In this document: piece after piece, positions 1 to 64,000 of the stretch | Position numbering within the stretch: position 1 is the stretch's first letter | Layout of the letters: every line of letters begins with the position of its first letter | Origin: a virus | Reading direction: 5' to 3' (one strand) | UHGV virus genome: UHGV-1370141 | Length of the DNA stretch: 64,000 nucleotides | Translations under genes and position numbers: made by a program | Notes under the pieces: model-generated | What the model was told of the DNA's origin: nothing | The model's database searches: none | What the model saw: only the letters and a program-made list of their open reading frames with translations

Positions 1-167
1 GGTATGGGAGACGAACTCTTTTGAGTCTGGGGAGCTTCGGCTCCCCCTACGACCCCTTATGCGTCCCGAAAAGCAAAAAAAAAACAGAAGGCTTATTAAT
101 TATGAACGGAAGATAACTACTGAACTAAGTAGGGGGTGTCGCCGCACCCCCTTTATTAGTTAGTAAC

Positions 168-383
168 TTACCTCCTTACAGGCGGTTGGTGAACATTGTG
201 GTTGTTAACCGTTTTCGGTGCCGCAACGAGGCCGAGACGAACATATTCGTCCATGCGTTGGTTAAACTGAATTTGTTTTTCACGATTTCGCATCGCGGTA
301 TTGAACAGCTGTATTTGATAATCGTTCATTTTCATTACCTTTCGTAATGTTGTAAAAACGTCAACAACTTTATGTGTTGACAC
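168..383 (-). CDS. hypothetical protein (71 aa)
   Basis: ORF track; followed by GC hairpin ~132-151. Confidence 0.4.
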   Translation of the reverse strand: MSTHKVVDVFTTLRKVMKMNDYQIQLFNTAMRNREKQIQFNQRMDEYVRLGLVAAPKTVNNHNVHQPPVRR

Positions 384-685
384 CGTACAGTAGAGACTGG
401 CGAAACAGTCTCTACTGCTTTAACTTCTCTTTGGAAAAGTTAAAGCTATGATAAGGGGTGTGTCACCACCCCTTGTTTTTTATCAGTTACTTCTCCTTTC
501 AACTATCAACTGGGTGTTTCTTGGATAAGCAACTTTGGGCTGAGTTAACGTTGGTTGCGCTATTTCACTAACCCTTCGTTGAAATTCGAGCTGTTTTACG
601 GACAACTCGTTTAACCTTTGAAACAACTGTTCATGTTTCATGAACTTTTCTCCTATGTTGAAGTTGCGAAAATAAATAAAGTGTA

Positions 686-711
686 CCCCTAATCCTTTTC
701 GGGATTAGGGG
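686..711 (-). terminator. rho-independent-type terminator hairpin
   Basis: CCCCTAATCC-TTTTC-GGGATTAGGG stem-loop just downstream of the 718 stop; A-run on plus side (T-run on transcribed strand). Confidence 0.5.
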
Positions 712-717
712 TTGCTT

Positions 718-1533
718 TTATTTAGTCGCTACGTATTGAACATGACCACATCCCTTACATTGCACATTGGCTTGCGGGAATGTTAGGCCGGTTAAAGGAA
801 CACGGATTTGATACTGTGCTCCACATTCTTCACAAACAAAATCGTGTTCTGGATAAACACGACCTTTCAATTTCTCATCCTTCCTTAACGTTTCAGCCAG
901 GAAATGCATGGCTCCTAACGCTTCATTAATCTGCTGTTCCCATTCACCGTCTAACGGATATGCGAAAGCACGAATCAACGTTTCCACCATCTCTGGCTTA
1001 TTGCTCACGTAGACGTGTTTCAATTCAAACTCTACACGTTGTAGACCGAACAGCACACGTGCAGTTACCGTTACATTATCTAACGTTTGTGAGAACACAC
1101 CGGTGTTGTCGTCTGCCTGTAATACAAATTCGGAGGCACGCTCGTAGTCAATATCACTCCACTCCACCAACCGTACGTTTTGTATTGCTTCTGCGACTTT
1201 AGGGTTACCGTAAATAGGATGTAGCAGAAAACCCAGGATAACTTCATTCATTGCTTTTAATCGCTCTAAGCGTACTACTGGGTCAGTATTAACCACGAGC
1301 AAGCGTAAAAGCCTGGACTTCAGCCAGCTAAGGCCGCAAGAAACGTTTACAGCAACCGTACAGACACTTACTTCTTTAGGCTCGAGGAGAATGAAACTCG
1401 GTTTACCTCCTACATTAGTTAGGTAAATAACAAACTCACCGCTATTAGACTTACTGATGATTTCCATCGAATCCGCTGGTACGAAATGGTCACTACTGAT
1501 GCCGGTCGGAAAATAGTCTTTGATAGTTTTCAT
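718..1533 (-). CDS. hypothetical protein with C-terminal CxxC...CxxC zinc-ribbon
   Basis: 271-aa ORF; C-terminal CEECG...CKGCG. Confidence 0.6.
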   Translation of the reverse strand: MKTIKDYFPTGISSDHFVPADSMEIISKSNSGEFVIYLTNVGGKPSFILLEPKEVSVCTVAVNVSCGLSWLKSRLLRLLVVNTDPVVRLERLKAMNEVILGFLLHPIYGNPKVAEAIQNVRLVEWSDIDYERASEFVLQADDNTGVFSQTLDNVTVTARVLFGLQRVEFELKHVYVSNKPEMVETLIRAFAYPLDGEWEQQINEALGAMHFLAETLRKDEKLKGRVYPEHDFVCEECGAQYQIRVPLTGLTFPQANVQCKGCGHVQYVATK

Positions 1534-1550
1534 TTAAAAATACTCCGATA

Positions 1551-1582
1551 GATAAAAAATTAAGGGCACCCGAAGGTGCCTT
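1551..1582 (-). terminator. terminator hairpin after lipoprotein gene
   Basis: plus-strand A-run then AAGGCACC-CGAA-GGTGCCTT. Confidence 0.5.
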
Positions 1583-1587
1583 ATACA

Positions 1588-1731
1588 TTAACCACGACCA
1601 GTGCACTGCGCAACGGAGTTACCGTTGTCGATGCAAGTGTCGTAGCCTTTATCGATATCCAGGTACAGGCAACCCAGAACAACAGCGATAACAACAGCGA
1701 AGATAGCTTTTTTGTGTTTTACAGAAATCAT
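1588..1731 (-). CDS. small lipoprotein (47 aa), not in ORF track
   Basis: MISVKHKKAIFAVVIAVVLGC...: signal peptide ending in lipobox L-G-C, two further Cys; RBS TAGGAG 7 nt upstream of ATG. Confidence 0.5.
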   Translation of the reverse strand: MISVKHKKAIFAVVIAVVLGCLYLDIDKGYDTCIDNGNSVAQCTGRG

Positions 1732-1779
1732 GATATAGCTCCTAATTAGGTATTCGATAAATGAGTATTACGTAATTCT

Positions 1780-1803
1780 CTCACCTAAGTAATATATATC
1801 TGA
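1780..1803 (-). promoter_or_regulatory. AT-rich promoter-like motif (class 1)
   Basis: transcribed strand TCAGATATATATTACTTAGGTGAG ~50 nt upstream of lipoprotein ATG; near-identical copy at 9569-9593. Confidence 0.45.
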
Positions 1804-1967
1804 AAATATTTTAATTAAAACACCCTCTAAAACGCGCTGTATCGCATTCTGACGACCTTTTATTTTTTAAACACCATTAATCGTCTTAAGGTGTAAAACA
1901 GCGTCTAAGACGCGTTTACGAGTAAATAAAAGGACATCCCGTTACCCACGAAGGTAACGGGATAATT

Positions 1968-2774
1968 TTACATCACTTGCATTTTGTTCACGACCGCAAG
2001 TTCTTCATCAGCAATACCGCTTTTCGATGAGATCGTAAAACGTTTATCGTTGATGACTTCTACGGCGTCACGAATATGCAGACCTTTCTCTTCAGTAATC
2101 GGGAGGATAGAATCGTTATCCTGCGGGCCGATTAACTGACAAGTAAACGGTACGTACGCGTTAAACGTGATATACGGACCTAGTTGCATAACCGGGAACA
2201 CTTCGTTGAAGTTGCTTGCCATTCCGCTGTCAGACGAAATTACTGCGTAACGAACAACAGCACGTAACGCAATGGTGTTTTCAGGATCGCGTGCTTCGCC
2301 AATCATCGTGAAACGGAAAGCATTGAACTCATAGTCGTCAGACTCAGCAAAATGCGTCGGAAGCAAACGTTCGATATACTTCGGATACGTTTCTGGTTCT
2401 CCTGGAACTACCGCATTCGCCAACTTCTGTGCGTAGAAATAGCAATACGCGAAACCGTACTGCGCTTCCAGTGCTCCCGTCACTACCGCAGTCGTGATTG
2501 CGTGCAAGAACAACAAATTACCCAAAGAACCTTTTTCTTCAATCGGTAATAAGCGATGGCCCTGTACTCCGTCAACCGTGTAGATAACAGAGACCGTTTT
2601 GTCAGCAGAAGACGCCATGACGAAATCTAGCTGACAATGCTCGCCGCCTGGAATAACCTTTAAGCAACGTTCTAACAGTTTGGACGGTTTAGCGAAATGT
2701 TCTTTTTCGTACTCGTCAATCTGCATTAACGTTTGACCAGACATGCGGAAAGTAAGTAAATTGCTCATTAACAA
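1968..2774 (-). CDS. hypothetical protein (268 aa)
   Basis: ORF track; RBS context AACCTAAAGGA before ATG. Confidence 0.6.
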   Translation of the reverse strand: MLMSNLLTFRMSGQTLMQIDEYEKEHFAKPSKLLERCLKVIPGGEHCQLDFVMASSADKTVSVIYTVDGVQGHRLLPIEEKGSLGNLLFLHAITTAVVTGALEAQYGFAYCYFYAQKLANAVVPGEPETYPKYIERLLPTHFAESDDYEFNAFRFTMIGEARDPENTIALRAVVRYAVISSDSGMASNFNEVFPVMQLGPYITFNAYVPFTCQLIGPQDNDSILPITEEKGLHIRDAVEVINDKRFTISSKSGIADEELAVVNKMQVM

Positions 2775-2800
2775 ATCCTTTAGGTTGCTGTCGACATAAC

Positions 2801-4120
2801 TTACGTTGTGGATGTAAAATTTTCATTAGTCAGCCACAACGTCAACTGACTAATGGTATTAAACCGTGGTGATGCCGCTGAACCACCATCAATTGCACCT
2901 TGGAAAACTTCTGCAACTAATGTTCCGTAACGCGTGTATACACCATAGTTATTCGCATAAATGTATTTTACTGCCATCCCAGGACGGAGTAAGCCGTACG
3001 TTGATGCGTTCCAGGTTGTTGCTGTTAGCGTCCCTTTCGCCGCCGCCAACTTAGACCGTTGCGGTTTATCTGTGTCCGAGAAGTGTTGGTTCGGGTCTAT
3101 TGGTGCGTTAACTACCCCACCTGGATATTGCGTCGGATCAGCCGCTGACACGAACGAATCTGACGTTGTAGCAGAAACATCGCCTGACGAGAAAGAAGAC
3201 GCACGGCCATCCAACGCACGGATAGACCCCACACGATAACCGGTACCTTGGTTTAGTGCTAGGGAGTCTTTATCTTCGAAGGTGTGGACATCACCACCAC
3301 ATATCAGGTAAATCACGTCACCGTCAATGTGGCAGGTCTTATTCAGATACGCTGCTTTCTCTTTCGGTAGGTTTATAATCACCAGCTTATTCTTCGCTGA
3401 TGAAAACTTCTTAGAGTCCCAAGGTTGGAAAATATACCAACGGTGTTTGTAGAGGAACACCCCCAGCCCTTGGCTATAAACCCCGTAACGATTCTGAAGG
3501 TAATCGAACACAGACAGGAAACTTTCCGAGTCAGGAATCAAAATATCCCGATAGGGCTGTTGCTCCTCTTCCTCGTACTCCACACCCACCAACTGACCTT
3601 CTGGCGCATCACCAGTAGGTAACGTATCTGCCAACAGTGCACGAACAACACTAAGGCCATCTGTCTCGTGATAAATCCCACCGACTTGACGGCAACGTAA
3701 GAACCACATCGACTCGTCCATCAACTCCAGGGTGACGACCGCTAACGCTTTCTGGTCAGACTCACCTAAGAACATCGTGGGCGATTCCATATCGGGATCG
3801 TGGTTGTTCACGACGATACCCCGATAGTCGAGTTTCGCAACGGTTTTCTTGTTCATTGTCCGCATTAGAATTTTCACAGACAAATCCCCGTCTGCGGAAG
3901 ACGTTAACACACGCTGTTGGCTTAACGGTATCATCACGGTAAGATGGGTGATAGTCGTTAAGTCCTGTGCGAAGTTACTGGCATGGATTATCGACAACGT
4001 TTTAAATACGCTGATAACTGTCCCACGTACCGTAATGATAGGTACGTATTCGATGGCCGGTAATCCCGCCGCTTGTGCAATATGCACGTTTGCTATGTTC
4101 TGTAACCGACCAAACGACAT
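2801..4120 (-). CDS. hypothetical protein (439 aa)
   Basis: ORF track, tightly packed in operon. Confidence 0.6.
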   Translation of the reverse strand: MSFGRLQNIANVHIAQAAGLPAIEYVPIITVRGTVISVFKTLSIIHASNFAQDLTTITHLTVMIPLSQQRVLTSSADGDLSVKILMRTMNKKTVAKLDYRGIVVNNHDPDMESPTMFLGESDQKALAVVTLELMDESMWFLRCRQVGGIYHETDGLSVVRALLADTLPTGDAPEGQLVGVEYEEEEQQPYRDILIPDSESFLSVFDYLQNRYGVYSQGLGVFLYKHRWYIFQPWDSKKFSSAKNKLVIINLPKEKAAYLNKTCHIDGDVIYLICGGDVHTFEDKDSLALNQGTGYRVGSIRALDGRASSFSSGDVSATTSDSFVSAADPTQYPGGVVNAPIDPNQHFSDTDKPQRSKLAAAKGTLTATTWNASTYGLLRPGMAVKYIYANNYGVYTRYGTLVAEVFQGAIDGGSAASPRFNTISQLTLWLTNENFTSTT

Positions 4121-4659
4121 TACAGTATACCTCCCCTTTTACGATAAATCGCTTCTATACGTCGCATTATCGTATCGTTAAAACGGTGTTGCTGCGTTTC
4201 TAAACGCACCTCTCCAAATAACGCTTGTACCGACGTCGCCATCGTCACTTCCGGTTTCTTAAAATAACCGTATCGGTTAGCAACGGGAAAGAGTTTACAT
4301 GCTAAGGCGTTGAACTGTCGGAGTCCTTCTATCGGCACTTTACGCGTCGTCAGATGAGGCTCTTGCATGTAATGTAACCAATCTGCTAGGTGTTCCATGA
4401 TATACCCGTAAACGATAATACCATCTTTCGGATCGTGAACATCTAACGCAGCACCGGTCTCTGCATACACCGCCACTTCAAATGGCCGCATATACACCGT
4501 TTTCTTGTTCAACAAAATCGCTCGTGCTTTCTTTTCGTCATCCGGCAAGAACAATCCGTGTTCTTGCGACATATACTGGGTAATGGTTGTCCATTCAGGA
4601 ACCCGCCATGCTACCCACTTATGGAACAGCATAAATGCTGCACTACGTTTCACTGACAC
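4120..4659 (-). CDS. hypothetical protein (179 aa)
   Basis: ORF track; abuts neighbours. Confidence 0.55.
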   Translation of the reverse strand: MSVKRSAAFMLFHKWVAWRVPEWTTITQYMSQEHGLFLPDDEKKARAILLNKKTVYMRPFEVAVYAETGAALDVHDPKDGIIVYGYIMEHLADWLHYMQEPHLTTRKVPIEGLRQFNALACKLFPVANRYGYFKKPEVTMATSVQALFGEVRLETQQHRFNDTIMRRIEAIYRKRGGIL

Positions 4660-4660
4660 A

Positions 4661-6031
4661 TTAATCCCTCGAATATCTTAAAAGCAGATACACCATCGGA
4701 ATGTAATAGAACTGTGCGTCTTTCGGGAGCTTATAAACTTCCTCAAACAGTTTTAACGCAATTACCGACGGTAGCGGACGTTTATGCAGGTACAAGTACA
4801 AGCCGTATTCCAACAACGAACTGTAAGAACCGTCGTAGAACGTCTCGCTTAGCAAATACGGTTTAAAGGACAGCGGTAGGAAGGCCGGAATAGACTCCCC
4901 TTCGTTCCCACGATAGTTTTCAACTTCAACCGGTTCAAACGGTTTCCATTCTGGCCACTGACCGGGGAAACGTTGCGCCATCCCGTAACCTGGCTTTAAC
5001 TCTTCCGTAAAGAACCGGGTATCAGAGATCAACGACCACGTTACCGAGTTACGATGTTGCATCGTACGGAAAGTTTTCGTTTGCCACACCGTGCTGTCAC
5101 GTTTGTAATCTGCTAAGAACGTTGGCGACTGTTGCATCAGCGCTGTCCACACCGTTTCAATGTCTTCCACGTTCATCGGTGGATGCGGATAAATCTGAAT
5201 ATCCTTACCTACGGTACGTAACCCCAGCGCGCGCACAAACAGCGCTAAGAACACGTCGTAGTAAGCACGGCTACGCAAACCGTCGCTGTGACGATCGTGT
5301 GGGAACAACAGCGTGGCCGTTTCACCGTCGTAGAAACGTTTCACATACGTCTGTTCAATGTCTTCAATCGCGTCAACGACTTCCAGGAACGCACGGTACT
5401 CTTTCGGTGTGAGAAGTGTATCACCACCTGTCCAGGCACGCTCTGCAACGTAGTAGTATTCACGTACGGTACAACGACGAATCGTTTCTGCGGTTTCTGG
5501 GTCAACTTCGAAGAGTAACGTGTATTCGATGTTGTACGTCGCGACTTTGTTATTCGACATACGCACAACGTTGGTAACGTTAAACAACGCGAAACGACCG
5601 TCACCGATAGGGGCGATGAAAAAGCAACCCTCGTTAGGGATAATCGAATTTGCAATTGTTGCAGCGCCTGACATGCTGAACGTTTTGTTCGTGGTGTCTT
5701 GGCTTCGGTCGAGCGGTGTCGTTACACGCAGCTCCAACCCGATAATTTTCTCCACCTGTTGGTCAGGTGTAAGCACTTTCGAATCGAAAAACTTCTTGGC
5801 GTCGTTTCTTCCTTTCAGGAAGTTAAAGAAGTCCACCGTCCACGCTGACCCTTCCAGATACTTCATTAAGTATTGCTTTGGAATACGGTCTAAATCAGTA
5901 ACGGTTGTACGTGTGGGTTGCGTAACGATATTGGTGGTTTCTTTTACACCGTCCTGTGGTTTATTTAATTCGGGGATAGGCCGGTCTACGGGTTCAAATG
6001 TTGACGGCTTATCACGCTTCGCTTTGAGCAT
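4661..6031 (-). CDS. hypothetical protein (456 aa)
   Basis: ORF track. Confidence 0.6.
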   Translation of the reverse strand: MLKAKRDKPSTFEPVDRPIPELNKPQDGVKETTNIVTQPTRTTVTDLDRIPKQYLMKYLEGSAWTVDFFNFLKGRNDAKKFFDSKVLTPDQQVEKIIGLELRVTTPLDRSQDTTNKTFSMSGAATIANSIIPNEGCFFIAPIGDGRFALFNVTNVVRMSNNKVATYNIEYTLLFEVDPETAETIRRCTVREYYYVAERAWTGGDTLLTPKEYRAFLEVVDAIEDIEQTYVKRFYDGETATLLFPHDRHSDGLRSRAYYDVFLALFVRALGLRTVGKDIQIYPHPPMNVEDIETVWTALMQQSPTFLADYKRDSTVWQTKTFRTMQHRNSVTWSLISDTRFFTEELKPGYGMAQRFPGQWPEWKPFEPVEVENYRGNEGESIPAFLPLSFKPYLLSETFYDGSYSSLLEYGLYLYLHKRPLPSVIALKLFEEVYKLPKDAQFYYIPMVYLLLRYSRD

Positions 6032-7520
6032 TCTCTGTCCCTCGCATGGTAATCACAGTCGAGTTCAGCACCGTCAGCAAGACGCGGGCTTCTACGTTAG
6101 GAATCAGTTTATTAATGTCGTCGACAACACTGGGCGGTAATACGGGTTTATCCCACCACCAGTCCGGTACATCCCATTTCGGGAATAACCATTCTATCAA
6201 CACCTTCGCGGCTTTAGGATAAAGCTGAAGTGGCCACAGGTTCATCCCTCGCCAGTCGAACATCACCGATTCGGTTAGGTAGTAACTCTTGTTAACTTTT
6301 AAATCACGTCCTTTCAAAAAGAAGGTATTGTCTTCCCAATGATAGAAACGCGGTTCGATGATTTGGCCTTCTTCGAACAGCTCCACACGGAAGACGCCTG
6401 TCTGCCCGGTAGGGTCTATTGCACGACAGTGTTCGATATACGGCAACAAATCTGGATTCCACTCGTACGGTAAATCCTCCACAGATAACACTTTCGGTGA
6501 GCTCATGTTGTCTTCATCGAATACAACGTCTGTTCCGAAAACGTGTAAGAGTTTATCTTTTAACGGGGAATGTGTACGGTGGAACTGTTCTGTCGGTGAC
6601 AGTAGATACGGTAAACGAATATACTGACGGGTTTCGTTAATCCACCACGTCGAATCGAGATTCTTTTGTTGCGGATGACGATACACCAGTTCTTCGTTAG
6701 ACACCCACGGTGGATCTATCTCTGGCCAGTATTCATCAGGAAGCGGTGTCTGGTTGATGATATACGGATACGAAACCACAATCTCTTCGGGACGTTGATA
6801 AGAGAAACGCACGACGAATGTAGCTTCCCAGTGGTTCTCGTCTTTATCCCAGGCAGGTGTCTGTACGTCGTATACAGTCTCTAAGCGAGTAGGTGCATAG
6901 CGAACCGCAATAGATTCCTGTCCACCGGCAACGTTAGCAGCGCGAAACACGTCGGGTGTAAAGTACGCCTTGAGATAGGCTTTAAAATCATCAAACGTCG
7001 GTACACGAGTCCCTGCGGCGACATAACAGGCATTCAACAGTTTCAGTGCTGGCTTCGGAATATAATAAAACGCTTCTGACTCGGTCATTGTCGAATAGCG
7101 ACCCATGTCCACTAACGAGTCTAAACGGTTTGTCCAGCGCAATAACTCATCGCGAGAAGCACTGGTACGTCGTAACGTCACCGTTACGTTATACATCGTT
7201 CTAACGGGCCAGGCACGCACCTGATCGACGGAGTTTTCAAAAAAGTACGGTTCGGCTTGCTGACCAACCTGGCGATTGATTCTAGCCCACTCATCGCGTT
7301 CTTCTTCTACTTCAACATACACCTTTTCAGGCGAGCTGTACTCAACTTCTGTACCGTCGCCTAACGTGGAATCGGGTTGATGTGCGCTATTGAATTCATC
7401 AAGGAAAACAACCGCTGCTTTATCAATACCTGATTCATTAAGTACACGTTGTATAACGCCATCGATTATCGGTTTGCGAATGGTCGCGTCTAACGACGGA
7501 ATTTCAAAATACTGTTGCAT
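6012..7520 (-). CDS. hypothetical protein (502 aa)
   Basis: ORF track. Confidence 0.6.
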   Translation of the reverse strand: MQQYFEIPSLDATIRKPIIDGVIQRVLNESGIDKAAVVFLDEFNSAHQPDSTLGDGTEVEYSSPEKVYVEVEEERDEWARINRQVGQQAEPYFFENSVDQVRAWPVRTMYNVTVTLRRTSASRDELLRWTNRLDSLVDMGRYSTMTESEAFYYIPKPALKLLNACYVAAGTRVPTFDDFKAYLKAYFTPDVFRAANVAGGQESIAVRYAPTRLETVYDVQTPAWDKDENHWEATFVVRFSYQRPEEIVVSYPYIINQTPLPDEYWPEIDPPWVSNEELVYRHPQQKNLDSTWWINETRQYIRLPYLLSPTEQFHRTHSPLKDKLLHVFGTDVVFDEDNMSSPKVLSVEDLPYEWNPDLLPYIEHCRAIDPTGQTGVFRVELFEEGQIIEPRFYHWEDNTFFLKGRDLKVNKSYYLTESVMFDWRGMNLWPLQLYPKAAKVLIEWLFPKWDVPDWWWDKPVLPPSVVDDINKLIPNVEARVLLTVLNSTVITMRGTENAQSEA

Positions 7521-7609
7521 TGGCTTGTTCCTTCGTTATAGTCATATCACAGGCGCGAAATGAAAAAAAAATAAAAGGGAACCGAAGTCCCCTTTTATGT
7601 TTATCTGTG

Positions 7610-7945
7610 CTATAACAGATAAGGTATACCCTCAAAGATAACCTCATCGTTAGCAAAGCCAACAGACGCTTCTTCACCGCCAGATGTGGTCGCCCAGATC
7701 TCCGCCGCAAAACGATGATTATTAATCAACAATCCGCGTTTGTTTTCGAACAACACGACCAAGACCAGCTTGATGCTTTTCTCGTAGTGTAAACGACGTA
7801 GAAACGCGTATTTTACGGGAGTACGGTTCCAAGTGAAACTGGCTATCTTCCCTTTCGCGACGCTGCCTAAAAAGAGTTTTTCTAAGGTTACAAACTCAGT
7901 TCCCATCTCTTTTCCAAATCTGATAATGCCAACGCGGAATACCAC
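7610..7945 (-). CDS. hypothetical protein (start probably internal, ~7906)
   Basis: ORF track; 5' end overlaps the DHFR gene end, internal Met likely true start. Confidence 0.4.
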   Translation of the reverse strand: MVFRVGIIRFGKEMGTEFVTLEKLFLGSVAKGKIASFTWNRTPVKYAFLRRLHYEKSIKLVLVVLFENKRGLLINNHRFAAEIWATTSGGEEASVGFANDEVIFEGIPYLL

Positions 7946-8432
7946 TTTCGGGTTTCGAATAATGTGTCAGGTTGTAATTCAGTCTGAAGACATCGCGATC
8001 GATTTCAGGGAAGAACGCATCCGCACCCTCTACCTTAACCTCAACACGAGACAAGTAAATCTTATCCGCATAAGGCATCGCCTGTTGGTAAATCTCTGCG
8101 CCGCCAATAATAAAGATTTCTTTCGGGTAATCTTTCTCCACGACCTCTTTCTTGAGAAACTCAATAACCGACCCCATGTCACCTTTAAGGTTCAACACAC
8201 CGTCGATGTCAGGAACACCTCCTTGTTTTCGTGTTAAGATAACATGGTGACGGTTCGGTAAAGGTTTATACCCCAACGATTCCCACGTCTTACGTCCCAT
8301 CACGATAACCTTACCTGACGTAAGTGCTTTGAAGTTCTTCAAGTCATCGGGAATATGCCAAGGGAGTTTATTGTCTTTCCCTATTTCATTATTAAGTCCC
8401 GCTGCTGCAATCAACGATACAGTAACTGTCAT
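7896..8432 (-). CDS. folA: dihydrofolate reductase
   Basis: SLIAAAGLNNEIGKDNKLPWHIPDDL...VIVMGRKTWESLG matches the DHFR N-terminal signature (recalled E. coli FolA / T4 Frd pattern). Confidence 0.85.
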   Translation of the reverse strand: MTVTVSLIAAAGLNNEIGKDNKLPWHIPDDLKNFKALTSGKVIVMGRKTWESLGYKPLPNRHHVILTRKQGGVPDIDGVLNLKGDMGSVIEFLKKEVVEKDYPKEIFIIGGAEIYQQAMPYADKIYLSRVEVKVEGADAFFPEIDRDVFRLNYNLTHYSKPESGIPRWHYQIWKRDGN

Positions 8433-8734
8433 TTCACAACTCCCATCGACTCTCTTAATTTCCGAATAAATGCTTTACGTGTAAGCTGACTGGTTTTGTA
8501 ACCGTCAGCAAGATGCCAAACGGTTACTTTTCGTCCAGCCGCCTCTAAATGAAGATAATTAATCTCACCTGTCCCCGTTTTGATTGGTTCGGCAAGCGGT
8601 ACCATCAACTCACCGTTCCACTCAGGCTCGTTTAGCTTAGGGATAACTAAACGTAATTCGATACGTTTAACCTGGTACTCGGTTTCACACTCTTCAAAAC
8701 GTATCACGTCTATTCGGTCGGCTCTCGGATTCAT
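8429..8734 (-). CDS. hypothetical protein (101 aa)
   Basis: ORF track; overlaps neighbours by 4 nt. Confidence 0.5.
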   Translation of the reverse strand: MNPRADRIDVIRFEECETEYQVKRIELRLVIPKLNEPEWNGELMVPLAEPIKTGTGEINYLHLEAAGRKVTVWHLADGYKTSQLTRKAFIRKLRESMGVVK

Positions 8735-8735
8735 C

Positions 8736-9287
8736 TTAACCTTCCATGTATTGTCTTATTCCGTACTCTGGTTCAATGTTTGAAACAGTTGAAGAAGGCA
8801 CCACGGACAACTGGTTATAGATTTTCAGTAAGTCGTCACGCAGCAGTTTTTGTTCGATATCCAGTTTGTAGGAAGCCAATTCTTTCGTTAACGGCGCAGT
8901 TAACACAACACGGGTCTGGTATCCGTCGAACGGTTGCGGGACACGGAGACCACGAGCACGATAGAAAGATTCTAACTTCGAGTAGTCGCGAATATAAGTT
9001 TTGGTTAGAATCGAATACCCTGCATCAAGCATGAACTTATAGAACGGTTTAAGTTCAATAAAACGGTTATACTCGAGGTGTTCTGGAATATAGAACTGAT
9101 AGTTACCGTACTCAAGAACTGACAACGCCGAACCGTTGCAATGGCTGTTGTTAACGAATATCGCTAAGCCAATCATAACTGGACGCGGAATATTCAGAAC
9201 TTTCTCACCGAACTGAACACGAAAGATTTCTTGCTGAATAGAAGACTCGGATACAACTTTAGCGTCTAAGATATTAAATTTGTTCAT
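8736..9287 (-). CDS. hypothetical protein (183 aa)
   Basis: ORF track; RBS CCTTTAGGAGAATAGAA-ATG; no ThyA/ThyX motifs seen. Confidence 0.55.
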   Translation of the reverse strand: MNKFNILDAKVVSESSIQQEIFRVQFGEKVLNIPRPVMIGLAIFVNNSHCNGSALSVLEYGNYQFYIPEHLEYNRFIELKPFYKFMLDAGYSILTKTYIRDYSKLESFYRARGLRVPQPFDGYQTRVVLTAPLTKELASYKLDIEQKLLRDDLLKIYNQLSVVPSSTVSNIEPEYGIRQYMEG

Positions 9288-9341
9288 TTCTATTCTCCTA
9301 AAGGTCGAAAAAATAAACGCCCTCTAGAGAGGGCCAATCAG

Positions 9342-9545
9342 TTATAGCGCTTTAATAAAACGTTTTACTGCCTGAACCTCTGGGCACTGAGAAACTTCTT
9401 TTCGCTTGTGCGCTATGATGGGTGTCACTAAGCAAACGACATCAGCGGTTGGTGTTTCCACAGTGACCACCATATCTTCGGTTGTCTGGAATTCTTTCTT
9501 GGATTGGAAGCGGTTCATGATAATTCTCCTAAACGTAATAAACAT
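9342..9545 (-). CDS. hypothetical protein (67 aa)
   Basis: ORF track; 5' leader hairpin GAGATTAC-ACA-GTAATCTC directly upstream, no obvious SD. Confidence 0.45.
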   Translation of the reverse strand: MFITFRRIIMNRFQSKKEFQTTEDMVVTVETPTADVVCLVTPIIAHKRKEVSQCPEVQAVKRFIKAL

Positions 9546-9568
9546 GTCGTAAGAGATTACTGTGTAAT

Positions 9569-9593
9569 CTCACTAAGGTAATATATATCTGAG
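9569..9593 (-). promoter_or_regulatory. AT-rich promoter-like motif (class 1)
   Basis: CTCAGATATATATTACCTTAGTGAG on transcribed strand, ~25 nt upstream of 9545 start. Confidence 0.45.
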
Positions 9594-9606
9594 TTTATTT
9601 TTAATC

Positions 9607-9655
9607 GAAAAAAAAAAGAAAAGGGAGAACCACCCCATTACAGGGTGGTTCTCTT
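9607..9655 (-). terminator. terminator hairpin
   Basis: A-run then GAGAACCACC-loop-GGTGGTTCTC, downstream of 9672 stop. Confidence 0.55.
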
Positions 9656-9671
9656 ACTAAACAATCAGAGA

Positions 9672-10937
9672 TTATTTAGATTTTTCGTAAGCAGCGATAC
9701 CTGCGGAGATATAACCGTTCAGACCGCCAGCCAGGTGTTTCTGAGTAGAAGCAATAGCTTTCTCTTGCAGAGACAGAGCCTGGTTAATACTGGTGATGTA
9801 ACGACGCGCGGTACGCACGTTTTCGGTCAGTTCCGGTTTTTCATCGATCTTGACTTTGTCGATTTCTTTCAGCAGCTTATCGATGCTGTCTTCGAAAGAC
9901 TTACGTGCGCTTTCAACTTTACGATAATCCTGAACGTTCTTCTCAATCTGTTTACCCACTTCGTTGAAGAAGGCATTGATTTTAGCCAGTTCGCCAACAG
10001 ACGGAGTTTTCACGCTGGTTTCAACGCTGTTTTCAGATTCGACGAAAGTAGAGGAGAAACCGCCTTCGTTATCGTACTCGGTCTTCACAGCCATGTTGCC
10101 GAGTTTGAAGTTCTTAAGATTGTCTTGTTTAGCCAGTTCGCTGAAATCAGCTTTCAGGCTGTCAATCTTAGCACCGTTACCTTTAGTAACATCTTCAACC
10201 AGGCCAGCGGCTTTAGAGGCCATAGAAGGCACTTTAGAGCTGTAGAAAGAGGAAACTTGGCTCAGGATGCCTTTCAGTTTCGCGACGTCGTCACCAACGA
10301 ATTTACCGTCGATGGACAGAGATTTAATGAAACCGCCAGAGATTTCATCTTTCTTCTGTTTGCCCAGCTTACGGATGATCGCGTCGTTTTTCTTCGCACG
10401 TGCCTGGATAGATTTACCCTGGTTGTGGAATTTCAGCCAACGATCTTTGATCTTACGACCCTGTTCTTTCAGCCAATCAAGGATACGTTTCATGAAGGCT
10501 TTAATGTCTTCCCACAGGGATTCACGAGCAACCTGACGGCGGTTACGAGAACCGTAGGATTCGTGAGCAACGGAAGAACGGTGTTCGAAGTTCCAGCGAG
10601 AACGGATGGATTCCTGAGCAACGTCCAGCGCTTTAGCAGCGTCGTCCGGCATGTCTTCTTCAGCGTCCATCGGCTCTTCGCCGTCTTCACCGGCATCTTC
10701 GCCGTCAGCAGCAGCCTGAGCTTCGTCCAGGACTTCCAGCTGAGCATCGGTTTCGTCGCCGTCTTCGGCCAGCAGCTCTGCGTCTGCGTCCATCGCTTCG
10801 ATCGGTTTGGTGTCATGCTCGATATCGGCCAGAGTACCTTCTACAGATTCTGCTGGCAGTTCGATGCCGTCTGGAACTACAGTAGAAGTAGACTCCATAG
10901 ACTCACGAGCAATTTTGTTTTTGTAGAAATTCGCCAT
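9672..10937 (-). CDS. acidic protein, paralog A (421 aa)
   Basis: conserved termini shared with 11020..12291 (MANF.K...ARESME / GKQKKDEISGGFI / NGY..AGI.AYEKSK); D/E-rich N-terminal third. Confidence 0.7.
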   Translation of the reverse strand: MANFYKNKIARESMESTSTVVPDGIELPAESVEGTLADIEHDTKPIEAMDADAELLAEDGDETDAQLEVLDEAQAAADGEDAGEDGEEPMDAEEDMPDDAAKALDVAQESIRSRWNFEHRSSVAHESYGSRNRRQVARESLWEDIKAFMKRILDWLKEQGRKIKDRWLKFHNQGKSIQARAKKNDAIIRKLGKQKKDEISGGFIKSLSIDGKFVGDDVAKLKGILSQVSSFYSSKVPSMASKAAGLVEDVTKGNGAKIDSLKADFSELAKQDNLKNFKLGNMAVKTEYDNEGGFSSTFVESENSVETSVKTPSVGELAKINAFFNEVGKQIEKNVQDYRKVESARKSFEDSIDKLLKEIDKVKIDEKPELTENVRTARRYITSINQALSLQEKAIASTQKHLAGGLNGYISAGIAAYEKSK

Positions 10938-11019
10938 TTTAAGCTTTTCCTCTAAGGGGAACGCGTTGTTCCCCTGATGATTTATTTCAAGAACTGTACG
11001 GAACTACGAATCTAAATGA

Positions 11020-12291
11020 TTATTTAGATTTTTCGTAAGCACCGATACCAGCACCCAGGTAGCCGTTCAGACCGCTAATAACGGTGTTAGCAACGTAGCT
11101 AACGGCGCGGTTCAGGGTCTGGTAGTTCTTCACAGACCAATCAGCAGCTTGACGTGCATTACGCAGGCCATCCCACTTGCTCTGGTCTTTTTCGGTATTC
11201 AGTGCGGTAGCAGCTTTCTCAGCAGCCTGTTGCAGCTTCACGATTTCAGCGTCATAAGCACGGAAATCTTTCAGTACAGCTTCGAAGCCTTTACCGATTG
11301 CTTCCAGAGCAGAAGCAGCGCCAGCCATTTCAGAAACGGACGGAGTTTTCACGTCTTTATCTTCAGACGCGTCACCGGTGCTCATGAATGCAATTGCAGT
11401 GAACTTGTGGCCGCCAGCCAGTTCTTTAGTACCAGACTGAACGTATGCGTTGCCCGGCAGAGCCAGCAGTTTGGACGCATCACCTTTTTCAAAGTTCGGC
11501 AGAGTGTGCAGTTTAGAAGCCGCCTTACCAAACAGTTCTACCGGCTGATCGCCACGCATTGCTTTGAATGCGTCGTCGTCACCTTTGCTCACAGCGGTCA
11601 CAGCTTCACCAGCTTGTTTTTCCAGAACACTGATGGAACCTTTAGCTTTGCCAGCGGTAACTTCTTTCGCGATAGCGATAGAGCCAGCAGCATCGAATTT
11701 ACCTTCGATAGACAGCTTGGTGATAAAGCCACCAGAGATTTCATCTTTCTTCTGTTTGCCCAGCTTACGCAGCATTTCCTGATATTTCTTCGCACGTTTC
11801 TGTGCGGTCTTACCGACGTTGAAATATTTCAGTTTCAGGTCTTTGATCTTCGCAATCACTTCTTTACAGAACTGAATGAAACGATCGTAAAGATCTTTCA
11901 GGGTTTCTTTCCAGCCTTCCTGCGCAGCAGCAGTCATGCCACGGCCACGGCGATAGGATTCACGAGCCAGTTTGGTACGTTCCAGGCACCAACGACGTGC
12001 GATGGATTCCTGGGCCACTTCGTGCAGGGCAACCGCTTCTTCCGGCATTTCTTCACCGTTAGCAACGGCTTCTTCCGCCTGATCGATAGCGTCTTCAGTA
12101 CGCTCAGTATCGGCGGCCAGAGTTTCACCGTCAGTTTCCAGCTGATCCAGTTCGCCATCCATAGAGGCTACTTCTGCAAGCTGGACGTCCAGGTTCTCTT
12201 CTGCCGGTTCAACGTTGCTGATACCGTCGATTACTTCATCGGCCGCTTCCATTGATTCACGAGCGGCGCGAGTTTTTGCGAAATTTGCCAT
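11020..12291 (-). CDS. acidic protein, paralog B (423 aa)
   Basis: tandem paralog of 9672..10937. Confidence 0.7.
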   Translation of the reverse strand: MANFAKTRAARESMEAADEVIDGISNVEPAEENLDVQLAEVASMDGELDQLETDGETLAADTERTEDAIDQAEEAVANGEEMPEEAVALHEVAQESIARRWCLERTKLARESYRRGRGMTAAAQEGWKETLKDLYDRFIQFCKEVIAKIKDLKLKYFNVGKTAQKRAKKYQEMLRKLGKQKKDEISGGFITKLSIEGKFDAAGSIAIAKEVTAGKAKGSISVLEKQAGEAVTAVSKGDDDAFKAMRGDQPVELFGKAASKLHTLPNFEKGDASKLLALPGNAYVQSGTKELAGGHKFTAIAFMSTGDASEDKDVKTPSVSEMAGAASALEAIGKGFEAVLKDFRAYDAEIVKLQQAAEKAATALNTEKDQSKWDGLRNARQAADWSVKNYQTLNRAVSYVANTVISGLNGYLGAGIGAYEKSK

Positions 12292-12350
12292 TTCGTTTAT
12301 TTCCTTTGGTTATATAACCCAATTACACGCCCCTAGAATGAGGGGCCCCC

Positions 12351-12911
12351 TTAGGGACGTGCGATTTTCAAAAACACTGCTAACGACGAGATCATGTCGG
12401 ACAACCCGTTCGGGCGTGTCATCCAGCGTGCCAGCAGTTCATGGTCTGCATAAGATAAAAGACGTTTGCTACACTCAACAGACTGGTGAGCGGAACCCAT
12501 ATTACGTACAGTACCCCGGCGACCAAACGCAGCAGCAAGAAGACGTGCACCCAATGAGCCCGTCTGTTCAACGTTCTTCGTATTGCGAACATCATTCATG
12601 TACGACGACAGCAATACGGACCACTGTCCTAACGTCACGGTGCGTCGTTTACCATCAAGCAGGAAGGCTACGCTTTCGTTATAAAACGTATTAAAGGTAA
12701 ATCCGACCTGCGGATATTCGTCATATAATACCTGCTGCACAGAGTCAGCAGCTAACAGACGAAAGTACGGCAATACAACCGCACACGCTTCCAGCGTTTT
12801 GTGAATAAGCTCGTCATCGTGTGTGTCGATTGGGTTTTTTGATAAAATCGACATATAGGTTTTAATGCGCTCTACGGCCACATTAAAATCGGGACTATCG
12901 TGCTCAAACAT
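12351..12911 (-). CDS. hypothetical protein (186 aa)
   Basis: ORF track. Confidence 0.55.
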   Translation of the reverse strand: MFEHDSPDFNVAVERIKTYMSILSKNPIDTHDDELIHKTLEACAVVLPYFRLLAADSVQQVLYDEYPQVGFTFNTFYNESVAFLLDGKRRTVTLGQWSVLLSSYMNDVRNTKNVEQTGSLGARLLAAAFGRRGTVRNMGSAHQSVECSKRLLSYADHELLARWMTRPNGLSDMISSLAVFLKIARP

Positions 12912-12928
12912 GAGGCTCTCCTAACGGT

Positions 12929-13864
12929 TTACACTAAACCGTATTTCTTCTCAAGACGCTCACGCTTATGCTTGAGTTCCAACAGATGCTTTTCACTTAG
13001 CTCGATGAGTTTTTCGATGTGCGCATCTCCCTTACCTTCCGCTAATTGCTTTTTGTAAAGCAGGATACGCAACTCCGCAGCTTTCGCTGCTTCTACGCAC
13101 TCGTCGTATTTATCCATCTGCCTTTCAGCAATATTCAAACGAACGCGAAGTACCAGTGAGATTGGGAACGGTACACTGCTCATTCCCAGCGGGTCAGTCG
13201 AGCCCGAACCGAACTGCTGAACCAACTCACCGTAAGTTTCGTCATTGAAAATCGCTTCTGGGATTTCGGCATAATCCGCTTTCAGTTTATTTACCGGCGT
13301 TGCCAAAACACGGATGGCGATGCAGTAAGAGACCGAACGAGTATTGAGGTATTGAAGGTCATTCGGACCGATGCCCTTCACTTCAATATTCGAACCTTCG
13401 ACAGCGGCAATCTCTTCTGCGGTAACGTAGTTAAGTAAAGTAGCACTGTAACCTGTGAAGAAATCAATCAGGTCAAGCAGTCTGAGCACCGTTAATTTAT
13501 TAAACGTCATTGAAGACGTGACTAACGATTTACCAATGTCACGCGCAATACATTGGTCTAAGAAAGAACGCAACTGCAACACGTTTTCCATCGAGGAAAC
13601 GATGTACTCTAACATCGATGGATTGCGGAGACCTTTGGCTTCCAGACCGGAAGTCCGCAGGTAGTTAACCACTTCATCGGATATTTCTTGTACCGTTTTC
13701 GATTTAAACGGTTTGCCTTCTTTCGACGCTACCAGTTCTTGTAAAGACTGGAAACGTGGTAAAAGTTGTTCGCCAATTGCATCACAGTTGGACGAAAGCT
13801 GATTTTTCAAGTTTGTTGCTTCAAAGCTCGGCAACAACATAGCGAGCATATTCGGGAATGCCAT
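12929..13864 (-). CDS. hypothetical protein (311 aa)
   Basis: ORF track. Confidence 0.6.
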   Translation of the reverse strand: MAFPNMLAMLLPSFEATNLKNQLSSNCDAIGEQLLPRFQSLQELVASKEGKPFKSKTVQEISDEVVNYLRTSGLEAKGLRNPSMLEYIVSSMENVLQLRSFLDQCIARDIGKSLVTSSMTFNKLTVLRLLDLIDFFTGYSATLLNYVTAEEIAAVEGSNIEVKGIGPNDLQYLNTRSVSYCIAIRVLATPVNKLKADYAEIPEAIFNDETYGELVQQFGSGSTDPLGMSSVPFPISLVLRVRLNIAERQMDKYDECVEAAKAAELRILLYKKQLAEGKGDAHIEKLIELSEKHLLELKHKRERLEKKYGLV

Positions 13865-13874
13865 GCCTTACCCC

Positions 13875-14981
13875 TTAAAGAACTGGCTGTGCGCCAGAGC
13901 GATACGCTTCAATGATTTTGTTCACATCGGCGCTACCGGACTTCGCTTTGCTGAAATCGGATTTATCAAGTTCCTGAGAACCGTTCTGACCGCGAGTATA
14001 AATAGTAACGCGGTTCCACGCGGTGTCCACTACCACGTAATAGACGGTTAAGGTGTCTTTAAAGACACGCTGACGAATATTGAAATCGTCAAACTCACCG
14101 CCTAGCTGGGCAGTCAGGCCGTCGATAGTGTCTTGAGAAACCACCATAACAGAAGAAGCGTTATTAATAGACGGTGCCAGCGTCAGCAAACCAGACAGCC
14201 AGTTGCCGTTTTTCTTCTCCATCATCTTACGATAGTAACCTGACTTATCGCGATAACGGTTCTTACGGTATTCTTCTACCAGGTCGTTACAGAACGCAAT
14301 GTCTTTAACATAGCTCAGTGCACCTACACGCGCACGCAGCCAACGCTCCCAGAACGTTTTCGTCTGGTCGCTGAATGCAATCAGTGTTTCAATCTGGTCG
14401 GTCGGAAGAGACTTAACGTCCAAACGTAAACGCATTGGAAGTTCGACTTTATTACCGTCACGTTCAAACGTTACAGAGAACATTTTCCCGTTAGACAGCC
14501 CTTCCTGATCGAACAGTTGTTTAATCGGGTCTGCTTTACCACCAGTAACGGAACCTTTGGATTCCTGTGCGACACGGCGGGTGGATTCGCCCACAGCAAT
14601 GGCGATTTTATCGTATGATGGTAATCCTAGGCGGGAAGATTCGCCGACTGCCAGTGCTGCTAAGCGTGAGCCGCTACGCACTGCGTTATCGAGTGCGCTA
14701 CGACGGGTACTTACTTGATCCAGCGTACCGATAATATCAACGTCAGGCACACCCGTTAACAGGGAGATTGCGGTAAGTTGGTTTCCTGCCAGCAAAACTT
14801 GGATTTTCTCCAGAATTCCCGGAAGGTAATCTAAACCCAGCAGGCTTTGTTCGACTAAGGTAATGTGCTCGTTATAGAGCACTGAGTTAAATTCCTCCGT
14901 CGACTCCGCACGCGAACGAAACAGCATGGGAAGTCTGGAGAGGAAAGAGACAACGCTTGTCTCAAACGTTTTTTCTAACAT
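13875..14981 (-). CDS. hypothetical protein (368 aa)
   Basis: ORF track; GGAG RBS inside palindrome shared with divergent gene. Confidence 0.6.
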   Translation of the reverse strand: MLEKTFETSVVSFLSRLPMLFRSRAESTEEFNSVLYNEHITLVEQSLLGLDYLPGILEKIQVLLAGNQLTAISLLTGVPDVDIIGTLDQVSTRRSALDNAVRSGSRLAALAVGESSRLGLPSYDKIAIAVGESTRRVAQESKGSVTGGKADPIKQLFDQEGLSNGKMFSVTFERDGNKVELPMRLRLDVKSLPTDQIETLIAFSDQTKTFWERWLRARVGALSYVKDIAFCNDLVEEYRKNRYRDKSGYYRKMMEKKNGNWLSGLLTLAPSINNASSVMVVSQDTIDGLTAQLGGEFDDFNIRQRVFKDTLTVYYVVVDTAWNRVTIYTRGQNGSQELDKSDFSKAKSGSADVNKIIEAYRSGAQPVL

Positions 14982-15007
14982 TTTCCTAATGAACTCCGGA
15001 GTTAAAG

Positions 15008-16312
15008 ATGAGTGACGAGACAGATAAGAACGATCCGGGGTATGACCCGAATACTGATTACGACGATTCTCTCCACAATCCGAATAACGCAGATGCGGTG
15101 CCTTCTGTTGCCGGGTATTTTAATAACCGACTCAGCAACAACAATCCGGCAACACCTTACGATGCAAACACCGAACTTACGGCATGGAACGATCGTATCC
15201 GCCTTACTGTAGGTTTGGGTCTTGCTGCGCAGCGTTTGACCAACCCCTACATGGGGTTCAACCATATGATGGCGTCTAACCCCACGCCAATCAACCGAGA
15301 ATACGGTGGTCTAACATTTATTACCCGGCCCGATTTCAACCTGTGCTACGACAACATTGCCAAGTCGCGTAAAATGTCAAACATGGCATTGCAGCCGAAG
15401 GACTCTTTAGATTATTCGATACTTGCTGCTCTCGACCCTGATTTCGAATTAGGGTTTTCGGACTCACCTGTTGAGAGCAAAACGGGGATACGAAGAAACC
15501 GCTTAGGTACTCCGTTTATGCCGCAGGTAAGATTCGATAATCTACAAGCGTTCATACCAATACTCAGTACACAGCTGATCAGTTTAAGCGGAACACCCGA
15601 TCAGTCCGTCGATAACTGGATGGCCAGTGAAGGTTTGATGCGTGAACAATGGGGTATGGTTGATTCTACGCACGAAATCAACAACGCGTTCTCTGTGTCG
15701 ATGTCCTTAAACAACCCTTACGGTGACCCATTAATGAGAATGATGGGCGTGTGGTTGGAGTATATGGCGGGTGTTAAGATGGGTAAGTTCCGTCCGAAGA
15801 TGCGCAACTCCATCCAACGACGCATTGATTACCAGTCACGTATCTACGGTCTACGTTACGATGCGTTAGGGAATATCACCCGTTTCTGGACAATTTGTGT
15901 AGCCTGGCCGATGAACGATAACGCGGGTCAAATGGCGAACGTCGATAACTCAAAACCGCAGTTAAACGACGACGTGACGATTAACATCAACTGGCAAGCA
16001 ATCGGGGCACGGTTTAACGATCCACTTTACATGGAGATGTTCAATAAAACTGTTGGGATGTTTAACCCTGATATGCTCCCGCAGCCCGGCTCAGTCGCTT
16101 CGGGGAATTTTATCCCGATGGCCAGCAGCCAACTTGTTCCTATCGCGCCACAGTTATTGCCTTTATTTAACTATTACGGTTATCCACATATCGATTCCGT
16201 ACGGCGCAAGCTTACCTGGTATGTCTACCAAGCAGACTATCAATATATTCTCAAGAAAGCAGGATTACTTGACAGTGTCAATGGTCTTGTTACAGAGGCA
16301 GGTACTAACTGA
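15008..16312 (+). CDS. hypothetical protein (434 aa), D/N/P-rich N-terminus
   Basis: ORF track; RBS GGAG 8 nt upstream. Confidence 0.65.
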   Translation: MSDETDKNDPGYDPNTDYDDSLHNPNNADAVPSVAGYFNNRLSNNNPATPYDANTELTAWNDRIRLTVGLGLAAQRLTNPYMGFNHMMASNPTPINREYGGLTFITRPDFNLCYDNIAKSRKMSNMALQPKDSLDYSILAALDPDFELGFSDSPVESKTGIRRNRLGTPFMPQVRFDNLQAFIPILSTQLISLSGTPDQSVDNWMASEGLMREQWGMVDSTHEINNAFSVSMSLNNPYGDPLMRMMGVWLEYMAGVKMGKFRPKMRNSIQRRIDYQSRIYGLRYDALGNITRFWTICVAWPMNDNAGQMANVDNSKPQLNDDVTININWQAIGARFNDPLYMEMFNKTVGMFNPDMLPQPGSVASGNFIPMASSQLVPIAPQLLPLFNYYGYPHIDSVRRKLTWYVYQADYQYILKKAGLLDSVNGLVTEAGTN

Positions 16313-19266
16313 TGAGTTCAACAACTTACGATACTTTGGCAAAGAAACTTCTGCTGTTCGCACACAACCCTGCGGCGATGCAGACAATGCTGCTAAACCA
16401 GCTTCAAGATGTTGAAGATGCCGATGGTCAGATTTATCTCCGTGACCCTACCGACCCTGTCGTTTATTTGGCAGAAATGGGAACGATGATGGGACACGCG
16501 ACGTTGATGGGGCTCCAGGAATCTATTCCTAAAACGTTCCCGTCAATGGCGCAGACTTACGATGACCTGTTCCGACACATGTCAGACGTGGATTACGTTG
16601 ACGTCTTTGCGCAGCCTGCTACTACAGAACTGTTACTGTTAATTGACGTTGACAGCTTAATCTCGAAAGCGTATCCGTTGCAAATCGCGGGGGTTCGTAA
16701 AGTCGTTATCCCACGTGACACGGTCTTTACGGTTTCTGGTTACACGTTTGCTATTCAATATCCAATTGAAATCCGCGTGCTTCCATACGGAACGAACGAG
16801 AACCCGGCTTTCCAGGTACTGTGGATTACTGAAACACAATCACCGATTTCACCGGTTTCCACGAACGCACTGGAATGGGAACTAACGTCCACTAACACAA
16901 CGTCGTCACAGCTGCTGGCTATTCATATCCCGGTTATGCAGTATGCAGTGAAAGAAGAAAGTAACACCGTCGAAGGTAACAACACTTTCGTCATGACCCG
17001 TGCTTACACTAACAAGTTCTTCTACGTTCGTGTTTGGATGAAAGCAACGGGCAGCAACAAGTGGGTAGAGATTCAGCACACCCACAGTCGCGATGTTTAC
17101 GACCCGAACACACCAACGGCGTTGATTCAGGTGGGTAACGGTAACATCCGTTGTACGATTCCGTCTATTTACATGGCGAAGAATCTCGTCAGTGGGACTA
17201 TCAGGATGGACGTCTATACGACCTTAGGGCCGTTGGAGTTAGACATCTCTGCATACCCGTCTGATGAGTATAGCTTCAGTCTACGTGACTTAAACGAAGA
17301 GTACGACGCGAACTATATCAACCCGATTAAAGCATTCTCTATTAAACAGCTTGCAGCAAAAGCTGGGAAGATGCTGTCGGGTGGTCGCAGTCAGCTCTCG
17401 TTCAGTGACTTACGTACTCGCGTTGTTAATAACGCTGTGGGTGCACGTAAACTGCCTGTGACGGAAAAGCAGCTCGAAGCTACGGTTTCCGATTACGGTC
17501 TTACGCTGTCTAAACCTAATGACTACGTGACCAGTCGTACGTACTTCATGACAGCACCGATGTTGGAATCGACGATTGCTAACGTCAGCTCACCGATTGG
17601 TACGATTACTGCGCCGTTCTATTTCTCCTGGAACGAGCTGGTTAATCTCCCGACAGTGAAAGTCAACGGTAATCGCCTGACCATTCTTCCTGACACACTC
17701 TATCGTTTTACGGATACCAGTCTGACTGTGGATGCCGAAATGACGGTGTTAGCGAAGACCATGCGTAAGGAAGACCTGATTAACGCAGCAAACACCAACC
17801 GTTATTTGTTTACACCGTTCCATTACGTTGTTGACATTAACAACAAAGCGATTGACGTGCGTATTTACCAGTTGGATAAACCGCTATTAAACTCCAAACG
17901 CTTTATTGCGACCAACGTCTCGACGGAGCTCAGCGTCGTTACTGCTGACTACACTATCGAGAAAACGGAAGCAGGTTATGTGTTGCGTACGATTACGAAG
18001 TCAGAGGCACCTTACCAGGCACTGACTGATGATCAAGTTTTTGCGCAGCTGTCTTTCCGTCCTCGTAATTCCGATAACACCTTGGCGTACATTAACGGTA
18101 CGTTAGTCGGTAAGCAGGGCAGTGAACGTGTTTGGGAGTTCTTGCTGGAAACTAACCTGGACGTTGACCGTAACGACGAACTGGTACTGACCAACACCCG
18201 TATTAACGGAAGTAACCCAACGGAAACCCCTGTCGCACTGCTGACAGATTTTAACCTGTTCTACGGTTGCACGGGTTATTACCCTGGGAACTACGAACGT
18301 GTAGAGATGGATACGTTAATCACAGCGCCTTCACGTGACGCTATCGGTATTACCCACGAGATATTCAAAATCGAACTGGGTAAAGCGATGACGTACTATT
18401 GGCGTAAAGCTCGTGCTGTTACTGACAGCATCAATTACGAGTATTACGACAAAGACGTGTTAGCGACGTGGGAAATTGACGTGGTGAAACGTGATGAGAA
18501 TGGGGTTCCGGTTTACACGTACGACGCAGGCCGTACACCACCGCTACAAATCACTTACGAACACCGTAAAGGCGATCCTAAGCTTGACGAAACCGGCCAG
18601 CAGATTATCCTACACCGCGAAGGGGACTTAGTAAAAGACGAGTACGGTAATCCTAAGATTGCGAAATCTCGTTCTATTAAGTTCCGTAGTGAAATGGCGG
18701 TCTTCGACGCACGTTATAAATTCGCTACCACAGCGTCTGCGAAATCCTATCTGAACGCAGTTATTGAGAATATCGTTAACTACGTGACCGTGGTTCTACC
18801 GACGTTAAAACCGATGTTGTTAGAACGTACGGAAGGGTATTTCGTTCCTATCACCACGATGGGTTATATCGATGCACGTACCGAAGACGGGGTGGTTACG
18901 CCGATACCGGCTGAAAACCAGTTTACCGTTCGTTATTACCTGACTGCGGCTAACCGTAGCAACAGCGATCTGTTAACGCAGATTCGTAAGAAAACGTCCC
19001 AAGTTATCAACGACTACTTGGGTTCACATCTTACTATCTCGGCAACAGAGATTGGTAATAAGCTCAGCGAAACGCTTGACACGTCGATTATCGGCGTTGA
19101 GTTGGATGCGATGGGGCCAGACAAAGACATGCGTCTGTTTACTGTGGTATCCGAAGCTGCGCGTGCAACGATTGGTAAGAGACTGGATATTGAAGCCAGT
19201 GGTGACATCGGTCTGAAAGACGATGTTGTTATCGTTTACAACCGTCACGACACCACCGCAGACTAA
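16312..19266 (+). CDS. hypothetical large protein (984 aa), possibly structural
   Basis: ORF track; start overlaps upstream stop (TGATG). Confidence 0.7.
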   Translation: MSSTTYDTLAKKLLLFAHNPAAMQTMLLNQLQDVEDADGQIYLRDPTDPVVYLAEMGTMMGHATLMGLQESIPKTFPSMAQTYDDLFRHMSDVDYVDVFAQPATTELLLLIDVDSLISKAYPLQIAGVRKVVIPRDTVFTVSGYTFAIQYPIEIRVLPYGTNENPAFQVLWITETQSPISPVSTNALEWELTSTNTTSSQLLAIHIPVMQYAVKEESNTVEGNNTFVMTRAYTNKFFYVRVWMKATGSNKWVEIQHTHSRDVYDPNTPTALIQVGNGNIRCTIPSIYMAKNLVSGTIRMDVYTTLGPLELDISAYPSDEYSFSLRDLNEEYDANYINPIKAFSIKQLAAKAGKMLSGGRSQLSFSDLRTRVVNNAVGARKLPVTEKQLEATVSDYGLTLSKPNDYVTSRTYFMTAPMLESTIANVSSPIGTITAPFYFSWNELVNLPTVKVNGNRLTILPDTLYRFTDTSLTVDAEMTVLAKTMRKEDLINAANTNRYLFTPFHYVVDINNKAIDVRIYQLDKPLLNSKRFIATNVSTELSVVTADYTIEKTEAGYVLRTITKSEAPYQALTDDQVFAQLSFRPRNSDNTLAYINGTLVGKQGSERVWEFLLETNLDVDRNDELVLTNTRINGSNPTETPVALLTDFNLFYGCTGYYPGNYERVEMDTLITAPSRDAIGITHEIFKIELGKAMTYYWRKARAVTDSINYEYYDKDVLATWEIDVVKRDENGVPVYTYDAGRTPPLQITYEHRKGDPKLDETGQQIILHREGDLVKDEYGNPKIAKSRSIKFRSEMAVFDARYKFATTASAKSYLNAVIENIVNYVTVVLPTLKPMLLERTEGYFVPITTMGYIDARTEDGVVTPIPAENQFTVRYYLTAANRSNSDLLTQIRKKTSQVINDYLGSHLTISATEIGNKLSETLDTSIIGVELDAMGPDKDMRLFTVVSEAARATIGKRLDIEASGDIGLKDDVVIVYNRHDTTAD

Positions 19267-19318
19267 AAAAAAATAAAAGCTACCCTACTCCCGAAAAGGA
19301 GTAGGGTACTTCTTTTTT
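19265..19318. terminator. bidirectional terminator between convergent genes
   Basis: A-run, TACCCTACTCC-loop-GGAGTAGGGTA, T-run. Confidence 0.6.
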
Positions 19319-20990
19319 AGTCGACGAGTTTATTAAACTTCCCACCTTTTACCAGTGGGTTGTTCTTAGCCCGTTTCAGAATCGTCGCCAGCGCACCGGC
19401 GGCAGTTGTCCAGGACTTAATCAGTTCCGTCGTAAACGCAACAGAATCCCACACGTTTCGGTCTGGGTCCATCACGGTCATCGTCGTCAATTCACGACCG
19501 ATACCCAATTCGTACAGATCTGAACGTTGTGCTTCGTCACGGAACGCTTGTTCCATCATCTGCCAAGCTTTGCTGTTCATACCAGAACGCGATTGGCGAG
19601 ACATGTCTTTCAACTGGCTAACCACTTTCTCGATCTGTTTCTCTACCACTTTGAAACGGTCAAGAGACGTATCGGCTGGCCCTTTGGTAATACCGCTACG
19701 GACTAACGTAATCAGACACGCTAACAGTTCACGAGAATCACCGCTGGTAAAGCTCAGCTCCTGGCGCATAATTTCCATGTTAGCCGCAGAACCGAAATAC
19801 GAGTTAACCCCCGCAGAAGCGATAATGAAACCATTACCGAACTCACGAGATGAATAGCCGATTAAGTCACGATCGGATTTCACCATTATCGTCGGTAACG
19901 GTGCGCCACGGCACGATGCAAAATCAGTTAACGCTATTTCAATTTCACCGTTAAGTAACGCCAGTGCTTGAACAATGCCCGTTGCGCTAATACGGTTTTC
20001 TTGATCCGTACCCAGCGTGCGGTCACCCGAGAAGTAATAGGTCTTGAGGTCTTTTAACGACTGTTCTAAACGTTTTAACCCTGCGGAGAAGCTCTCCAGG
20101 TTTCTTCCCATCTGGCGGTAGAACGCTTCGTTAGGAATGTTGACACCTGCTTTACGAACGTCCGCCGGTAAACCTTTGTACACTTCGTCACAAACCTGCT
20201 GACTGAATACTGCACAACCGACATTAGTACGCAGCAACGTATCGAGGATATCGTGGATAACCTGCTGTTCATTCTGACGACGTTTCGTGTAGTCTTTAAA
20301 CATCCCTACGAACGGAGAACGTCCCAGAGCTGCGCTAAGCTTATTCAACAGGTCTTCTGCGTTCATGTTCGTCAGGACTTCATCGGCCATCAGAATAGCC
20401 AATTCCAGGTTATTCAGTTCACCGTCTTTCAGTCCCTTCGACGCGTCCATATACGCTTCTTTCAGCGCGGTGATTTTCAGACGTTCAATGAAAGGAACCG
20501 CATCGATCTTCTCTAAGAGTTTGTCACGATACTCGTCCCCATCTACGTCAGCAGCCCCTGCAAACGGTACAGCGTTACTGATAATCCAGTTCAGGATTTT
20601 CATAATCCCCATCATTACCATCACGATAAGACTGATCTTACCGAAGTTCGCGTAAGACTCTAGCGCGATGACGGTTTCTTTCTGATGAGTACGGCTGTAG
20701 TTCGACGTCAGGATGCTCTGCACCGCTTTCGGAATGGTACCTGGACGCAAAGATTCCGTCGCTACGGCAACGTCACGGTTTAGACCCGCTTTACGAACTT
20801 CACGAAGAATCGCTTCAATCTGCGCGATAATACGTGAACCGTAAATCAAATCGGCTTCGTTACGCTGCATGTAGAGGTTGAGCTGGCTGACAGAATCGAT
20901 ACGTTCTTCCATTCGCTGTTCGATAATAGTTGGAAGTTCGTCGAGTTTCCATTGCGGTTGTGCAATGTTTGCTGTCATTTCCATACTCAT
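19317..20990 (-). CDS. hypothetical protein (557 aa) with one hydrophobic segment
   Basis: ORF track; ISLIVMVMMGIMKILNWIISNAV looks transmembrane. Confidence 0.6.
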   Translation of the reverse strand: MSMEMTANIAQPQWKLDELPTIIEQRMEERIDSVSQLNLYMQRNEADLIYGSRIIAQIEAILREVRKAGLNRDVAVATESLRPGTIPKAVQSILTSNYSRTHQKETVIALESYANFGKISLIVMVMMGIMKILNWIISNAVPFAGAADVDGDEYRDKLLEKIDAVPFIERLKITALKEAYMDASKGLKDGELNNLELAILMADEVLTNMNAEDLLNKLSAALGRSPFVGMFKDYTKRRQNEQQVIHDILDTLLRTNVGCAVFSQQVCDEVYKGLPADVRKAGVNIPNEAFYRQMGRNLESFSAGLKRLEQSLKDLKTYYFSGDRTLGTDQENRISATGIVQALALLNGEIEIALTDFASCRGAPLPTIMVKSDRDLIGYSSREFGNGFIIASAGVNSYFGSAANMEIMRQELSFTSGDSRELLACLITLVRSGITKGPADTSLDRFKVVEKQIEKVVSQLKDMSRQSRSGMNSKAWQMMEQAFRDEAQRSDLYELGIGRELTTMTVMDPDRNVWDSVAFTTELIKSWTTAAGALATILKRAKNNPLVKGGKFNKLVD

Positions 20991-21430
20991 GATAATTTGC
21001 CTCGCGTTTCATCCATGTAGAATTTCACTGCGTCGACAAAACGTTCCAGCCACAAGTTGATAGTGTTCCAAACATCATCACCTAAGGCTTCGTTGAAAAT
21101 CTCACGTACGGAGAAGTTTTCAATTGCACGACGTCCGCCCCAGGCGCTGTCGTAACGATTACAGAACAACGCAACGGTCAGGTCTTCGACAGTGCCTAAG
21201 TCAACGCAGTAAAGTTCGTTAACGTCGGATACCACGTTTTTCATCAGTGGACGAAGTTTGATTTGTGAAACTTCGTTAGAACCATACGGTCCGTTGTCTG
21301 GCATATCAGCATTATACGCCAGCGAGAATGCAACCAGGCCAGTCAGGGCACGCTGCGCCTGAACACCTTTACCTTCGTTAGCGCGTTTAAAATCCAGAAC
21401 TAACGAATTCAGAGAAACTTTATGCGTCAT
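20987..21430 (-). CDS. hypothetical protein (147 aa)
   Basis: ORF track. Confidence 0.55.
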   Translation of the reverse strand: MTHKVSLNSLVLDFKRANEGKGVQAQRALTGLVAFSLAYNADMPDNGPYGSNEVSQIKLRPLMKNVVSDVNELYCVDLGTVEDLTVALFCNRYDSAWGGRRAIENFSVREIFNEALGDDVWNTINLWLERFVDAVKFYMDETRGKLS

Positions 21431-21444
21431 GGTTTTACCTTTAC

Positions 21445-22779
21445 TTAATCGACGTTAAACATGGCAGAAGCGATACGGAGGTCATTCGACATATACTTCC
21501 CGATAGCGCGCTGATAATCCACCGCAGCACGGTCACGACGCCCTTTCGGTGTCAGCGTCTTCCAGATAAACTGATACAGGTTATCTTTGTCTTTAACCGT
21601 AAGTAGAATTCGATCAATTACCGCGATACCATCCAGAATGCGTTTACGTTGCTCGTTAGCCGCTTTCGTGTTTTTGTCTTTGATGGTATTCAGTTCTTCT
21701 ACCAGCGTACGGCGCATCGCTTCAAAACGTTCCTGCGGCGGATCGTAGATGGTGTTATCTGGGTCGTTCAGAATCATGCCAAACGTAACAGAGATAACCG
21801 GAAGAATCGGAATGGCAGCTTGGGCAATCAGCGCAGTCACACGGAACAACTCAATCGTCAGGTGAACACCCATGTTCATATACGACGAGTTACGCAGCAG
21901 ATAGAACGGGCTGGTTTCCATTTTGTACAGCGCAGAAGCTAAGTACGGGGCCGCACCAAAGCGGGCAGCGAAGTCGTCAGCAGCACGTTCCCAGGTACGG
22001 TTTGCAAAGCCTTGACTACCGCTAATGAACGGACGGTCTAACAGCAAATCTGTTACCAGGTGCATGTAGACGTTTTCTTTCTTGTACTCAGTGCAGATGG
22101 TCTCTGGCTGATTCACTTTCGTGTTCAGCATTCGTTCAACGTCTTTAACCACACGTAAACGAACAGCTGGGTCTTCGCTTTCCATGATACGGTTAGCCGC
22201 AGCGTCTGCCAGTAAATCCGTTACCACGGTACGCATCAGCGTACGGAAGTAATAATAAATGTGACCGACTTCATGAAGGATTACCGCAGCAACCTCCAAA
22301 TCGGTGAGCTCCAGTTTCTCCAACAGCACCGGGGTCAGGTAAAGCGGGGAACTGACTTTGCTCAAGTCGCCGCTGATTTTCGCACTGGAATCGTCAATGG
22401 TGCTGTTCAGTTCGTTTTCTTTAATGAACTTACTGTACATGTCCAGGTCTTTATTACCTGCGTACAGTGCGCGCGCCATTGACGCAATTACCGGACTGTT
22501 CGCGTCCAGTTTAGGCGGTTCTACACCTGCAAAGGCAACGTCGAATAAACCGAGTTCGCTACCGTTCTTAAAGTTAATGCTAATACCGTTGGTTTTAAAT
22601 ACCCAATCAGAAACACCAGAACTCTCGTAACCGGCCGGACTAAAGTCTCCGGCTGCACGAAATTTAGCAATAATGTCTGCCAGTTCTGCGAGTTTCTTTT
22701 TATCTTGGAATTTAATCGATTCTGCGGCTACAACCTTTGCATCCGCAACTGATGCAATGTGATTTTGCCAGTATCCCAT
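21445..22779 (-). CDS. putative zinc metallopeptidase-like protein (HExxH)
   Basis: HEVGH motif; start moved to internal ATG with RBS AAGGAAA (track start 22812 is GTG without SD). Confidence 0.5.
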   Translation of the reverse strand: MGYWQNHIASVADAKVVAAESIKFQDKKKLAELADIIAKFRAAGDFSPAGYESSGVSDWVFKTNGISINFKNGSELGLFDVAFAGVEPPKLDANSPVIASMARALYAGNKDLDMYSKFIKENELNSTIDDSSAKISGDLSKVSSPLYLTPVLLEKLELTDLEVAAVILHEVGHIYYYFRTLMRTVVTDLLADAAANRIMESEDPAVRLRVVKDVERMLNTKVNQPETICTEYKKENVYMHLVTDLLLDRPFISGSQGFANRTWERAADDFAARFGAAPYLASALYKMETSPFYLLRNSSYMNMGVHLTIELFRVTALIAQAAIPILPVISVTFGMILNDPDNTIYDPPQERFEAMRRTLVEELNTIKDKNTKAANEQRKRILDGIAVIDRILLTVKDKDNLYQFIWKTLTPKGRRDRAAVDYQRAIGKYMSNDLRIASAMFNVD

Positions 22780-22850
22780 TTGTGTTTCCTTTTGAGAAAT
22801 TACATTACCCACAAATCAGTATAGCAGCCGCTAGATTTGAGAGTGAAAAC

Positions 22851-24632
22851 ATGAATAACTATTACGCACCGGAAGACGTTGTTGCCAAAGAGTGCAAATT
22901 TGTTTCGTACGCAACCGATCAGCAGAAAGAAAACGACTTCGTGCTCATAAAGGAGGTCGTCCATACTAAAGATGGCAGATTCATCCCGCGTATCGTCATG
23001 CGTGAAAATCTGAAACGGCCTATCTACATTACTTTACCGCAACACCGTAACCATCAAGAAAAGAAAGAATACGAAGAACGCAGTAAGTGTCAGGAATACA
23101 TGACCACGGATGTGATGATGTCGCAAACTATCCAGATGGGTCTAGGGGCAAGATTTCCTGACAAAAAACGTTCATTACGTCAAGTCTGTACCTCTCCGTA
23201 CGTTTACTGGGCTGACTTACCCATCACCAGCTGGATTAAAGAAAGATATATAAAGAAATGGCCTAACGCCGTTTCACCTAATCGTATTTGCGTATACGAC
23301 GTGGAAACTCGAGAAGAAGACAAATCTCGAGATCCTTGGATTATGAGTTTTGTTTTGGATGACGAAATTCATTTCTTCGCAACGAAAGACTACGTTACAC
23401 GTTGTGGTCGTGAGAACTTCGAAACGCGACTAATTAAACGTGCTCAGGAGTTACTTTCTAAAATTGCTTTTCGTGGCAAAGACAAAGAAGGCAATTCTAA
23501 GACCGAAATCAAGGACGTTATCGCTGGATATAAAATCTTCGTTTACGAATGCTTAAACTCTGGCTGCTGTATTCAACGCATGTTTGAAGAGATTCACCCT
23601 CGTCTACCTGACTTATTAGTTGCATGGAACCACGAGTTCGATATTTCACGCATGTTAGAAGCACTAGAAGCCGCAGGGATTCCACCGGAAGACGTCTTTT
23701 GTCATCCTGATGTACCGAAACAATACCGTCGTGTTTACTTCAAGAAAGACGAAGCATCGAAGAAAACGGAATCGAAATCACTGACCAAAGCGCCTTCACA
23801 ACAGTGGCACGTACTTTATTGTACCGCATCGTTCTACTGTGTGGATGCAATGTGTCTATTTCGTTCACTGCGGGTTCACGAAGGTCAACGTCCTTCTTAC
23901 AAACTTAACGCTATTCTGGAAACCGAACTGGGCTTAAACAAGTTAGACTTGCCAGAGCTGCCTTACGAGGAGAAACTGGAATGGCACTTAAAAGCACAGA
24001 AAGAATTCCCGCTCGAATACTGCGTTTATAACATCTTCGATAACCTGATGATTGTGTTGTTGGATAAAAAGACGAACGACCTGTCTTCGGCAATTTCCGT
24101 ACTGGCAGGTTATTCGATGTACGATATCTTCCCTTCGTTACCGAAACGTATTTGTATTGCTTACACCTATTACCTTTATGAACAAGGGTTGGTTATCGGT
24201 TGTGTAGGTAGTGCAATGCGTAATGATTTCGATGAAGAGGTTATCGGTACGGACGGTTGGATTGTTACGTTAACTGCGTGTATGAACGCGGAAAACGGTC
24301 TGCGAGGAATCATTAAAGAGTTTGATGATTTCTACACTGCATTCCGTGGGCAAACCGCAGATGCGGACTTAACCCAGGCGTATCCTTCTGCAACGAACAT
24401 GATGAACCAGTCTCGTGAAACAACGTTAATCGAGTTACTGAGCATTCACGGTGTTCCTGAAGAAGTACGACGTCGTGTAGGGATTAACCTTACCGCAGGG
24501 CGTGTTAATGCAATGGAAATCGCAACAGACTTCTTCTTACTGCCAGATAAGAACGTTGTTTTAGAAGCATTCTTACGCCGTCAAGGTGAGGCTATTACCG
24601 ATCCGTTTGAATACATCAAAACCACTCACTAA
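22851..24632 (+). CDS. DEDDy-type 3'-5' exonuclease domain protein (possible N-terminal part of a split family-B DNA polymerase)
   Basis: Exo I VYDVETRE, Exo II WNHEFDISRM, Exo III YNIFD in the correct order and spacing; start moved to ATG at 22851. Confidence 0.55.
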   Translation: MNNYYAPEDVVAKECKFVSYATDQQKENDFVLIKEVVHTKDGRFIPRIVMRENLKRPIYITLPQHRNHQEKKEYEERSKCQEYMTTDVMMSQTIQMGLGARFPDKKRSLRQVCTSPYVYWADLPITSWIKERYIKKWPNAVSPNRICVYDVETREEDKSRDPWIMSFVLDDEIHFFATKDYVTRCGRENFETRLIKRAQELLSKIAFRGKDKEGNSKTEIKDVIAGYKIFVYECLNSGCCIQRMFEEIHPRLPDLLVAWNHEFDISRMLEALEAAGIPPEDVFCHPDVPKQYRRVYFKKDEASKKTESKSLTKAPSQQWHVLYCTASFYCVDAMCLFRSLRVHEGQRPSYKLNAILETELGLNKLDLPELPYEEKLEWHLKAQKEFPLEYCVYNIFDNLMIVLLDKKTNDLSSAISVLAGYSMYDIFPSLPKRICIAYTYYLYEQGLVIGCVGSAMRNDFDEEVIGTDGWIVTLTACMNAENGLRGIIKEFDDFYTAFRGQTADADLTQAYPSATNMMNQSRETTLIELLSIHGVPEEVRRRVGINLTAGRVNAMEIATDFFLLPDKNVVLEAFLRRQGEAITDPFEYIKTTH

Positions 24633-24673
24633 GAAAAAATAAAAGCTACCCTACTCCTCTCGGGAGTAGGGTA
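24633..24673. terminator. terminator between convergent genes
   Basis: A-run, TACCCTACTCC-TCTCG-GGAGTAGGGTA; stem identical to the 19281 hairpin. Confidence 0.55.
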
Positions 24674-24680
24674 ATGCTTA

Positions 24681-25190
24681 TTAAGCCGCGTTGAAGCAGT
24701 ACGCCAGCAGCTGTTGTAGCTCTGGGTCAGCTACGCGTTGCAGCAGACGGTTAACGTTGTCACGTTGTGCGAAGTTTGCTTTATCTTGAGAGTTAGCAAA
24801 ACGTACCAGCATGTTGATAAACACCACGTAAGTTTCACGTTCAGCAGAATCGTGGAACCAATCCAGGTGGTAGTTCACATTCGGGTAATAGAAGATGCTA
24901 CGCTTGTGTTTAATCGCAGCAGCAACGAAAACGTTAAAAGCGTCGATAAACGCTTGACCACGCAGTTCAAACAGGCTACGGAAAGACTGATGCAGTTTAC
25001 GGAAAGCGTCGTCTGCTTCCGACGTGTTTTTCGGTTTGTTGGTACCGATGGTATTCCCTGCTTCGTCTAACTGCGCAGCAATAAGGTTTACCTGATAAGA
25101 GTCATCTTGGCTATAAGCTACTGCCGCTTCTGCGGAGCGCTTAACAGCAGCGGGACGAGCATCTTGGGTAGAAATGTCTTTGGTTGCCAT
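24681..25190 (-). CDS. hypothetical protein (169 aa)
   Basis: ORF track. Confidence 0.55.
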   Translation of the reverse strand: MATKDISTQDARPAAVKRSAEAAVAYSQDDSYQVNLIAAQLDEAGNTIGTNKPKNTSEADDAFRKLHQSFRSLFELRGQAFIDAFNVFVAAAIKHKRSIFYYPNVNYHLDWFHDSAERETYVVFINMLVRFANSQDKANFAQRDNVNRLLQRVADPELQQLLAYCFNAA

Positions 25191-25202
25191 TACTAATAAT
25201 CC

Positions 25203-26504
25203 TTAGGTGATATGGATCAACGGATCGTATTCTTGAACGACGGTTTCTTTACCGTGCATTGCGGCCATTGCCACGGACATAACGTTAGAGAACGCTGACG
25301 AAATATCCGCCGCGATAGCGCGAGGTTCTTCACCTTTCGCTTCGGAGGAGCACGCAGTACAGCAGTCGATGTGGCCGTATTGACATAAGATGGGTCGGCG
25401 TAGGCGCACAACTTTCCCTAGCTGACTATTCAAAAACTCTTCCGTCAGGGAGGTTAACTTCCCATTAACCATCGCATTCATCCCAACGTAACGTTTTACG
25501 TTGTCTTTCGTGATAACCACAGGGTGCGTGAGTTTCGTCCCACAGTCACCTGCAACGATTCGGTGGTTCTGGAAAATCATCTGGATGATACGTACCTGTT
25601 CCCCACCCTTCGCGGTTTCTGCACCACGCGAGAACGAACCTTCACGAATAGAGTTAAATTTCGCGACCAGGTTATCCATTCCCGCCTTATCAACTTCCAC
25701 CAGTGCGTTAGGAATTAACGTATAGTTACCCCCTTCCTGGAAAGACGATTCAATCCCGTACATCAGCATCAACTTTCGACGACGCATTCGTGATTTCGGC
25801 GAGTTATAGAACTCGATAGATTGGTCACCCGACAACCACTGTTTATCCAGTTCGTCCAGTGCTTTTTCTATCTTAACGATCACTGCTGGGTCGTCTAACT
25901 CGTCCTTATGCTTTAACAGCAACGCATCACGTATTTTATACGCATCAGGATGCACTGTAAGGCTTCTAAGTGTACCTGTTGGTGCAATACCAGCGGTTAA
26001 CGGTGCAAGTTCGTGTAAGCCGCTTACAAAGCGTTCTATCATGCTCGGACGAATAGCACCTTCGTTCTCAGGTTCATCGGTCTCGTGATCCAAACAACGG
26101 CGGTGCATCTCTTTTCGGTACTCTAATGGGTTTTGTGAAACGCCCATATACGGTAAACGTGTGCCAAACGCATACCAGATAACAACCCAGTTAAAGATAT
26201 AACGTCCTACGGTAGTAGGAATCGGTCCTTCTAATCCTGGGTAGTCATCGACTTTCAATTCGAACTGTTCTTCGGGAATAAACAGTTCTTGGTCTTTCAC
26301 GCCATCAGTAATGGGCTGCCAATCGCCTTTCCCATCTTCTACCGCGTAATAGTGCGGCATTCCGTCAATATACGTAATATCAAACGCTTCAGGTTCTTCA
26401 CGATTCGACGGGAACACTGACATGTTGAATATTGCAATACGCCACACTAAACGACGCCAGGCTTCAGCTTTACAAGCCGCCACCAGAAACTCAAATCTCG
26501 TCAT
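25203..26504 (-). CDS. hypothetical protein (433 aa), C-terminal Cys cluster
   Basis: ORF track; CQYGHIDCCTAC. Confidence 0.6.
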   Translation of the reverse strand: MTRFEFLVAACKAEAWRRLVWRIAIFNMSVFPSNREEPEAFDITYIDGMPHYYAVEDGKGDWQPITDGVKDQELFIPEEQFELKVDDYPGLEGPIPTTVGRYIFNWVVIWYAFGTRLPYMGVSQNPLEYRKEMHRRCLDHETDEPENEGAIRPSMIERFVSGLHELAPLTAGIAPTGTLRSLTVHPDAYKIRDALLLKHKDELDDPAVIVKIEKALDELDKQWLSGDQSIEFYNSPKSRMRRRKLMLMYGIESSFQEGGNYTLIPNALVEVDKAGMDNLVAKFNSIREGSFSRGAETAKGGEQVRIIQMIFQNHRIVAGDCGTKLTHPVVITKDNVKRYVGMNAMVNGKLTSLTEEFLNSQLGKVVRLRRPILCQYGHIDCCTACSSEAKGEEPRAIAADISSAFSNVMSVAMAAMHGKETVVQEYDPLIHIT

Positions 26505-27378
26505 TGTCTTCCTCCGCTACCTTATAAATCTCCTTCAAGCTTTCCAGAGCAGGTTGCAAGATAGGAATAGGTTTTAACCCTTCGTTGTTGAGCTTCTCCA
26601 AGTTCTCTGATAACGCAGCATACGCATCTTCGTAATCCTCGTTATCGATAATCGATAAGCCCACTGCATACATTTCCAACAGCTCGGCTTCCGTGTAGTC
26701 TTCAACATCGAAGACCAGCGACTGCTGAACCACGGTCAAATCAGGCAGGTCTGGTAAGTTAAGGAATACGAACGCTGATGGGTTTTGAGGATATAAACGA
26801 AGGTAATCAGCGATACGTGACAAACGTCTGTCGTTACCTGCCGCTAATTGTTCGTCTACGGTCACAGAAGACAGGTAATTCCTCATCACGGTCATTACAC
26901 GAGGTGACACCCGAACAACCAAATCTTCGAAATGGATATTGTCATCGCCGTAAACGTAACGACAGATACTTTCCAGAATGTATTCCGGCGTCTCGCCCGA
27001 CATCACAATACCATAAAGCGTATCGGTGTCTTCAAACTCTTCAAACTTGGAAGTAATACCGTCCAGAATACGTACGGTTTCTTTGGGTTTATGGTAAACT
27101 TCCTGGGGATTTAACGCTATCCCTAGACGGTTACCTAACGCTACCGCACACTTAACGATAATGCCTTCTAATCGAACCGTTTCGTCTGCCGGGTCAGAAG
27201 ACGGTTGCCAGTACACATCACTTAACGCAACGTCGTATCCGTAGTCCATGCAAAGCGTGACTAAATCCAGAAACGGTGCAGCACGTTCCTCCGAACGATT
27301 GACGGTAAGAACGGCGGCGTAATCTGTATAAATGTCAATCATAGCCTTTTCCAATACAAGGGGTTCATACCAAAGCAA
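26491..27378 (-). CDS. hypothetical protein (295 aa)
   Basis: ORF track. Confidence 0.6.
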   Translation of the reverse strand: MLWYEPLVLEKAMIDIYTDYAAVLTVNRSEERAAPFLDLVTLCMDYGYDVALSDVYWQPSSDPADETVRLEGIIVKCAVALGNRLGIALNPQEVYHKPKETVRILDGITSKFEEFEDTDTLYGIVMSGETPEYILESICRYVYGDDNIHFEDLVVRVSPRVMTVMRNYLSSVTVDEQLAAGNDRRLSRIADYLRLYPQNPSAFVFLNLPDLPDLTVVQQSLVFDVEDYTEAELLEMYAVGLSIIDNEDYEDAYAALSENLEKLNNEGLKPIPILQPALESLKEIYKVAEEDNDEI

Positions 27379-27420
27379 AAAAAAAGAAAAAGCTAAGGGA
27401 GTCTATTAAGACTCCCTTAA
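27377..27420 (-). terminator. terminator hairpin
   Basis: A-run then AAGGGAGTC-TATTAA-GACTCCCTT. Confidence 0.55.
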
Positions 27421-27422
27421 AT

Positions 27423-27731
27423 TCAACCTTTCAACTTAAGCTCTTTCTCAAGATTTTGCAGTTCTGGGTCACTGCCAGCAACATCGTTCATGATTTTCTT
27501 AATCGACGCTTTACGACGATTAAGCACACGTAACATCATCATAATCTCCCAACGAGGACGATTAAGCCACTCGTCAAATGAGAGTCGATAATGTTCATTT
27601 ATCTGCTCACGCAAATAAACTTCCATCCAGATTTCGTGTAAGCTCCCGTATTCCGGGTTTTCGAAATCTGACAAGCCGACGTGCTTTGAACCGGTGTCCA
27701 GCCCTATCGACAAATCGTAAGCACCTAACAA
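27423..27731 (-). CDS. hypothetical protein (102 aa)
   Basis: ORF track. Confidence 0.45.
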   Translation of the reverse strand: MLGAYDLSIGLDTGSKHVGLSDFENPEYGSLHEIWMEVYLREQINEHYRLSFDEWLNRPRWEIMMMLRVLNRRKASIKKIMNDVAGSDPELQNLEKELKLKG

Positions 27732-27844
27732 TTCGTCATGCGCTTCTTGATAAGTGATAGGGCGGGTGCTGCGTTGCTTGAATAAAGAGGTGGTGTCTAA
27801 CTTAAGCGTGTTAATGACGTGGTCTGAAGGAATCTCTCTCGGGT

Positions 27845-29803
27845 CTAGCCAGTAACGCCGAATTGATCCCTCATAAACCGCTGAATCTCGAACACCACTC
27901 GAGATAGCTCGAAAAAAACGCGGTCCGGGGAAATCGTTACGATACCACGATACACGCCTTCTTTCTCGCCTTCATCGGCTTTACCACACGCTGGGCAACG
28001 TTGACCCATATACCCGAACACCGCCAGACGGCTACGGTCGTTGTACGTCGCAATAGCGCCTTCGAAGTTAGCCACGTATTTACGATCGGACGACAGTTCT
28101 TCCAGCATCTGGACGATCTTATCGTAATCTTTCTCTACGATAGGTTCTTCGTGGGATTCTTCACCGTCGTAGATTTCTTCCATAACGGTGATAGATTCAA
28201 CCATGTGCGCATAACGGGTTAGACGACGAGCTTCGGCGGTTAAGCGTAAGTGGTCTTCACGCTCACGTTCTGTGCCCTTCTCTGCCAACGCAGAGGTCGT
28301 GGCAGCGTTAGTTTCTTCAATCCAACGTTCGGTGTTGTCGAAGAATTTACCCAAAGTAGAACGACCGAACTTAACGATAATACCGTCTTGTTCGAAAATC
28401 GCTGATGGGTCTTTGATGTGTTCTTCAACGAACTTACGCTGGTCAGCACGGGTGATCGTCGCGTCGTCTTTACCGCGTTGAAGTGCCCACAGATTACGCT
28501 GAATGTCCGTATACAGAGAAGTCCCCATACGGATACAGCGTGCCAGGTTCAGACGAACGTCTTCCTGATGACCGCAACCTTCGTGACCACAAATCAGCGT
28601 CCACGGTAAACCACCTGGGAACTTCGCTTGCATAACGCCGATTAACAGTAACCAGTAGTCAGCAATGTCGATGGTATCCATCAGTACGGTCTTCATGTCG
28701 TTACCTTCGCAGTCTAAGCTGCAATCGGTAACAAACCGTAAAGCGAATTCGATCATGTGACTTAAGTACACACCAGAAGAAGCAGAGAGCATCAGACCGT
28801 AAGTCTGCATCCCAATCTTCGCGGTTTCTAACGCCAGTTCAATATCGAAGTCACAAATCTCGCGCTCCAACGGTGCACGGAAGCCGACGAAGATGCCCGT
28901 GGCAGGCAACCATACCCAGTTAGGAATACCGGATTTACGACGACGGCGCAGGGCTGCAATTGCACCTGTCTGCTGATTGAGACGGGTACTGATCAGACCT
29001 ACCGGTTTATTCATCCCCGGCAACTGTACTCGCTGCTCCCACGCTGTGTCGTCACGCGACAGGGCCACATCGAACGCTTGCAGGTTATTCTGCAAACGCG
29101 GTGGGGACATGTTCAGGGCACGATACAGACGTTCGTACAAATCGCGCTGTTCTTCGGACTTGAACAACATGCGCCCGTCTTTGCTTTTCGGAATACTTGA
29201 GAAGAATTTCTTCAGATCGTTTCCAACCAGGTTCGGGTCCTGGCAAAGACCGATAAGCGTGCCGAAGCTTGCCATTACACTGGCTTCTGAATCCTCTTCC
29301 ATTTCCGAGAACTCTTCGTGAACGGGCTGATCGCCGAAGTTGATACGATCAGTAGAAGCTTTCTCTTTTACTGCGGGTGTCGCTTCTGGTTCGTGATCCG
29401 CCGCTGGTGCATGAGGCTCAGGAGCCGGTGGAACATATTCTTCCCGCGTTTTCTCCGCTACCAGGACAGGTTCCGGTTTACGTTCTTCAACGACCACTTC
29501 TTTACGCTCTACAACTTCAGCAATGACAGGTTGTCCTGTCAGTTCGGTCTGTAGAGATTCAGGAAGGGGTTCTTCTTCGAACGTAGGCGGTTGAAGAATA
29601 GGTTCTTCTTTCACCACGTTCAGTCCTTTGTACGCTTCTTCAGCTTCTGCAAAGGACAGTTGTGGGTTGGCACGTTTAATGGCCATAATCCCATCGTCCG
29701 CTGACATAGTGCTGTAGTCGAGCTCAGGGATGTGAACCTGTACAGGTTCCGTCTGTAGACGACGGCGTCCATTGCCAGGACGTTGGTCTAATGAATCAGA
29801 CAT
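27845..29803 (-). CDS. hypothetical protein (652 aa), E/P-rich low-complexity N-terminal third
   Basis: ORF track. Confidence 0.6.
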   Translation of the reverse strand: MSDSLDQRPGNGRRRLQTEPVQVHIPELDYSTMSADDGIMAIKRANPQLSFAEAEEAYKGLNVVKEEPILQPPTFEEEPLPESLQTELTGQPVIAEVVERKEVVVEERKPEPVLVAEKTREEYVPPAPEPHAPAADHEPEATPAVKEKASTDRINFGDQPVHEEFSEMEEDSEASVMASFGTLIGLCQDPNLVGNDLKKFFSSIPKSKDGRMLFKSEEQRDLYERLYRALNMSPPRLQNNLQAFDVALSRDDTAWEQRVQLPGMNKPVGLISTRLNQQTGAIAALRRRRKSGIPNWVWLPATGIFVGFRAPLEREICDFDIELALETAKIGMQTYGLMLSASSGVYLSHMIEFALRFVTDCSLDCEGNDMKTVLMDTIDIADYWLLLIGVMQAKFPGGLPWTLICGHEGCGHQEDVRLNLARCIRMGTSLYTDIQRNLWALQRGKDDATITRADQRKFVEEHIKDPSAIFEQDGIIVKFGRSTLGKFFDNTERWIEETNAATTSALAEKGTEREREDHLRLTAEARRLTRYAHMVESITVMEEIYDGEESHEEPIVEKDYDKIVQMLEELSSDRKYVANFEGAIATYNDRSRLAVFGYMGQRCPACGKADEGEKEGVYRGIVTISPDRVFFELSRVVFEIQRFMRDQFGVTG

Positions 29804-29805
29804 CT

Positions 29806-30378
29806 TTATACCTCGGTAACGACTTCAGTGTCGGGTTGTTTTACTGCGGCTTCAGCTTGTTGAAGCAGATCGTAGGCTTCTGCGAAGGTGTGGCCCTGGT
29901 GCATCGCACGTTTTACAAAATCAGCGCGGCCGTTATACAACGACAGGATTTCAATGGCAGCACCCTGGATATCTTTACCCAGCCACACAGCTTCGGTCTC
30001 TAACGTGGTTACGTTCATGCTTTCCACGCTAAACTCGTCTTTCACAGACGCCCAGCTGTTGTTTTCCAGCATGGTTTTTGCATTGGTCGCAACCTTATCG
30101 ATCTCAATAAGTTTTGCACCCAGTTTTTCTTTCCCTTCTGCCATCAGGCCAACAAACGCAGCTTTGGCTTCGTCCAACGCTTTAATAGCAAAGGCTTTGT
30201 ATTCTGGCTCCTCCAGAGCTTCCAAGACTTCACGTTCTTTGTCGATACGCTCCGCCAGAATCTTCATCTGTTCTTCAAAGATAACCAGTAGTTTATACAC
30301 TGATTTCACGCTATCGCGAAGTTCTTTTTTCGCCAGAGTACGCGGGTTATAAGCGGGTTTCTTCTTACGACGTGACAT
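29806..30378 (-). CDS. hypothetical protein (190 aa), basic N-terminus
   Basis: ORF track. Confidence 0.55.
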   Translation of the reverse strand: MSRRKKKPAYNPRTLAKKELRDSVKSVYKLLVIFEEQMKILAERIDKEREVLEALEEPEYKAFAIKALDEAKAAFVGLMAEGKEKLGAKLIEIDKVATNAKTMLENNSWASVKDEFSVESMNVTTLETEAVWLGKDIQGAAIEILSLYNGRADFVKRAMHQGHTFAEAYDLLQQAEAAVKQPDTEVVTEV

Positions 30379-30439
30379 TTTAATATTCCTTTAACAAAAA
30401 AAGAAAGGGTGTACACAATATACACCCGTTCTGTACTTT

Positions 30440-30823
30440 TTAATTGCTATCGTGAGGAACAGCTACCCAACTGTGCCATTTCTCAGAGTATAGTCGATAA
30501 GCCACCTTCGGGTTTTCATCAATATTGCCCGCAGGGTTTTCAGACCACAGCACCCAACTGTAAAGCTCGTAGGACGAGGTATTGCGGATACTGGAGTTAC
30601 GCGTAATGTAATAACATTTACCACGTTGGAAAATCTGCATACCGGCGAAGTGTTCCGTTACCATATAGTAGTGGAACGCTACGGACAATGTTGGATCGGT
30701 ACAGAGTTTATCGACGACGTTTTCGACGTCTGGGTATGCCTTTAAAACCTTTTCGAGAAAACTTGCTAAGTTCAGCCCGGCATACGGTGCTGTTGGCTCG
30801 GTCGGCTGCGGCGGTAGTAACAT
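30440..30823 (-). CDS. hypothetical protein (127 aa)
   Basis: ORF track; 5' part overlaps helicase gene end, true start uncertain. Confidence 0.4.
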   Translation of the reverse strand: MLLPPQPTEPTAPYAGLNLASFLEKVLKAYPDVENVVDKLCTDPTLSVAFHYYMVTEHFAGMQIFQRGKCYYITRNSSIRNTSSYELYSWVLWSENPAGNIDENPKVAYRLYSEKWHSWVAVPHDSN

Positions 30824-32417
30824 TGGTTTTCCTTACAACATACGGTGAAGAGGCTATCTTAAACGACAACACGGAATCACTCAGCGACTTCTGACGCGCA
30901 TTCAAGTAATTGCAGTGTTTCCCTATCGAGAGTGAATGGAATAACCACACAACGGGATCGAGTTCACCCCAATCGTTGTGAAGTATCTTACGCGGACGAC
31001 CGGCCATCTGACGGTTTAACTGCTGGTCTTCCACAGGGGTGGTAATGTACATGTGGACCAACCCCGGTTTGTCAACCGCAGTGCCTGCTTTCCCTGGTGT
31101 TGAAATCGAGAAATCCGCTTGAATAAAGTCGTCATACGAATCCCCCGCGTTGTATTTCGCAACCATCAGCGCGTGGAACTTATCAGACTGTGCCAGTTTC
31201 TCTCGCACGTACTCTGTAAAGAACTCACACATCGCAACGGTTGCAAACAGCACCAACACTTTCTGACCAGGCTGGTAACTCGCCAGATATGTTCGCTCGA
31301 TGACGTCCCACACCATATCCGCGTAAGATAAGTGCATGTTCTCACTTATTAACTTACCTTCGAATAGCTTGTGGTTATACGGCGTCATCTTATTCGCCCA
31401 CCACGCAAACCGTTTATTCTCAATGCTGTAGTACAACGCTTTAACGTGTACAGCAGGAATAATCGGAATGAATATACGTGACTCTTGTGGAAAACGCTCT
31501 CGATACCGTTCGGCTAAAAACGCTTTTGATTCACCCGGCTGTAACGTCGCAGACATCTCAACAGACGGTGGTGGGTTGAGCATTATCCCTGCCATGTATA
31601 CCAGATGAAAATGCACATGCACTTCATCCATTGACAAGAACCCAACGCCTAAAGTGTTGTAGAAATCGTCAATGTTCACTGGGTTAGTTGCGGCAGTGTT
31701 AATGTACTCTTTAAGGAATCGTTGCAACGTTACCGTCGAGATAATGATAACCTTAATCCCACGTTTGTCTAATTCGCCTGATTCCCCCATTTCTAACGCT
31801 TCGTAGATAGCCTGAACGCCTTGGATAACCAAAACGTCGTCTTTCGACTCACGTAAGCCCGTTGGGTCTTCAGTTAAATCAAACATCCATTTTGAGATGT
31901 ACGTCGGACGGTGAATCAGTAGCGTCCTGACACCCTTACGTACCATTACTTTCATGTTCGTTTTCGACTTACCCATCCCTGTACCAATTTCAAAGATGGT
32001 TTGAAAACGATTTGGTTCGCAAGCCGTTTCAACCACAGCGTTCTGGTAAAAGAAACGTGATTTCTCATCGTCCTCTACCATCTTAAAGCCGTAGTTTTCA
32101 AACTTACACCGATAAGGTGTTCCCTGCGTTAAGTAATGCTCGTAAAGCTTATACTCAATGCCAAATTCGGTGGCCGTACGATTAATAATAATGCGTAAAC
32201 GCTCAGAAAAGTTCCTGTGGAAGATAAACGAGCGGAGAGAAGGTATATGCGCGTAATACGGATCGCCACGTTCAGTGAATATACGACCGTAATGCTTGCC
32301 CATCTTAGGAGCGTGCATATGTTCTTCTGCCCACTTAAGTATCGCCGACTCTATCTGTCGGCACGGGACTTCAACCCTCACCCCCATGCTGGTAAAGGTC
32401 ATGTGGAATTCGTACAT
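30708..32417 (-). CDS. SF2 (DEAD/DEAH-box-type) helicase
   Basis: Walker A GTGMGKS, motif II DEVH, motif III SAT, in canonical order. Confidence 0.7.
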   Translation of the reverse strand: MYEFHMTFTSMGVRVEVPCRQIESAILKWAEEHMHAPKMGKHYGRIFTERGDPYYAHIPSLRSFIFHRNFSERLRIIINRTATEFGIEYKLYEHYLTQGTPYRCKFENYGFKMVEDDEKSRFFYQNAVVETACEPNRFQTIFEIGTGMGKSKTNMKVMVRKGVRTLLIHRPTYISKWMFDLTEDPTGLRESKDDVLVIQGVQAIYEALEMGESGELDKRGIKVIIISTVTLQRFLKEYINTAATNPVNIDDFYNTLGVGFLSMDEVHVHFHLVYMAGIMLNPPPSVEMSATLQPGESKAFLAERYRERFPQESRIFIPIIPAVHVKALYYSIENKRFAWWANKMTPYNHKLFEGKLISENMHLSYADMVWDVIERTYLASYQPGQKVLVLFATVAMCEFFTEYVREKLAQSDKFHALMVAKYNAGDSYDDFIQADFSISTPGKAGTAVDKPGLVHMYITTPVEDQQLNRQMAGRPRKILHNDWGELDPVVWLFHSLSIGKHCNYLNARQKSLSDSVLSFKIASSPYVVRKTNVTTAAADRANSTVCRAELSKFSRKGFKGIPRRRKRRR

Positions 32418-32459
32418 GCTCCCCTCTTACAAAAAAAGAGGGGCGCAGGCCCCTCTCGT

Positions 32460-34559
32460 TTACTCAATAATCGTTGCTGCGACAGAATTGTCGTACAACG
32501 AAGCAGGACGTTTACGTGACGTATAGAAACGTACGTTGTCCAAGTTCTTCTGCTGTCCCTCAAACAACAACATCGGGATTGCAGAACGCATCGCAATCAG
32601 TGTATTGTGATCTTCGAAGCGTTTTCCTTCTGCGGCATCGGCATCCTCACTGTCAAACCCTACTGCCGGGAATGGGTTAGTAGGTGACTCAACACGAGAG
32701 ATTGCCAACATAATCGCGATGTGCGTCATCGGAATCCCTTTGAGCTTACGTTGGATATATTTGAACACGTAGAACAACGCATGAGTACATTGTTTTTCCG
32801 TGGCACCACGCATCTGAACGAGGGTAATCGGTTTAACCTTACCACTCTTCTTGCTCAAACGCATTGACTCGTCCGAGAACTGTTCGAAGTTATCTGACTT
32901 GTCCGATGCTACCGAACGTAAAATCAATTCCAACCCTGCTACAAACTCCGCCATAGATTCAGACCGATTCGTATAAATTAGGATCGGCCAGGACGGTTTC
33001 CATCCTTTTAGCGGAACACGCACCGTTTTCTTGCTGGGGAATACGAGCTTATCACGATTCTTCAAGAAGAAGCGAAGGAACGACTTAGAGAAGTTACCGC
33101 AGACGCCCATTCGAACGTCAATCGGATCTTCTGCCAGGATGTTCCCTTCTGCATCTAAACGAACAAACGTAAGGTCATTAATTTCCGGGAGTGCCGTTTC
33201 ATCAATATCGTCCAGGTCTTCATGATACGCAATCTGGCTAATCTCTGAATAGACTTCATCCGAAATTACCAGTTGGTATTCATCCCAGGTACCGTATTGC
33301 GGCTTCTCCAGTAAACTAATCCCTTTAACGGAGTTGTGCTTATACTCCGTGAGATAATCACGCATTCTTGGCGACAAGACCAAGTTCAGCAGATAACGCA
33401 GGAAGTCAAGGTGTTTCGTCGACAGAATACCTTGAGTGCCCTTTTCTGAAATTGCGGTTGACGCAAGGTGACCCGGTGATGTGCCAGGTGACAGGTTATA
33501 AATCAAGTCACCCATACACGTTGCACAGATAGTCTGTCGTGACATCCCTTTGCAACACATCGCGGTACGGAACTCGATAGGTTTGTTCAAGACTTTCTCA
33601 AACTCACCGTCTTCGAATCGTAACCACGGACCACCAGTACCTTCGAAGCGATAACGCATTCCTTTCATCGCTTTGAATTTCGCTTCTTCCAACGGCGAAT
33701 TCGTAAAGGTGTGTCTGTGTACGTGATGTGTACCACAGTCTTCGTAATCGAAGAACATCAGCACGTTAGCCGCTAACTGCAACTTACGCGATGCGTACTC
33801 TGCGTCTGCAATCTTGTCGGTATTATACAGGTGAGAACGCGATGTCGCACCTGCTTCTTTCAGTCGACTGATAACAGAATGCAAGCCGGTGAAGAAACCT
33901 TCCCATACCTGGTTAGAGTACACACGGGAGTCAATCTCTGAAGTCTTACCACGAATGTAAGCCTGGAGAATCTGATCCATTTTCAGTGTGCGGTCTAACA
34001 CAGACATGACAACTGGGTTGTTTGAGAGTCTCGGATCTTTAAAGATTTTCTCAATGAGTTGATAGGCTTCTTCTACCTTATCGTTACCTTCCTCATCGTA
34101 ACCCGTCGGATAGAGTTTAGACCATTCGATAATCAGCTTGAAGTTTTCATGCTGATAAATCTCCATCATCGTATCGTAGTCAATGGTAACACAATACGAC
34201 AACAGGTTTTTCACCGTCAGGTTAAACGCGTTTGCATAAACGTGCTGCGATAACAGGTAACGGGTATCGGCCAGATCCACTCCGGCCTTACGTGCTGCTA
34301 CAGCTGCCAACGACATAAAGCGCAGATGCGCATCGTCAGTTGCCGTGTCGCCATGCTTATACGCCATGTTCGACGAGATTGGCACTTGGGGATAAAACTG
34401 GGTTAATCCCCAATACGGCCAGCTCAACTTAATGTGTCGACCAGACATTCTCAACGTGACCCCATCGTCGAAGGACACGTCGTAAACGCCCCGAAGTAGC
34501 CACACCTGATCCGAATTCAACTTGCACAAGTCTCTTACGTGAACCGGAGTCGCCTTCAT
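32460..34559 (-). CDS. RNA polymerase beta'-like subunit, C-terminal module
   Basis: CATCMGDL ... ASTAISEKGTQGILSTKH resembles bacterial RpoC CAHCYGRDL ... AAQSIGEPGTQLTMRTFH (recalled). Confidence 0.7.
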   Translation of the reverse strand: MKATPVHVRDLCKLNSDQVWLLRGVYDVSFDDGVTLRMSGRHIKLSWPYWGLTQFYPQVPISSNMAYKHGDTATDDAHLRFMSLAAVAARKAGVDLADTRYLLSQHVYANAFNLTVKNLLSYCVTIDYDTMMEIYQHENFKLIIEWSKLYPTGYDEEGNDKVEEAYQLIEKIFKDPRLSNNPVVMSVLDRTLKMDQILQAYIRGKTSEIDSRVYSNQVWEGFFTGLHSVISRLKEAGATSRSHLYNTDKIADAEYASRKLQLAANVLMFFDYEDCGTHHVHRHTFTNSPLEEAKFKAMKGMRYRFEGTGGPWLRFEDGEFEKVLNKPIEFRTAMCCKGMSRQTICATCMGDLIYNLSPGTSPGHLASTAISEKGTQGILSTKHLDFLRYLLNLVLSPRMRDYLTEYKHNSVKGISLLEKPQYGTWDEYQLVISDEVYSEISQIAYHEDLDDIDETALPEINDLTFVRLDAEGNILAEDPIDVRMGVCGNFSKSFLRFFLKNRDKLVFPSKKTVRVPLKGWKPSWPILIYTNRSESMAEFVAGLELILRSVASDKSDNFEQFSDESMRLSKKSGKVKPITLVQMRGATEKQCTHALFYVFKYIQRKLKGIPMTHIAIMLAISRVESPTNPFPAVGFDSEDADAAEGKRFEDHNTLIAMRSAIPMLLFEGQQKNLDNVRFYTSRKRPASLYDNSVAATIIE

Positions 34560-36799
34560 TATTCTTCGCCCCTTTTCATTTTCACCAATTCAAACCCTTC
34601 ACAGCTGTGAATGTTTTTCATCATTCTGTCAATCTGCGAATCTCCTAATGGGAGCTTATTCCGGTCTACCAGTACGCCCGGATTGGAAGGAGTTTGAGAT
34701 CGGTACAGCCCTACTAAAATCTCTCGATGCACAGCAGGGTTATTTGCCCTATCGTGAACCTCTTCGTAGTTACCTGGACCATAACCCGCTAATAGTCGTT
34801 CTTCCGAAGGACCAGCCCATTTCAGCGTTTTATAGTTTACCGGATACGAACCACGTCCTTGGTTAGACGCATCAATCGTGCCCAGGTAGTTCAGGTACAT
34901 CGACGAAATACTTGAGAATTCACGTCCCGTTTTATCAAGCCGTAATGTTTCTACACCACCCACGTAAAACTCGTCTTTTGTCCATTCCTGTTTACCATCG
35001 TAATTGGTAATAAGCAGTTTCGACTTACGGGGTTTAAACTCACCTAAACGTTCACTGATTTCCACCGGAGTGTCATCAAGTTCGTGAGGTAAGTAAATGC
35101 GGATGGTGAAATCGTAAATCTCTTTAAAGAGTTCTCGCTGCAAATCCTCCGTAGGATGCGTAGCCTGTAACGTGTTCGCCCATTCTGGATTATAGCGTGA
35201 AAGGTAGTCCATCAGGATTTCCCAACACTCGCCAATACGCCCTTCATCCAGCATCGGTTTAAGACGCATCTTCAGTTGTTCAGATGCTGCTGACCAATAC
35301 ATGTGGAACAGCGCGGCGTAAGTAGAACGACGAATTACGGCGTTCATTGAACGTAGTACGTGAACACGTTCGCCGAACTCGTTAATTGGCATCTGTTCAA
35401 CTGGCAGTACACGACCCACAATCCCTTTCGTACCCGAACGGTCGGTAATCTTAGAAGACACCGTCACCGGGATCGGATAACGTACCGCGATACGAATTGT
35501 GTACGTGTTGATAGGATCGCTTAATCCACGCTGAACAGGTGAAGTCAGTTTAGAGATAATCTGTTGACTTACGTTCTCTTTACCGTATTCGCCGCGACGA
35601 ATTGCATCTTCAATCACTCCGCGAATTTCTTCACGAAACTCTGCGTAGACTTCGTACGTTTCAGATGCGAAAGCTTTCTCCAGCAACACACACGCTTTGG
35701 GAGACCAGATAACGTTTTTATCTCTCGACACGGAGAAATAGAAGCGAACAATCGCATTGTAGTAGTCCTTTAACGCCAATGCGTATTTGTCAAGCTCACG
35801 TTTGTTCTCTTCAGTACAGTTAATGTTATTCGTTCCATTACCGCATGACGTTTCATCACGCCAAACCTGAATATCAACAATGCGTGTTCCGCTACGTTCC
35901 ATCAGTTCGTGGTTGTTTTCCAAACGTGCTTTATAGTGTATCGGATCGGCATCCACGTAATCACAGTTATCGAAGAACGGAGAAACGTGTTGGGTTTCTC
36001 CTAAGGTTGCATCGATCGCTGCGTACAGGTCATCGAAACGACGAGAAGCGATAACTAACCCGTCATCACGAATCGCTTCACCCACGTCTGGGAAATAGCG
36101 CGGTACACGATTCCCCTCGGGATCGTTATAGCCGTAGGTATCCAGCAAGAATTCATCTTCACGTAAGGTTTTCTCAATAACTTTCAACCCATACCCGTGA
36201 AGCTTCTGTGCCGCTTCTTCGGAAATCGTGTAGGAATCTTCGATAATGTCTGGATGTGAAATGGTAACCGTTGGCAGCACCGCACTGTCTGCGAATTCAC
36301 CATCCACCATGCACGGCATTGTCGTCAGGATTTCATCCTTTTCTAACTGGTCGGTTTCACCACGTAACAAACTGCGCAGTTTTGGCGATTCCCATTTCTC
36401 GGAAGAGAACACGTTATCGTGATTAGTATAAAAGTTAATCTCGATAACATCTATCATTGTTTTGCCCGGAATACGGCATTCTGCACGACGGAAGAATATC
36501 GCGTGTTCCAGCGCACGGGAATCCCCACGACGGCCATAACGGGTAAACGTTGCGCGACGTTGTCTACCTTCCTTAGTTGTGTAATGACAGATGCTCCCAC
36601 TGTCTTCCACAATATCGTTAAACAGAAAATCGTGGTAATTGGTATCTGCTCCCGTAAAGTGAGGTGACGGCTCAGGATGATCAATCGGCACCGAGGACTT
36701 CATATGGTTACCTACCATCGATGCCCTTGCACCTGACACCTGTGCGATATTAACTTCACGGTCAGCGACGCTGCTCAATAGCTCAACTGGCGTTTTCAT
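34559..36799 (-). CDS. RNA polymerase beta-like subunit, C-terminal module
   Basis: SKITDRSGTKGIVGRVLPVEQMP resembles RpoB [24 protein letters not shown] (recalled); RBS AACCTAAAGGAG. Confidence 0.7.
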   Translation of the reverse strand: MKTPVELLSSVADREVNIAQVSGARASMVGNHMKSSVPIDHPEPSPHFTGADTNYHDFLFNDIVEDSGSICHYTTKEGRQRRATFTRYGRRGDSRALEHAIFFRRAECRIPGKTMIDVIEINFYTNHDNVFSSEKWESPKLRSLLRGETDQLEKDEILTTMPCMVDGEFADSAVLPTVTISHPDIIEDSYTISEEAAQKLHGYGLKVIEKTLREDEFLLDTYGYNDPEGNRVPRYFPDVGEAIRDDGLVIASRRFDDLYAAIDATLGETQHVSPFFDNCDYVDADPIHYKARLENNHELMERSGTRIVDIQVWRDETSCGNGTNNINCTEENKRELDKYALALKDYYNAIVRFYFSVSRDKNVIWSPKACVLLEKAFASETYEVYAEFREEIRGVIEDAIRRGEYGKENVSQQIISKLTSPVQRGLSDPINTYTIRIAVRYPIPVTVSSKITDRSGTKGIVGRVLPVEQMPINEFGERVHVLRSMNAVIRRSTYAALFHMYWSAASEQLKMRLKPMLDEGRIGECWEILMDYLSRYNPEWANTLQATHPTEDLQRELFKEIYDFTIRIYLPHELDDTPVEISERLGEFKPRKSKLLITNYDGKQEWTKDEFYVGGVETLRLDKTGREFSSISSMYLNYLGTIDASNQGRGSYPVNYKTLKWAGPSEERLLAGYGPGNYEEVHDRANNPAVHREILVGLYRSQTPSNPGVLVDRNKLPLGDSQIDRMMKNIHSCEGFELVKMKRGEE

Positions 36800-36828
36800 T
36801 TTAATGCTCCTTTAGGTTGATTCGGTAG

Positions 36829-36844
36829 GATAATATCTATCTCA
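36829..36844 (-). promoter_or_regulatory. AT-rich promoter-like motif (class 2)
   Basis: plus-strand ATAATATCTATCTC ~30 nt upstream of the 36799 start; same core at 58186, 60572, 50513. Confidence 0.4.
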
Positions 36845-36862
36845 CTTAATTTAGGAACAACT

Positions 36863-37186
36863 ATGCTTGAAGATTTTATTACCCTAAAAGAAATCATACC
36901 TGCGCCCTATACCAGCACCTGGAAAGTGCTGCACGATTACACAGATTTTCTGCGTAAACACCCACAAACTAAAGTAGAAACTGTAGACCCACGATTCAGT
37001 TATCCTGAGATTCACAATTTCTACGCTTATTGCAAACTGAAAGGTTATGCCGAAAACATCATCTACCCGATGATGCTACTCAATAACTTGGAAGACCCTA
37101 TGAACTTCACCCCTGAGATTACAGAGCTGATAGTTCCAGATGCCGGGGTCGTCGCCAGTATTCTTAGCACCATCGTAGACGATTAA
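36863..37186 (+). CDS. hypothetical protein (107 aa)
   Basis: ORF track; followed by bidirectional terminator. Confidence 0.5.
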   Translation: MLEDFITLKEIIPAPYTSTWKVLHDYTDFLRKHPQTKVETVDPRFSYPEIHNFYAYCKLKGYAENIIYPMMLLNNLEDPMNFTPEITELIVPDAGVVASILSTIVDD

Positions 37187-37215
37187 AAAAAGAAGGGACA
37201 CTGTCCCTTCTTTTT
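37184..37215. terminator. bidirectional terminator
   Basis: A-run, GAAGGGAC-ACT-GTCCCTTC, T-run. Confidence 0.6.
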
Positions 37216-37221
37216 ACTACC

Positions 37222-38601
37222 CTAGTACGAGCTCTTAAACGGACTCGTAGAAGCACTAGCAAATGGGTTGCTTGTACTACTACCAAATCCGCTAGACGAA
37301 CCAAACTGAGGCTGGCTGCCGAAAGAGCTGCCTCCGAATGATGAACCCCCGCCAAAAGAGTGCCCGCCACCAAACGTATTCGACAGCGAGTTCGGTTGAC
37401 CGAATCCACCTACGTCACCAAAACCGCTGTTCTTACGCTCGCCACCGAAAGCATCTACTACAGAAATCCGTCCTACCATTCCTGTACCAGCCAGGTTAGT
37501 TGTGTTGTGTTCTTCCACAAAACGCTGCATTGCTGGAGAAAGATTACCGAAGCTGTTCGTTGGAGTCATCCGTTGCTTACGCGCACGGAAGAACTCTACC
37601 GGATCGTCCAGGTTCGGCTTATCCGCATCAGACGCCTTCTTCGTCGGGATCTGTTCCGTTGCCGACGATCTGTCAATTCTGAACTCACGGGCACTGGTAT
37701 CACGCTCAGGATTGTCTGAACGTGGACCGGTGTTATACGGTAAGGTCTGGATGACATTATCGTAAATCTCCATGTTGTCCAGCTGTGAAATCCATTCATC
37801 GTCCAACGGGCGCAGTGGTGTGTGGTCACGTAGCCCTTTCACTACGTTATTGTAGTTTACCACGTACTGTGCCCAACCGCGTGCTAACGACCCGAAGTAC
37901 GGACGGGAATCGTTAGAACCGGTGACACTTGGATACCAACCGAACACAGTAGTCAGCAGGCGATGAATAATCACCTTATCCTGTTTACGTTGAAGCTTCA
38001 CCGAGAAGTACATTGCAGTACCGTCTAAGGATTCTTCTTCGAACATATGGCGATAATTAGCCACACGGTTAAACTTCACACCGTCGATAACTAAATCAGA
38101 TGCAATAAAGAGCTGGGTAACTTTGTGCTTTTTATCGCGCTCCAATAAGCCATAAACGTATTGTTTAACTGCTTCCCAGGATTTTACCAAACGATCGTCA
38201 AACGTCGGATCTTTCATCCCTTCACAAATCTGTTCCGTTAAGAACTTCTTGTACGCCGCAGAACGAATTGCTTTACCACTGGCAGCCGTTTCCAGAATAG
38301 CGTCAATCAACGCAAAGGAACGAATGAACAAATTCGCATTGATAGATTTCTTCAAGAAACGGATGGTGCCCGATTCACCGGCCAGCACAGATTCACAGAG
38401 AGGATGGAATGCCTGACATTCACGTCCATCGTCATCTTCCATTCCTTTCTTAATCATTGCCGACGTTGGAAGCGCCAGGCGGCGCTTCACTTTGTTGTAG
38501 GTAAATTCTGCTGGCTCACCGTCATCACGGGTAAGCAAATCGTTCTCGAAATCGAATCCTTGTGATTTAAGAAACGATTTATAGAATTCAATAATTTTCA
38601 T
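37222..38601 (-). CDS. hypothetical protein with ~90-aa C-terminal FG/SFG-repeat tail
   Basis: C-terminus GFGDVGGFGQ...FGGGHSFGGGSSFGGSSFGSQPQFGSSSGFGSS. Confidence 0.65.
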   Translation of the reverse strand: MKIIEFYKSFLKSQGFDFENDLLTRDDGEPAEFTYNKVKRRLALPTSAMIKKGMEDDDGRECQAFHPLCESVLAGESGTIRFLKKSINANLFIRSFALIDAILETAASGKAIRSAAYKKFLTEQICEGMKDPTFDDRLVKSWEAVKQYVYGLLERDKKHKVTQLFIASDLVIDGVKFNRVANYRHMFEEESLDGTAMYFSVKLQRKQDKVIIHRLLTTVFGWYPSVTGSNDSRPYFGSLARGWAQYVVNYNNVVKGLRDHTPLRPLDDEWISQLDNMEIYDNVIQTLPYNTGPRSDNPERDTSAREFRIDRSSATEQIPTKKASDADKPNLDDPVEFFRARKQRMTPTNSFGNLSPAMQRFVEEHNTTNLAGTGMVGRISVVDAFGGERKNSGFGDVGGFGQPNSLSNTFGGGHSFGGGSSFGGSSFGSQPQFGSSSGFGSSTSNPFASASTSPFKSSY

Positions 38602-38622
38602 TTATTAATCCTTGATATTTTT

Positions 38623-40326
38623 TTACTCGCCGAAAGCGCCGAATACACCGCCTGCGGTGGAAATGTTGTCAGGAGCACCAAAGCTACCGAAAGAACCGAA
38701 GCTATTGGTAGGCGCAGCCGCTGCCGTAGGAATGTTGGACAGGATATTAGTCCGGTTTTGTCCACGGTTGAATTCCTGATAACCTTCTTCTACTTTGTTC
38801 ATCAGCTGTGCCGTTTCAACAGCCAACTGATTGGTGTAGTTAAGGTCAGTTGTCACCCCACTGTGGATACGCGCTTTCATGAACGATGCGAAAGTGTAAT
38901 ACTCAGGCATCTCACCATCGAGTTCAATCTCAATGCGCGTTACCACACCAACGATACAAGTTACTGTCATGCAGCAACGGATACGGTTGTGTTTGGTCAC
39001 TTGTAGCATCAAACCTTGGAGATCGCTCATGAAACGACGTGCTAATACATCCGGCAAACCTTCGTCTGTTAATGCACCGAGAGTGTGGTGAGCAACTTGC
39101 AGCATCGGTTGTGTGGAAATATCCGCCATGCGGTTATCGTAGAAGAAGGTAATCTCACCAATCAAGTTACGGGACACGATTGGGCCGAGTACCATCGCCA
39201 AATCAAACGCAACCAGAGAACCTTGGGTAGAATAGTTATTACGTCCTACCCAATCGTCGGTACGTTCAATCTCACCGAAACCACGGCGGTCAGCTACCGC
39301 TAGAGATTGCGAAATCGCAATATCCAAATCTTGCGGGTTCATGATTGCGTTACGCAAATCAGCTAACTTAAACGCTGCGCGGTTGACTGCGTTCCAACCA
39401 CCAGACACATCCGACGTCGCGTTCGTTAACGCGGCACGGAAAGCACGGATCAGTTCGTAGTTATTGAAATTGCGCATTACCCCGATTTGGTTCAGCTCAG
39501 ATTCCACGCCAAGAGAATGGTCACCTGCAAAGAAGCTGTCTACCGTGCTCAGCTCTGTTTCAATCCCCATCGTGTTGATGAAAGAATTCGCAATCGCTGT
39601 AACAAAAGACTCAGGACGAGTCAGTTGACCAGACATCAGCTGCGGCGCGGATTGACAGTTCGCAGAGATAACCGTTTGGTCATCGTAAGTGAACTTCTCA
39701 CCTGCGTTAATCAGATTACGAATCGTGGATGCTGCTTTTGCAGTAGAGATTGCATCGATGGTGTGTTCACTGTAGCTATCTACTGTCAGAGTTTTAGACA
39801 GCACGTAGTTATCAACCAGACGGAAAGAATCTGGGTTGATACGACGTCCCCCGAACGCATCGGTAATGTACGTACACTGCAAGCCGTAGATTTCATTGAT
39901 GTATAACACCATGTCATCTGGCAGGTGGTTAAATACGGAACGCTCTGCCTGGGAGGTATAACCCGAGACGACATAACGGGTTTCCTGCGTACGACTTTCG
40001 TTAATCACGTTACCTACGATAATCGCAACGAAGTTATACACGCCAGTGTCACGGGAATTATACTGGAATTGTACCGGACGAGATTCATCATCGCTTACGT
40101 TAATCAGCGGAGTTTCAACGCCGGTCGGAGTATTATCAAACCCTACAATCTGCCCTAACGCTTCTTGATAATCTCGAGTCTTGGTCGCATTCTCGCCGTG
40201 TTGCGCCACAACGTTTACGAGTTCATCTAAAGCGTACTTAGATTCAAAGAACCCAATACGACGACGAATCTGTTTAGGAATTTCGTACACTGGGTTGATT
40301 TGAAGCTTTAGAAGTTTCATTGCCAT
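38623..40326 (-). CDS. hypothetical protein with C-terminal SFG-repeat tail
   Basis: C-terminus SFGSFGSFGAPDNISTAGGVFGAFGE; RBS CTAAAGGAGTATTTA. Confidence 0.65.
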   Translation of the reverse strand: MAMKLLKLQINPVYEIPKQIRRRIGFFESKYALDELVNVVAQHGENATKTRDYQEALGQIVGFDNTPTGVETPLINVSDDESRPVQFQYNSRDTGVYNFVAIIVGNVINESRTQETRYVVSGYTSQAERSVFNHLPDDMVLYINEIYGLQCTYITDAFGGRRINPDSFRLVDNYVLSKTLTVDSYSEHTIDAISTAKAASTIRNLINAGEKFTYDDQTVISANCQSAPQLMSGQLTRPESFVTAIANSFINTMGIETELSTVDSFFAGDHSLGVESELNQIGVMRNFNNYELIRAFRAALTNATSDVSGGWNAVNRAAFKLADLRNAIMNPQDLDIAISQSLAVADRRGFGEIERTDDWVGRNNYSTQGSLVAFDLAMVLGPIVSRNLIGEITFFYDNRMADISTQPMLQVAHHTLGALTDEGLPDVLARRFMSDLQGLMLQVTKHNRIRCCMTVTCIVGVVTRIEIELDGEMPEYYTFASFMKARIHSGVTTDLNYTNQLAVETAQLMNKVEEGYQEFNRGQNRTNILSNIPTAAAAPTNSFGSFGSFGAPDNISTAGGVFGAFGE

Positions 40327-40359
40327 TTTGTAAATACTCCTTTAGGTTATGCCGATAAA

Positions 40360-42021
40360 TTACTGATTAAACCACGCCACTTCTTCACATTTCTTCCTGT
40401 TCTGAATTAACAGGAATTCTGCTAACATGTTCTGAAGTCGTGGGTGTGGTGTGTAGCCTAACATCACTTCTCCACTCCGAAGCATTCTTGCTGCTTCAGG
40501 TGTTGCCCTGAGATTGAAGTTAAACGGCGCAATATGTTCACGTACCAACAACGTCAAAGACGTCTTCAATGTTGACTGTTCGTAGATATTGCGATTGGTA
40601 CGGTATGCCTGAGGATAAAATCTATCCGATTTTATTTTGATCTCATTATCAATAGGTTCGATTGGATAACCCCCATTGTTGGGATCTAAAACCATTTCAC
40701 AGCTTAGCAACTGTGCAATCTCATGCATTCCGTAGTAGATATAAATCGCTTGTGCGATCCCCATTGCATTCTTAAACGCAGCAGCGTCAATGTCCTTATA
40801 GGTTCTGCGGTCAGCAAAGCGATGCAGTGCGGCTGCAACCAACCACTCGTACAGTTCGTAGAACGGATATTGATGATTCAGGTGAATAGAATCAATCAGT
40901 ACCTTAGCATCCGCAGGAGCGATATCGATCCCTAAGGAACGAACCACACGACGATAATCGTTGAAAAACTCTTGGGTACGAACAAACTCTTTCATCGGCG
41001 CTTTAGAGCGCGCTTGAACCAAGTCTATCGCACAAGTTTTCCCTTTCTCACCGTTAAACATAATCTTTTCAGGATGCGCTTTTAAGATGACGTTCTGTGA
41101 CGAAATCTTTCCTGCAAATCCTGTTTCGATTTCCTGCTTGATATTAAAGTACATCCCTGCAACGATGTTGTTCTCCACCATCGTACCTGGAGGTAACTCT
41201 GCGCCGATGAGTTTCATGGCGATTAAGCGAATCACCGCGAATGCCATGATGTACTCTTCCACCATATCCGTACCGTAACCACAGATAGAGGCCAGCACCG
41301 TTAAGTTCGCACTGTTCGGTCCTTTATTGCCACCGTCCTGTACTTTCGAAATCACCGACACTAAGAAGTCCCGCAATTTACTGATTGCAGGTAGTTGTGC
41401 TATCTCGGTGTCGTAAAGCAATTCCATGCAATGGGTTAAGTTATAAACGCTTTTCCGCTTGGAGTCCACAGCGGCGCGTGTTGTTGGGAAAGCATCCATG
41501 ACCAAGAATACCGGAATGAACGGTTTTACCATCAACGACAGTATGACCAGTTCGTAGTAGTCTTGTACGATATACGTCATCTCTTTCGGATAGTTAGATG
41601 ACATTTCTTCGTAAGTTTCGTGGACGTTTTGAGGAATCCACACGGAGCTTTGTGGATAGAGTTGGCGGAATCTGTCCGCGTGGTGGAATTTGGCAATTTG
41701 TGCAACAATCTCTGGCGCATGTTTACGAATCGTTTCGGGTTCTTCATTACCCAGCATTTCTAACTCTTCGTACGCCGAGAATAATTCTTCCTTTTCCTCC
41801 GACGTTAACGTTGACCAATAACGTTCGATTTCCATGAACATAATTTTGTCATGGGTAACCACTTTGCCGGAGCTATCGCGTACGTCTGGCACATTCGCAT
41901 CTTTGCGTCCATTACGGAATCCGTTAAACCCTACTTCCTTATCACCGTAACTAATAATGAGACGGTCGCGATTTTTCTCAATACGCATTTTAAAATCTCC
42001 AGGGATAACATAGTCGACCAC
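40360..42021 (-). CDS. hypothetical protein (553 aa)
   Basis: ORF track; GTG start. Confidence 0.6.
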   Translation of the reverse strand: MVDYVIPGDFKMRIEKNRDRLIISYGDKEVGFNGFRNGRKDANVPDVRDSSGKVVTHDKIMFMEIERYWSTLTSEEKEELFSAYEELEMLGNEEPETIRKHAPEIVAQIAKFHHADRFRQLYPQSSVWIPQNVHETYEEMSSNYPKEMTYIVQDYYELVILSLMVKPFIPVFLVMDAFPTTRAAVDSKRKSVYNLTHCMELLYDTEIAQLPAISKLRDFLVSVISKVQDGGNKGPNSANLTVLASICGYGTDMVEEYIMAFAVIRLIAMKLIGAELPPGTMVENNIVAGMYFNIKQEIETGFAGKISSQNVILKAHPEKIMFNGEKGKTCAIDLVQARSKAPMKEFVRTQEFFNDYRRVVRSLGIDIAPADAKVLIDSIHLNHQYPFYELYEWLVAAALHRFADRRTYKDIDAAAFKNAMGIAQAIYIYYGMHEIAQLLSCEMVLDPNNGGYPIEPIDNEIKIKSDRFYPQAYRTNRNIYEQSTLKTSLTLLVREHIAPFNFNLRATPEAARMLRSGEVMLGYTPHPRLQNMLAEFLLIQNRKKCEEVAWFNQ

Positions 42022-42121
42022 AAAGATAAAATCTATCTAAGATAACTTCGACTGTGTTCTGCACACATACACGATAAGAAGCCCCAGGATTCCCTGGGGC
42101 TGAATTATTGTTTTACGTTAA

Positions 42122-42763
42122 TTAGATAATGTCGTCAAAACTGCTGTCTGGTGCGGGTGCTTTTGTTGCCTGTTGGTTGTAACCACCGCCGTTATTGTTG
42201 CTATTATAGCCGCCACGACCGTAGCTACCGCCACCAGTGTTGTTGAACTCGCGAGGTTTATAGTTGTCACGGAAATCTTCCAGGAAGATATCAGCATTCT
42301 TAATAAACGCACGCAGAGTACGTTCTGCCAGTTCTAAATCAGAAACCTGTTGGCCATTACGGAAAACACGATAACCTTTCGGATAGGTGAAGTAGAATTT
42401 CTTCTGGCGTGCGCCAGCTCCTGGGATCTCACCACTGATAGCCATGAACGGCGTCAGGTTTTCATCGCGGCCTACGTGCAAGCTAACTGGCGATTTCTTC
42501 CCTTTAGCATCTTCCCATTTGTGAACGATTTTCTCTGCCTTAACCAACACGGTGCGCAGCGTTTCGAAAATGTCCACACAAACGGTATAGCCAGCAGTAA
42601 AATACAAACCTTCGCCTTTACCGAAAGAATAGCTGAACTTCATCAGCTCAACGTCACCGTTGAATTCGTTAAGCTCGATACCCAGTTTACGGGTACGTCC
42701 CTGCTGATCTGGTTCGGTTTGCGGGTAAAGATATTTTTCTTTAAAGAAGTTTTTGTTAACCAT
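42122..42763 (-). CDS. SSB-like protein candidate
   Basis: Gly/Asn-rich linker followed by acidic C-terminal tip ...PAPDSSFDDII, reminiscent of the SSB C-terminal tail; N-terminal fold not verified. Confidence 0.4.
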   Translation of the reverse strand: MVNKNFFKEKYLYPQTEPDQQGRTRKLGIELNEFNGDVELMKFSYSFGKGEGLYFTAGYTVCVDIFETLRTVLVKAEKIVHKWEDAKGKKSPVSLHVGRDENLTPFMAISGEIPGAGARQKKFYFTYPKGYRVFRNGQQVSDLELAERTLRAFIKNADIFLEDFRDNYKPREFNNTGGGSYGRGGYNSNNNGGGYNQQATKAPAPDSSFDDII

Positions 42764-42821
42764 TTACTTTATCCTATTCTACATTTTCGGAGTGCTCAAA
42801 CTAACAAAACGTTCTGTAAAA

Positions 42822-43658
42822 TTAGCGAGCCAGTCTGTGAAGGAACTCAATTACGAAAGGTTCGTTTACCAACTTCAAGCAACTGTAGATACGATCCATC
42901 GTCGTGTCTTGTCGCCAGTGATATTTTTCAGCGGTCTTTAACACCACTTTACGAACTTTTCTGTCCAGGGGAGCGAACATATACCCGTCGCCAAATAACG
43001 TCAGGAACGCTTTGTTAAACGGGATCTGTTCGGGTTTACCGTTAAGTTTCGTGTACCATTCTAATCGACCTTTAATCTTACCCGTGTGTGACTCTAAGAG
43101 ATTCAGTAACGGGAAATCTTTGTAGGCCAATAAGTCGGCAGGGTAATGGGTTAAAATCAGCGTATCGTGCTGCCCTTTCGGGTATACATCAAAGCTTTCG
43201 AACTTCTCAGCATATTTTTCACCGTACAACTTTAACGTGTCATGTTCTAACGCGTTATAGTGTAACTGGTTGGGCGTCATCTTTTCCTGCCCACCTGCGA
43301 TAGTACGGAACGACGCTTCGGGAAAGATTCTGTTCGCACTTTTGTACGTACAGAGATAAGGGACACATAGCACCGAAGGCGCTACCGCTTTCGCGGTAGC
43401 GTAGATAGTATTGATATCTTCTTCAATCGATGCCAGCATCACTTCAGGCGTTAATCTTTCACGATTTGTCTCAAACGCGTAAAACGCGTTACGGAACAGC
43501 GTCCGTACATTCAGGTAAATTTCCTGATACTTGTGGATAGGGATCGGTCCCTTCCAGTCGGCATACTCTCCTTCATGGAGGAGCCCTTCAAAAGCCAACG
43601 ATGTGGCAATTGACATCTGATAAAACCCAAACGTGCGATCAACACTGATTGGGGTCAT
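42822..43658 (-). CDS. hypothetical protein (278 aa)
   Basis: ORF track. Confidence 0.55.
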   Translation of the reverse strand: MTPISVDRTFGFYQMSIATSLAFEGLLHEGEYADWKGPIPIHKYQEIYLNVRTLFRNAFYAFETNRERLTPEVMLASIEEDINTIYATAKAVAPSVLCVPYLCTYKSANRIFPEASFRTIAGGQEKMTPNQLHYNALEHDTLKLYGEKYAEKFESFDVYPKGQHDTLILTHYPADLLAYKDFPLLNLLESHTGKIKGRLEWYTKLNGKPEQIPFNKAFLTLFGDGYMFAPLDRKVRKVVLKTAEKYHWRQDTTMDRIYSCLKLVNEPFVIEFLHRLAR

Positions 43659-44803
43659 TTAATACTCCTGATAATGTCAGTAACAATTTGTGTATCGTAT
43701 TTAAACGGCACAAGTGCTTCTAACATAATCGACTCAACATTCTCTTCAGAGATAGTTTCTTCGACTTCAGCGTCGAGAGCGAAACCTGCTGCGAGAACTT
43801 GCTCTTCTTCAGGCGTACGAATACGCGTGCCTGAAATATGGAAAGAATATTGCGACTTCCATTTAGTAATGGCCTCGGCCAATGGAGAATCAGGATAATA
43901 TTCAATTTCCAACCGCCCTATCTCGTAGGACGGATGAGTATCAATATACTCTAACGCCTTGAGACACTTCGCATACTGCGATTCGTAGTCTTCTTCTGCC
44001 GCAATTTTTATTTGCGGGCAAGCGCGTTCGTTAACCAGGAAATAATCCCTGGCCAACTCAGGAGTGAAATCGACAATAGCAAAGCCTTTGTCCTCTTCTT
44101 CACCCATTACCAGACGATCGGGACTGCCTGGTACACGAATCTTACCCAACTGTTTTCGACGATGATCGTGGTGAATGATAATCAAATGCTTGACTAACGG
44201 TTCCCAAAAATCAGTGTGGAAAAAACGGGTAGACTCAACAGGAACTTGAAACTGAAAACAGCCATGCATAAAGCAGAAGTCCATCTGCTCTATACCGCGC
44301 GTGGCTAAAAGCTCAGCCATTTCCTTTTCCGTTGCGGTGGCGTCAATTGTCTCCGACCCTAGGGCTTTATACTCGTCCTGAACCCACCCAATCGTGGCAT
44401 CAAGTGCCTCGTCGTAGAAAACACCAATCTTATCCAGATACAAACAATCTGCGCCAACGGCTGAATTCAGCTCCTCGACAATTTTTGACTGTTTATGATC
44501 GTGGGACGGTGTTCCCTCCAGGACACGGATTGCCGTATTGGTGCTTTTAGCCCAGAACAACAACCAAGTTAAAAACCCTATGGCTTCTTGAGAATCTTCC
44601 TGCCGCAAGTGCCGGGAATCATCAAATAGATCACCAGCTATATAAATAGCGTCAATCGTGTTTTCAAACTTCACCAACGTCTCTTTCAACACATTAACAA
44701 TGTGCCACGTCGGTACACGGCGATGCAAGAGATGTACATCGCCTGTTGAAAAGATACGTTTAACGCCCGCAGGTTTCGGCGGAGGATTAGTAATCGTAAT
44801 CAT
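43655..44803 (-). CDS. calcineurin-like metallophosphoesterase (SbcD/Mre11-type nuclease candidate)
   Basis: ordered motifs GDVH, GDLFDD, GTPSHD, HHDH. Confidence 0.55.
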   Translation of the reverse strand: MITITNPPPKPAGVKRIFSTGDVHLLHRRVPTWHIVNVLKETLVKFENTIDAIYIAGDLFDDSRHLRQEDSQEAIGFLTWLLFWAKSTNTAIRVLEGTPSHDHKQSKIVEELNSAVGADCLYLDKIGVFYDEALDATIGWVQDEYKALGSETIDATATEKEMAELLATRGIEQMDFCFMHGCFQFQVPVESTRFFHTDFWEPLVKHLIIIHHDHRRKQLGKIRVPGSPDRLVMGEEEDKGFAIVDFTPELARDYFLVNERACPQIKIAAEEDYESQYAKCLKALEYIDTHPSYEIGRLEIEYYPDSPLAEAITKWKSQYSFHISGTRIRTPEEEQVLAAGFALDAEVEETISEENVESIMLEALVPFKYDTQIVTDIIRSIK

Positions 44804-45449
44804 CGAAACGTCTTGTTTTAACGGGTTCGGGTTTCTTCTCTACAACCTGGGCGGGTTTACTTTTACCTTCAATCTGATTGCAAAGTTCTTCCAACCCTTC
44901 TGGATAAGGAAGTTGACCGTTAACTTGATAGCGACGGAAAATCCAGTTTAAGAGATCGATGACTTTTTTTGCCCGCAGTGCATTTTCTTCGTACGACAGT
45001 CTCTCGATACCGTCTAACGTGTAATCGATCATCTGGTGCAACTGCTGCTCACCCACTTCGGAGATAATATCAGCAGTCTGCCGAATAGCTTCCGTCTCCT
45101 CCGTTAATGAGGGTTGACCTTCAACGTGTTGAAGAGAACGACCGGTATTCAGCAACGGTGGGATAGTGAATAACAGTTTAGAATGGTCAGCATCCGAAAC
45201 AATCTGTAACGGAACAAACGCGCTACCGACGTAATCTACCCAAGTGTCTTCGTTAAACGTACCGTCTAACATCCCTGACAACAAAGGTAAGCCCTGACGA
45301 CGGAACATCGATTCTGTAAAAACACTGCACACATTCTGGCCTTGCTGGAGTACGCTCTCCATTTCCAGAAGTTTATCGTATTCGAATTTAGCGCGGCCAG
45401 AAAGTTCATTAATAGGAACCCCATTAAATTTTCCTGGTTCTTGACTCAT
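44787..45449 (-). CDS. hypothetical protein (220 aa)
   Basis: ORF track. Confidence 0.5.
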   Translation of the reverse strand: MSQEPGKFNGVPINELSGRAKFEYDKLLEMESVLQQGQNVCSVFTESMFRRQGLPLLSGMLDGTFNEDTWVDYVGSAFVPLQIVSDADHSKLLFTIPPLLNTGRSLQHVEGQPSLTEETEAIRQTADIISEVGEQQLHQMIDYTLDGIERLSYEENALRAKKVIDLLNWIFRRYQVNGQLPYPEGLEELCNQIEGKSKPAQVVEKKPEPVKTRRFDDYDY

Positions 45450-45451
45450 CT

Positions 45452-45835
45452 TTATTCGTCCTCAATACGTGAAGTTTCAGTTTCGACATACCGTTCAACA
45501 TCGTACCAAATCCCGCCCGATTTCGCACGAGCTTGAATAATGATACGATAACGAACATCAGTATCGGGGAGATACTCCCATTTCGTTTCGACCTCAACGC
45601 CCTCAGGGAAGATATTCCCGTAAATAGCAGTCAGGTCAGATTTGACTTTGGAAGCAAGACCGTCGGGATCTTGTGCATACATTTGCTGTGCTTTTGCTAA
45701 TGAACGCACATTCCCTTGATAAATCTGCGATTGGCTATACCCTGCTTCTGTATAGTGATTCATTGCCTCACGAATACGTTCGCGGGGAGTTCTGGCCCAA
45801 CCGCGAGTAGAAACTGTTCCTACTGCAATAGCCAT
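45452..45835 (-). CDS. hypothetical protein (127 aa)
   Basis: ORF track. Confidence 0.5.
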   Translation of the reverse strand: MAIAVGTVSTRGWARTPRERIREAMNHYTEAGYSQSQIYQGNVRSLAKAQQMYAQDPDGLASKVKSDLTAIYGNIFPEGVEVETKWEYLPDTDVRYRIIIQARAKSGGIWYDVERYVETETSRIEDE

Positions 45836-45904
45836 CTTACTCTCCTATCACATTGATAGCTCGAGCTGTAATTAAGAAAAAATAAGGGGCCGAAGCCCCT
45901 CACT

Positions 45905-46492
45905 TTAGCAGGACGCACCAAGTTCTGAACAGGGATCTTCATCTTCCCAGTCAAAACTTCGCATACGTGCCCAGTTAATCTGCATGTCAACTTGCTGAAC
46001 GCGAGTAAGTCGATTGGAGCGATCTTCGTTGGATACCCAGTTCCAGATACGATCCTCGTCGTACTCCGTTGACATACCTGACGTAACTTCACGATAGTTA
46101 TCGTCAGTGTGCATGTACGCCGAGCCTCGGAATCGGTCTACCTTAGAGTAACCGTTCTCAAAGCCCGTCGCCATGTTATTGTTGTAGAGCTGTCGGTATT
46201 CCGGCATTGCAATTAAGAACGGTTGTAACGCCTCATTCGCAAACTGGAATTGCCCGATAGTTTCAAGTTGTCTTACTACATTCGTTGCATCGCTATTTTG
46301 AACCTTACGCGCAGCTGCGTACATTTCGCGGAAACGTTGCAATGAGATCAGTTCATTACACTTCTGCTTCACGCGCTCAACCATATCCGGTGCGAAACTA
46401 GACAGGTTAAAGTTCTCTTTGAAATAACGATACATACCGCTATTTTCGTCTTGACGCTGCCAAATAGACCCGCCTAGATTCCACATGCCCAT
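45905..46492 (-). CDS. hypothetical protein (195 aa)
   Basis: ORF track; terminator hairpin GGGGC-CGAA-GCCCC downstream. Confidence 0.55.
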   Translation of the reverse strand: MGMWNLGGSIWQRQDENSGMYRYFKENFNLSSFAPDMVERVKQKCNELISLQRFREMYAAARKVQNSDATNVVRQLETIGQFQFANEALQPFLIAMPEYRQLYNNNMATGFENGYSKVDRFRGSAYMHTDDNYREVTSGMSTEYDEDRIWNWVSNEDRSNRLTRVQQVDMQINWARMRSFDWEDEDPCSELGASC

Positions 46493-46498
46493 GTTTTA

Positions 46499-48456
46499 CT
46501 ACCCCGCCATTAAGATTAATTCTGAGTCGATGGCGATACCCGCCTCCAGATCTTCTTCGGTATCGCGTAAGAAACGGTTTTCCATGCTGATAAGCTCATT
46601 GTGTAACACCATGCTGCTAGACACTTCGTCTACGTTTGTGCTGGACATAAATCCGTTATCTGGGCGATAAGCCAGCGCCAAATCCATCTCCGTGGTATCG
46701 ACTAAAAGTCTAACCTGTAATTGGTCGCCGTCGAAATCCTGTTTGTCCACTCCATTCCTTTTGGAGCAGGTGTGCAATGACACCCTCCCATGTTTTCACA
46801 TGGGCACAGACTATATCATAACCGTAGGTATTGCTACCCGTAGGTCTCCCCCACTTCGCCGCTAAACTAAGCAGCTACTCTACTCGGTTTTACCCTTTCG
46901 ATAGTCGTTGAACGATTTTCATCGCTGCTGGTTATCCATTATCACAACCCTTAGCATTATTGGTTAGCATAGGCTATCTTACGAATTGTTTCTGACTTTC
47001 GCCACCCTGTCGGGATCGTAAGCTTTAGGAGTTTCCAGCAATTCGAGGGATACGCACTAGAGGTTTCCCGTCTAGTGGGCCAAATTTTAGCATTCGGAGC
47101 TTTGATGACGCGATCGGAGATACGTAACGAACACTGTGTAACATCAGGGTTAACAGCTGAGATAAATAATGTCTGAATAGACAACTGTACAAGCGTCGGG
47201 TTTCGTAGCGCTGATATCATCAGGCCGTAACCGCCACGAGACTCCTTAATAAGTTCGTTGATAATTTCATGAACCAACGGTACGTACTGCATTGATGCAA
47301 ATGCAATAACACGTTCACACTGCCGTGGTGTGAAGTTCCGTCGACCGAGTTTGTTTTCAATAGCTACAGATTCTAACGTCACTAGCCAACGCCAAGGTGC
47401 AATAACCTTCATAGCGTCATGCGGTTCTGAGATTGGAGAGATTGTTACACGACCACCCCACGGGATGTGTGTTGAACCTAACTTGGCACGATAGAATCCA
47501 GGTTTACCTTCCATCACCTCCTGACGATGGTCAATATAGAAGTACGCTAACTGGCGATTTGCTTTTAATGCGCGACTAATAATGAAATGGGTTGGGATGC
47601 GTCGTGCATTAGTATAAAGTAACGCGATGTTCTTAACCGCGTCTATTGCACCGGTATAAACAGGATCGATAAAGATACCCTGACGTCGTTCCTCCGTAAC
47701 GATCAGTTTGGGTGAAATGATTGGAAGATGAACCGGAAAGAAAGTGTGTGATTGTTCTTCGAAGAACTTTTTCCACTCTAAGCGAGTACGTTCGCTCTCA
47801 TATCGGTTATTTTTCGTTGGTGGATAAATTTCTTTCCAGACTTCAGGAGAAGTTAAGATATTGAATATTGTTCGATGGTGGTCAATAAAATTCCTAATGC
47901 CGCGTGGAACTTGATACTCGCTAAAGATACGTTTGATTATTCGGGATCGAGTACCTTCGTCTTTATCAGGTTTATAGCACGGATCTAACATCCACATCAA
48001 TAAATCAGAACCACGTTCTACGGTCACTTTGTTTCGGTTAAACTTCTTAAGTTTAGAACCGAAGAAAGCGTTAAACATCGACCAGAATCGTGGGTTAATA
48101 AAGTTGCCTATTTCCTCCGGGGCACGAATCCAGACTTCTGAAACAATACGATGTTCTGTCACTACATAGCCGCAGGTAGGACATCGCATACCGAGATTAT
48201 ATCGATGAACGATAGGTGCTTCACAATCAATACTACAAATGGGTGCCGAATTTAGCGTCTCGTCGACTGTCCGGTTCTGTAAGATTCGGTTAATCAACTC
48301 TGACGTCTCAATGGTGTCTTTATATTTCGCAACATCATTGATAATCATCGGCGGTTTATAGCCCTTTTCCTCCGCCTCTTTGAAAGCGTCACGTAACATT
48401 TTATCGTGACTGATTAATCGCCCTGATACACCGAAGTATTGTAATCTGTCTTTCAC
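46499..48456 (-). CDS. RNA polymerase beta'-like subunit, N-terminal module; intron-interrupted (exon 1 ~47150..48456, exon 2 46499..~46783)
   Basis: exon 1: Zn finger CSIDC...CPTCG, GKPGFYRAKLG...GGRVTISP, ISALRNPTLVQLSIQTLF; exon 2: HTCSKRNGVDKQDFDGDQ ... FMSSTNV. Confidence 0.65.
46784..47150 (-). other. group I self-splicing intron (no internal ORF)
   Basis: minus-strand GTTCAACGACTA (R-like) and GATATAGTCTG (S-like) P7 elements, P9-like hairpin before exon 2, frame change between exons, no RBS; boundaries approximate. Confidence 0.65.
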
Positions 48457-48470
48457 GCCAAATCCTCAAC

Positions 48471-48512
48471 AAAAAAAGAGAGGGAAGGGACAGGGGGTTT
48501 TTCCCCTGTCCC
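48471..48512 (-). terminator. intercistronic terminator/attenuator hairpin
   Basis: A-run then GGGACAGGGG-loop-CCCCTGTCCC between the 612-aa gene and the RNAP gene. Confidence 0.55.
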
Positions 48513-48544
48513 TAATTACTACCAATTACGCACTACTACATCTG

Positions 48545-50383
48545 TCAGACAGGGCTGTAGTTACCGGAAGCGAATGACATGTTGTAGTCACTGCCGAAGG
48601 AGTTCGGGCCGTTACCAGACAGAGTGAAGTTTTCACCGCCGTTGTTGAAGAACAACGTATTAGCCAGGCTATTGACTGCGGTAACACCATTCACTTGGAA
48701 GATGCAGTTATCACGCACGTAGTCCAGCAGCGCTTTGGCGAATTTCGGGTTGATTGCCAAATCGGTGGACTCGCCAGTTACGACCGGCTGTTTGCTGCCG
48801 AACAGGGAAGCGGCCAGCTTCAGCAGGTACAAACGCTGTTCAGTCGCGTTGAACTGACGGTGTGAGTAAGATTGCGCGTACAGGTAAGTGTAGGCATCGT
48901 GTTGGTTATCACCAACTTTGCTCAGAACAGACACCAGGTCCTGATCCTGGAAGCTACGTTTCTGGCTGTTGCTGAAATACTGACCGGAAACAGTCGGTAC
49001 GCCAGCGATAACAACGTGGTTGCAGGTGATGGTATTAACTTTCAGCATTTCAGCGAAACGCTGCGTGAACACCGTAGCACCTTTCGGAGCCATGTTGTCC
49101 AGGATGGTCAGGATGTTAGACAGTGTACCAGTGTTACCCTGGGAAACTTCACTGAACATCGTGGAGAGACCACCGATACCGTTACCAGCACGATGGTTCA
49201 CAACCAGCGCAGCTTCTGGGTAGGCGAACATGTTCAGGCACTCTTCGATAGCTTCGCGGTTGCCATCGATTTTGCTCAGGTCCGGACGTTTGTCACCCCA
49301 CTCTACGTATTCCATAACGCGGGAGAAACGACGATCGGTTTTGTTGAGAGAGTGCATGAAGCGTTCACGCCAGCCACCGATAGCGGCGATTTCTGCAAAG
49401 GCGGCCAGTTCAATCAGCTGACGTTCGATTGGTACCATAGCCCCGGAAGACTGAGAGTCCATCAGAGAAACAACAACTTCTGCTTGCAGCTGTTTGTAAT
49501 CCTGTACGCCATTTTCAGGTGCACGGCGGCCAGTGTAACGCAGGTTGATGTAACCCACACCCGCAACGCTCGGATAACCCTGAACACGTTCAGAGGACAT
49601 CAGCGTCGGGTTAGTATCGAAGCTACCGGTCTGAGTGTGTTCAACCTGAACCATCAGGTCAGCACGTTGTGCAGAGCCGTTAACGTCAGTCAGAGAACCT
49701 TCGTCTACCGCAGTTACCTGTGCAACGAAGCGATCGCCACGAGTCAGTTTCAGCTGACCCAGGTAGCCCGGAATACGGCCAAAGATACCCAGAGTCAGCT
49801 GACCCATCAGCTGGATAGCCCACTCTTCGGTCAGCGTTTTACCCAGGTCTGGAATGCAGTTCATTACCATGAATTGCACAGACGACAGGTTCTGCTGTTC
49901 GCAGATTTGTTTGGTGATGGAATCCATTACGCCAGCCTGACCGAACAGAGATGCCAGGGTGTAATAAGTTTCTTTACCGTTGATTTCACGGAAGCGTACA
50001 GACTGACCGTGTTCGAAGAACAGGATACCGTACATCCAGTGGCTGCCGTTTTCATCTGCTGGCGCAGCAACGTATGCCGCAGAACCCATTTCTGGATTCA
50101 CACCATCGATAACACCGCAGCGGAATTTGCTCAGGTACGGGTTACGTTCAACCATCTTCGCAATCAGCGCGGTGAAATGTGAAGCGGCAGAAACGTAGGA
50201 CATATAGCCGAACGCTTTATCGAAAGTGGAGATATTCTTAGACATACCACCGAAAGCATTTGCTGCGTGGGTGTTATCCACACTGCCTGCACCAGCACCT
50301 ACACCACCAAAAGACGGAGCCGGGTCTACACCAGCAGCGCCAGCATTTACGTTGTTAGGAATTTCGTTAAACTCTTTAGCCAT
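48545..50383 (-). CDS. chmA: 612-aa protein with Gly/Ala/Ser-rich terminal extensions; chimallin-like nuclear-shell candidate (alternative: structural protein)
   Basis: flexible N- and C-terminal segments, strong RBS, own terminator, immediately upstream of the RNAP beta' gene; identity inferred from context only. Confidence 0.45.
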   Translation of the reverse strand: MAKEFNEIPNNVNAGAAGVDPAPSFGGVGAGAGSVDNTHAANAFGGMSKNISTFDKAFGYMSYVSAASHFTALIAKMVERNPYLSKFRCGVIDGVNPEMGSAAYVAAPADENGSHWMYGILFFEHGQSVRFREINGKETYYTLASLFGQAGVMDSITKQICEQQNLSSVQFMVMNCIPDLGKTLTEEWAIQLMGQLTLGIFGRIPGYLGQLKLTRGDRFVAQVTAVDEGSLTDVNGSAQRADLMVQVEHTQTGSFDTNPTLMSSERVQGYPSVAGVGYINLRYTGRRAPENGVQDYKQLQAEVVVSLMDSQSSGAMVPIERQLIELAAFAEIAAIGGWRERFMHSLNKTDRRFSRVMEYVEWGDKRPDLSKIDGNREAIEECLNMFAYPEAALVVNHRAGNGIGGLSTMFSEVSQGNTGTLSNILTILDNMAPKGATVFTQRFAEMLKVNTITCNHVVIAGVPTVSGQYFSNSQKRSFQDQDLVSVLSKVGDNQHDAYTYLYAQSYSHRQFNATEQRLYLLKLAASLFGSKQPVVTGESTDLAINPKFAKALLDYVRDNCIFQVNGVTAVNSLANTLFFNNGGENFTLSGNGPNSFGSDYNMSFASGNYSPV

Positions 50384-50430
50384 TTTATTTATCCTTTAAA
50401 GGTTTAATACAATTGTAGTGTTGGTTCACG

Positions 50431-50546
50431 TAGATAACATATACCTGAGATATTTTAGAATGCGTCTAGAACACACATAACTCAAAATAGTTAACCACCG
50501 AACCATCACATAGATAATATCATTCTCAGATATTTTTCAATGTGAG
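50431..50546 (+). promoter_or_regulatory. two tandem ~35-bp promoter-like direct repeats in a divergent intergenic region
   Basis: TAGATAACATATACCTGAGATATTTTAGAATGCG and TAGATAATATCATTCTCAGATATTTTTCAATGTGAG. Confidence 0.4.
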
Positions 50547-50589
50547 TAGAATGTGACCGTTTCCTATGTGTAACCCCAAGGAGTCAGTC

Positions 50590-51651
50590 ATGTTCAGTCA
50601 AGCCGAGTTAAACCAAGCAGTCATAAAGGGGCGCTACGAAGACCCTTCTGCTATACAATTGGTCAATGCCGTAAAAAATAATAACCAGCGCATTCGCAAC
50701 TATTTAGAATCGATTCAAACCAGCGTTGGTTCTGGTCATCTCGTCCTAAAAATCTTAGCAGCTATCGGCTATGCCGGTGAACCCACGTACGAAGAAATCG
50801 AATGGGCTTGTCGTCGAAAGCTGTCAGATATCGGCAACGCTCTACGCTTAACTTCTGTGGGGGAGTATGGTCAAGTTTTTAACGGCGCTTTTATAGAAGG
50901 TCAGGATGAAATCATCTCGTTAGTTGCGAGACCTGTCGATCCTAATCTTTCTTTCCGTGACTACACACCGGCGGTTTACCTTTATCACGAATACACGAAT
51001 CTTAACTGGACGCTCGGTAACGGAAAACCCCGAGGGATCAGCATTATCGAGATAAATCTGGTTGCACTACTGTGGCAATATGTTCTTGCTGAACAATACT
51101 ACCGAACACAACCAGAACCCATCACGCGCTTGGTATACGCGCAGCGACACATCATTTACAGGATGTTACCCAGTTACATGGATATCGCTTTATTAAATAT
51201 TCATCGTGCGATTGCCTTCGGTAAAGAGATAGAAGAAGAAAACCCGTTACGAGTTATTCCGACTCCGCCTCTACGCGATTTAGCAATCCGTCACGCGAAA
51301 GCGATTTCAAAATCGTTACGTGCTGGTAAACCTCTACCTGCGGTTGTCATGGCTCACATACCTCAGATTTTCGAAGACCCGAATAAACCGTCCACGGCGT
51401 TGGATCGAATTCTGTTTAAAGAACCCGGTTCGACAATTCAAGGCAGTTGGCATCGAAATATCGTCAACTGGTATTGGGCATTGTTCTGCCTGCAATACGA
51501 CAACACGAGCATGGGTAAATACAAATCTAATCTGATGGTAAGGATTGCCCGTTTCGAGGATGCAAAGATTCTGGAGAAACTTACACGTTCGGCAAGAAAC
51601 TACTACCGACACGAGTTAATTCTGCCATTATACAGTGCGCTCGAAAAATAA
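50590..51651 (+). CDS. hypothetical protein (~353 aa)
   Basis: start moved to second ATG, which has RBS AAGGAG 6 nt upstream. Confidence 0.6.
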   Translation: MFSQAELNQAVIKGRYEDPSAIQLVNAVKNNNQRIRNYLESIQTSVGSGHLVLKILAAIGYAGEPTYEEIEWACRRKLSDIGNALRLTSVGEYGQVFNGAFIEGQDEIISLVARPVDPNLSFRDYTPAVYLYHEYTNLNWTLGNGKPRGISIIEINLVALLWQYVLAEQYYRTQPEPITRLVYAQRHIIYRMLPSYMDIALLNIHRAIAFGKEIEEENPLRVIPTPPLRDLAIRHAKAISKSLRAGKPLPAVVMAHIPQIFEDPNKPSTALDRILFKEPGSTIQGSWHRNIVNWYWALFCLQYDNTSMGKYKSNLMVRIARFEDAKILEKLTRSARNYYRHELILPLYSALEK

Positions 51652-51773
51652 GACTTACTCTCCCCCGCTGAGGACTCTTTCGAATCCTCATATAATAGAG
51701 TAATAACGTTGCACAAGTGTGCAACGTTACCTCTTTATTTTATCGCAAAACGTTAGGGGCTAACGTTGAACGG

Positions 51774-54071
51774 TTACTCCTCATCGAATGTTTCTTCTTC
51801 ATCTTCCTCCTCATCATCCTCACCTGCCCTTTCTGATTTCTTGACATACTGTACTTCCGCAAGCTCTTTATACAATCCTTCGTCTTCAGCGGTTTTATCG
51901 TAGAAATCCGACAGTAAACGCATACGGTTTTTATCCATCATGAACACACCTAAGCATTCAAGGATGTGATAGTACGGTTCTACGGTGGAGAACGCCGTGC
52001 GACGAATGTCCGCAATTTCGATCAATTCTTTAGGAATACCGTAGTTCTCTACTAAGTGCTCTGGCAGAATCAACGTTTTGTATTTACGGAAATTGTTTTC
52101 CTCAAACCACGCGGTTGCACCGTTTCGGATAATCGGATCTTCGATGCTGTCCAACCACTCTTTAATCTTGGTTTTGTTTTCTAAAACCACCGGTAGTTTT
52201 ACAGCGTCGTAAGGCGGTTCTTCCAAATGGCCAAACTTCGGACCAAAGATGGCGTTGTACATTCGATGATAGTGATAGTTTTTCTCGTCCTTCTCGTTAT
52301 AAGCGCTACGTTCCTTAATGTTCGTTGTTTTCAGATAGCCCGGATTACCCGAACGAATGGAATCCATAATGGTGTGTTCAATCTGCGCAACCTTTTCCAG
52401 TAACGGAATGATTTCAATCTGGTCACCACGTGCGACGACTTCACACAGTCCTTTAATAGTATTCTTAAACTCCTTCATGATAATCGGTGGAATGTTCGAG
52501 GTACGTAAAGACACCCCTTTTACTTCCAGCTCGGGATCTTTTTTCAACTGACCTTCCTGACCGGTAATCAGTGAGAAGTAGTGTTTTGCTTTAGTCGTTA
52601 ATGCAAACGAATCGAACTTAAATTCGTTCTTCATCGCGTACAAGAACAGACGTTCTTTCGCTACACCGATATTCGCAGACATACTCGCCATCAGGTGACG
52701 GAGGTGTTGCGTTGCAATATAAATCATTGCATTGGATACACGAGTTGCTTCTTCACCGTAATGCTTACCAGTATACCAAACCGCCCACCATTGTGCAGTC
52801 ATCATTGTAGAGTCGGTATCTGAAACCACACCTACCCGACGAACCACATCCGGCATTCTTGCGATATTAATCGGTAAGTTTTTAGTGGTCAGGATATTGC
52901 GAATTAAAAGTGCGTACTTACCGATGGTTTTCTGTAAGAACAGTGCGGAACGAATCAGCTCCTTATAGTCGTCCTGCTGATCCCACGGTAATGGCTTTTT
53001 CTTATCGTCGAGTTTCTTAACGTGGCTGAACGCTTTGCCCATCGGCACCACGTCAGTACGGAACTGGGAGATGATGATCTGCATGTCACCATCAATGGTT
53101 TTTTCCGCAGCATCCCAGTCTTCGACTTCGTCAATCATCTCACGAGAAATCAACGCGGTAATAAAACCACGCATGAACTGATCGTTGTACTTCGCAAGAT
53201 GATAAAAATCACCCATGTAAACAAATGCCGCGCGAGTGAGCGGAGAAACATTTGATACATAGTGCTCAACAAACTCCATCCCCTCTTCGTTCTTGAAATA
53301 AAAGTCCGCAGAGTAATGAATCACGTCCATCACTTCTTCTACGGTCGGATAATGAAGCTCGTACGTATCCATACATTTCTTGAAGCTATTCCAATCGGTT
53401 AACGTGCCGATGGACAAGAAATGATCGATGATACGTGACGGTGTGTCGTAATGACGATTACCGCCTAATAAACGTTCGTTACCTGCGTTACCGAATGAGG
53501 TTGCAGTACGGCAGGTTGATGTTAAAACAGAGTGTGAAGACTGGTTAAAGATGATCGTGTACGGAGAAGAGAATGCGCCCGACATCCCGTTGTTCAGAGT
53601 CTTGACTGCGTTCTGTTCATTCTTTTTGTTAATCTGTAAAACTCTATTACCTGCTGCTTCGGCAGCAAACATCTCTTTTTTCACCGCTGCACGTTTAGCT
53701 ACGTTAGCGGCAGTGAATTCTGATAGCTTGGAACGTTTGATGTGTTCTGGGATATAAAACGTTAACGACGGTGCGGAGATAATCTGTTTATCGATTACGG
53801 TTTTAAACAGTTTATCAACAGTTGTGTATTTCTCTTCACGGTCTCCTGTTTTCTGATTACGCACCCACATCTTACACAGCGGTGATTCGGTTGATAACTC
53901 ACCGCCAGGTGCCAACATCTCGTCAACTTCTTTACGACATAATTCCAAAGGGTATTTTTGTGCGGTTACGTTGTGAATGTATAGCGCAACCTGTTCACGA
54001 TAAGCATCGTTAATATCGATATCACGATGGTACTCGTCTACCGATAAACGAAAAGGAGAATTGTATTCCAC
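51774..54071 (-). CDS. hypothetical large protein (765 aa) with DTDS motif and acidic C-terminus; polymerase-like?
   Basis: VVSDTDSTMM resembles family-B polymerase motif C and a K-H-Y lies ~60 aa later, but motifs A and B were not found. Confidence 0.6.
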   Translation of the reverse strand: MEYNSPFRLSVDEYHRDIDINDAYREQVALYIHNVTAQKYPLELCRKEVDEMLAPGGELSTESPLCKMWVRNQKTGDREEKYTTVDKLFKTVIDKQIISAPSLTFYIPEHIKRSKLSEFTAANVAKRAAVKKEMFAAEAAGNRVLQINKKNEQNAVKTLNNGMSGAFSSPYTIIFNQSSHSVLTSTCRTATSFGNAGNERLLGGNRHYDTPSRIIDHFLSIGTLTDWNSFKKCMDTYELHYPTVEEVMDVIHYSADFYFKNEEGMEFVEHYVSNVSPLTRAAFVYMGDFYHLAKYNDQFMRGFITALISREMIDEVEDWDAAEKTIDGDMQIIISQFRTDVVPMGKAFSHVKKLDDKKKPLPWDQQDDYKELIRSALFLQKTIGKYALLIRNILTTKNLPINIARMPDVVRRVGVVSDTDSTMMTAQWWAVWYTGKHYGEEATRVSNAMIYIATQHLRHLMASMSANIGVAKERLFLYAMKNEFKFDSFALTTKAKHYFSLITGQEGQLKKDPELEVKGVSLRTSNIPPIIMKEFKNTIKGLCEVVARGDQIEIIPLLEKVAQIEHTIMDSIRSGNPGYLKTTNIKERSAYNEKDEKNYHYHRMYNAIFGPKFGHLEEPPYDAVKLPVVLENKTKIKEWLDSIEDPIIRNGATAWFEENNFRKYKTLILPEHLVENYGIPKELIEIADIRRTAFSTVEPYYHILECLGVFMMDKNRMRLLSDFYDKTAEDEGLYKELAEVQYVKKSERAGEDDEEEDEEETFDEE

Positions 54072-54125
54072 GGCTGTCCCCGAAAAAGGCAGTTTAACTC
54101 GGCTATAAGGATGGCAGGTAACGTG

Positions 54126-54165
54126 AAAAAAGAAAAAAAAAATAAACCCTCTCCGAAGAGAGGGT
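54126..54165 (-). terminator. terminator hairpin
   Basis: long A-run then ACCCTCTC-CGAA-GAGAGGGT. Confidence 0.55.
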
Positions 54166-54172
54166 CTTAACT

Positions 54173-54586
54173 TTAACCGGCTTCGTTTTCAATGATTTCG
54201 ATTTCGACGTCATTGAATCCGCGTGCGTTGAGCGCTGCTACCAGATCGTCTTTTTCTTGTTTGTTGTCCAACTGAACCACAAACCGTGCAGTGAGGCTTT
54301 TCACCACACGAACTTCACGTACCCACGCATCCGCAGTGACGCCGATGCGGTTACTGGAGTCCTTAAACAACATGTAGTTGTACGCGGTCAAATCGTTAAC
54401 CGGTTGTCCAACCAAAGACGAGTAAATGTTTTTCTGGATAGCGGCTAAATCTTCACCTGAGTTTTTAGCGAGCTCATAACCCACCTTTGACGCGAGTACA
54501 CGGACTCGCGTTTCGTTACCACGTAACGGGGTATCGTAAACGATGTTTACAATTGAACCCGGTTCGATGTTACTGAAGTCGTACAT
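54173..54586 (-). CDS. hypothetical small protein (137 aa), operon member
   Basis: ORF track; last gene of nine-gene cluster. Confidence 0.55.
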   Translation of the reverse strand: MYDFSNIEPGSIVNIVYDTPLRGNETRVRVLASKVGYELAKNSGEDLAAIQKNIYSSLVGQPVNDLTAYNYMLFKDSSNRIGVTADAWVREVRVVKSLTARFVVQLDNKQEKDDLVAALNARGFNDVEIEIIENEAG

Positions 54587-54589
54587 TTT

Positions 54590-55192
54590 TCACCCTTTCA
54601 TTTTAATCAAGAATGTAAATGACAAGAACAAACTACCCTGACCATAACCCGGATTATAGACTTTAATAGCAAGTTCCAGTCCAGAGACTTTTCCCTTATG
54701 CGCTGTACGAAACAGTTCTAAAGCAGGTCGACATTTCTCGTCAAACATTCTGACCAGCTCCTCACGAAACGTCTCAACAGCGTGCTCACGAAGAACATCC
54801 CAAGAGGAATCGCCTTGCAATTTACAGAACTCGTAAATTTCCAAAAGTGGTTTCATGTCATCGAGAACTGCGTCTGTATAACAGGTCTCCATCATTGACA
54901 TGAAATTCCACTGTCGATATTCCTTATTCAACCCTTTTAGGTATTTATCGAGTTTGGCTAACTCATTCTTGTTACCAGGAAACTTAATCGTACCGGAACG
55001 CTCGTTCAAGCATTTGTTGAAAATGCGCGTGACGTCATCGGGATTTTCAATATCCGTAGGTAATGAAATCGTTAGCTGGTCAAACAAATTCATCGATTTT
55101 ATCAGTAACTCTTTATAGAAGTCACCGCCGGAAACATATTCCAGTAAACCTAAATTCGGCTGAACAAAGTGATCGCCACGCACTTTATACAT
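54590..55192 (-). CDS. hypothetical small protein (200 aa), operon member
   Basis: ORF track. Confidence 0.55.
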   Translation of the reverse strand: MYKVRGDHFVQPNLGLLEYVSGGDFYKELLIKSMNLFDQLTISLPTDIENPDDVTRIFNKCLNERSGTIKFPGNKNELAKLDKYLKGLNKEYRQWNFMSMMETCYTDAVLDDMKPLLEIYEFCKLQGDSSWDVLREHAVETFREELVRMFDEKCRPALELFRTAHKGKVSGLELAIKVYNPGYGQGSLFLSFTFLIKMKG

Positions 55193-55624
55193 TCAAACCT
55201 CTACTCGAATAAAACCTTTTCCCATCTCTTTCATAAACAAAGAGACTCTCGACCTTTTTGATCCTTCCTCTGCGGTATAGCCGCTTTCTCGCCACAAACT
55301 CTCCACCAACAAACGTATACGATGGTAGTCGATGCCTTTATCAATCTCTTCCCACATTAAAGAATGCGAAAAGATAATAACCTCATCTTCAGGATACATT
55401 TGTGACAACTGGGTGAGAATAAAATAGCGGTTGGGCGGGATGAACGTCAAAAACGTTTCACCCTCGCCCATCCGTTTAACGATAGAGCGTACCGATTCCT
55501 CAGCATACTTCGCCAGAAACAGATACGCCAAATCAGGTTTCACTTTACATTGATCCGCCATTTTAACTCGCGAAAGCAGTTGGTCCCGAAAGAACACTTC
55601 CGAAACTTCCATATAGAGTATCAT
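55193..55624 (-). CDS. hypothetical small protein (143 aa), operon member
   Basis: ORF track. Confidence 0.5.
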   Translation of the reverse strand: MILYMEVSEVFFRDQLLSRVKMADQCKVKPDLAYLFLAKYAEESVRSIVKRMGEGETFLTFIPPNRYFILTQLSQMYPEDEVIIFSHSLMWEEIDKGIDYHRIRLLVESLWRESGYTAEEGSKRSRVSLFMKEMGKGFIRVEV

Positions 55625-56069
55625 AACAGATAATCACCAATTCGCTAAAAGACTCACCTGACCAGTTTTCTAACTGACCTGGGAACATAGAGTTAATAAG
55701 TCCGGCTAACCCTGTTTGTGTTTCCAATTCACGAATGAGAATATCGGCAGCGGTTCCGATTGCGAGAATATGTTGGTCCTCAGTACCCTGCGTGGAAAGG
55801 AAGCTAATACTTTCTACCGTAGTACCTGGGATGGTATTCTCATCATACGCAACGGACATCACCATTTCTTTAAACAGTTCAGGATTACGGCTTTTCACAC
55901 CGATAATGTACGCAGTTGCAAAGTCCTCATAGAGTCGACGTATATCGTACTCTGATACGGACAACCTGCTTGTTTCGAGAACCTGCACTAAAACTTCGCG
56001 CACGGCGTCGTAGAACTTCAACCTGCCGTAATCAAGTACATGTTGTGCTACGTGAAAGTAGTATCTCAT
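55563..56069 (-). CDS. hypothetical small protein (168 aa), operon member
   Basis: ORF track. Confidence 0.5.
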   Translation of the reverse strand: MRYYFHVAQHVLDYGRLKFYDAVREVLVQVLETSRLSVSEYDIRRLYEDFATAYIIGVKSRNPELFKEMVMSVAYDENTIPGTTVESISFLSTQGTEDQHILAIGTAADILIRELETQTGLAGLINSMFPGQLENWSGESFSELVIICYDTLYGSFGSVLSGPTAFAS

Positions 56070-56578
56070 TAGAGCATCTTCCCTGCCAAGTTACCGAGCA
56101 ATAACTCAACAACGCTGAGGAGTCCAACCGACATCGTTTGAATAGCCTCAGGGTTCTCGAATTCGGGGTATTTTACCTGTTCGTAACGAACCAGAAACTC
56201 CACAGCACCAGGCTTATTGGTACAATAACGCGCACCTACCCATGTACCAAAACGGGTGAACCAATGCGGGTGACTAGAGACCGCGAGTAAGTACGCTTTG
56301 GCCACATCTTGAACGGCTTTCACATAAGTGAGCGCTCTTTCACCCTCAATGATATACCCCTGGGCATTTAACTCGCGAGAGATAAATTCAATGGTACCCT
56401 GTATCGCAAAACGATCCAGCTTAGGAAACTCCCCAGTTATTCCATACTGAATCGCATAGTTTAACACTTCGTTAAGATCGGTATTGATTTCTCGCAATAT
56501 CGAGTTGGGATCGAATTCGGTTAATGGACCACAAATGAATTGATAGTCCGGGATAATAAAGTAGCTCTCACGCACCAT
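56069..56578 (-). CDS. hypothetical small protein (169 aa), operon member
   Basis: ORF track. Confidence 0.5.
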   Translation of the reverse strand: MVRESYFIIPDYQFICGPLTEFDPNSILREINTDLNEVLNYAIQYGITGEFPKLDRFAIQGTIEFISRELNAQGYIIEGERALTYVKAVQDVAKAYLLAVSSHPHWFTRFGTWVGARYCTNKPGAVEFLVRYEQVKYPEFENPEAIQTMSVGLLSVVELLLGNLAGKML

Positions 56579-56972
56579 AAATCACTCCTGTAGTATACAT
56601 TCGCCATACACCACCACCTACATGAAACAGAAGAAAATCTGATTTCGGTAAGAATGGGACTTCTTCCTCTAAGCGTGCCCATAACGACTTAGAGGCTAAC
56701 AGCTCGGTTTCAATAACATGATTAAGGCAGTAACTGTTCGGTTTCTCCAACTCAACGATGGGATACCGCTTCATTATATCTAAGAACAACTCTTGAACTG
56801 TCCGCTTATCGATTTGGAACTTCCGTCGCATCACTTCCAGTCTTACTAACTGTTCGACATAATAGTCCACAGTATCCGCCACATCGAGGTACTGAAGAAA
56901 CGCTGTCCGTTTAACTACTTTTAGAATCTCTGCGGTTGTCCACGGAAACTCAATAAAGATCGTCATAGGCAT
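56568..56972 (-). CDS. hypothetical small protein (134 aa), operon member
   Basis: ORF track. Confidence 0.5.
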   Translation of the reverse strand: MPMTIFIEFPWTTAEILKVVKRTAFLQYLDVADTVDYYVEQLVRLEVMRRKFQIDKRTVQELFLDIMKRYPIVELEKPNSYCLNHVIETELLASKSLWARLEEEVPFLPKSDFLLFHVGGGVWRMYTTGVIYGA

Positions 56973-57384
56973 CAGTTACCTTCTTTGGAATAAATCGGAG
57001 GAAGTGTCCGTCTAAACGAAAGTAGAAACGCCAGCCGCGTGGAGGAATGCCCATTTCCTCGCACAACGCGTTTCGTACATAACTCGTTATCAAACGAACA
57101 TCTTCTTCCGTTGATTTCGGTCTAAACGACCTGACTATCGTGGTCACACAATGAGTATCCCATAAACCGGTCTCTGTAAAGTTCGGTATGAGATACTCAA
57201 GTAATGACAGAATCACGTACTTCAGTTGTTCCGCATCTGTACCAGAATACGACGACAACCTATCGTCCGCGAGTATGCGTTGGTACGCTTTATACGTCAC
57301 GTGTTCGAGTAGGGTGATTCGGATCGTATCTTTTTTCTGGGAAACAGTTGCGGTAGTGGACAAATCGGATATCTTCTCCAACAC
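56950..57384 (-). CDS. hypothetical small protein (144 aa), operon member
   Basis: ORF track; 5' end overlaps upstream gene, true start may be internal. Confidence 0.45.
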   Translation of the reverse strand: MLEKISDLSTTATVSQKKDTIRITLLEHVTYKAYQRILADDRLSSYSGTDAEQLKYVILSLLEYLIPNFTETGLWDTHCVTTIVRSFRPKSTEEDVRLITSYVRNALCEEMGIPPRGWRFYFRLDGHFLRFIPKKVTDAYDDLY

Positions 57385-57919
57385 GAAGCTCCATCATTGC
57401 AATCTGGCCACGTGGTGTTAAGTGGGGTTCTATCTCAACCGTAAGGTAAGGATTAAACGGTTGGTTTACCGCCTCGAACCCTTGCTTTACTAATTGCTCA
57501 ACCTCACACAACAACACATCGTAACAATCATCAAAAGCCAATCCCAATAGATACGACTTTGGACGTAAAACACAAACTTCACGCTGTTCAAACCCTACGG
57601 GTGTTTCGCCAAACACGGTCTGTTCAATACGTAACCGACGCGTTTGGATCGTTTTCGGTGGGCTCATTTTGCCACTGTTCACCAGAAGGTTCGTCAATAC
57701 AAAAGAATCTGTGTAGTCTTCTAAAAAGTCCGGTAATCGTGTATTAGGCATTCGCGGAATAGAATAAAAAATGTCCTCCAATGCAGTGTGTATCAGTTGT
57801 ACAGTAACGGCCTGTTTCTCCTTTACGGTCATCCGCAAAGCGGGAGCGTAGGTTGTTTCTTCCACCGCTGCCCAGAAGTTATGATAAACTGTAGCTGGAT
57901 TGAAGTGTATTTTGACCAC
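57290..57919 (-). CDS. hypothetical small protein, operon member
   Basis: ORF track; probable internal start near 57832 overlapping upstream stop. Confidence 0.45.
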   Translation of the reverse strand: MVKIHFNPATVYHNFWAAVEETTYAPALRMTVKEKQAVTVQLIHTALEDIFYSIPRMPNTRLPDFLEDYTDSFVLTNLLVNSGKMSPPKTIQTRRLRIEQTVFGETPVGFEQREVCVLRPKSYLLGLAFDDCYDVLLCEVEQLVKQGFEAVNQPFNPYLTVEIEPHLTPRGQIAMMELRVGEDIRFVHYRNCFPEKRYDPNHPTRTRDV

Positions 57920-58152
57920 GTTTGCACAACTCCGTTTTTGTAAGAAAATGGACTGGAATGGTCACGACCTAAAGCACCAATCATAAACCAAGCGTCCGAA
58001 CCAAAATATCTTTCTGCAATCTTTAAGCAATCGCTGGGTAGGTTGTGTATCCCAGGATAAATCAGTTCCTGCATCGCTGTTAGAATTTCCTCAGGACGAT
58101 AGCGAACTGAATGGCTAGAGTCTGGCAGAAAACCAAAAAGTACGCGCGACAT
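57829..58152 (-). CDS. hypothetical small protein (107 aa), first gene of operon
   Basis: start moved to MSRVLF ATG preceded by AAAGGAGTATTTAAAGTTA; the track's longer N-terminus would cover the promoter-like motif. Confidence 0.5.
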   Translation of the reverse strand: MSRVLFGFLPDSSHSVRYRPEEILTAMQELIYPGIHNLPSDCLKIAERYFGSDAWFMIGALGRDHSSPFSYKNGVVQTWSKYTSIQLQFIITSGQRWKKQPTLPLCG

Positions 58153-58185
58153 TAACTTTAAATACTCCTTTAAGGGAACATCACA

Positions 58186-58200
58186 GAGATAATATCTATA
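58186..58200 (-). promoter_or_regulatory. AT-rich promoter-like motif (class 2 variant)
   Basis: plus-strand GAGATAATATCTATA ~35 nt upstream of the corrected start. Confidence 0.4.
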
Positions 58201-58318
58201 CGAAAAAAGTTCGAGTATAGTGCGCACAGGAAGGGCATAGAGTGTATTTTTTAGTAGTGGTGTAGTTACCCATTACCCGATCCTATGAACCGTTTTACAG
58301 AGCTAACAGGAGCACACA

Positions 58319-59131
58319 ATGAGTGTCATCGACTACTGTCTACGGAGAATACGTCGAGAGATTCCAGAACCGATTCTTCGCGCTGCGTTTGTACCCAAAA
58401 ATCTTCGCTATTACGGTGTTGCGTCTTCCTTAGATAACGAGATTACTGAAAAGGTATTTAAAGAATACCTTATCCCAGAAGTTTCCCGTCTAGGTCAATA
58501 CACCGAAATCGACCTCCAAGGTTTACCTTTTGAGAACGACACCCAGGATTACTACTCACGTATCTATTACCTGGATGACATTAAGACCGGGGGTAGACCG
58601 ATACTGGACGTCCACATTGCCGTAACGCCGGTGGCAGGGCAAGCGTACACCTTACCCCCAGCAGGATCTTATTTAGACGGGGCAACTTCAGGGGTGCTGG
58701 CCTCCACGCAACAAGTAGTGGATAGTCAATCTGCAATGCCGCGTATCTCCTCACCCGAAGTTAAGAAACTTGGGCCGAACACCATCAAAATCAAAGACCC
58801 AGGAATGTTCGTCTACGCAACTAAGCTTCAAGTTAAGTTTGCAATGTCTGATGACTTAAACGAAATCAAACCGGCCTTCTATCCGGTAGTTGCAGATATG
58901 GCACTGTACGCCACTAAGCAGGTCATCTACAACAAAATGATTTTCGATATGGATTCAGGTCATCTTGAAAACGGTATGGAGTTCGGGGCGTTTAAAAACG
59001 TTATCGAAGGCTATTCCGACGCCGGGGAAATGTTCAACGACAACCTACCACGCCTACAGCGTGCGATGGTTCACAACGACGACGCAGGCAACCGTTACAA
59101 CTACATGTCTGGCGGTCGTTTCAAATCTTAA
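58319..59131 (+). CDS. hypothetical protein (270 aa)
   Basis: ORF track; RBS AGGAG. Confidence 0.6.
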   Translation: MSVIDYCLRRIRREIPEPILRAAFVPKNLRYYGVASSLDNEITEKVFKEYLIPEVSRLGQYTEIDLQGLPFENDTQDYYSRIYYLDDIKTGGRPILDVHIAVTPVAGQAYTLPPAGSYLDGATSGVLASTQQVVDSQSAMPRISSPEVKKLGPNTIKIKDPGMFVYATKLQVKFAMSDDLNEIKPAFYPVVADMALYATKQVIYNKMIFDMDSGHLENGMEFGAFKNVIEGYSDAGEMFNDNLPRLQRAMVHNDDAGNRYNYMSGGRFKS

Positions 59132-59174
59132 CAAAAAAAGAAAACCTACCCACTACTCCGTTCGAGTAGTGGGT
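59132..59174. terminator. bidirectional terminator
   Basis: A-run then ACCCACTACTC-CGTTC-GAGTAGTGGGT. Confidence 0.55.
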
Positions 59175-59184
59175 CTTATCGTTT

Positions 59185-59565
59185 TCACTGCAACATATTT
59201 TTTAAATGACATGCGGTTCCTGTTGTCCATGCCACACCGTTGCGAATGTTTTCAGGTTGGGCATTCACAAGTCGACGTAAAGAAATGATATTCTCCGCAG
59301 GGCCAGCAATCGGTAAGCTGTACGGAACCGTCATCTCTGCCATATATTGCACGACATCATCGTAACCCTCAGGTACACCCCAGTCGATGACTGAACCTTC
59401 AGCAATATCGCTGTAGCGTGTATTTTTGTATTCGTCAGGATGTAATACAAACCCCCACTCTAAAGACGAGATAAGTTTTTTGTCTAACTCGCACCGTAGA
59501 GTAATTTTACTCAATGCGTCCGGGTGCACCAAAATCACGTCCAGCGGACGCAGTGTAGTATTCAT
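59185..59565 (-). CDS. hypothetical protein (126 aa)
   Basis: ORF track. Confidence 0.5.
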   Translation of the reverse strand: MNTTLRPLDVILVHPDALSKITLRCELDKKLISSLEWGFVLHPDEYKNTRYSDIAEGSVIDWGVPEGYDDVVQYMAEMTVPYSLPIAGPAENIISLRRLVNAQPENIRNGVAWTTGTACHLKNMLQ

Positions 59566-59584
59566 TTTTCTCTCCCACTATAAC

Positions 59585-59986
59585 TCAATGGACATTAGAC
59601 AGCTTATTGGTTGCCTGGTACTGGAAACTACAGATTGCATCCAATAACACAGAGAAAGCTTCCATAACGGTAATCTGTTGGTTTATAACAGCATGACTGA
59701 TTTCAACCATAAACGACTGTACAAACTTTGATGTTGTAGCACAGACTTCGTTTCGGGTAATGTGATAATTCGTCCTGATAACAGGGACATCTTCATGCAT
59801 TAAAACAGAAGACACATCTTCAGACTCCATGCTATCAAACCATTCTTTAAAAGCAGGGTATTCAGTAATAATCGGCATTAGCATGTAGATAACATGAAAC
59901 CCCAATCGACTACGAATTGCAACTTCGTTCGGAAAACGCTTTTGTTCTAGTAAACTATAAAAATCGTATTGTGGTTGTTCGTTCAC
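59585..59986 (-). CDS. hypothetical protein (133 aa)
   Basis: ORF track. Confidence 0.5.
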   Translation of the reverse strand: MNEQPQYDFYSLLEQKRFPNEVAIRSRLGFHVIYMLMPIITEYPAFKEWFDSMESEDVSSVLMHEDVPVIRTNYHITRNEVCATTSKFVQSFMVEISHAVINQQITVMEAFSVLLDAICSFQYQATNKLSNVH

Positions 59987-60079
59987 GGTACCACCTCCTA
60001 TAAATACATACCAGTACCGTAAAAATCAAAAAAAATGGGGACACGCAGTCCCCAAACACCCTCTATAGCTGATTTATAG

Positions 60080-60520
60080 TTATACTAATTCGGCAACGTG
60101 TCGTTCGTGGTAGAGCTCTGCTAACTGCTTCGTTTTAATACGTAACTCACCTCTGTCGTAAACTAATACCCGACCTGCCCCGTTTGTTCCTAACTCGGTA
60201 TAAATCGCTAAACCGTACCGTCTTACAAATTCAATTGCCGGGAACGTAAATTCTTCACCGTCACAACGAAACACCAACATACACCACGGATTAGGGTTTA
60301 GGTGCTTACGCTCTTTCCCGTCCGCCCACCGTAAACTAAATTCATTCCGATTACGATTCAACACACGTTCAACGAATCGCTCTACTAACTTACCGGTTGG
60401 CCCATCTTCAGGTAACGCTTGCCACACGGAGAAATGTCGTGACAGAAACGGACGAATAACCGCCGCTTCTTCGAATGAATAACCCATACCCATTAATCCT
60501 TCAATCGCATCTAATTTCAT
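60080..60520 (-). CDS. hypothetical protein (146 aa)
   Basis: ORF track. Confidence 0.55.
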   Translation of the reverse strand: MKLDAIEGLMGMGYSFEEAAVIRPFLSRHFSVWQALPEDGPTGKLVERFVERVLNRNRNEFSLRWADGKERKHLNPNPWCMLVFRCDGEEFTFPAIEFVRRYGLAIYTELGTNGAGRVLVYDRGELRIKTKQLAELYHERHVAELV

Positions 60521-60563
60521 TTTATCAGTTCCTAAAAAGTCGAAGTAAACGTTTCACGCGAAC

Positions 60564-60588
60564 ACTCACTAAAATAATATCTATCTCT
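60564..60588 (-). promoter_or_regulatory. AT-rich promoter-like motif (class 2)
   Basis: plus-strand ACTCACTAAAATAATATCTATCTCT ~45 nt upstream of 60520 start. Confidence 0.4.
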
Positions 60589-60601
60589 AAAATTTTGCGA
60601 T

Positions 60602-60638
60602 AAAAAAGAATATACCTACCTCCTTTCGGAGGTAGGTA
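60602..60638 (-). terminator. terminator hairpin
   Basis: A-run then TACCTACCTCC-TTTC-GGAGGTAGGTA. Confidence 0.55.
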
Positions 60639-60740
60639 CGTTCCCTGGCATCGGCATGAAACTACAGGATTAAACCCTTCAGGGCATGAGAATGGGCATT
60701 CTCGAAGGGCGGGCTTTAGCTTTCGGCAGAGCTAAACTGG

Positions 60741-61388
60741 TTATCTCAGGTTATCGATGGTTTTACCTTCACTGTTCATGATGTAAACCGCATCACCTGG
60801 ATAGAAAAATTCGTAAGCATCGTCGACATGTAACACGCCGATAGCCTCGTCAACAGAGTGCTTACCGCTACGGAGCTGATTCTGATAGAAAGTATCACCG
60901 TCTTCGTTGATCAACTCGCGGACTAATTCGACTTCTTGAGATGGAATTGCAAAAGACATCTCTTCTAGGGTAAACCCTACAAAACGGCACACAAAGTCGA
61001 CTGTTACCCCAGGAACATAAATTTCATCGACGGACGTTTCTCCGGTATCCGGATTAAACGGTCGAATAAAAACGACACGTCCAGATGGTGAGGTAGCTTT
61101 CTGTCCTGGAAATGCCCAGGCCCAACCGTCGGTGTTTTTCAGAAATGGGTAAATGGCAGTCAACGTTGACGCTATAAGCAGAGGATCTAACCCTATCAGG
61201 GTCTCATACTCAATCCGAGTGGGTTTTCTCGGCAAATCGATGGCGCTGTTAAAACATAATTCGTTATTTTCGCCGTTAACGACTTTAAGTGCTTCTTTGT
61301 AAACACGGGACATTTTGTCACCTAAACGTACACGTTCGTGTACAGTGATGACTCGATCACCGTTAATGATACGTTTAACTGTAAGCAT
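60741..61388 (-). CDS. hypothetical protein (215 aa)
   Basis: ORF track. Confidence 0.55.
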   Translation of the reverse strand: MLTVKRIINGDRVITVHERVRLGDKMSRVYKEALKVVNGENNELCFNSAIDLPRKPTRIEYETLIGLDPLLIASTLTAIYPFLKNTDGWAWAFPGQKATSPSGRVVFIRPFNPDTGETSVDEIYVPGVTVDFVCRFVGFTLEEMSFAIPSQEVELVRELINEDGDTFYQNQLRSGKHSVDEAIGVLHVDDAYEFFYPGDAVYIMNSEGKTIDNLR

Positions 61389-62041
61389 TTCTGTTACCTC
61401 GTTCTGTTACTACTACTCGTTCTGTTGTACGTCGCTATACCCCGACGTGTGGGTTAATGGGACGCGTTGAACGTCTGTTGAGGCGCAGCAGGCAGTGGCA
61501 GCAATGACAGCAAGGGCAGCAATGGTACAAACGCCAACGCGAATAAAAAACGCTACTGTCACTGAACACAGCTTCAGAATACTGACAATAACGCAAAAAG
61601 GGTGTCGCTAACGGGTGTCGAGCCCCAGCCTCGGTGTGTAGCCACGTCACCAGGCATAGCGACAAAGTTCGGTACTGGTCAAACACAGCATGACATGGGA
61701 CGATGAAGGTTTACAGGTGATCATCGACCAGTACCGTCGAGTTAACACGTAACTCTCAATTCACATTACAGGGTATTCACGTTACACTTAGGGGAAATAC
61801 CCAATAATTAAATTCTTGGTGGGTGCAGGTGGGAGGTTTTATCCTCCCACCGTACAACCGTTTAGGTGGTCTAACCACCAGGGTCTCACGACCCTAACGT
61901 AAGTCCGAACTTAATCGGTAGGTGTTTACACGTTTTTAAGGAGCTTTCTACCCGTGAGCAAGAGCAGAAGTTATCAGAACAACCGACGCTCAGTTGAAGG
62001 CTGACGAGTTTGTAACTCTTGTTCGATTGCTCTAATCTGGG

Positions 62042-62114
62042 CGACCAATGGCAGGATTCGAACCTGCGAAATAACCGATTATTAGTCGGGTGTTAATTCC
62101 TCTAACTTCAATGG
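62042..62114 (-). tRNA. tRNA-like gene, possibly degenerate (anticodon loop reads as AAU)
   Basis: hand-folded cloverleaf: T-arm GCAGG-TTCGAAT-CCTGC, D-arm GTTA/TAAC with GG loop; but A at position 8, a U-U acceptor mismatch and a C-U anticodon-stem mismatch. Confidence 0.4.
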
Positions 62115-62124
62115 TCTAAATCCA

Positions 62125-62625
62125 TCAAAACAGCTTAAGTGATTGCGTTTGTCCGCCGCTGTACAGGTCGTAACGTTTCGCCACTTCCACCGCAGTGGGG
62201 GCGTCAACGCCAGCGCCTAATGCACCCAGGGCATAGTGAGCACCTGAGCCTATCGCATACGGTGGCTCTACAAACACGTAACTGGCGTATTTGTTGTCTT
62301 TGCACTTCGAGGCATCAATAACACGCCCGTCTGTCAAAACAGCAAGTACGATAAATTCAATCTGTTCGGGATACGTCGTTTCAAAACGAACCCCACCCCG
62401 TTCGATACCGCCGAAACGTTCAAGCGTGAGTTCTTGACGCACGGATTGCAATGCGGCGACATCACCTGCCAAACCAATCGCTTTCACGTCCTCACCCAAA
62501 AGCTTCCACGTCGTACCCTCAGGCGGCGTGTGAATCTTACGGTATTGCGTAGCAGCGCTTCGCTCTTCCACGGTGACTTGGCCATCGCAAGCTAACGTCT
62601 TTCCGTCAAAAACAATCGTGGTCAT
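62125..62625 (-). CDS. hslV: HslV-like Ntn-hydrolase peptidase (proteasome beta-type)
   Basis: MTTIVFDG...ACDGQVT...GLAGDVAA...AIGSGAHYALGA matches HslV MTTIV...AGDGQ...GFAGG...AIGSGG pattern (recalled); start overlaps upstream stop (TAATG). Confidence 0.65.
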   Translation of the reverse strand: MTTIVFDGKTLACDGQVTVEERSAATQYRKIHTPPEGTTWKLLGEDVKAIGLAGDVAALQSVRQELTLERFGGIERGGVRFETTYPEQIEFIVLAVLTDGRVIDASKCKDNKYASYVFVEPPYAIGSGAHYALGALGAGVDAPTAVEVAKRYDLYSGGQTQSLKLF

Positions 62626-62969
62626 TATGGCGAACCCCAATCCATGATGAACGTAGCCATGCACTGCTCGGCGTGTTTCATGATAGCTTTGTGCAAGCAT
62701 CTCTGAACCGCTGAGAACAGGTAAGGCCGATAACACACATGCGACTCCTTGGGAGACGGGGTGTGAGTAACCAACTGACCATCGGTGAGTTTAACACAAA
62801 CCGTAACAAGCTCTGTGTTTCGCCAATGGTTCACTGACACTGTCTCGATGCAGTTTAGCAGCGACGAATCATAACAACCCCAATTCTCGGGCGCTTTTAG
62901 CAGCCTGCCCAATTCATCGAGTCGGTACGGGACATTCGAACCGATGTTCGGAACGTCTTTGGAATCCAT
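62625..62969 (-). CDS. hypothetical protein, translationally coupled to hslV-like gene
   Basis: start moved to MDSKDV ATG preceded by GGAG; track start 63065 lies in ORF-poor sequence. Confidence 0.4.
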   Translation of the reverse strand: MDSKDVPNIGSNVPYRLDELGRLLKAPENWGCYDSSLLNCIETVSVNHWRNTELVTVCVKLTDGQLVTHTPSPKESHVCYRPYLFSAVQRCLHKAIMKHAEQCMATFIMDWGSP

Positions 62970-63649
62970 ATTAAAATCTCCTGCCGTGGTTTGTGTCACA
63001 CCAACAGGAAACTCTGTAAAAAATAATTCAGCTGCGTACCGGCGTTTCTCAACGGGAGTACGCACCCCTCTCGTCTTTGCGAGCCGTCAAGCTAGAGGAC
63101 ATCACACTGCCAGCGCTACCTGGAGCAGGGTTGTTTCGACGCAACGTCGTAATTCGGATTCTGGCCGCACCTCTGGGAGCGCATCCCACCGTCGGCTGCC
63201 CGCAGGTAAGTTCTACGGACCTCTCGCCAACGTCGCCCCCAGAGGCTGCCACGGTTCACTCGGATTTTCTCATGTCGGCCACGCGTCGCTGATAGCGCGG
63301 CTTCCCCCAAACTTCGTAAGTCGCGGGAACGGTACCGAGCACCTGAATTCGTGGGGTTTACCAACCCCTGAGGTTTTTATCCGAAGTCACGGAAACCCCA
63401 TAGTAAAACAAACCGCCAGTGTTAGGCCGAACGTTTTGTTTTTCCCAGCACACGGTGAACTAAAATCCATGCACTTGAAAAAACACCCCTGGCCAATAAC
63501 CAACCAGGGGGTTCGAGCTCTGCTGAATCATCGCAGACAGTAATCGTGTTGAGCTGTGAGCAGTAATACCTGAACTCCGAAAAATCTTCGTGGTTGTAAA
63601 TCAACCCCACGCAAATCCTCCGAACATACCATAGGGTTTTAACGTTCGG

Positions 63650-63858
63650 AAAAGGGGAATGGGGGTTTACCCCTTGGGTCAGGTGTTCAGGATCTCCCCG
63701 GAAGGGTAACCCCTACCCGATCCCCCAGGTGGGGATTTTACCCTGGCGAATTACCCCGGGTACGATTTTCGGTTTTTCCGGAAAATACCGCTCACCGATC
63801 CCCACCCCCTCACCGGGGGTCAGAGCGAGATCAGATCTCATAATAAGGATCGCGCGCG
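63650..63858. repeat. GC-rich cluster of short palindromes and G/C tracts
   Basis: GGGGAATGGGGG, CCCCAGGTGGGG, TTTTCCGGAAAA (perfect 12-bp palindrome), CCCCACCCCCTCACCGGGGG, GATCGCGCGCG; no credible ORF. Confidence 0.45.
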
Positions 63859-63977
63859 TTTTATATATATTTATATATAATATATATTATATATAATAAT
63901 TATATTATTAATATATTTATTTAATATATTTATATTTATTAAAATAAATATATATTAAAATATATAATTAAATAATA
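63859..63977. repeat. 119-bp tract of pure A+T
   Basis: no G or C between ~63859 and ~63977; TATATA/ATTAT-type low complexity. Confidence 0.7.
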
Positions 63978-64000
63978 CCAAAAGGTATTATTATTTTGAT

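Follow-up and report, generated by a model that had tools for sequence, protein, structure and literature searches.

The window analysed here, a stretch of 64,000 nucleotides, belongs to an uncultured Asesino/SPN3US-like chimallivirus. Its ChmA is 57% identical over 590 amino acids to Asesino gp039, which has been GFP-verified as ChmA (PMC11724907). The block SbcD, gp66, ChmC, gp68, PicA, gp70 and nvRNAP beta follows the order found in PhiKZ, PhiPA3, 201phi2-1, Goslar, RAY, Eowyn and Asesino, with the gp67-68-69-70-71 synteny intact and the ChmA gene about 8 kb upstream (Table 1). The gp68 homologue sits between the ChmC and PicA genes, the ChmC orthologue falls into the family of PhiKZ gp67, and the gene of the nvRNAP beta subunit forms the downstream end of the block. 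A small opposite-strand frame recurs in the same position and orientation in Asesino (gp50), 201phi2-1 (gp127), Goslar (gp172), RAY (gp246) and Eowyn. The preliminary description had placed two adjacent open reading frames with Phe-Gly (FG) tails at 37222..38601 and 38623..40326, and both are present exactly there, on the minus strand. Chimallin was ruled out as one of the two, the ChmA gene lying elsewhere in the window.

Table 1. Genes and tail features in the window.
Feature	Position	Strand	Evidence
Non-virion RNA polymerase beta subunit (PhiKZ gp71-73 homologue)	34559..36799	-	phrog_3295 6e-254; Pfam RNA_pol_Rpb2_6
Small conserved opposite-strand ORF, 107 aa, between gp70 and nvRNAP beta genes	36863..37186	+	phrog_3455 4e-34
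PhiKZ gp70 / PhiPA3 gp64 orthologue, 459 aa, putatively nuclear-shell-associated	37222..38601	-	phrog_3520, BLASTP, tblastn
FG-repeat tail of gp70 orthologue, aa 385-459, 9 xxFG units and PF motifs	37225..37449	-	
PicA/Imp1 orthologue, 567 aa, candidate phage-nucleus protein import factor	38623..40326	-	phrog_3141, hhalign, position
Disordered FG tail of PicA orthologue, aa 531-567, NIPTAAAAPTNSFGSFGSFGAPDNISTAGGVFGAFGE	38626..38736	-	pLDDT<50, 5 FG
PhiKZ gp68 homologue (non-virion RNA polymerase subunit / sigma-like factor)	40360..42021	-	phrog_3209; BLASTP 7e-10 to gp68
ChmC/Imp6 orthologue, 213 aa, Whirly-type RNA-binding shell protein	42122..42763	-	phrog_3284 4e-50
nvRNAP beta' homologue, ChmA gene upstream of it	46957-48456		
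ChmA (chimallin, major nuclear shell protein), 612 aa	48545..50383	-	phrog_8316 4e-242; Asesino gp039
ChmA disordered N-tail, aa 1-53, PSFGG and NAFGG, upstream of NTS motif FDKAFGY	50225..50383	-	

Judged by profile homology and position, the 567-residue protein is orthologous to PhiKZ gp69 (PicA/Imp1). It shares with PicA/Imp1 of PhiKZ (gp69), PhiPA3 (gp63) and Goslar (gp174) the PHROG family, profile homology, the predicted fold class, the gene position between gp68 and gp70 homologues and a co-encoded ChmA. The match to phrog_3141 covers its full length (1e-125), and PhiKZ gp69 matches the same family at 3e-179. Comparison by hhalign of the enterobacterial-phage alignment with the Pseudomonas/RAY/Goslar PicA alignment gave a probability of 98.1% (E 7e-14, 458 columns). 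Identity to PhiKZ gp69 is only about 16%, and pairwise BLASTP between the two proteins returned no significant match. A fold search of BFVD with the AlphaFold2 model (pTM 0.72) retrieved only jumbo-phage proteins of about 500 residues (E 1e-16 to 1e-23, TM 0.57-0.71), including an Eowyn protein of 505 residues, the length of the Eowyn positional PicA orthologue; the same model found no match in the PDB. Pfam gave no match for this protein, for the 459-residue protein or for ChmA. [quoted passage not shown] By homology, the window protein would be an essential, shell-bound, punctum-forming cargo selector.

The 459-residue protein is assigned in the same manner as the orthologue of PhiKZ gp70 and PhiPA3 gp64. 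It matches phrog_3520, the family of PhiKZ gp70, at 7e-130 and gp70 itself by BLASTP at 3e-14, and tblastn retrieved PhiKZ gp70, PhiPA3 063/064, 201phi2-1 gp126 and Goslar gp173. With the PhiKZ, PhiPA3 and 201phi2-1 proteins it shares an N-domain of about 290 residues, a gene placed right after that of PicA and a long low-complexity C-tail. AlphaFold2 predicts a folded domain over residues 1-286 (pLDDT ~90), the rest being mostly disordered. The family comprises 353 clusters at 50% identity, and all of the full-length representatives examined (146/146) extend beyond the N-domain, by about 100-290 residues, with a median entropy of 3.46 bits in the tail versus 3.97 bits in the core. PhiPA3 gp63 (PicA), gp64 and gp61 (ChmC) are early proteins that are found at the nuclear shell and not in virions (10.1101/2023.05.18.541317). 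Furthermore, PhiPA3 gp63 and gp64 co-purify with ChmB. In the bioRxiv Imp paper gp70 is counted with the nuclear (interior) proteins; PhiPA3 gp64 was reported at the shell. In the PhiKZ antisense screen gp70 is absent from the listed strong hits, and it may be dispensable or may not have been targeted; we found no statement on its essentiality in the antisense and Tn-seq literature searched, nor a name for it (such as 'PicB' or 'ChmD') in the searchable literature.

The Phe-Gly tails noticed at first reading are genuine, since the observed clustering of FG was never reached in shuffled versions of either protein (0/20000 each). The 459-residue protein contains 12 FG dipeptides, nine of them in the 56 residues 385-440, arranged as the units DAFG, SGFG, GGFG, NTFG, HSFG, SSFG, SSFG, PQFG and SGFG and followed by NPFASASTSPFKSSY. 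The FG-rich part covers about 75 residues (385-459), shorter than the ~90 residues originally given, and its composition (S20 G19 F11, 3 K/R, 2 D/E) leaves it almost uncharged. The 567-residue protein ends in ...NSFGSFGSFGAPDNISTAGGVFGAFGE, with five FG in the 24 residues 543-566, within its last 25 residues; charged residues amount to 5/75 in the first tail and 2/37 in the second. The PicA tail is short (37 aa, 5 FG), a point against the co-assembly discussed below. Disorder of both tails, which the preliminary description had presumed, was borne out by AlphaFold2, with pLDDT<50 for residues 531-567 of the PicA orthologue and over most of residues 287-459 of the gp70 orthologue (window 37225-37743), where two short, moderately confident helices interrupt. 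Throughout the 64 kb, the only real open reading frames with at least two FG within 45 residues of either terminus were those of ChmA, PicA and gp70. At the DNA level, TRF detected no tandem repeat under the FG motifs, the F, G and S codons differ from unit to unit, and similarity between the two tails is limited to imperfect matches of 12-18 nt. These data place the repeats at the peptide level; neither DNA repeats nor recent slippage or gene conversion can account for them or for the likeness between the tails.

Conservation of the tails was only partly as anticipated: repeat tails are kept in place among relatives, but FG itself is absent from the closest isolates Asesino, phiEaH2 and SPN3US, which carry LG repeats there. 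The FG motif is retained in the PicA tails of 80%-identical relatives (L005/L006, P0002/P0003). Beyond the window clade, FG occurs only in the CR5/Phobos clade and, here and there, in uncultured lineages. Depending on the lineage, the tails are written in FG, S/G-L/M-FG, NPFG, LG, NSLLD, Q/M/P-rich or R/D-rich grammars. FG is accordingly no conserved hallmark of these families, whose other members carry LG, NSLLD, Q/M/P or R/D instead. The gp70 tail is S/G/F-rich with nine FG in the window. PhiKZ, PhiPA3 and RAY have an M/Q/P-rich tail instead, Asesino and SPN3US one rich in LG, and many uncultured members one rich in R/D. For PicA, the FG repeat of the window corresponds to a short Q/P-rich stretch in PhiKZ gp69, and hardly any low-complexity tail is present in Goslar, RAY and Eowyn. 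The tails could not be aligned between clades, tblastn alignments ending at about residue 390 of 459 and 535 of 567.

Although the grammar changes between lineages, it changes in both proteins together. Across 24 clades, the centred-composition cosine between PicA and gp70 tails was 0.472 for the same phage versus 0.002±0.074 for permuted pairs (0/50000), and the tails of one phage shared 1.75 4-mers versus 0.47 after permutation (z=6.8); phylogenetic non-independence is only partly removed in these permutation tests. The controls were flat, with a cosine of -0.05 for the folded cores and of -0.06 and -0.05 for the tail of ChmC, a low-complexity tail from the same gene block used as negative control, and they rule out a genome-wide compositional bias behind the co-variation. 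In six contigs picked solely by gp70 tail type, the PicA tail clearly echoed the gp70 tail in five and loosely in the sixth (L040); the pairs read NNPFG/NPFG, SMFG-SLFG/LFG, MFGAPQQ/GLFG, RD/DDDRDDRR and R-D-S/RSRSSRS. The extreme C-termini are likewise similar in several clades (ADLGLL/GGLGLL, DSFNF/GGFSF, QPFSF/NNFTF; last-6 BLOSUM test 6/20000); in the window phage they differ (AFGE versus KSSY). These comparisons demonstrate, for the sequences at hand, that within a phage the short PicA tail follows the same grammar as the long gp70 tail. This motif-level co-variation argues against a merely coincidental linker composition, which had been offered as the alternative at the outset.

The neighbouring Gly-rich tails were also found as described. 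The ChmC orthologue has an N/G-rich tail with an acidic tip (...DSSFDDII) of the type described in PMC11077065, and the ChmC tail of PhiPA3 (gp61) is required for condensate formation in experiments (PMC11077065); neither FG tail, being S/G/F- or A/G/F-rich, contains a ChmC-type N/G stretch with an S/D/E acidic tip. The chimallin homologue carries a G/A-rich N-tail with SFGG and AFGG. Clustering of FG in this N-tail was not significant by itself (p ~0.08, shuffles), so that only the concordance of Phe or Leu across phages is informative. Within the enterobacterial group, both ends of ChmA, the N-tail and the C-terminus, make the same F/L choice as the tails of PicA and gp70; this holds for the L-type clades as well as for two separate F-type clades, and the positions of PSFGG/NAFGG are occupied by LGG/LGN in L-type phages; the signal amounts to one or two residues per ChmA tail. 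The single-protein search for the ChmA locus returned the source contig and one near-identical contig, and the NPFG, LFG and RD lineages are unpaired for ChmA tails. In 201phi2-1 the ChmA N-tail is dispensable for lattice assembly (10.1101/2022.02.14.480162). At the other end of ChmA, the PicA terminus resembles the CTS2 of the phage's own ChmA in the Kwan and CR5 clades (NFKL/GFKL versus SNFKL), with NFTL also among such ends, and the window phage shows a weak 'FAS..SP' similarity. No CTS2-like PicA or gp70 ends were found in PhiKZ, PhiPA3 and 201phi2-1, and the ChmA C-termini of Pseudomonas phages (..SSFY, ..SGFY, ..GTWY) are unlike the PicA/gp70 ends (..GLGLL). Strict mimicry of CTS2, seen in some clades only, was rejected as a general explanation.

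A tail language common to PicA and gp70 of one phage suggests that the tails hold an import hub together. We propose, with about even confidence, that PicA/Imp1 and gp70/gp64 co-assemble by matched sticker-spacer tails as an import hub on the chimallin shell. Each protein has a folded domain followed by a low-charge 'sticker-spacer' tail that is predicted to be disordered, the stickers being Phe-Gly in the window clade. Matched tails would bind each other by weak, multivalent like-with-like contacts, with gp70 as the presumed scaffold and PicA as co-scaffold or client, and each chimallin protomer might offer anchors in its one or two motifs. By such contacts the import machinery would be gathered into the punctate hub in which PicA is observed on the shell, and the FG version may behave like a miniature Nup98-type cohesive phase. 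A link of the tails to the phage nucleus, raised in the preliminary description, thus stands in so far as both proteins belong, by orthology to PicA and gp70, to the nucleus machinery and not to the virion; it falls short in that FG is not conserved in the families. Against co-assembly, PhiKZ His-Imp1 co-expressed in E. coli pulled down gp67 and not gp70. Weak multivalent contacts could escape such a pull-down, which nevertheless counts as negative evidence. Also against it are the interior listing of gp70 beside the shell position of PhiPA3 gp64, the absence of gp70 from the antisense strong hits, and the nearly tail-less PicA of Goslar, RAY and Eowyn. The searchable literature yielded no description of these tails, and no motif or function for a PicA tail; the Imp1 study in its final journal version may mention them.

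Shared motifs would also be expected if the tails were short linear motifs, the xFG, LGG, NSLLD and NPFG repeats being ligands of one folded pocket, for example on chimallin, the PicA or gp70 core or ChmB, that tether the proteins to the lattice without a condensate; the tails of PicA, gp70 and ChmA would then be alike because they compete for or occupy that pocket. This is conceivable but rather doubtful. Some motifs are quite specific (NSLLD, NNPFG), ChmA itself assembles by tail-in-groove contacts (NTS, CTS1, CTS2), and the PicA termini match those of gp70 in several clades and the ChmA CTS2 in some. However, such a pocket would have to re-specify across lineages from aromatic-Gly to aliphatic-Gly, Q/M/P-rich and R/D-rich ligands, the many tandem copies with degenerate spacing suit multivalent cohesion better, and the terminal matches fail for Pseudomonas-phage ChmA and for the PicA-gp70 pair of the window.

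Neutral drift appears improbable. Here the tails would be flexible spacers or entropic bristles whose composition wanders by slippage and mutational bias, neighbours resembling each other through shared bias or gene conversion; the freely changing composition, the failure to align between clades and the PicA orthologues almost devoid of a tail fit this picture. The tail present in every full-length gp70 representative examined, the absence of a DNA signature of repetition, the lack of co-variation of the folded cores and of the equally low-complexity ChmC tail, and motifs such as NNPFG and NSLLD occurring in both proteins, which bias alone would not be expected to produce, speak against it. 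That the proteins are virion or assembly components with structural, fibre- or linker-like Gly-rich tails we regard as extremely improbable: some phage fibres do have Gly-rich repeats, and one BFVD match is labelled 'major capsid protein' (probably wrongly), but PhiPA3 gp63 and gp64 are early, shell-localised and not found by virion mass spectrometry, PicA is a genetically defined import factor, and the genes lie in the nvRNAP/ChmC block and not in a structural module. Going beyond the co-assembled hub, a nucleoporin-like permeability phase formed by the tails is possible. We think it unlikely, though, that the system is a true convergent analogue of the nuclear-pore barrier, in which the matched tails of gp70 and PicA would condense together with the N-tail of chimallin at the import site, forming a selective phase particular to each lineage, PicA-licensed cargo would partition through it, and the diversity of grammars would insulate the nucleus from competitors' proteins and host defences.

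The main open question on the phage nucleus is how folded proteins pass through the closed chimallin lattice, in which no pore has been seen, and PicA/Imp1 is without a recognisable fold or mechanism. The present analysis connects PicA with gp70, its conserved but uncharacterised neighbour, by a feature readable from sequence, a shared, lineage-specific tail grammar that is partly echoed on chimallin and is strikingly nucleoporin-like in some lineages (FG, SLFG, GLFG). For gp70 it proposes a role that can be tested, as scaffold of an import hub, and for the single PicA punctum a possible explanation. Should the tails form a selective phase, evolution would have arrived at the FG-barrier principle independently; should they be tethers only, they would still determine the recruitment of accessory proteins to the shell.

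Within the phage nucleus itself, two systems resemble the tails. The NTS and CTS segments of chimallin are terminal extensions of a shell protein engaged in protein-protein contacts, and the ChmA tails of the window share the F-type motif; NTS and CTS are, however, single ordered docking peptides, whereas the tails of PicA and gp70 consist of repeats and are predicted to be disordered. The N/G-rich region of ChmC/Imp6 is a disordered tail on a shell-associated protein from the same gene block, but its type is kept in all lineages, it shows no co-variation with the tails of PicA and gp70, and it acts with RNA.

The comparison with FG nucleoporins is one of tail features; no sequence or fold homology to nucleoporins and no nuclear-pore scaffold anchoring was found. 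Both tails have multiple FG in a disordered, charge-depleted region, as nucleoporins do. Like the cohesive FG domains of Nup98, Nup100 and Nup116 (GLFG type), they are disordered and nearly uncharged, with FG stickers and S/G/N/T/Q spacers, and they are carried by proteins of the machinery that guards a DNA compartment. Nup98-type FG domains span several hundred residues, with tens of repeats and spacers of about 10-20 residues. The phage tails, of 75 and 37 residues, are much shorter and denser, their 9 and 5 FG standing about 3-10 residues apart (means of about 7 in the first and about 3-13 in the second). The gp70-family relatives P0109, P0110, P0111 and P0234 have SLFG/GLFG units with N/S/T/G spacers of about 10 residues, and P0109-P0112 approach Nup-like spacing, over fewer than 100 residues. 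In contrast to nucleoporins, FG is not conserved and is replaceable by very different grammars in the orthologues, and no phage counterpart of the transport receptors is known, since PicA itself recognises cargo through folded surface patches. In work with an engineered repeat of 52x12 residues, SLFG, GIFG or Leu-only motifs also gave FG-like phases as long as the hydrophobicity was maintained, and the selectivity for clients varied with the motif used (PMC9918544). The motif matching of the PicA and gp70 tails recalls this dependence on motif identity in Ng et al. 2023 (PMC9918544).

Both ORFs for which the preliminary description had noted FG-repeat tails were recovered on the minus strand (see table). 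In the gp70 homologue, nine of the 12 FG dipeptides lie at residues 385-440 as xxFG units, with NPFASASTSPFKSSY after them, and the final 75 residues comprise 20 S, 19 G and 11 F with five charged positions. The clustering of FG was equalled in none of 20000 shuffles for each of the two proteins, and among the real ORFs of the 64-kb window only ChmA, PicA and gp70 carry at least two FG within the terminal 45 residues. Tandem Repeats Finder detected no DNA repeat under the tails, their nucleotide similarity to each other is restricted to imperfect matches of 12-18 nt, and the codons for F, G and S vary from unit to unit. Periodicity thus resides in the peptide, and recent slippage or gene conversion was rejected as its origin. 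Disorder, presumed for both tails, is also what AlphaFold2 predicts: the PicA homologue has a folded core (pTM 0.72) with pLDDT below 50 at residues 531-567, and the gp70 homologue has a confident domain (1-286) followed by a region (287-459) mostly below 50 except for two short helices.

Coordinates of the features discussed, in the window unless a contig is named
Feature	Coordinates	Strand	Length	Family or counterpart	Remark
phrog_8054 protein	27845-29803	-	652 aa	phrog_8054	acidic P/E/V-rich low-complexity N-terminal region (~170 residues), then Cys-containing folded part
ORF between gp70 and nvRNAP beta genes	36863-37186	+	107 aa	phrog_3455	opposite strand to these genes
gp70 homologue	37222..38601	-	459 aa	phrog_3520, PhiKZ gp70	FG tail
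PicA homologue	38623..40326	-	567 aa	phrog_3141, PhiKZ gp69	C-terminal end NSFGSFGSFGAPDNISTAGGVFGAFGE
gp68 homologue			553 aa	phrog_3209, PhiKZ gp68
ChmC/Imp6 orthologue	42122-42763	-	213 aa	phrog_3284, PhiKZ gp67	tip ..APAPDSSFDDII
Chimallin (ChmA)	48545..50383	-			57% identity to Asesino gp039
LAGLIDADG/Hom_end ORF, contig L040	15195-17927		910 aa		uncultured relative
LAGLIDADG/Hom_end ORF, contig L045	15042-17645		867 aa		uncultured relative

Among isolates, the closest are Asesino and phiEaH2, which infect Erwinia (60% and 73% amino-acid identity), and SPN3US, a phage of Salmonella; the 224.8-kb IMG/VR contig 3300045988_078609 is 100% identical to the window. The four proteins paired with PhiKZ gp67 to gp70 in the table fall, over their full length, into the PHROG families of these counterparts. 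Pairwise BLAST against PhiKZ matched gp70 (3e-14) and gp68 (7e-10) and did not confirm the match of the 567-aa protein to gp69, so that this identity was tested independently by profile alignment. Using hhalign, 20 enterobacterial-phage homologues aligned to seven PicA sequences (PhiKZ, PhiPA3, 201phi2-1, Phabio, Psa21, RAY, Goslar) over 458 columns with a probability of 98.1% (E 7e-14). The AlphaFold2 model of the PicA homologue matched only jumbo-phage proteins of ~500 aa in BFVD (TM at most 0.71). The order SbcD-gp66-ChmC-gp68-PicA-gp70-(small reverse ORF)-nvRNAP beta is common to the window, PhiKZ, PhiPA3, 201phi2-1, Goslar, RAY, Eowyn and Asesino. The 567- and 459-aa proteins clearly belong to the PicA/Imp1 and gp70/gp64 families.

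Asesino gp039, the counterpart of the window chimallin, was identified as a chimallin by GFP ring formation (PMC11724907). Several relatives of the window protein at 40-57% identity are pre-annotated as PF25677; the protein itself gave zero matches in Pfam and PDB sequence searches, and its clade apparently escapes the family model. At the place of the small reverse ORF, and in its direction, the annotations of Asesino, 201phi2-1, Goslar, RAY and Eowyn also list an ORF, and gene calling on the uncultured contigs predicts one there too. The phrog_8054 protein bears no relation to the FG tails. The two LAGLIDADG ORFs lie just downstream of the two nvRNAP beta-type genes and may represent insertions of the intein or intron type, as known for PhiPA3 gp65-66.

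The FG motif is not conserved across homologous tails. Uncultured relatives at 80% identity keep it, and elsewhere other repeat-motif types, or grammars, take its place. Asesino, phiEaH2 and SPN3US carry GGLGGGLGGG-type tails on PicA and gp70 alike, the Huxley/ChrisDB/Caitlin clades NSLLD/SLLG tails, and CR5, Phobos and Derbicus a GFSFG..GFKL tail on PicA with NPF/FFG on gp70. Tails are M/Q/P-rich in PhiKZ, PhiPA3 and RAY, and that of PicA is small or absent in Goslar, RAY and Eowyn. Searching the gp70 N-domain alone against 1.84 billion cluster representatives yielded 353 clusters, and each of the 146 full-length members examined extends at the C-terminus by 100-290 residues of lowered complexity. 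Several of these tails are more nucleoporin-like than that of the window protein (SLFG/GLFG with N/S/T/G spacers, MFGAPQQAS repeated five times, NPFG arrays); further tails are of a prion-like (PQQGY) or an R/D mixed-charge type. Dipeptide-repeat tails of the R/D or R/D/S type, such as DRRDRYDRDDRYDRRDRDYDRRDRRDRYDR, are carried by a large share of the uncultured gp70 family (cluster representatives P0115-P0180; contigs L041 and L045), and the tails of their PicA partners are likewise R/D/S-rich. Such gp70 tails resemble mixed-charge domains known from nuclear-speckle proteins of eukaryotes.

Most important, PicA and gp70 of one phage use matching grammar. The final 40 aa of PicA were compared with the final 80 aa of gp70 in 18 clades (one representative each, below 75% PicA-core identity), extended to 24 by six contigs picked solely on gp70 tail type. 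Across these 24 clades, which are not fully independent, the centred-composition cosine was 0.472 within the same phage versus 0.002±0.074 for permuted pairings (0/50000), with 3.67 versus 1.58 shared 3-mers (z=6.9) and 1.75 versus 0.47 shared 4-mers (z=6.8). Among the added contigs, gp70 tails with NNPFG arrays, SMFG/SLFG, RD-rich and R/D/S-rich sequence are paired with PicA tails reading ..GGNPFGTNGGGNNNPFGGLKF, DNLFG..DSLFGGG..GDLFGGG, ..EDDDRDDRR.. and ..RSRSSRSNRRRGS.., respectively. No co-variation was seen between the folded cores of PicA and gp70 (cosine -0.05), nor between either tail and that of ChmC, equally low-complexity and from the same gene block (-0.06 and -0.05). These flat controls disfavour neutral drift of the tails, and the motif-level match of PicA and gp70 argues against the coincidental linker composition considered in the preliminary description.

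In the enterobacterial group, the N-tail and C-terminus of ChmA show the same F/L choice as the PicA/gp70 tails, a signal that depends on few residues: the N-tail motifs are PSFGG and NAFGG for the window clade, GFSVG for Phobos/Derbicus, and APLGG, GGLGGGLGG or LGGLGN for L-type phages. The extreme C-termini of PicA and gp70 are also of a shared pentapeptide type in PhiPA3, 201phi2-1 and Phabio (..ADLGLL/..GGLGLL, ..ANLGLL/..GMGLI and ..DLGLL/..GLGLI for L025, L026 and L022), and are alike in two further genomes, L016 (DSFNF/GGFSF) and L018 (QPFSF/NNFTF). This match, which was not seen in the window phage, may represent a common C-terminal anchor motif. At its end the ChmC orthologue has an SSB-like acidic-hydrophobic tip. 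Similar tips of the form [FY]D[DE]x-hydrophobic (DEDMPSF, DDEIPNF, FADDLPF, SYDDFV) occur on all orthologues examined, which suggests a conserved C-terminal docking peptide separate from the N/G-rich condensate region.

PhiKZ gp69 (PicA/Imp1) is an essential, shell-binding protein that forms puncta and chooses cargo via distinct surfaces. In PhiPA3, the nuclear shell is the site of gp63 (PicA), gp64 (homologous to gp70) and gp61 (ChmC), early proteins that co-purify with ChmB and do not occur in virions (10.1101/2023.05.18.541317). This excludes a role in the virion, the plain alternative of the preliminary description. For 201phi2-1, the ChmA N-tail is not needed for lattice assembly (10.1101/2022.02.14.480162). 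Within the searchable literature, only the N/G-rich tail of ChmC is discussed for this gene block (PMC11077065), and no paper joins 'phage nucleus' and 'FG repeat', in a literature that does not include the Imp1 study in its final published form; reviews from 2025-26 make no mention of PicA or gp70 tails. We therefore rate the co-varying PicA/gp70 tail system as previously unremarked, within known shell and import proteins of the phage nucleus.

We infer that the matched PicA and gp70 tails associate with each other. Like-with-like multivalent cohesion is the favoured mode because the observed grammars belong to classes of self-associating low-complexity sequence, namely aromatic-Gly, aliphatic-Gly, Q/N/M/Y-rich and R/D mixed-charge. 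In engineered Nup98 repeats, a selective phase forms with SLFG, GIFG and even with motifs of Leu only as long as hydrophobicity is kept, and client entry varies with motif identity (PMC9918544), which parallels the F-to-L switch in the phage tails. Its main rival, docking of the repeat motifs into one receptor pocket, draws support from motifs as specific as NSLLD and from the matching extreme C-termini of several clades. A second reason to prefer cohesion is that a single folded pocket would be unlikely to change its specificity across all of the grammars. Under multivalent cohesion, gp70 with its long tail would be the scaffold and PicA with its short tail would co-assemble with it; the assembly would be anchored by one or two motifs per chimallin protomer, and its coarsening would give the single punctum reported for PicA. 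In an E. coli pull-down, gp67 was bound by Imp1 and gp70 was not, a negative result that counts against a strong claim.

The likeness to nucleoporins proposed in the preliminary description stands as a functional-chemical resemblance only. The PicA and gp70 homologues were rejected as nucleoporins, with which they share no homology; their tails are far shorter (37 and 75 residues against hundreds), and FG can be exchanged for other motifs. That the phage nucleus has a convergent permeability phase of the FG type is, in our judgement, improbable.

Follow-up and report, generated by a model that had tools for sequence, protein, structure and literature searches.

ChmC/Imp6 of the Chimalliviridae is an essential, nucleus-associated and RNA-preferring tetramer that has been implicated in mRNA export. 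For example, the ChmC protein of phage PhiPA3 is a homotetramer that prefers RNA (Kd 58 nM) to ssDNA (Kd 184 nM), binds ssDNA cooperatively, is located at the phage nuclear shell, and on knockdown leaves mRNA trapped inside the nucleus; the studied ortholog also binds phage mRNAs. In addition, Imp6 binds the import factor Imp1 (Imp1/PicA, phiKZ gp69, is its direct partner) and takes part in protein import, and phiKZ orf67 tolerates no transposon insertion. In phage SPN3US, gp29 (24.5 kDa) is an essential homolog of phiKZ ORF67, gp27 has been named SbcD and inferred to be essential, and gp186 is an essential SbcC whose gene lies distant from that of SbcD in the genome (Thomas 2016). Both genes at the center of this analysis have orthologs whose products were named earlier in SPN3US, phiKZ and PhiPA3, and it had also been published that SbcD and SbcC are encoded far apart in SPN3US.

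The source of the 64-kb stretch of DNA analyzed here (the window) is an uncultivated jumbo phage of the Chimalliviridae that is SPN3US/phiEaH2-like, and the window's DNA and proteins match the group of SPN3US, Proteus phage 7 and phiEaH2. Positions 42122..44803 hold three co-oriented minus-strand genes, which encode an SbcD, a gp66-like protein and a ChmC, and the open reading frames of the first and last of these were confirmed on that strand at the positions given in Table 1. It is very probable that this block is chimallivirus core that includes an Mre11/SbcD nuclease subunit and ChmC/Imp6, a reading that draws on the observed folds, homology, gene order, tail architecture and presence of the partner gene in relatives. 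The genes here are collinear with phiKZ gp62-gp75, PhiPA3 gp58-64 and Goslar 174-181, the strict order gp65-gp66-gp67-gp68 (phiKZ numbering) is kept, and chmC lies two genes from SbcD in every chimallivirus examined. [quoted passage not shown]

Table 1. Features of the chmC-SbcD region, with positions in the window.
Feature	Position	Strand	Basis or remark
phiKZ gp70-like protein	37222..38601	-	BLASTP to phiKZ gp70 4e-13
Positional counterpart of Imp1/PicA (phiKZ gp69)	38623..40326	-	between gp68-like and gp70-like genes, similar length
Non-virion RNA polymerase subunit, phiKZ gp68-like	40360..42021	-	phrog_3209; BLASTP to phiKZ gp68 1.5e-9
GC-rich hairpin, 9-bp stem	42080..42101	-	21 nt past chmC stop; terminator-like or RNA-stabilizing
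chmC/imp6 ortholog, 213 aa	42122..42763	-	phrog_3284 at 4e-50; counterpart of phiKZ gp67, PhiPA3 gp61, SPN3US gp29
Acidic-hydrophobic C-terminal tip D-S-S-F-D-D-I-I, aa 206-213	42125..42148	-	degenerate SSB-Ct-like motif
Disordered G/N/Q-rich linker, aa 173-205	42149..42247	-	pLDDT 30-43; composition conserved in homologs
Putative Whirly/PUR-like nucleic-acid-binding domain, aa 1-172, pI 9.0	42248..42763	-	AF2 model and Foldseek
Conserved protein, 278 aa, phiKZ gp66 ortholog	42822..43658	-	phrog_3229 at 4e-107; start overlaps SbcD stop by 4 nt
Predicted Mre11/SbcD-type nuclease subunit, 382 aa	43655..44803	-	phrog_100 at 2e-63; ortholog of phiKZ gp65, SPN3US gp27
Conserved protein, 220 aa, positional counterpart of phiKZ gp64	44787..45449	-	phrog_5171 at 2e-71; stop overlaps SbcD start by 17 nt

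The 213-aa protein has no match in Pfam, NCBIfam or the PDB by single-sequence search, it shares very little sequence identity with the ChmC proteins characterized by experiment, and BLASTP against phiKZ gp67 gives no match. Its assignment as a ChmC/Imp6 ortholog is made from profiles, iterative search and gene order: hhalign relates it to phiKZ gp67 with a probability of 95.6% and an E of 1.3e-8, in an alignment that covers the second repeat alone, a domain-only hmmsearch with the ChmC family profile matches phiKZ gp67, and jackhmmer started from the phiKZ gp67 domain without its tail reaches the clade of the window's protein at 1e-21 to 1e-30. The low-complexity tail was ruled out as the driver of these profile matches, since domain-only searches still link the family; iterative searching of this type unites the SPN3US-like and phiKZ-like ChmC clades and does not recover E. 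coli SSB. One of the six nucleic-acid-binding residues of PhiPA3 ChmC (K30/K48/K59 and R35/R44/R63) is retained, K30 corresponding to R25 here, in a first-repeat alignment that is unreliable.

The initial annotation had put this protein forward as an SSB, and no OB fold is predicted for it, an outcome that the annotation itself had named as counting against the SSB call. In the AF2 model, residues 10-170 are confidently folded (pLDDT about 85-95 over residues 10-160), with strands and helices in the order β-β-β-α and then β-β-β-β-α. The best Foldseek matches in the PDB are PUR-α repeats I-II, SsgB and MRP1/2 (probability 0.98), at modest TM-scores of 0.36-0.43 to Whirly/PUR structures, and the top 50 contain no OB-fold protein (SSB, RPA, gp32 or gp2.5); Pfam likewise returns no SSB match for the 213-aa protein. 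The modeled core is assigned a Whirly/PUR fold and not an OB fold.

The C-terminal features that had suggested an SSB, a Gly/Asn-rich linker and an acidic ...SSFDDII tip, are present as described, and their pattern is conserved across the family. The protein ends in ...NNTGGGSYGRGGYNSNNNGGGYNQQATKAPAPDSSFDDII, its final ~40 residues are predicted to be disordered from residue 173 onward (pLDDT 30-43), and this tail fits the published description of ChmC, in which an N/G-rich region is followed by an S/D/E-rich region. All nine close homologs keep a G/N/Q-rich linker, a P/A patch and the ending [FY]-D-[DES]-[FIM]-[ILVF], with D210 invariant among them. Across the wider family, 25 of 62 ChmC members end in P-[FMYWL], and the consensus of their last eight residues, D-F-D-D-D-I-P-F, is identical to the tip of E. 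coli SSB, which ends MDFDDDIPF (sequence verified against PDB 1EQQ/4MZ9). Three ChmC representatives are identical to SSB at eight of eight tip positions, tblastn linked the DFDDDIPF-tipped representatives to named phages, and variants are found in PhiPA3 (FDDEIPNF), Ea35-70 (DFADDLPF) and phiKZ (FDEDMPSF). By comparison, the tip of the window's protein, SSFDDII, is degenerate and has no Pro-Phe. Alignment of the last 30 residues of the window's ChmC with the last 30 of E. coli SSB scores 35, compared to 18.6 +/- 3.7 for composition-preserving shuffles (z 4.4; 0.1% of 2000 shuffles reach 35), and for ChmC-family tails the likeness to the SSB tail in residue order exceeds what composition explains, with z up to 9.2.

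The exact match of the family consensus to the SSB tip, its close variants in named phages and this similarity in residue order all speak for a tentative proposal, which we consider possible but unlikely, that ChmC/Imp6, besides its RNA role, is a Whirly-core analog or mimic of SSB whose tetramer, disordered linker and DFDDDIPF-type tip would let it dock onto genome-maintenance proteins of host or phage, in the pockets that bind the SSB C-terminus. Equivalent pockets on Imp1, the replisome, SbcCD or other phage proteins may also serve; docking could recruit or import the bound proteins into the phage nucleus, or else draw them off from host SSB by titration, and ChmC might also coat ssDNA in phage replication and recombination alongside SbcCD. 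The homotetrameric state of PhiPA3 ChmC and its cooperative binding of ssDNA at 184 nM, the role of Imp6 in protein import, and the absence of any known classical SSB from this phage group are consistent with such a function. On the other hand, the role published for the tail, in the formation of condensates and in the tuning of RNA binding by an electronegative cluster, fits the data; acidic-aromatic tips of SSB-like proteins also auto-inhibit in cis; and the localization and knockdown phenotype favor RNA export. The Pro-Phe of the SSB tip inserts into SSB-Ct pockets, and the FDDII tip of the window's protein is without this pair, which also counts against docking here. A search of the literature, the coverage of which was incomplete, found no report that links ChmC/Imp6 to SSB or notes the shared tip.

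The 382-aa protein encoded at 43655..44803 is predicted to be an Mre11/SbcD-type nuclease subunit, orthologous to phiKZ gp65 (35% identity) and SPN3US gp27. The ordered calcineurin-like motifs of SbcD/Mre11 that had been reported for it (D22-x-H24, G57-D58, G97-T-P-S-H101-D102, H180 and H212-x-H214) are borne out, as they are invariant in 43 homologs, align with the motifs of T. maritima Mre11 and lie in a matching fold. The proposed check against metallophosphatase and Mre11 models gave a divided outcome: Pfam Metallophos PF00149 (14.7 bits, cut-off 21.5) and TIGR00619 (15.2 bits, cut-off 77.65) both fall below threshold, and PHROG 100 and the family profile against the PDB support the assignment. 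A single-sequence PDB search gives no match, and a family profile is required to reach the T. maritima, P. furiosus and E. coli Mre11/SbcD structures, of which T. maritima Mre11 is matched best (2.4e-10) over both nuclease and capping domains. The AF2 model has a pLDDT of 92, and its top 11 Foldseek matches are all Mre11/SbcD, including E. coli SbcD (7yzo_A, 7e-13) and 3thn (TM 0.72, rmsd 4.6); past the capping domain, the model contains three helices at 331-381 with pLDDT 58-85, which may correspond to a C-terminal Rad50-binding region.

In motif III, the canonical GNHD is replaced by GTPSHD, so the metal-binding Asn is absent, and this change, together with the sub-threshold scores of the curated HMMs, could be taken to mean that the 382-aa protein is another metallophosphoesterase (e.g. 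LpxH-like) or an inactive scaffold and not a DNA nuclease; one JGI record does name a 59%-identical homolog LpxH, and Foldseek matches LpxH structures at 7e-6. We consider this very unlikely, since Mre11/SbcD structures match ~10^7 times better and cover a capping domain that is absent from LpxH, which led to rejection of an LpxH-type phosphatase, and since every other metal ligand is invariant, as is the His of motif III. In addition, GTPSHD is conserved in 109 of 120 SbcD homologs, which indicates selection on the active site, an SbcC partner co-occurs across the phage group, and SPN3US SbcD was inferred to be essential.

The earlier remark that no SbcC/Rad50-like gene is evident near SbcD holds for the whole window: tblastn with SPN3US gp186 gives a best E of 0.59, and PHROG scans of 20 larger open reading frames of the window outside the block found no SbcC/Rad50. 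The proposed search for a Rad50-like ATPase elsewhere in the genome found one in related genomes and not on a 151.6-kb IMG/VR contig that carries an identical SbcD, where no SbcC gene was found. In two IMG/VR relatives whose SbcD is 93% identical to that of the window, SbcC is present, about 89 kb away from SbcD in one and about 131 kb in the other, and the distance in relatives is about 90-150 kb overall. SPN3US gp186 contains a Walker A motif, a CPQC hook and a Walker B motif, and SbcC proteins with these three elements are present in SPN3US, phiEaH2 and the two relatives with 93% identical SbcD. By analogy, the ATPase partner of the window's SbcD would be a Rad50/SbcC of ~834 aa that has both Walker motifs (A and B) and a CPQC zinc hook and is encoded ~90-150 kb away.

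Other members of the block differ in how closely they resemble their phiKZ counterparts. The gp66-like protein is 31% identical to phiKZ gp66 (E 1e-33), and searches of Pfam, NCBIfam and the PDB give no match to it, also when a 6-sequence family profile is used; the product of 44787..45449 has no BLASTP similarity to phiKZ gp64. For the protein in the Imp1 position, BLASTP against phiKZ gp69 finds no match and hhalign with a 3-sequence profile gives a probability of 0.6%; because this is not significant, the Imp1 assignment stays positional. Downstream of chmC, a 71-nt stretch (42055..42125) that spans the chmC stop and the hairpin has a folding energy of -23.4 kcal/mol (z -3.65), and SPN3US gp29 is followed by a hairpin at the same place with a different sequence. 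Elsewhere in the window, a predicted group I intron is located in the region of 46739..47088.

The block runs from chmA through nvRNAP genes to import factors and is not a dedicated replication/recombination module, so the initial suggestion of such a module holds in part, with the SbcD call right and the SSB call wrong. That the 213-aa protein is a classical replicative OB-fold SSB, which would form such a module with SbcD, is scarcely credible even though its linker and acidic tip are truly SSB-like, no classical OB-fold SSB is recognized in phiKZ-type (group 1) jumbo phages and the gene keeps its place two genes from SbcD, since an SSB is recovered neither among the top 50 Foldseek matches nor by Pfam, nor E. 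coli SSB by the family profile, the studied ortholog prefers RNA, binds phage mRNAs and resides at the nuclear shell, and the neighboring genes are mostly for transcription and import.

All of the biochemical activities of ChmC and SbcD in this phage are inferred from studied relatives. The basic Whirly/PUR domain of the window's ChmC would bind single-stranded RNA and, more weakly, ssDNA; as predicted from PhiPA3 and phiKZ, the protein may tetramerize, associate with the phage nuclear shell and Imp1, form condensates via its tail, and bind phage mRNAs and promote their export. SbcD would serve as nuclease subunit in an Mre11-Rad50 (SbcCD) complex encoded by the phage itself and, on the model of E. 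coli SbcCD and T4 gp46/47, might process DNA ends and thereby feed recombination-dependent phage replication.

This analysis corrects a tempting mis-annotation, as an SSB-like tail alone does not make an SSB. It also shows that the ChmC/Imp6 tail is more than N/G-rich plus acidic, since a large part of the family ends in the exact docking tip of bacterial SSB. If this tip docks, it would offer a testable handle on how the phage nucleus recognizes host and phage DNA-metabolism proteins, and on what takes the place of SSB in this group. If ChmC is indeed an SSB mimic, it would give the phage a hub for selecting, importing or sequestering the proteins that interact with SSB, and it might also fill the role of SSB in phages without a classical one.

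Among described systems, the 213-aa protein is closest to the ChmC/Imp6 proteins (PhiPA3 gp61, phiKZ gp67, Goslar gp176, 201phi2-1 gp123 and SPN3US gp29), with which it has in common a predicted Whirly/PUR-like fold of tandem β-rich/α repeats, a basic domain (pI ~9), a disordered C-terminus that is N/G-rich and then acidic, and a gene position between the gp66-like and nvRNAP gp68-like genes. It differs from them in length (213 aa versus 246-262), in a tip of FDDII and not of the ...D-[IL]-P-F type, and in five of the six PhiPA3 RNA-binding-knockout residues, which are not retained in a region where the alignment is weak. Its best structural matches, PUR-α, plant Whirly, trypanosome MRP1/MRP2 and SsgB, belong to a known ssDNA/RNA-binding fold class, from which it is set apart by a TM of ~0.4, by a first repeat of three strands instead of four, and by a lack of sequence similarity. 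With bacterial SSB (E. coli Ssb), ChmC has the same plan of a single-strand-binding core, a disordered G/Q/N/P-rich linker and an acidic tip that is hydrophobic at its end, and a core that tetramerizes in SSB and, as shown, in PhiPA3 ChmC; in contrast to Ssb, the ChmC core is Whirly/PUR and not OB, has no sequence homology to it, and in the studied ortholog prefers RNA.

Likewise, the predicted SbcD has the same nuclease and capping domains as Mre11-Rad50/SbcCD systems (E. coli 7YZO, T. maritima 3THN, T4 gp47-gp46, SPN3US gp27-gp186 and phiKZ gp65-gp165), as well as four of the motifs (I, II, IV and V) and the His of motif III, and a Rad50-like partner with a zinc hook is common to these systems and the phage group. 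The differences from known systems are a motif III of GTPSHD and not GNHD, SbcD and SbcC genes that lie ~90-150 kb apart and not in an operon, and an SbcC-like partner whose coiled coil is longer than that of T4 gp46.

The interval studied here belongs to the conserved core of chimalliviruses, and it encodes an Mre11/SbcD nuclease, a gp66-like protein without assigned function and ChmC/Imp6. Its genes lie in a co-oriented minus-strand run whose order is that of SPN3US and phiEaH2, and the block, which is collinear with phiKZ gp62-gp75, PhiPA3 gp58-gp64 and Goslar 174-181, also encodes the chimallin-position gene, nvRNAP subunits, two DNA polymerase genes and a helicase. The DNA at 42000..45000 has 73% identity to Salmonella phage SPN3US and Proteus phage 7, and identity of the flanking proteins is 35% between the 382-aa protein and phiKZ gp65 and 31% between the gp66-like protein and phiKZ gp66. 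Full-length homologues exist for both the 213-aa and the 382-aa ORFs; a tblastn search with the former matched 62 jumbo phages of SPN3US/phiEaH2-like type whose hosts are Erwinia, Salmonella, Escherichia, Cronobacter and Proteus, and every matching protein is annotated as hypothetical. Orthologues of all three interval proteins are already published, so the locus adds a member to known kinds.

Features of the interval and its surroundings
Feature	Coordinates	Strand	Remark
gp70-like gene	37222..38601	-	FG-repeat low-complexity tail
Imp1/PicA-position gene	38623..40326	-	FG-repeat low-complexity tail
Hairpin	42080..42101		9 bp, GC-rich
ChmC/Imp6 gene	42122..42763	-	213 aa
gp66-like gene	42822..43658	-	278 aa
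gp66-like/SbcD stop overlap	43655..43658		4 nt, ATGA
SbcD/Mre11 gene	43655..44803	-	382 aa
SbcD motif III	44494..44511	-	residues 98-103 region
gp64-position/SbcD start overlap	44787..44803		17 nt
gp64-position gene	44787..45449	-	220 aa; tip ...KTRRFDDYDY
nvRNAP beta' gene	46499..48456		phiKZ gp55-like
Exon 2	46738..46499		after intron-final G
Group I intron	46739..47088	-
Rfam RF00028 match	46787..47099		63.7 bits
Exon 1	48456..47089		ends in U
Chimallin-position gene	48545..50383		within same block
tRNA gene	62043..62115	-	Rfam RF00005, 40.1 bits

The initial annotation had assigned SbcD/Mre11-type motifs to the 382-aa protein, and these are indeed present in order (D22xH24, G57D58, G97-T-P-S-H101-D102, H180 and H212xH214), align with the Mre11 motifs and are invariant across 43 diverse homologues. 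As a single sequence the protein stayed below the curated cut-offs of Pfam Metallophos (14.7 bits, cut-off 21.5) and TIGR00619 (15.2 bits, cut-off 77.65), but PHROG 100 ("SbcD-like subunit") matches it at 2e-63, and a profile of the 43 sequences matches T. maritima Mre11 (2.4e-10, covering nuclease and capping domains), P. furiosus Mre11 and E. coli SbcD. The AF2 model (pLDDT 92) has Mre11/SbcD proteins as its best 11 Foldseek PDB matches, including E. coli SbcD (7yzo_A, 7e-13) and the T. maritima core (3thn, TM 0.72); LpxH and other phosphatases, scoring about 10^7-fold worse, were rejected. The protein is thus an Mre11/SbcD nuclease, with its activity predicted, and its SPN3US orthologue gp27 has been named SbcD (Thomas et al., 2016).

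Whereas the canonical motif III is GNHD or GNH[DE], the phage Mre11/SbcD clade has GTPSHD (109 of 120 homologues), the metal-binding Asn being substituted by a conserved T-P-S insertion. The gp64-SbcD-gp66 trio, overlapping here, is tightly spaced in phiKZ, PhiPA3 and Goslar too, which suggests that SbcD is co-translated with two proteins of unassigned function, the first of which has an acidic-aromatic C-terminal tip. Farther upstream, a group I intron interrupts the beta' gene immediately before the catalytic DFDGD motif; predicted joining of the exons gives an uninterrupted 536 aa in which RVIKAPNA is followed by DFDGDQLQ. The SPN3US and phiEaH2 counterparts are not interrupted.

No Rad50-like gene was found within the 64-kb window, where none had been evident near the nuclease gene from the sequence, and a search beyond it located such ATPases at a distance in relatives. 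For SPN3US, phiKZ and their relatives, Thomas et al. (2016) called the positions of the SbcC and SbcD genes "drastically separated", and amber mutation in that study showed the SPN3US SbcC subunit gp186 to be essential; both subunits are practically universal among jumbo phages (Iyer et al., 2021). SPN3US gp186 is an 836-aa SMC-like protein with Walker A, CPQC hook and Walker B, ~147 kb from SbcD, and two IMG/VR relatives, with SbcD proteins sharing 93% identity with that of the window, each encode an 834-aa SbcC with the same three elements, ~89 kb and ~131 kb away. IMG/VR contig UViG_3300045988_095954 (151.6 kb), from which the window probably derives, carries a 100% identical SbcD and no SbcC was found on it, so for the window phage itself we infer the partner.

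The 213-aa protein had been proposed to be SSB-like, which would call for an OB fold, and its predicted structure does not bear this out. The AF2 model, confident at residues 10-170, has three strands and a helix followed by four strands and a helix; its closest PDB structures, PUR-alpha repeats I-II, SsgB and MRP1/2, all have a fold of the Whirly/PUR class (TM about 0.4 at probability 0.98), and the top 50 contain no OB-fold protein. Its best viral matches are uncharacterised chimallivirus proteins, including those of phage EL and Klebsiella phages Miami and Eowyn. ChmC (PhiPA3 gp61, phiKZ gp67, Goslar gp176) is a homotetramer whose Whirly fold is built from tandem beta-beta-beta-alpha units; it binds ssRNA (Kd 58 nM), ssDNA (184 nM) and phage mRNAs, associates with the nuclear shell, and upon knockdown leaves mRNA trapped in the nucleus; its disordered C-terminus, N/G-rich then S/D/E-rich, is required for condensates (Enustun et al., 2024). 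ChmC is also Imp6, which binds the import factor Imp1/gp69 directly.

BLASTP did not detect similarity between the 213-aa protein and phiKZ gp67, and in a weak alignment only one of six PhiPA3 residues whose change abolishes RNA binding is kept. Nevertheless, hhalign pairs the two proteins (95.6% probability, E 1.3e-8), a tail-less domain profile still matches gp67, and jackhmmer seeded with the tail-less gp67 domain recovered all ~50 family representatives, the window's clade included, and not E. coli SSB. The domain is basic in every family member. SPN3US gp29 (24.5 kDa), the phiKZ ORF67 homologue, is essential (Thomas et al., 2016), and transposon insertions in phiKZ orf67 are not tolerated. 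Profile comparison and the flanking gp65 and gp66 counterparts support identification as a ChmC/Imp6 homologue, and of the proposed replication/recombination module the nuclease stands and the SSB does not, both genes being members of the chimallivirus core block; the original observation was right and its interpretation half right.

Among metagenomic relatives, P0151 (1040 aa) comprises about ten ChmC-like Whirly half-domains in tandem, and P0182 (380 aa) has two copies, so the ChmC domain also occurs in multi-repeat architectures. A hairpin (AGCCCCAGG-GAAU-CCUGGGGCU) lies 21 nt past the chmC stop, within a 71-nt stretch that folds at z -3.65; SPN3US has one of different sequence at the equivalent place, making this a conserved terminator-like or stabilising element behind a highly expressed gene. 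The Imp1/PicA-position and gp70-like genes, both downstream of nvRNAP gp68, encode proteins whose final 70 aa contain 5 and 8 FG dipeptides, respectively, whereas the SPN3US/phiEaH2 orthologues have LG repeats and the phiKZ/PhiPA3 counterparts M/Q/P-rich tails. Such hydrophobic-Gly repeats on putative nuclear-transport factors are reminiscent of nucleoporin FG repeats; neither the PicA paper nor the Annual Review mentions nucleoporins or disorder.

The Gly/Asn-rich linker and acidic SSB-like tip recognized at the outset proved to be conserved. The tail (NNTGGGSYGRGGYNSNNNGGGYNQQATKAPAPDSSFDDII) is disordered from residue 173 (pLDDT 30-43), and close homologues keep a G/N/Q-rich linker, a P/A patch and [FY]-D-[DES]-[FIM]-[ILVF]. 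Searching 1.84 billion representatives with a profile gave 57 ChmC family clusters; in 49 of the 51 of 195-300 aa at least two of the last eight residues are acidic, and in 49 of 51 the last or penultimate residue is hydrophobic. Frequent endings are DFDDDIPF, SFDDDLPF, DFDDELPF, DSDIPF and similar, and the 25 of 62 sequences ending in P-[FMYWL] have the position-wise consensus D-F-D-D-D-I-P-F, where E. coli SSB ends in MDFDDDIPF (PDB 1EQQ/4MZ9). Individual tips are GFDDEIPNF (PhiPA3), AFDEDMPSF (phiKZ), DFADDLPF (Ea35-70), DFDDISF (RSL2), SEDLPF (FLC9), SYDEFL (SPN3US) and SFDDII (window). In shuffle tests against the SSB tail, the window protein reached z 4.4 and the highest value was 9.2, for metagenomic P0187 (tip DFDDDIPF); the likeness lies in residue order, beyond composition. 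A tblastn search with P0187 matched the ChmC genes carried by Goslar, 201phi2-1 and phiKZ-like phages.

SSB is unmentioned in the ChmC paper (Enustun et al., 2024), and a non-exhaustive literature search found no publication linking the two, so the SSB-type tip is apparently a so far unreported family feature of ChmC. The tip may tune nucleic-acid binding in cis, which is the ChmC authors' "electronegative cluster" idea, may be a docking motif, or may serve in both capacities. The locus is of modest interest, and its one claim to more is that the ChmC family tail shares the SSB tip. Tips that act both in cis and in docking are established for SSB, T4 gp32 and T7 gp2.5.

Follow-up and report, generated by a model that had tools for sequence, protein, structure and literature searches.

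The interrupted polymerase gene and its predicted product

The window analyzed here is a 64-kb stretch of viral DNA. All features described below lie on its minus strand. Two open reading frames, 46957..48456 and 46499..46783, had been read in the initial annotation as parts of one RNA polymerase (RNAP) β' gene interrupted by a group I intron. The first ORF retains β' homology up to ...RVIKAPNA and then loses it, as had been noticed, although the unrelated tail comprises the last 43 codons and not about 64. It contains no DFDGD, but it does reach the NA of the NADFDGD motif, short of which it had been thought to stop. The DFDGDQLQV sequence is present, as described, in the other-phase ORF 46499..46783. 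Exon 1, at 47089..48456, has 456 codons, the last of which encode ...RVIKAPNA, with U47089 as its final base. These limits are based on its homology to genes of intron-less phages and to phiKZ gp55 (7ogp_A, E 1.8e-37), and an intron-less allele (L072) is collinear with it up to U47089. Exon 2, 46499..46738, contains 79 codons plus the stop codon and begins GAT TTC GAC GGC GAC, encoding DFDGD.

Joining of these exons gives a predicted protein of 535 aa in which ...KAPNA is followed by DFDGDQL.... The predicted ligated-exon sequence reads ...CCGAATGCT joined to GATTTCGAC..., with VIKAPNADFDGDQLQVR as the junction-spanning peptide. Ligation would put the host gene back into frame, and its product would be collinear with that of the intron-less alleles and with phiKZ gp55. 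Against the PDB, the spliced protein matched 7OGP chain A (phiKZ gp55; E 1.8e-37, query residues 68-506), which is the fused product of PHIKZ055 and PHIKZ056.1; in this alignment "kapnadfdgdql" is identical and ungapped across the junction. The AR9 nvRNAP β' also matches (E 7e-8), PF00623 is present in some homologs, and tblastn of the junction found it unbroken in intron-less phages, e.g., SEGD1 and Erwinia phages. By sequence, then, the interrupted gene is the nvRNAP β'-N subunit of the phiKZ gp55 family, including the Zn-finger region and NADFDGD, and the continuous alignment to phiKZ gp55 bears out the earlier assignment.

The downstream gene order is that of phiKZ-like phages (PhiPA3, EL, Seoulvirus), with β'-N followed by a gp59-like gene, further genes and SbcD. 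A virion RNAP (SPN3US gp240, suspected from Thomas 2016) was considered and excluded by the phiKZ gp55 PDB match together with this gene order. Upstream of the β'-N gene, a 612-aa ORF occupies the chimallin position. It showed no similarity to any PDB chain by phmmer or to PhiPA3 gp053 or the Vibrio phage shell protein by BLASTP, and its candidacy as chimallin is positional only. Megablast of the polymerase gene against the phage collection gave no match, and megablast of 24 kb of the window gave only patches of approximately 72-74% identity. In annotation, the two ORFs need to be merged, as they encode a single predicted catalytic subunit of 535 aa. A number of jumbo-phage entries in GenBank, which show a pair of "RNA polymerase beta" fragments or of hypothetical proteins, need the same change.

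Borders and structure of the intron

A covariance-model scan with Rfam RF00028 matched 47099..46787 with 63.7 bits (E 8.2e-14), covering model positions 1-253 of 253 without truncation. The gathering score of this model is 50 bits, and the score obtained is far beyond chance. The element is a group I intron of 350 nt without an endonuclease ORF at 46739..47088, as indicated by the RF00028 match, covariation and intron-less alleles, and it is a known kind of element, not a new kind. The presence of such an intron had been correctly proposed, but its interval had been given as 47150..46784, which takes in 62 nt of exon 1 and stops 45 nt short of the 3' end of the intron. Insertion had been placed before DFDGD. 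The predicted site is indeed directly 5' of DFDGD, but it lies inside the catalytic Mg-binding motif NADFDGD, between the NA and DFDGD codons, and the borders are shifted.

The junctions are fixed by the homology across the junction, by the U.G pair of P1 and the terminal G, by the intron-less alleles and by a step in sequence identity. Natural intron-less alleles (approximately 98% identical, L072) lack exactly the 350 nt 47088..46739, and so do the alleles L073-L076 of a second lineage. Identity to L016 and L070 changes from 75% in the exon to 98% in the intron and back to 73% in the exon, with the steps exactly at the junctions. The terminal base of the intron at the 3' splice site, omega G, is G46739; a G precedes GAT TT in nine of nine introns inserted at the same site. 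An exon 2 starting from 46786, the end of the Rfam match after P9, was considered and rejected. It would be in frame but would add 16 residues (RVSLHTCSKRNGVDKQ) that are absent from every homolog, and the extra stretch also builds the co-varying helices P9.1 and P9.2. Thus the ORF 46499..46783 holds exon 2 only from GAT at 46738, and its first 15 codons (MSLHTCSKRNGVDKQ), previously counted as coding, are intron RNA of P9.1 and P9.2.

P1 (47079..47091) pairs exon GCU and intron AA with the internal guide sequence UUGGC, according to the sequence and the single-sequence fold. It places the wobble pair U47089.G47081 at the 5' splice site and has a loop of 3 nt. Only three of its pairs involve the exon, but exon and guide co-vary: GCU/GGC here, GGU/GCC in EC001 and SaP7, and GAU/GUC in Vibrio phage 2 TSL-2019, such that exon base -2 and its guide partner are C-G, G-C or A-U in different phages. 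P2 is a hairpin with a GAAA loop (47055..47077; compensatory changes in 5 of 9 pairs). The strands of P3, UCCCUC at 47045..47050 (5') and GGGGGAG at 46846..46852 (3'), were drawn from the covariation alignment, with 5 of 7 pairs compensatory and 98% paired. The P4-P5 domain (46925..47041; helices 3-9 of the covariation analysis) includes P4, 47041..47035 with 46931..46925, and extended P5a/P5b arms, the P5a stem having compensatory changes in 6 of 7 pairs. P6 is the hairpin CGAU-GAAA-AUCG (46913..46924), found from the sequence and the single-sequence fold, which in relatives is longer but in the same place.

The R and S (P7) elements that had been pointed out were found. The R element, GUUCAACGACUA (GTTCAACGACTA in DNA), forms J6/7 and the 5' strand of P7 at 46913..46902 and aligns to the Rfam consensus GUUCAaAGACUA. 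The S element, GAUAUAGUCUG (GATATAGTCTG in DNA), forms the 3' strand of P7 at 46817..46807 in the Rfam alignment. P7 co-varies, with GACUA/UAGUC here, GACCG/UGGUC in SaP7 and GGCCA/UGGUC in EL, a U-A pair being replaced by C-G in both of these phages; the covariation of P7, which forms a pseudoknot with P3, and that of P1 were read by eye, as the MAFFT alignment was out of register there. Between P7 and the 3' strand of P3 lies a peripheral hairpin, P7.2 (46858..46875; 5 of 6 pairs compensatory), and P8 occupies 46820..46845 (helices 11-12). The CCCATG-TGAAAA-CATGGG hairpin, which had been described as lying right before exon 2, is present at 46804..46787 and is P9 (6 of 7 pairs compensatory), but it lies 48 nt upstream of exon 2. 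The intervening RNA contains P9.1 (46786..46768), supported by covariation, and P9.2 (46767..46749; 3 of 5 pairs compensatory), which are 98% and 100% paired, respectively. P10 is weak, with three to five possible pairs.

Across nine same-site introns, 95.1% of 78 base pairs are paired, compared to 37-45% when the partners are slid. Double (compensatory) changes occur in 40 of the 78 pairs, compared to 7-9 in the slid controls, and none of 500 shuffles reaches the observed values; these counts rest on only about five independent lineages. The single-sequence fold of the intron has z = -3.2. Covariation backs P7.2, P9.1 and P9.2, while P7.1 is not reliably drawn, and the architecture appears IA2-like. 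A layout with peripheral P7.2 and P9.1/P9.2 is typical of subgroup IA2, to which the T4 td, nrdB and nrdD introns belong.

These structures bear on whether the gene could instead be split, with a 350-nt element that does not splice and separate fragments, one of 499 aa ending ...KIAYANQ and one of approximately 80-94 aa, assembling into the polymerase. In other cases, RNAP subunits of jumbo phages do occur in naturally split form (PMC7598289), and for related phages two CDSs are annotated in GenBank. Nor is it strictly so that no ribosome binding site lies between the ORFs, as the initial annotation had it: SD-like GGGAGG abuts the GTG at 46783, and a second such sequence, AAGGA, lies before an in-frame GTG at 46750..46748, from which a separate exon 2 peptide could in principle start. 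However, both SD-like sequences fall within conserved intron helices. A complete group I core has been kept, with 40 compensatory pairs that include helices over the supposed start of the second ORF, which would be unexpected in a dead spacer. The NADFDGD loop, in which the break is located, runs without interruption in the solved phiKZ enzyme and in all homologs that lack an intron. For the 43 read-through codons there is no homolog, and near-identical phages carry the gene uninterrupted. Translation as separate fragments is therefore very unlikely.

Instead, the pre-mRNA would fold into a group I core, as expected from the mechanism of this family. An external guanosine would attack after U47089, held in P1 by its U.G wobble with the guide UUGGC, and the freed exon 1 would then attack after the terminal G46739. 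Ligation would yield ...RVIKAPNA-DFDGDQLQV... and allow translation of a single 535-aa subunit. That splicing takes place in this phage, and how efficiently, we infer from sequence features.

Related introns at the catalytic motif

Introns at the same site, between N-A/G and D-F-D-G-D, occur in the Seoulvirus phages EC001 (E. coli), SPLA3, SaP7, JN03 and 1252 (Salmonella) and Proteus phage 7, in Raoultella phage VB_ZK_P1, in Klebsiella phage phiKp_32 and in Pseudomonas phage EL. They display 70-72% nucleotide identity over the whole intron, and none scores below the Rfam gathering threshold. Their architecture is alike, including P9.1 and P9.2, and they have the end ...GGACAAnCAG in common, except for EL (...GGACAAGUG). 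They differ from the intron studied here in a longer P6, in P7.1, and in the guide where the exon differs. GenBank records of these relatives list two CDSs with no intron annotation. The Raoultella phage also has a second insertion, which gave no Rfam match at E<=1.

The introns of EC001, SPLA3 and the Raoultella phage are ORF-less, like that of the window. In SaP7, Proteus phage 7, phiKp_32 and EL, by contrast, an HNH/NUMOD gene of approximately 290-340 aa (288 aa in the SaP7 type) is located in loop L1 of P1, which here consists of only 3 nt. The absence of a homing-endonuclease ORF from the intron, as initially reported, was confirmed by the ORF list, by comparison to HNH homologs and by Pfam. 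No ORF of a size to encode an endonuclease was found in the intron, no homolog of the HNH genes of related introns was found among the ORFs of the 64-kb window, and none of the 62 window ORFs matched a Pfam endonuclease domain.

Introns in phiKZ gp55 have been cited previously (PMC11512511). The phiKZ gp55/gp56/gp56.1 intron interrupts the same gene family, is also group I above the Rfam threshold (the intron of the phiKZ-like phage W10-2 scored 74.8 bits with RF00028) and is also at the catalytic motif. However, it lies 15 nt further downstream, between NADFDGD and QL, has a P1 of GGAGAU/GUCUCC and encodes the 366-aa HNH+NUMOD endonuclease gp56. In Vibrio phage 2 TSL-2019, a one-base guide change from GGC to GUC accompanies a 3-nt shift of the site. 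Altogether, four different insertion sites fall within 15 nt of NADFDGD in different phages. This agrees with the earlier remark that such introns mark a battleground in jumbo phage RNAP genes, as do two published studies (PMC11620839, PMC11512511).

In PhiPA3, a nucleus-forming jumbo phage, the gp210 intron interrupts the vRNAP β gene after two conserved Asp codons (Birkholz et al. 2024, PMC11620839). It encodes a demonstrated nicking HNH endonuclease, and in nucleus-forming phages, introns located in RNAP genes were recently shown to matter as weapons in competition between co-infecting phages (PMC11620839). That intron is likewise group I at catalytic-site codons of an RNAP subunit gene, but it is located in a different gene and has its own endonuclease; no ORF-less, trans-mobilised form is described in that study. 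The T4 nrdB intron is an earlier example of a phage intron of group I that spreads although its own endonuclease, I-TevIII, is defunct: MobE, a free-standing HNH endonuclease, mobilises it in trans (PMC2790892). The T4 introns lie in different host genes, and the intron studied here has no adjacent free-standing endonuclease in the 64-kb window. No similarity to the T4 introns was detectable in its sequence; among T-even phages it matched only phage JSE, in a 41-nt P7/P7.1 stretch of an intron-like spacer that interrupts the split DNA polymerase gene.

Intron-plus and intron-less alleles

Independent assemblies contain the same intron-plus locus: L068 from a Logan run (100% over 2,100 compared bases), L069 from an ENA metagenome (98.8%), L016 from IMG/VR and L070 (CYGL01000001.1). 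The phage is present in assemblies of Salmonella, Shigella and E. coli isolates. An assembly or annotation artefact, i.e., a chimeric join or misassembly in one sequence, has nothing in its favor beyond the general possibility and can be given practically no weight. Intron-less alleles occur both in the same lineage (L072) and in a second lineage (L073-L076), the exons of which are approximately 75% identical, and within each lineage near-identical phages differ in having or lacking the intron. The 90%-identity protein clusters of the two lineages, with 231 and 106 proteins, each include 499-aa members, consistent with intron-plus genes, and 535-aa members, consistent with intron-less genes. 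In IMG/VR, the pattern TGGACAANCAGGATTTYGA matched 13 loci, of which 12 were chance matches without an intron, and the P5b motif is shared by 43 loci.

Between the two lineages the intron is 98% identical with no indels, loops and peripheral helices included, compared to 73-75% for the exons. This similarity could reflect RNA constraint if the intron is at present immobile and descends from a common ancestor of both lineages, with intron-less alleles arising by precise loss. Constraint does act on group I cores, introns can in principle be lost precisely, and both lineages hold both allele types. However, the intron family elsewhere diverges about as fast as exons (70-72% identity to the Seoulvirus copies), and the 98% identity extends to loops and peripheral helices. 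A 23-mer of the ligated junction with the intron-plus flank had no match in IMG/VR or GTDB genomes. We regard this account as unlikely.

Comparison to the intron-less allele of the same lineage points to gain instead. Over 1551 nt, L072 and the window show 31 differences. Eight of them are the wobble bases of eight codons around the site, all synonymous, and no others occur from -273 to +32 (P 6e-7). In the upstream arm (47089..47104) there are five consecutive wobble differences (47104, 47101, 47098, 47095 and 47092), and in the downstream arm (46730..46738) three (46736, 46733 and 46730). The intron-plus flank of this lineage reads ...GCTCCGAATGCT before and GATTTCGAC... after the insertion site, and the intron-less site reads ATTAAGGCACCTAACGCT followed by GACTTTGATGGCGAC. 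A foreign-looking block of synonymous changes exactly at the site, in a gene otherwise approximately 98% identical, argues for gain by gene conversion. Judged from these alleles, the patch of foreign synonymous codons of approximately 25 nt (-15 to +9) is a short co-conversion tract, and the eight consecutive changes flanking the insertion site mark recent homing, the intron having arrived as DNA not long ago. No donor of the patch (GCT CCG ... GAC) turned up in the collections searched.

The intron might also have entered a new phage by way of its mRNA, through reverse splicing, with reverse transcription and recombination as the next steps. The inter-lineage identity step is razor-sharp at both junctions, as this route predicts, and there is no endonuclease gene. 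The sharp step had initially been taken as absence of co-conversion and hence as support for reverse splicing, a conclusion that was dropped once the -15 to +9 donor patch was seen in comparison to L072, because the recipient's own RNA would not bring in donor-type exon sequence. In addition, none of the 62 window ORFs matched a reverse-transcriptase family in Pfam. The RNA route is thus highly improbable. Most likely, the intron would have moved in the course of a mixed infection, either by homing or by gene conversion stimulated by a break, with an endonuclease supplied in trans from elsewhere. Taken together, predicted splicing of an ORF-less group I intron and its recent arrival as DNA very probably account for the locus.

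More tentatively, the ORF-less intron may protect its phage. An occupied site between NA and DFDGD would be a lost target for the same-site HNH homing endonucleases of SaP7-type Salmonella jumbo phages, which would in turn help to spread the intron in trans, amounting to a cost-free "vaccination" in an arms race over the motif. We consider this possible, though rather less than an even chance. If true, the four insertion sites within 15 nt and the Vibrio guide change would be the trace of that arms race. The coexistence of intron-plus and intron-less alleles in two lineages, with a near-identical ORF-less intron in exons that are 25% divergent, constitutes a natural experiment. Together with the shared intron and the shortness of the tract, this coexistence makes both homing in trans and the possible protective role directly testable with existing phages.

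The interrupted polymerase gene and its intron borders

The minus-strand ORF 48456..46957 encodes a β'-like protein whose homology ends at ...RVIKAPNA, followed by 43 further codons, and DFDGDQLQV is found in a different phase within ORF 46783..46499 (−). Conceptual splicing yields a 535-aa protein that matches chain A of PDB 7OGP (E 1.8e-37, residues 68-506); this chain is PHIKZ055/PHIKZ056.1, the β'-N subunit of the phiKZ non-virion RNA polymerase (nvRNAP). The string kapnadfdgdql is identical and ungapped over the exon junction. Downstream, a gp59-like gene, two small genes and SbcD follow in the same order as in PhiPA3, EL and SPN3US-like phages. The match and the gene order bear out the nvRNAP β'-N assignment made in the initial annotation; a first guess for the gene, the virion subunit gp240 of SPN3US, was wrong.

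Rfam model RF00028 (group I intron; gathering score 50) matched 47099..46787 (−) along its entire length, scoring 63.7 bits (E 8.2e-14), the sole intron match within the 64-kb window. The covariance-model scan proposed in the initial annotation was thus positive, and the signal is real and far above chance. The motif strings cited there were likewise found: GTTCAACGACTA at 46913..46902, GATATAGTCTG at 46817..46807 and the CCCATG/CATGGG hairpin at 46804..46787. Its interpretation as a group I intron in an RNAP gene is supported, but its borders (46784-47150) are not; the predicted intron is 47088..46739 (−), 350 nt, on which four independent lines concur.

First, intron-less homologs, SEGD1 among them, read RVIKMANG-DFDGDQFQV ungapped, and PhiPA3 gp054 and phiKZ gp55 read KAPNADFDGDQL over the junction region. 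Second, the borders follow group I rules. In P1 (GCU/AA with UUGGC, minus strand; the slash marks the 5' splice site), U47089, the final base of exon 1, forms a U.G wobble with G47081 of the guide UUGGC, and the last intron base is G46739. The exon and guide strands co-vary among relatives (GGU/UC with GAGCC in EC001, GGU/AA with UUGCC in SaP7, GAU/AG with CUGUC in a Vibrio phage). The third and fourth lines come from two lineages of this phage with exons ~75% identical: A (the window and contigs L068, L069 and L072) and B (L016, L070 and L073-L076). The gene is uninterrupted in L072, a Salmonella enterica assembly with ~98% nucleotide identity to the window, and in the four lineage B contigs L073-L076; in all five the missing stretch is exactly the 350 intron nucleotides. 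Compared with IMG/VR contig L016 and ENA contig L070, exon 1 is 75.1% and exon 2 72.9% identical, the intron is 98.0-98.3% identical (343-344/350, no indels), and the step in identity lies at both exon-intron junctions. An alternative, in-frame 3' splice site at 46787, where the Rfam match ends, would insert 16 residues and was rejected because these are absent from all homologs. The 350-nt element is the one predicted to splice.

Conserved RNA structure

Introns ~70-72% identical to that of the window occupy the same codon boundary in the Seoulvirus phages EC001, SPLA3, SaP7 and Proteus phage 7, and in Raoultella phage VB_ZK_P1, Klebsiella phage phiKp_32 and Pseudomonas phage EL. From an alignment of nine same-site introns with endonuclease ORFs taken out, RNAalifold yielded P2, P3, P4, P5 with long P5a/P5b arms, P7.2, P8, P9, P9.1 and P9.2, with compensatory changes in 40 of the 87 predicted pairs. 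After cleaning, 78 pairs were kept; their cells were 95.1% paired, versus 37-45% when the 3' partners were slid by 1-3 columns, and double changes were observed in 40 pairs versus 7-9 in the slid controls; none of 500 shuffles attained the observed values. P9.1 and P9.2 (helices 14 and 15 of the covariation set; 46786..46749, −) lie within what had been taken as the start of exon 2, and its first 15 codons are therefore RNA structure and not protein. P7 was read by eye, because it is pseudoknotted with P3 and misaligned by MAFFT, as GACUA/UAGUC in the window, GACCG/UGGUC in SaP7 and GGCCA/UGGUC in EL. Folded singly, the window intron has an energy of -111.4 kcal/mol (z = -3.2). The arrangement of P7.2 and P9.1/P9.2 resembles that of subgroup IA2 (T4 td-like), with P7.1 uncertain.

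Recent movement of an intron without an endonuclease

Across lineages A and B the intron is 98.0-98.6% identical and exactly the same length. Such near-identical, equal-length introns in exons ~75% identical indicate that the ORF-less form itself moved. Over 1551 positions, the window and the intron-less L072, both of lineage A, show 31 differences, eight of which fall on the third bases of eight consecutive codons round the site (-15, -12, -9, -6, -3, +3, +6 and +9). All eight are synonymous, and nothing else differs from -273 to +32 (binomial P 6e-7). This patch is the mark of a short co-conversion tract and argues for DNA-level transfer through gene conversion. The sharp boundary between lineages had suggested reverse splicing, which was dropped because the co-conversion tract against L072 signals DNA-level transfer. 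In Seoulvirus, the codon before the site is GGA in intron-less SEGD1 and GGT in intron-plus alleles, the latter providing the U that the U.G pair requires.

As the initial annotation had stated, no ORF within the intron is able to encode an endonuclease; loop L1 is 3 nt. Loop L1 of the SaP7, Proteus phage 7, phiKp_32 and EL introns contains an ORF of ~290-340 aa, placed between the P1 5' strand and the guide. Each of these four matches one or both of the Pfam domains NUMOD1 and I-HmuI NUMOD-like, and also HNH_3 slightly under its curated score. Homologs of the four were absent from all stop-to-stop ORFs of the window, and none of its 62 ORFs with 80 aa or more matched HNH, GIY-YIG, LAGLIDADG or NUMOD families. 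Same-site introns with HNH do exist in other Salmonella jumbo phages. We infer that the intron spreads by gene conversion with a nuclease acting in trans, for which T4 MobE and the nrdB intron are a precedent (PMC2790892). The main interest lies in the population-level evidence of an ORF-less intron currently moving between diverged phages, and in the possibility that the intron protects the polymerase gene against competitors' endonucleases.

The database records for SaP7 (L001:244-2498), Proteus phage 7 (L008:112-2498) and EL gp025 (L012:1437-2417) name these L1 HNH/NUMOD genes 'hypothetical protein' or 'putative replication protein' and list each RNAP exon as a gene of its own; intron annotation should be added to these records.

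Related insertions and distribution of the phage

The element belongs to an already known kind of intron. Earlier work reported introns in phiKZ gp55 (PMC11512511), and an intron endonuclease in a PhiPA3 RNAP gene mediates inter-phage competition (PMC11620839; review PMC12908238). The catalytic-loop codons are interrupted at four distinct points in different phages: NA/DFDGD (the window intron and its same-site family), NAD/FDGD (Vibrio phage 2 TSL-2019), NADFDG/D (Raoultella and Klebsiella phages) and NADFDGD/ (phiKZ type). The phiKZ-type intron encodes gp56 (366 aa), which clearly matches HNH_3. The homologous Vibrio phage intron (L011:2455-2850; Rfam 66.5 bits) has 72.6% identity in the 5' 160 nt and is inserted 3 nt further downstream; at the homologous position its guide has GUC in place of GGC and fits the new exon end GAU, so that retargeting by a one-base guide change accompanies the shift in site. 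In VB_ZK_P1 (L003:2872-3200) and phiKp_32 (L009), a 12-nt mini-exon, GATTTTGACGGT (DFDG), directly follows the same-site intron, and a second insertion of ~312 nt separates it from GAT ACC ATG TAC. This insertion has a P1-like CGGU/...GCCG with U.G and a final G, gave no Rfam match at E<=1, and is possibly a group I intron of divergent type; if so, two introns would stand in tandem round a 4-codon exon.

The P5b motif GCTAAMCAATAMYGCTAA occurs in 43 IMG/VR viral contigs (L026-L067), including two places each in EL and PDCC-1, suggesting that related introns form a wide family among jumbo phages. Photobacterium phage PDCC-1 also matches the stretch of the window intron that is matched by Vibrio phage 2 TSL-2019. 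In Escherichia phage JSE (L071:1707-2235), the DNA polymerase gene is annotated as two CDSs ~527 nt apart. A 41-nt segment is common to this spacer and the P7/P7.1 region of the window intron (46913..46875), at 95% identity, which suggests module exchange between enterobacterial phage introns. Several related T-even-type phages have the same match, some beside HNH or NUMOD genes.

The GenBank phage collection has no close match to the phage, only patches of ~72-74% identity to SPN3US-like and Erwinia phages. It is found as ~222-226 kb contigs in Salmonella, Shigella and E. coli isolate assemblies and in metagenomes. Both lineages occur in many assemblies labelled Salmonella enterica (several serovars), Shigella flexneri, Shigella sonnei and E. 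coli; a carrier state, a very wide host range or recurrent contamination could account for this. Members of 499 aa, in which exon 1 runs into the intron, and of 535 aa occur in both protein clusters (90% identity), consistent with intron-plus and intron-less alleles, respectively. The intron-less SEGD1 gene (L004:1300-2300) shifts frame about midway and has no annotated CDS, probably owing to a sequencing frameshift in the record.

Upstream of the RNAP gene, a 612-aa ORF (48545-50383, −) occupies the position of chimallin, the nuclear-shell protein, in PhiPA3 and the Vibrio phage; it had no Pfam match, and similarity to PhiPA3 gp053, the Vibrio shell protein or any PDB chain was not detected. 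The window also has RNAP β-type genes (two ORFs matching phrog_3015, others matching phrog_3295 and phrog_2962), a divergent family B DNA polymerase, DHFR and phiKZ-type head proteins, none of which contains a second Rfam-detectable intron. A tRNA gene lies at 62043-62115 (−; Rfam 40.1 bits); some pairs of its acceptor stem are non-canonical.

Follow-up and report, generated by a model that had tools for sequence, protein, structure and literature searches.

Identification of the gene and its orthologues

Is the 612-residue protein encoded directly upstream of a non-virion RNA polymerase (nvRNAP) subunit gene in the phage genome UHGV-1370141 the building block of a phage nucleus? The initial annotation of the window (the whole stretch of 64,000 nucleotides that was analysed) proposed a chimallin at this locus from composition and gene context. 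In the present analysis, fold, profile alignment, orthologues and synteny all back this identity: the protein is very probably ChmA (chimallin), the main shell subunit of Chimalliviridae jumbo phages, and the window very probably represents a new phage within the PhuZ-less SPN3US/Asesino-like clade.

The reading frame (48545..50383, minus strand; 612 codons plus stop) is a real gene, with a match to PHROG 8316 (E = 4e-242) and full-length homologues in 62 jumbo-phage records. A protein 99% identical to it is on record from a 222-kb contig. A 436-residue ORF on the plus strand (48872..50182) was rejected as an antisense shadow of chmA, and the SPFM phage proteins P0027-P0030, considered as paralogues, are the same protein in block-scrambled form and represent a record artefact.

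The closest relative in GenBank is Erwinia phage Asesino, the gp039 (ChmA) of which is 57.8% identical over 91% of the protein and, when fused to GFP, rings phage DNA (PMC11724907). Asesino gp039 and gp040 (nvRNAP β′1) share the gene order, the upstream motif pair and the terminator hairpin of the window, whereas the DNA of the Asesino chmA gene is too diverged from that of the window for megablast across the gene. The second reference, SPN3US_0022 (RefSeq ACQ60_gp244), is 54.8% identical, and its genome shares the synteny around the chimallin gene. SPN3US gp244 has been named a diverged chimallin homologue (Laughlin et al. 2022) and a square lattice of 13.5 nm has been connected with it (PMC9365700). 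The SPN3US numbering schemes run in opposite directions, and 'gp244' is easily confused with SPN3US_0244; the latter, a 240-residue virion protein, was tried as 'gp244' and shows no chimallin similarity (13 aligned columns, E = 0.48).

The neighbouring gene encodes the nvRNAP β′ N-terminal subunit, as first annotated, with a match to phiKZ gp55 (PDB 7ogp_A, E = 1.8e-37), and the phiKZ arrangement had been given correctly, PHIKZ054 ('nuclear shell protein') being followed by PHIKZ055 (RNA polymerase). On the other side of chmA lie a divergently transcribed phiKZ gp52-like gene (50566..51651, plus strand; PHROG 3938; BLASTP to PHIKZ052, E = 2e-7) and a divergent family-B DNA polymerase gene (51774..54071, minus strand; PF20286, E = 1e-284), which its place in the phiKZ gene order also marks as the equivalent of phiKZ gp50. 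The order of DNA polymerase, opposite-strand gp52-like gene, chimallin and nvRNAP β′-N is thus that of phiKZ gp50-gp55, except that in phiKZ an additional small gene, gp53, precedes gp54. Further phage RNA polymerase subunit genes are present in the window and, with the PF20286 polymerase and the nvRNAP β′-N gene adjoining chmA, they make up a Chimalliviridae genome context.

The 64-kb window is only part of a genome of some 220-250 kb, and the identity of the protein to the solved chimallins is very low, both of which would suit a paralogue or an accessory shell component with the chimallin fold, the true ChmA being encoded elsewhere in the genome. However, the Asesino orthologue is the protein that was experimentally found to form the shell (PMC11724907), and the place adjoining nvRNAP β′-N is that of phiKZ gp54. 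In addition, the homologue search gave one matching place in every record listed (62 places in 62 records in total), so that no second copy is seen. We therefore consider a paralogue to be very unlikely and retain ChmA; by orthology, we infer that the UHGV-1370141 phage would form a nucleus.

Fold and profile comparison with known chimallins

Searches that use sequence alone did not connect the protein to chimallin: no match was obtained in a search against Pfam-A, and no chimallin was found among all PDB chains either by phmmer with the protein itself or by hmmsearch with a profile of 25 family sequences, because the family is too diverged for such methods. With the older and narrower version of the chimallin family, PF25677.1, neither the protein nor the relatives give a match up to E = 10, let alone a score above the gathering threshold; this shows how far the model reaches and does not count against membership of the broader chimallin family. 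The newer version, PF25677.3 (Chimallin_Phikzvirus), is recorded on half of the full-length relatives (13 of 26) and on all relatives of phiKZ gp54, and is absent from the record of the near-identical relative P0001.

The AlphaFold2 model of the protein is of moderate confidence (pTM 0.78, mean pLDDT 73.5). When it was compared with the PDB using Foldseek, the nine best matches were all chimallin chains, including 7sqs, 7sqq and 7sqr (201phi2-1), 7sqv, 7squ and 7sqt (Goslar), 8igg and 8fne (phiPA3), with a probability of 1.00, E values from 2e-20 to 1e-16, 546-592 aligned columns and TM scores of 0.62-0.70 normalised to the target, while the first match outside chimallin had an E value of 0.05. 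The superpositions have r.m.s.d. values of 6-8 Å at sequence identities of 12-15%. The solved chimallins (201phi2-1 gp105, Goslar gp189 and phiPA3 gp53; PDB entries 7sqq-7sqv, 8igg and 8fne; PF25677) have the same two-domain fold and, at 626-631 residues, fall in the same length class. The relation is also seen between profiles: hhalign of the family profile against that of the phiKZ gp54/201phi2-1 gp105 family gave a probability of 90.4% (E = 1.4e-6) over 489 collinear columns, whereas the comparison with single sequences reaches an E value of only 0.036-0.042. Both of the checks proposed with the initial annotation, structure prediction against chimallin and HK97-fold capsid proteins and a profile comparison with the gp54/gp105 homologues, thus came out in favour of chimallin.

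The size of the protein is within the range of large structural proteins, and its neighbour, the phiKZ gp52 homologue, bears a structural head protein annotation, so that a virion structural protein (an HK97-fold capsid or another head component) was also considered. This reading is extremely improbable, since neither a capsid protein nor any other virion fold is present among the 50 Foldseek matches listed, in which everything other than chimallin has an E value of at least 0.05, and since PHROG 8316 has no structural annotation. Hardly any weight can be given to the reading as an active enzyme, whether a GNAT-type acetyltransferase or toxin-like, that has only the fold of the C-terminal domain in common with chimallin, for although this chimallin domain does have the GCN5-related acetyltransferase fold (PMC9365700), the Foldseek matches span both domains over 546-592 columns and extend beyond the GNAT part, no acetyltransferase Pfam family was found even at E = 10, and GNAT proteins are only marginal Foldseek matches (9dsb, E = 1.1).

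Core and tails of ChmA

The ChmA model consists of a folded core flanked by tails that are disordered (pLDDT <50) at residues 1-63 and 572-612. The core (codons 64-565; 48689..50194, minus strand), the part that is mostly confidently modelled and matched to the chimallin chains, is predicted to comprise an α/β N-terminal domain and a GNAT-like C-terminal domain with an approximate boundary near residue 215. Its pLDDT, averaged over blocks of ten residues, is largely 73-93 and dips to 55-70 around residues 91-100, 141-150, 171-180, 251-270 and 311-320. The Gly/Ala/Ser-rich flexible tails described in the initial annotation are borne out by composition, Gly, Ala, Ser and Asn making up 58% of residues 1-50 and 55% of residues 566-612 against 29% of the core.

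Conserved candidate docking segments sit inside these otherwise variable tails. In the N-terminal tail (codons 1-63; 50195..50383, minus strand), delimited by model confidence, composition and conservation, residues 1-47 are variable and Gly/Ala-rich, whereas residues 48-63 hold a conserved FDxAFG motif and are a candidate NTS that may dock on a neighbouring protomer, by analogy with residues 48-61 of 201phi2-1 (PMC9365700). In the C-terminal tail (codons 566-612; 48548..48688, minus strand), residues 574-592 (TLFFNNGGENFTLSGNG; nt 48608..48664, minus strand) carry the motif FFNNGGxxFxLSG, are conserved as strongly as the core (0.70) and align in hhalign to the phiKZ-family segment 'GGQRFxGNxxIxQFAVxG'; they are put forward as a candidate CTS1, and the final 20 residues as a candidate CTS2. 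A docking role of these C-terminal segments is suggested by comparison with the chimallins described previously (PMC9365700). Disordered tails at both ends and a conserved C-terminal docking-type segment are common to this protein and the solved chimallins, although the C-terminal tail is shorter here.

Putative expression signals around chmA

The chmA start codon is preceded by the Shine-Dalgarno sequence AAAGGA (50392..50397, minus strand), which lies 8 nt upstream of the ATG and of which AAGGA is invariant in four phages; it is a good ribosome-binding site, but the earlier description of it as very strong was overstated, as it is not exceptional. Further upstream, a 31-nt motif occurs twice, against 0.00 copies expected, with the proximal copy (AAAATATCTCAGGTATATGTTATCTACGTGA) at 50426..50456 and the distal copy at 50506..50536, both on the minus strand. 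Its core, cAGnnnGATATTATCTaYGTGA, is kept at the corresponding position in SPN3US, Asesino and L006, and the motif is a candidate early promoter of the phage (compare PMC7598289). A scan for sigma-70 promoters found 10 sites against 9.1 expected, without enrichment, and is uninformative because the phage uses its own polymerases.

The interval from chmA to the RNA polymerase gene contains an intrinsic-terminator-like hairpin followed by a U-run (48471..48512, minus strand), in agreement with the hairpin that had been attributed to chmA. Its G+C-rich stem of 10-11 bp closes an A5 loop (GGGACAGGGG-aaaaa-CCCCTGTCCC, at about 48512..48487), and has a folding energy of -31.8 kcal/mol (z = -3.4). 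The T-run after it occupies 48480..48471, and a terminator scan missed the hairpin because this run begins more than 2 nt past the stem. Three relatives, SPN3US, Asesino and a metagenomic one, share this hairpin, with compensatory changes in the stem.

The nvRNAP gene and its group I intron

The nvRNAP β′ N-terminal subunit gene is split, on the minus strand, by an ORF-less group I intron of 350 nt (46739..47088) that interrupts its catalytic NADFDGD motif. The intron matches Rfam RF00028 with 63.7 bits against a gathering score of 50 (E = 1.3e-15), and its boundaries were taken from the intron-less L006. Exon 1 (47089..48456, minus strand), recognized by PHROG 2987 and alignment to 7ogp, has a GTG start and 456 codons and ends in ...KAPNA, whereas exon 2 (46499..46738, minus strand; 79 codons plus stop) begins with DFDGDQLQV... 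and covers profile positions 412-477 of PHROG 2987. The last nucleotide of the upstream exon is U and that of the intron is G, and the 5-bp P1 helix co-varies with that of the JN03 intron (GCU/AA..UUGGC versus GGU/UC..GAGCC; slashes here and below mark junctions).

The exon junction (...AAUGCU/AAAA...AACAG/GAUUUC) agrees exactly with AATGCTGATTTC of L006, which lacks the intron, and the spliced product would read KAPNADFDGDQL, identical to phiKZ gp55, a sequence that is restored only when the 350-nt intron is removed. An alternative in-frame 3′ splice site at 46787, the end of the Rfam model, would put 16 residues into NADFDGD and is contradicted by both the intron-less allele of L006 and phiKZ gp55. 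The extra 48 nt beyond the end of the Rfam model form two further hairpins.

In phiKZ, too, a group I intron breaks up the NADFDGD codons of the RNA polymerase gene, gp55, but that intron carries the HNH endonuclease gp56 and lies 3 nt away, one codon upstream (N/ADFDGD versus NA/DFDGD in the window). Related introns occur in the Seoulvirus genomes JN03, Proteus phage 7, SaP7, EC001 and SPLA5c, in which they have the same insertion point, are 70-72% identical to that of the window over nearly the whole 350 nt and have the same 3′ end (GTGGACAAACAG/GATTT); the intron of Proteus phage 7 holds an ORF for a 286-residue HNH/NUMOD1 endonuclease, which is lacking in the intron of the window. In contrast, the RNA polymerase genes of Asesino and SPN3US (531 residues in the latter) are uninterrupted.

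Discussion

From these features, the following course of events may be proposed. Early transcription of chmA would start from either or both of the conserved AT-rich upstream motifs and would probably be carried out by the injected virion RNA polymerase, and the conserved hairpin past chmA would limit read-through into the RNA polymerase gene. ChmA would fold into its two-domain core, α/β N-terminal and GNAT-like C-terminal, and the FDxAFG motif (near residue 55) and the FFNNGGxxFxLSG motif (near residue 580) may dock on neighbouring protomers and so knit ChmA tetramers into a flexible square lattice, which would enclose the replicating phage DNA and exclude host nucleases. The nvRNAP β′ N-terminal subunit would belong to the non-virion RNA polymerase working inside this compartment, and its mRNA would first have to lose the presumably self-splicing group I intron to regain NADFDGD. 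It has also been considered that, with a protein of such low identity to every solved chimallin and a shorter C-terminal tail, the lattice spacing, tail docking or pores of the shell may differ from those of 201phi2-1 and Goslar, as the 13.5-nm lattice reported for SPN3US lysates hints, and that, in addition, the intron may be an element of competition or timing among co-infecting Seoul-like phages rather than purely selfish, a combination that we regard as speculative and rather unlikely.

The results assign the UHGV-1370141 phage, very probably, to the PhuZ-less SPN3US/Asesino-like clade of the nucleus-forming Chimalliviridae, and this assignment predicts that restriction and CRISPR nucleases would be kept away from its DNA. 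A chimallin gene beside an RNA polymerase gene is ordinary for this phage family, and the current understanding of the system is unchanged. The gene that is labelled 'hypothetical' or 'unknown function' in GenBank and PHROG 8316 can be annotated as chimallin across the clade. The group I intron splits the nvRNAP β′-N gene both here and in several deposited Seoulvirus genomes, in which it has given rise to truncated or fragmented gene calls; none of the same-site Seoulvirus introns is annotated as an intron in its record. The initial annotation of the window did not mention the intron, by which the nvRNAP gene is divided into the ORFs 46957..48456 and 46499..46783.

Identification of the 612-residue protein as a chimallin

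The ORF at 48545..50383 on the minus strand encodes 612 amino acids and is a real gene, with a full-length match to PHROG 8316 (E = 4e-242), a family labelled 'unknown' for function in PHROGs. One full-length homologue was found by tblastn in each of 62 jumbo-phage records with Erwinia, Salmonella, Escherichia, Cronobacter and Proteus hosts, the best matches being Erwinia phage Asesino (57.8%) and SPN3US (54.8%). At the DNA level no close match was present in the phage collection, with only 9% of a 5-kb query aligned at ~75% identity, and a 99% identical protein occurs on contigs (up to 222 kb) from metagenomes or run assemblies.

No family was found for the protein in the local Pfam, and no PDB chain was matched by phmmer or by a 25-sequence profile; sequence-only methods fail here, and structure is decisive for its identity. 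An AlphaFold2 model built on the 25-sequence alignment (mean pLDDT 73.5, pTM 0.78) was searched against the PDB using Foldseek. The nine best matches were all chimallin, from 201phi2-1 (7sqs, 7sqq, 7sqr, 8igg), Goslar (7sqv, 7squ, 7sqt) and phiPA3 (PhuN, 8fne), with E-values of 2e-20 to 1e-16, a probability of 1.00, 546–592 aligned columns, TM-scores of 0.62–0.70 on the target and 12–15% identity, whereas the E-value falls to 0.05 at the tenth match. The alternative of an HK97-like capsid protein found no counterpart, with no capsid fold among the 50 matches listed. In hhalign, the profile of this family was collinear with that of the phiKZ gp54 relatives, which include 201phi2-1 chimallin, over 489 columns (probability 90.4%, E = 1.4e-6), and the alignment takes in the D-x-NG-x-x-R-x-D block and the C-terminal F-x-x-N...F-x-[VL]-S-G segment. 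The Pfam family PF25677, named 'Chimallin_Phikzvirus', does not reach the SPN3US-type proteins in version 1 (the local copy); version 3 is recorded on 13 of the 26 full-length relatives and on all of the phiKZ gp54 relatives. The proposal of the initial annotation, drawn from context and composition, that this is the nuclear-shell protein is thus supported by structure, profiles and published orthologues.

The flexible Gly/Ala/Ser-rich ends around a large core that had been described are also evident: the G/A/S/N content is 58% in residues 1–50 and 55% in residues 566–612 against 29% in the core, and the model is disordered at 1–63 and 572–612. By homology with 201phi2-1 and Goslar chimallin (PMC9365700), the protein would have a two-domain core with tails linking the protomers. 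The conserved FDxAFG at residues 48–63 is a candidate N-terminal segment that would tie protomers inside the tetramer, while the conserved FFNNGGxxFxLSG at 574–592 (candidate CTS1) and the extreme C-terminus (candidate CTS2) may both join one tetramer to another, the variable Gly/Ala-rich stretches possibly serving as linkers.

Orthologues and gene order

The family and the clade are both known, and the gene adds a new, diverged member; the identification of its closest orthologues is already published. Within GenBank, the nearest relative is Asesino gp39. Prichard et al. (2025) tagged this protein, their gp039, as ChmA and saw GFP-ChmA ring the phage DNA; they called gp040 nvRNAP beta'1 and assigned Asesino and SPN3US, with their relatives, to a clade of Chimalliviridae that lacks PhuZ (PMC11724907). 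Laughlin et al. (2022) named 'gp244' of SPN3US as a diverged chimallin homologue and linked it to a 13.5-nm square lattice in lysates of infected cells (PMC9365700).

SPN3US gene numbers run oppositely in GenBank and RefSeq. SPN3US_0022 and ACQ60_gp244 are one gene, the chimallin (locus L001, 7881..9734), whereas SPN3US_0244 is ACQ60_gp022 (locus L003, 15024..15746), a 240-residue virion structural protein that adjoins the head protease, has no chimallin similarity and was rejected as 'gp244'. A preprint (10.1101/2024.12.31.630880) gives YP_009153538 as SPN3US chimallin; in NC_027402.1 that accession is the 240-residue protein without chimallin similarity. The deposited orthologues of Salmonella phages SPFM10, SPFM14, SPFM6 and SPFM12 (P0027–P0030) are block-scrambled, with segments of ~10–20 residues in reversed order, which suggests an artefact of translation or annotation in these entries.

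The window carries a divergent family-B DNA polymerase (PF20286, E = 1e-284), an opposite-strand homologue of phiKZ gp52 (E = 2e-7), chimallin and the RNA polymerase gene, an order shared with SPN3US, Asesino and the metagenomic relatives. In phiKZ the same order is formed by the gp50 DNA polymerase, opposite-strand gp52, gp54 ('nuclear shell protein') and the gp55 RNA polymerase, so that the initial annotation described the phiKZ adjacency of shell and polymerase genes correctly. The window also contains three more phage RNA polymerase subunit genes.

A group I intron in the nvRNAP beta'-N gene

Beyond the chimallin assignment, this intron and the annotation pitfalls are the most useful additional results. 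Two ORFs match PHROG 2987: 46957..48456 (positions 2–417), whose C-terminus reads ...KAPNA followed by unrelated residues, and 46499..46783 (positions 412–477), which contains DFDGDQLQV. Between them Rfam detects a group I intron (RF00028, E = 1.3e-15) at 63.7 bits, above the gathering score of 50. A metagenomic relative with 71% chimallin identity has an uninterrupted 533-residue gene reading AATGCT/GATTTC (slashes mark the intron site), which places the boundaries exactly at 47088..46739 (350 nt, minus strand), with U as the last base of the 5' exon and G as that of the intron. The predicted junction, KAPNADFDGDQL, is identical to phiKZ, and the spliced 535-residue product aligns with gp55 in the solved structure of the phiKZ non-virion polymerase (7ogp_A, E = 1.8e-37), confirming that chimallin is encoded immediately 5' of the beta' N-terminal gene.

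The intron interrupts the catalytic NADFDGD codons (NA/DFDGD); it is present in the 99% relative and absent from the 71% relative, SPN3US and Asesino. Introns at the same site, 70–72% identical over almost the whole length, occur in Salmonella phages JN03, SaP7 and SPLA5c, Escherichia phage EC001 and Proteus phage 7, and the P1 helix co-varies (GCU/AA...UUGGC in the window, GGU/UC...GAGCC in JN03). The Proteus phage 7 intron holds a 286-residue HNH/NUMOD1 endonuclease, whereas the window intron has no ORF; the phiKZ gp55 intron, one codon (3 nt) upstream, bears the HNH endonuclease gp56. Sites with an ORF-containing intron, an ORF-less intron and no intron form the usual pattern for a mobile intron. 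In none of these five phages is the intron annotated, and the records concerned give truncated or fragmented genes at the site.

Candidate expression signals around chmA

The downstream hairpin ascribed to the gene was recovered between chmA and the RNA polymerase gene at 48471..48512 (minus strand) as GGGACAGGGG-aaaaa-CCCCTGTCCC followed by CUUCCCUCUCUUUUUUU (−31.8 kcal/mol, z = −3.4). The hairpin is found at the equivalent position in SPN3US, Asesino and a metagenomic relative, and compensatory stem changes across the four phages, such as GGACGGGGGC/GCCUCCGUCC in SPN3US, suggest selection on its structure. It may act as a terminator or attenuator, setting how much shell protein is made relative to polymerase subunit. 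The ribosome-binding site, previously called very strong, is good (AAAGGA, 8 nt before ATG, with AAGGA invariant in four relatives) but not extraordinary.

Upstream of chmA an AT-rich 31-nt motif (core cAGnnnGATATTATCTaYGTGA) occurs twice, at 50426..50456 and 50506..50536 (minus strand; 0.00 expected), and is kept at the same positions in all four phages. Since early promoters of jumbo phages have been described as conserved AT-rich elements of roughly 10 nt (PMC7598289) and, according to a recent review, the first genes that the virion polymerase transcribes are chmA and those of the nvRNAP (PMC12908238), we infer that the virion RNA polymerase may use these motifs as early promoters. A third copy of the core (GATATTATCTaYGTGA) lies ~8 kb away at 58181..58196 (minus strand).

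Additional observations

P0001, a 90%-identity cluster with 99% identity to the window protein, has 337 members from public run assemblies and ENA; judged from these sequences, this phage or near-identical ones recur across many public datasets. This recurrence may be linked to the persistence that has been reported for Seoul-like jumbo phages in assemblies of bacterial isolates (10.1101/2024.12.31.630880). The remainder of the window resembles head and replication genes of the SPN3US type. Adjacent paralogues at 9672..10937 and 11020..12291 (minus strand), a tandem duplication, match PHROG 2497 (internal head protein). A tRNA-Ile gene with anticodon AAT, which is uncommon in bacteria, was found by ARAGORN and Rfam at 62040..62116 (minus strand).
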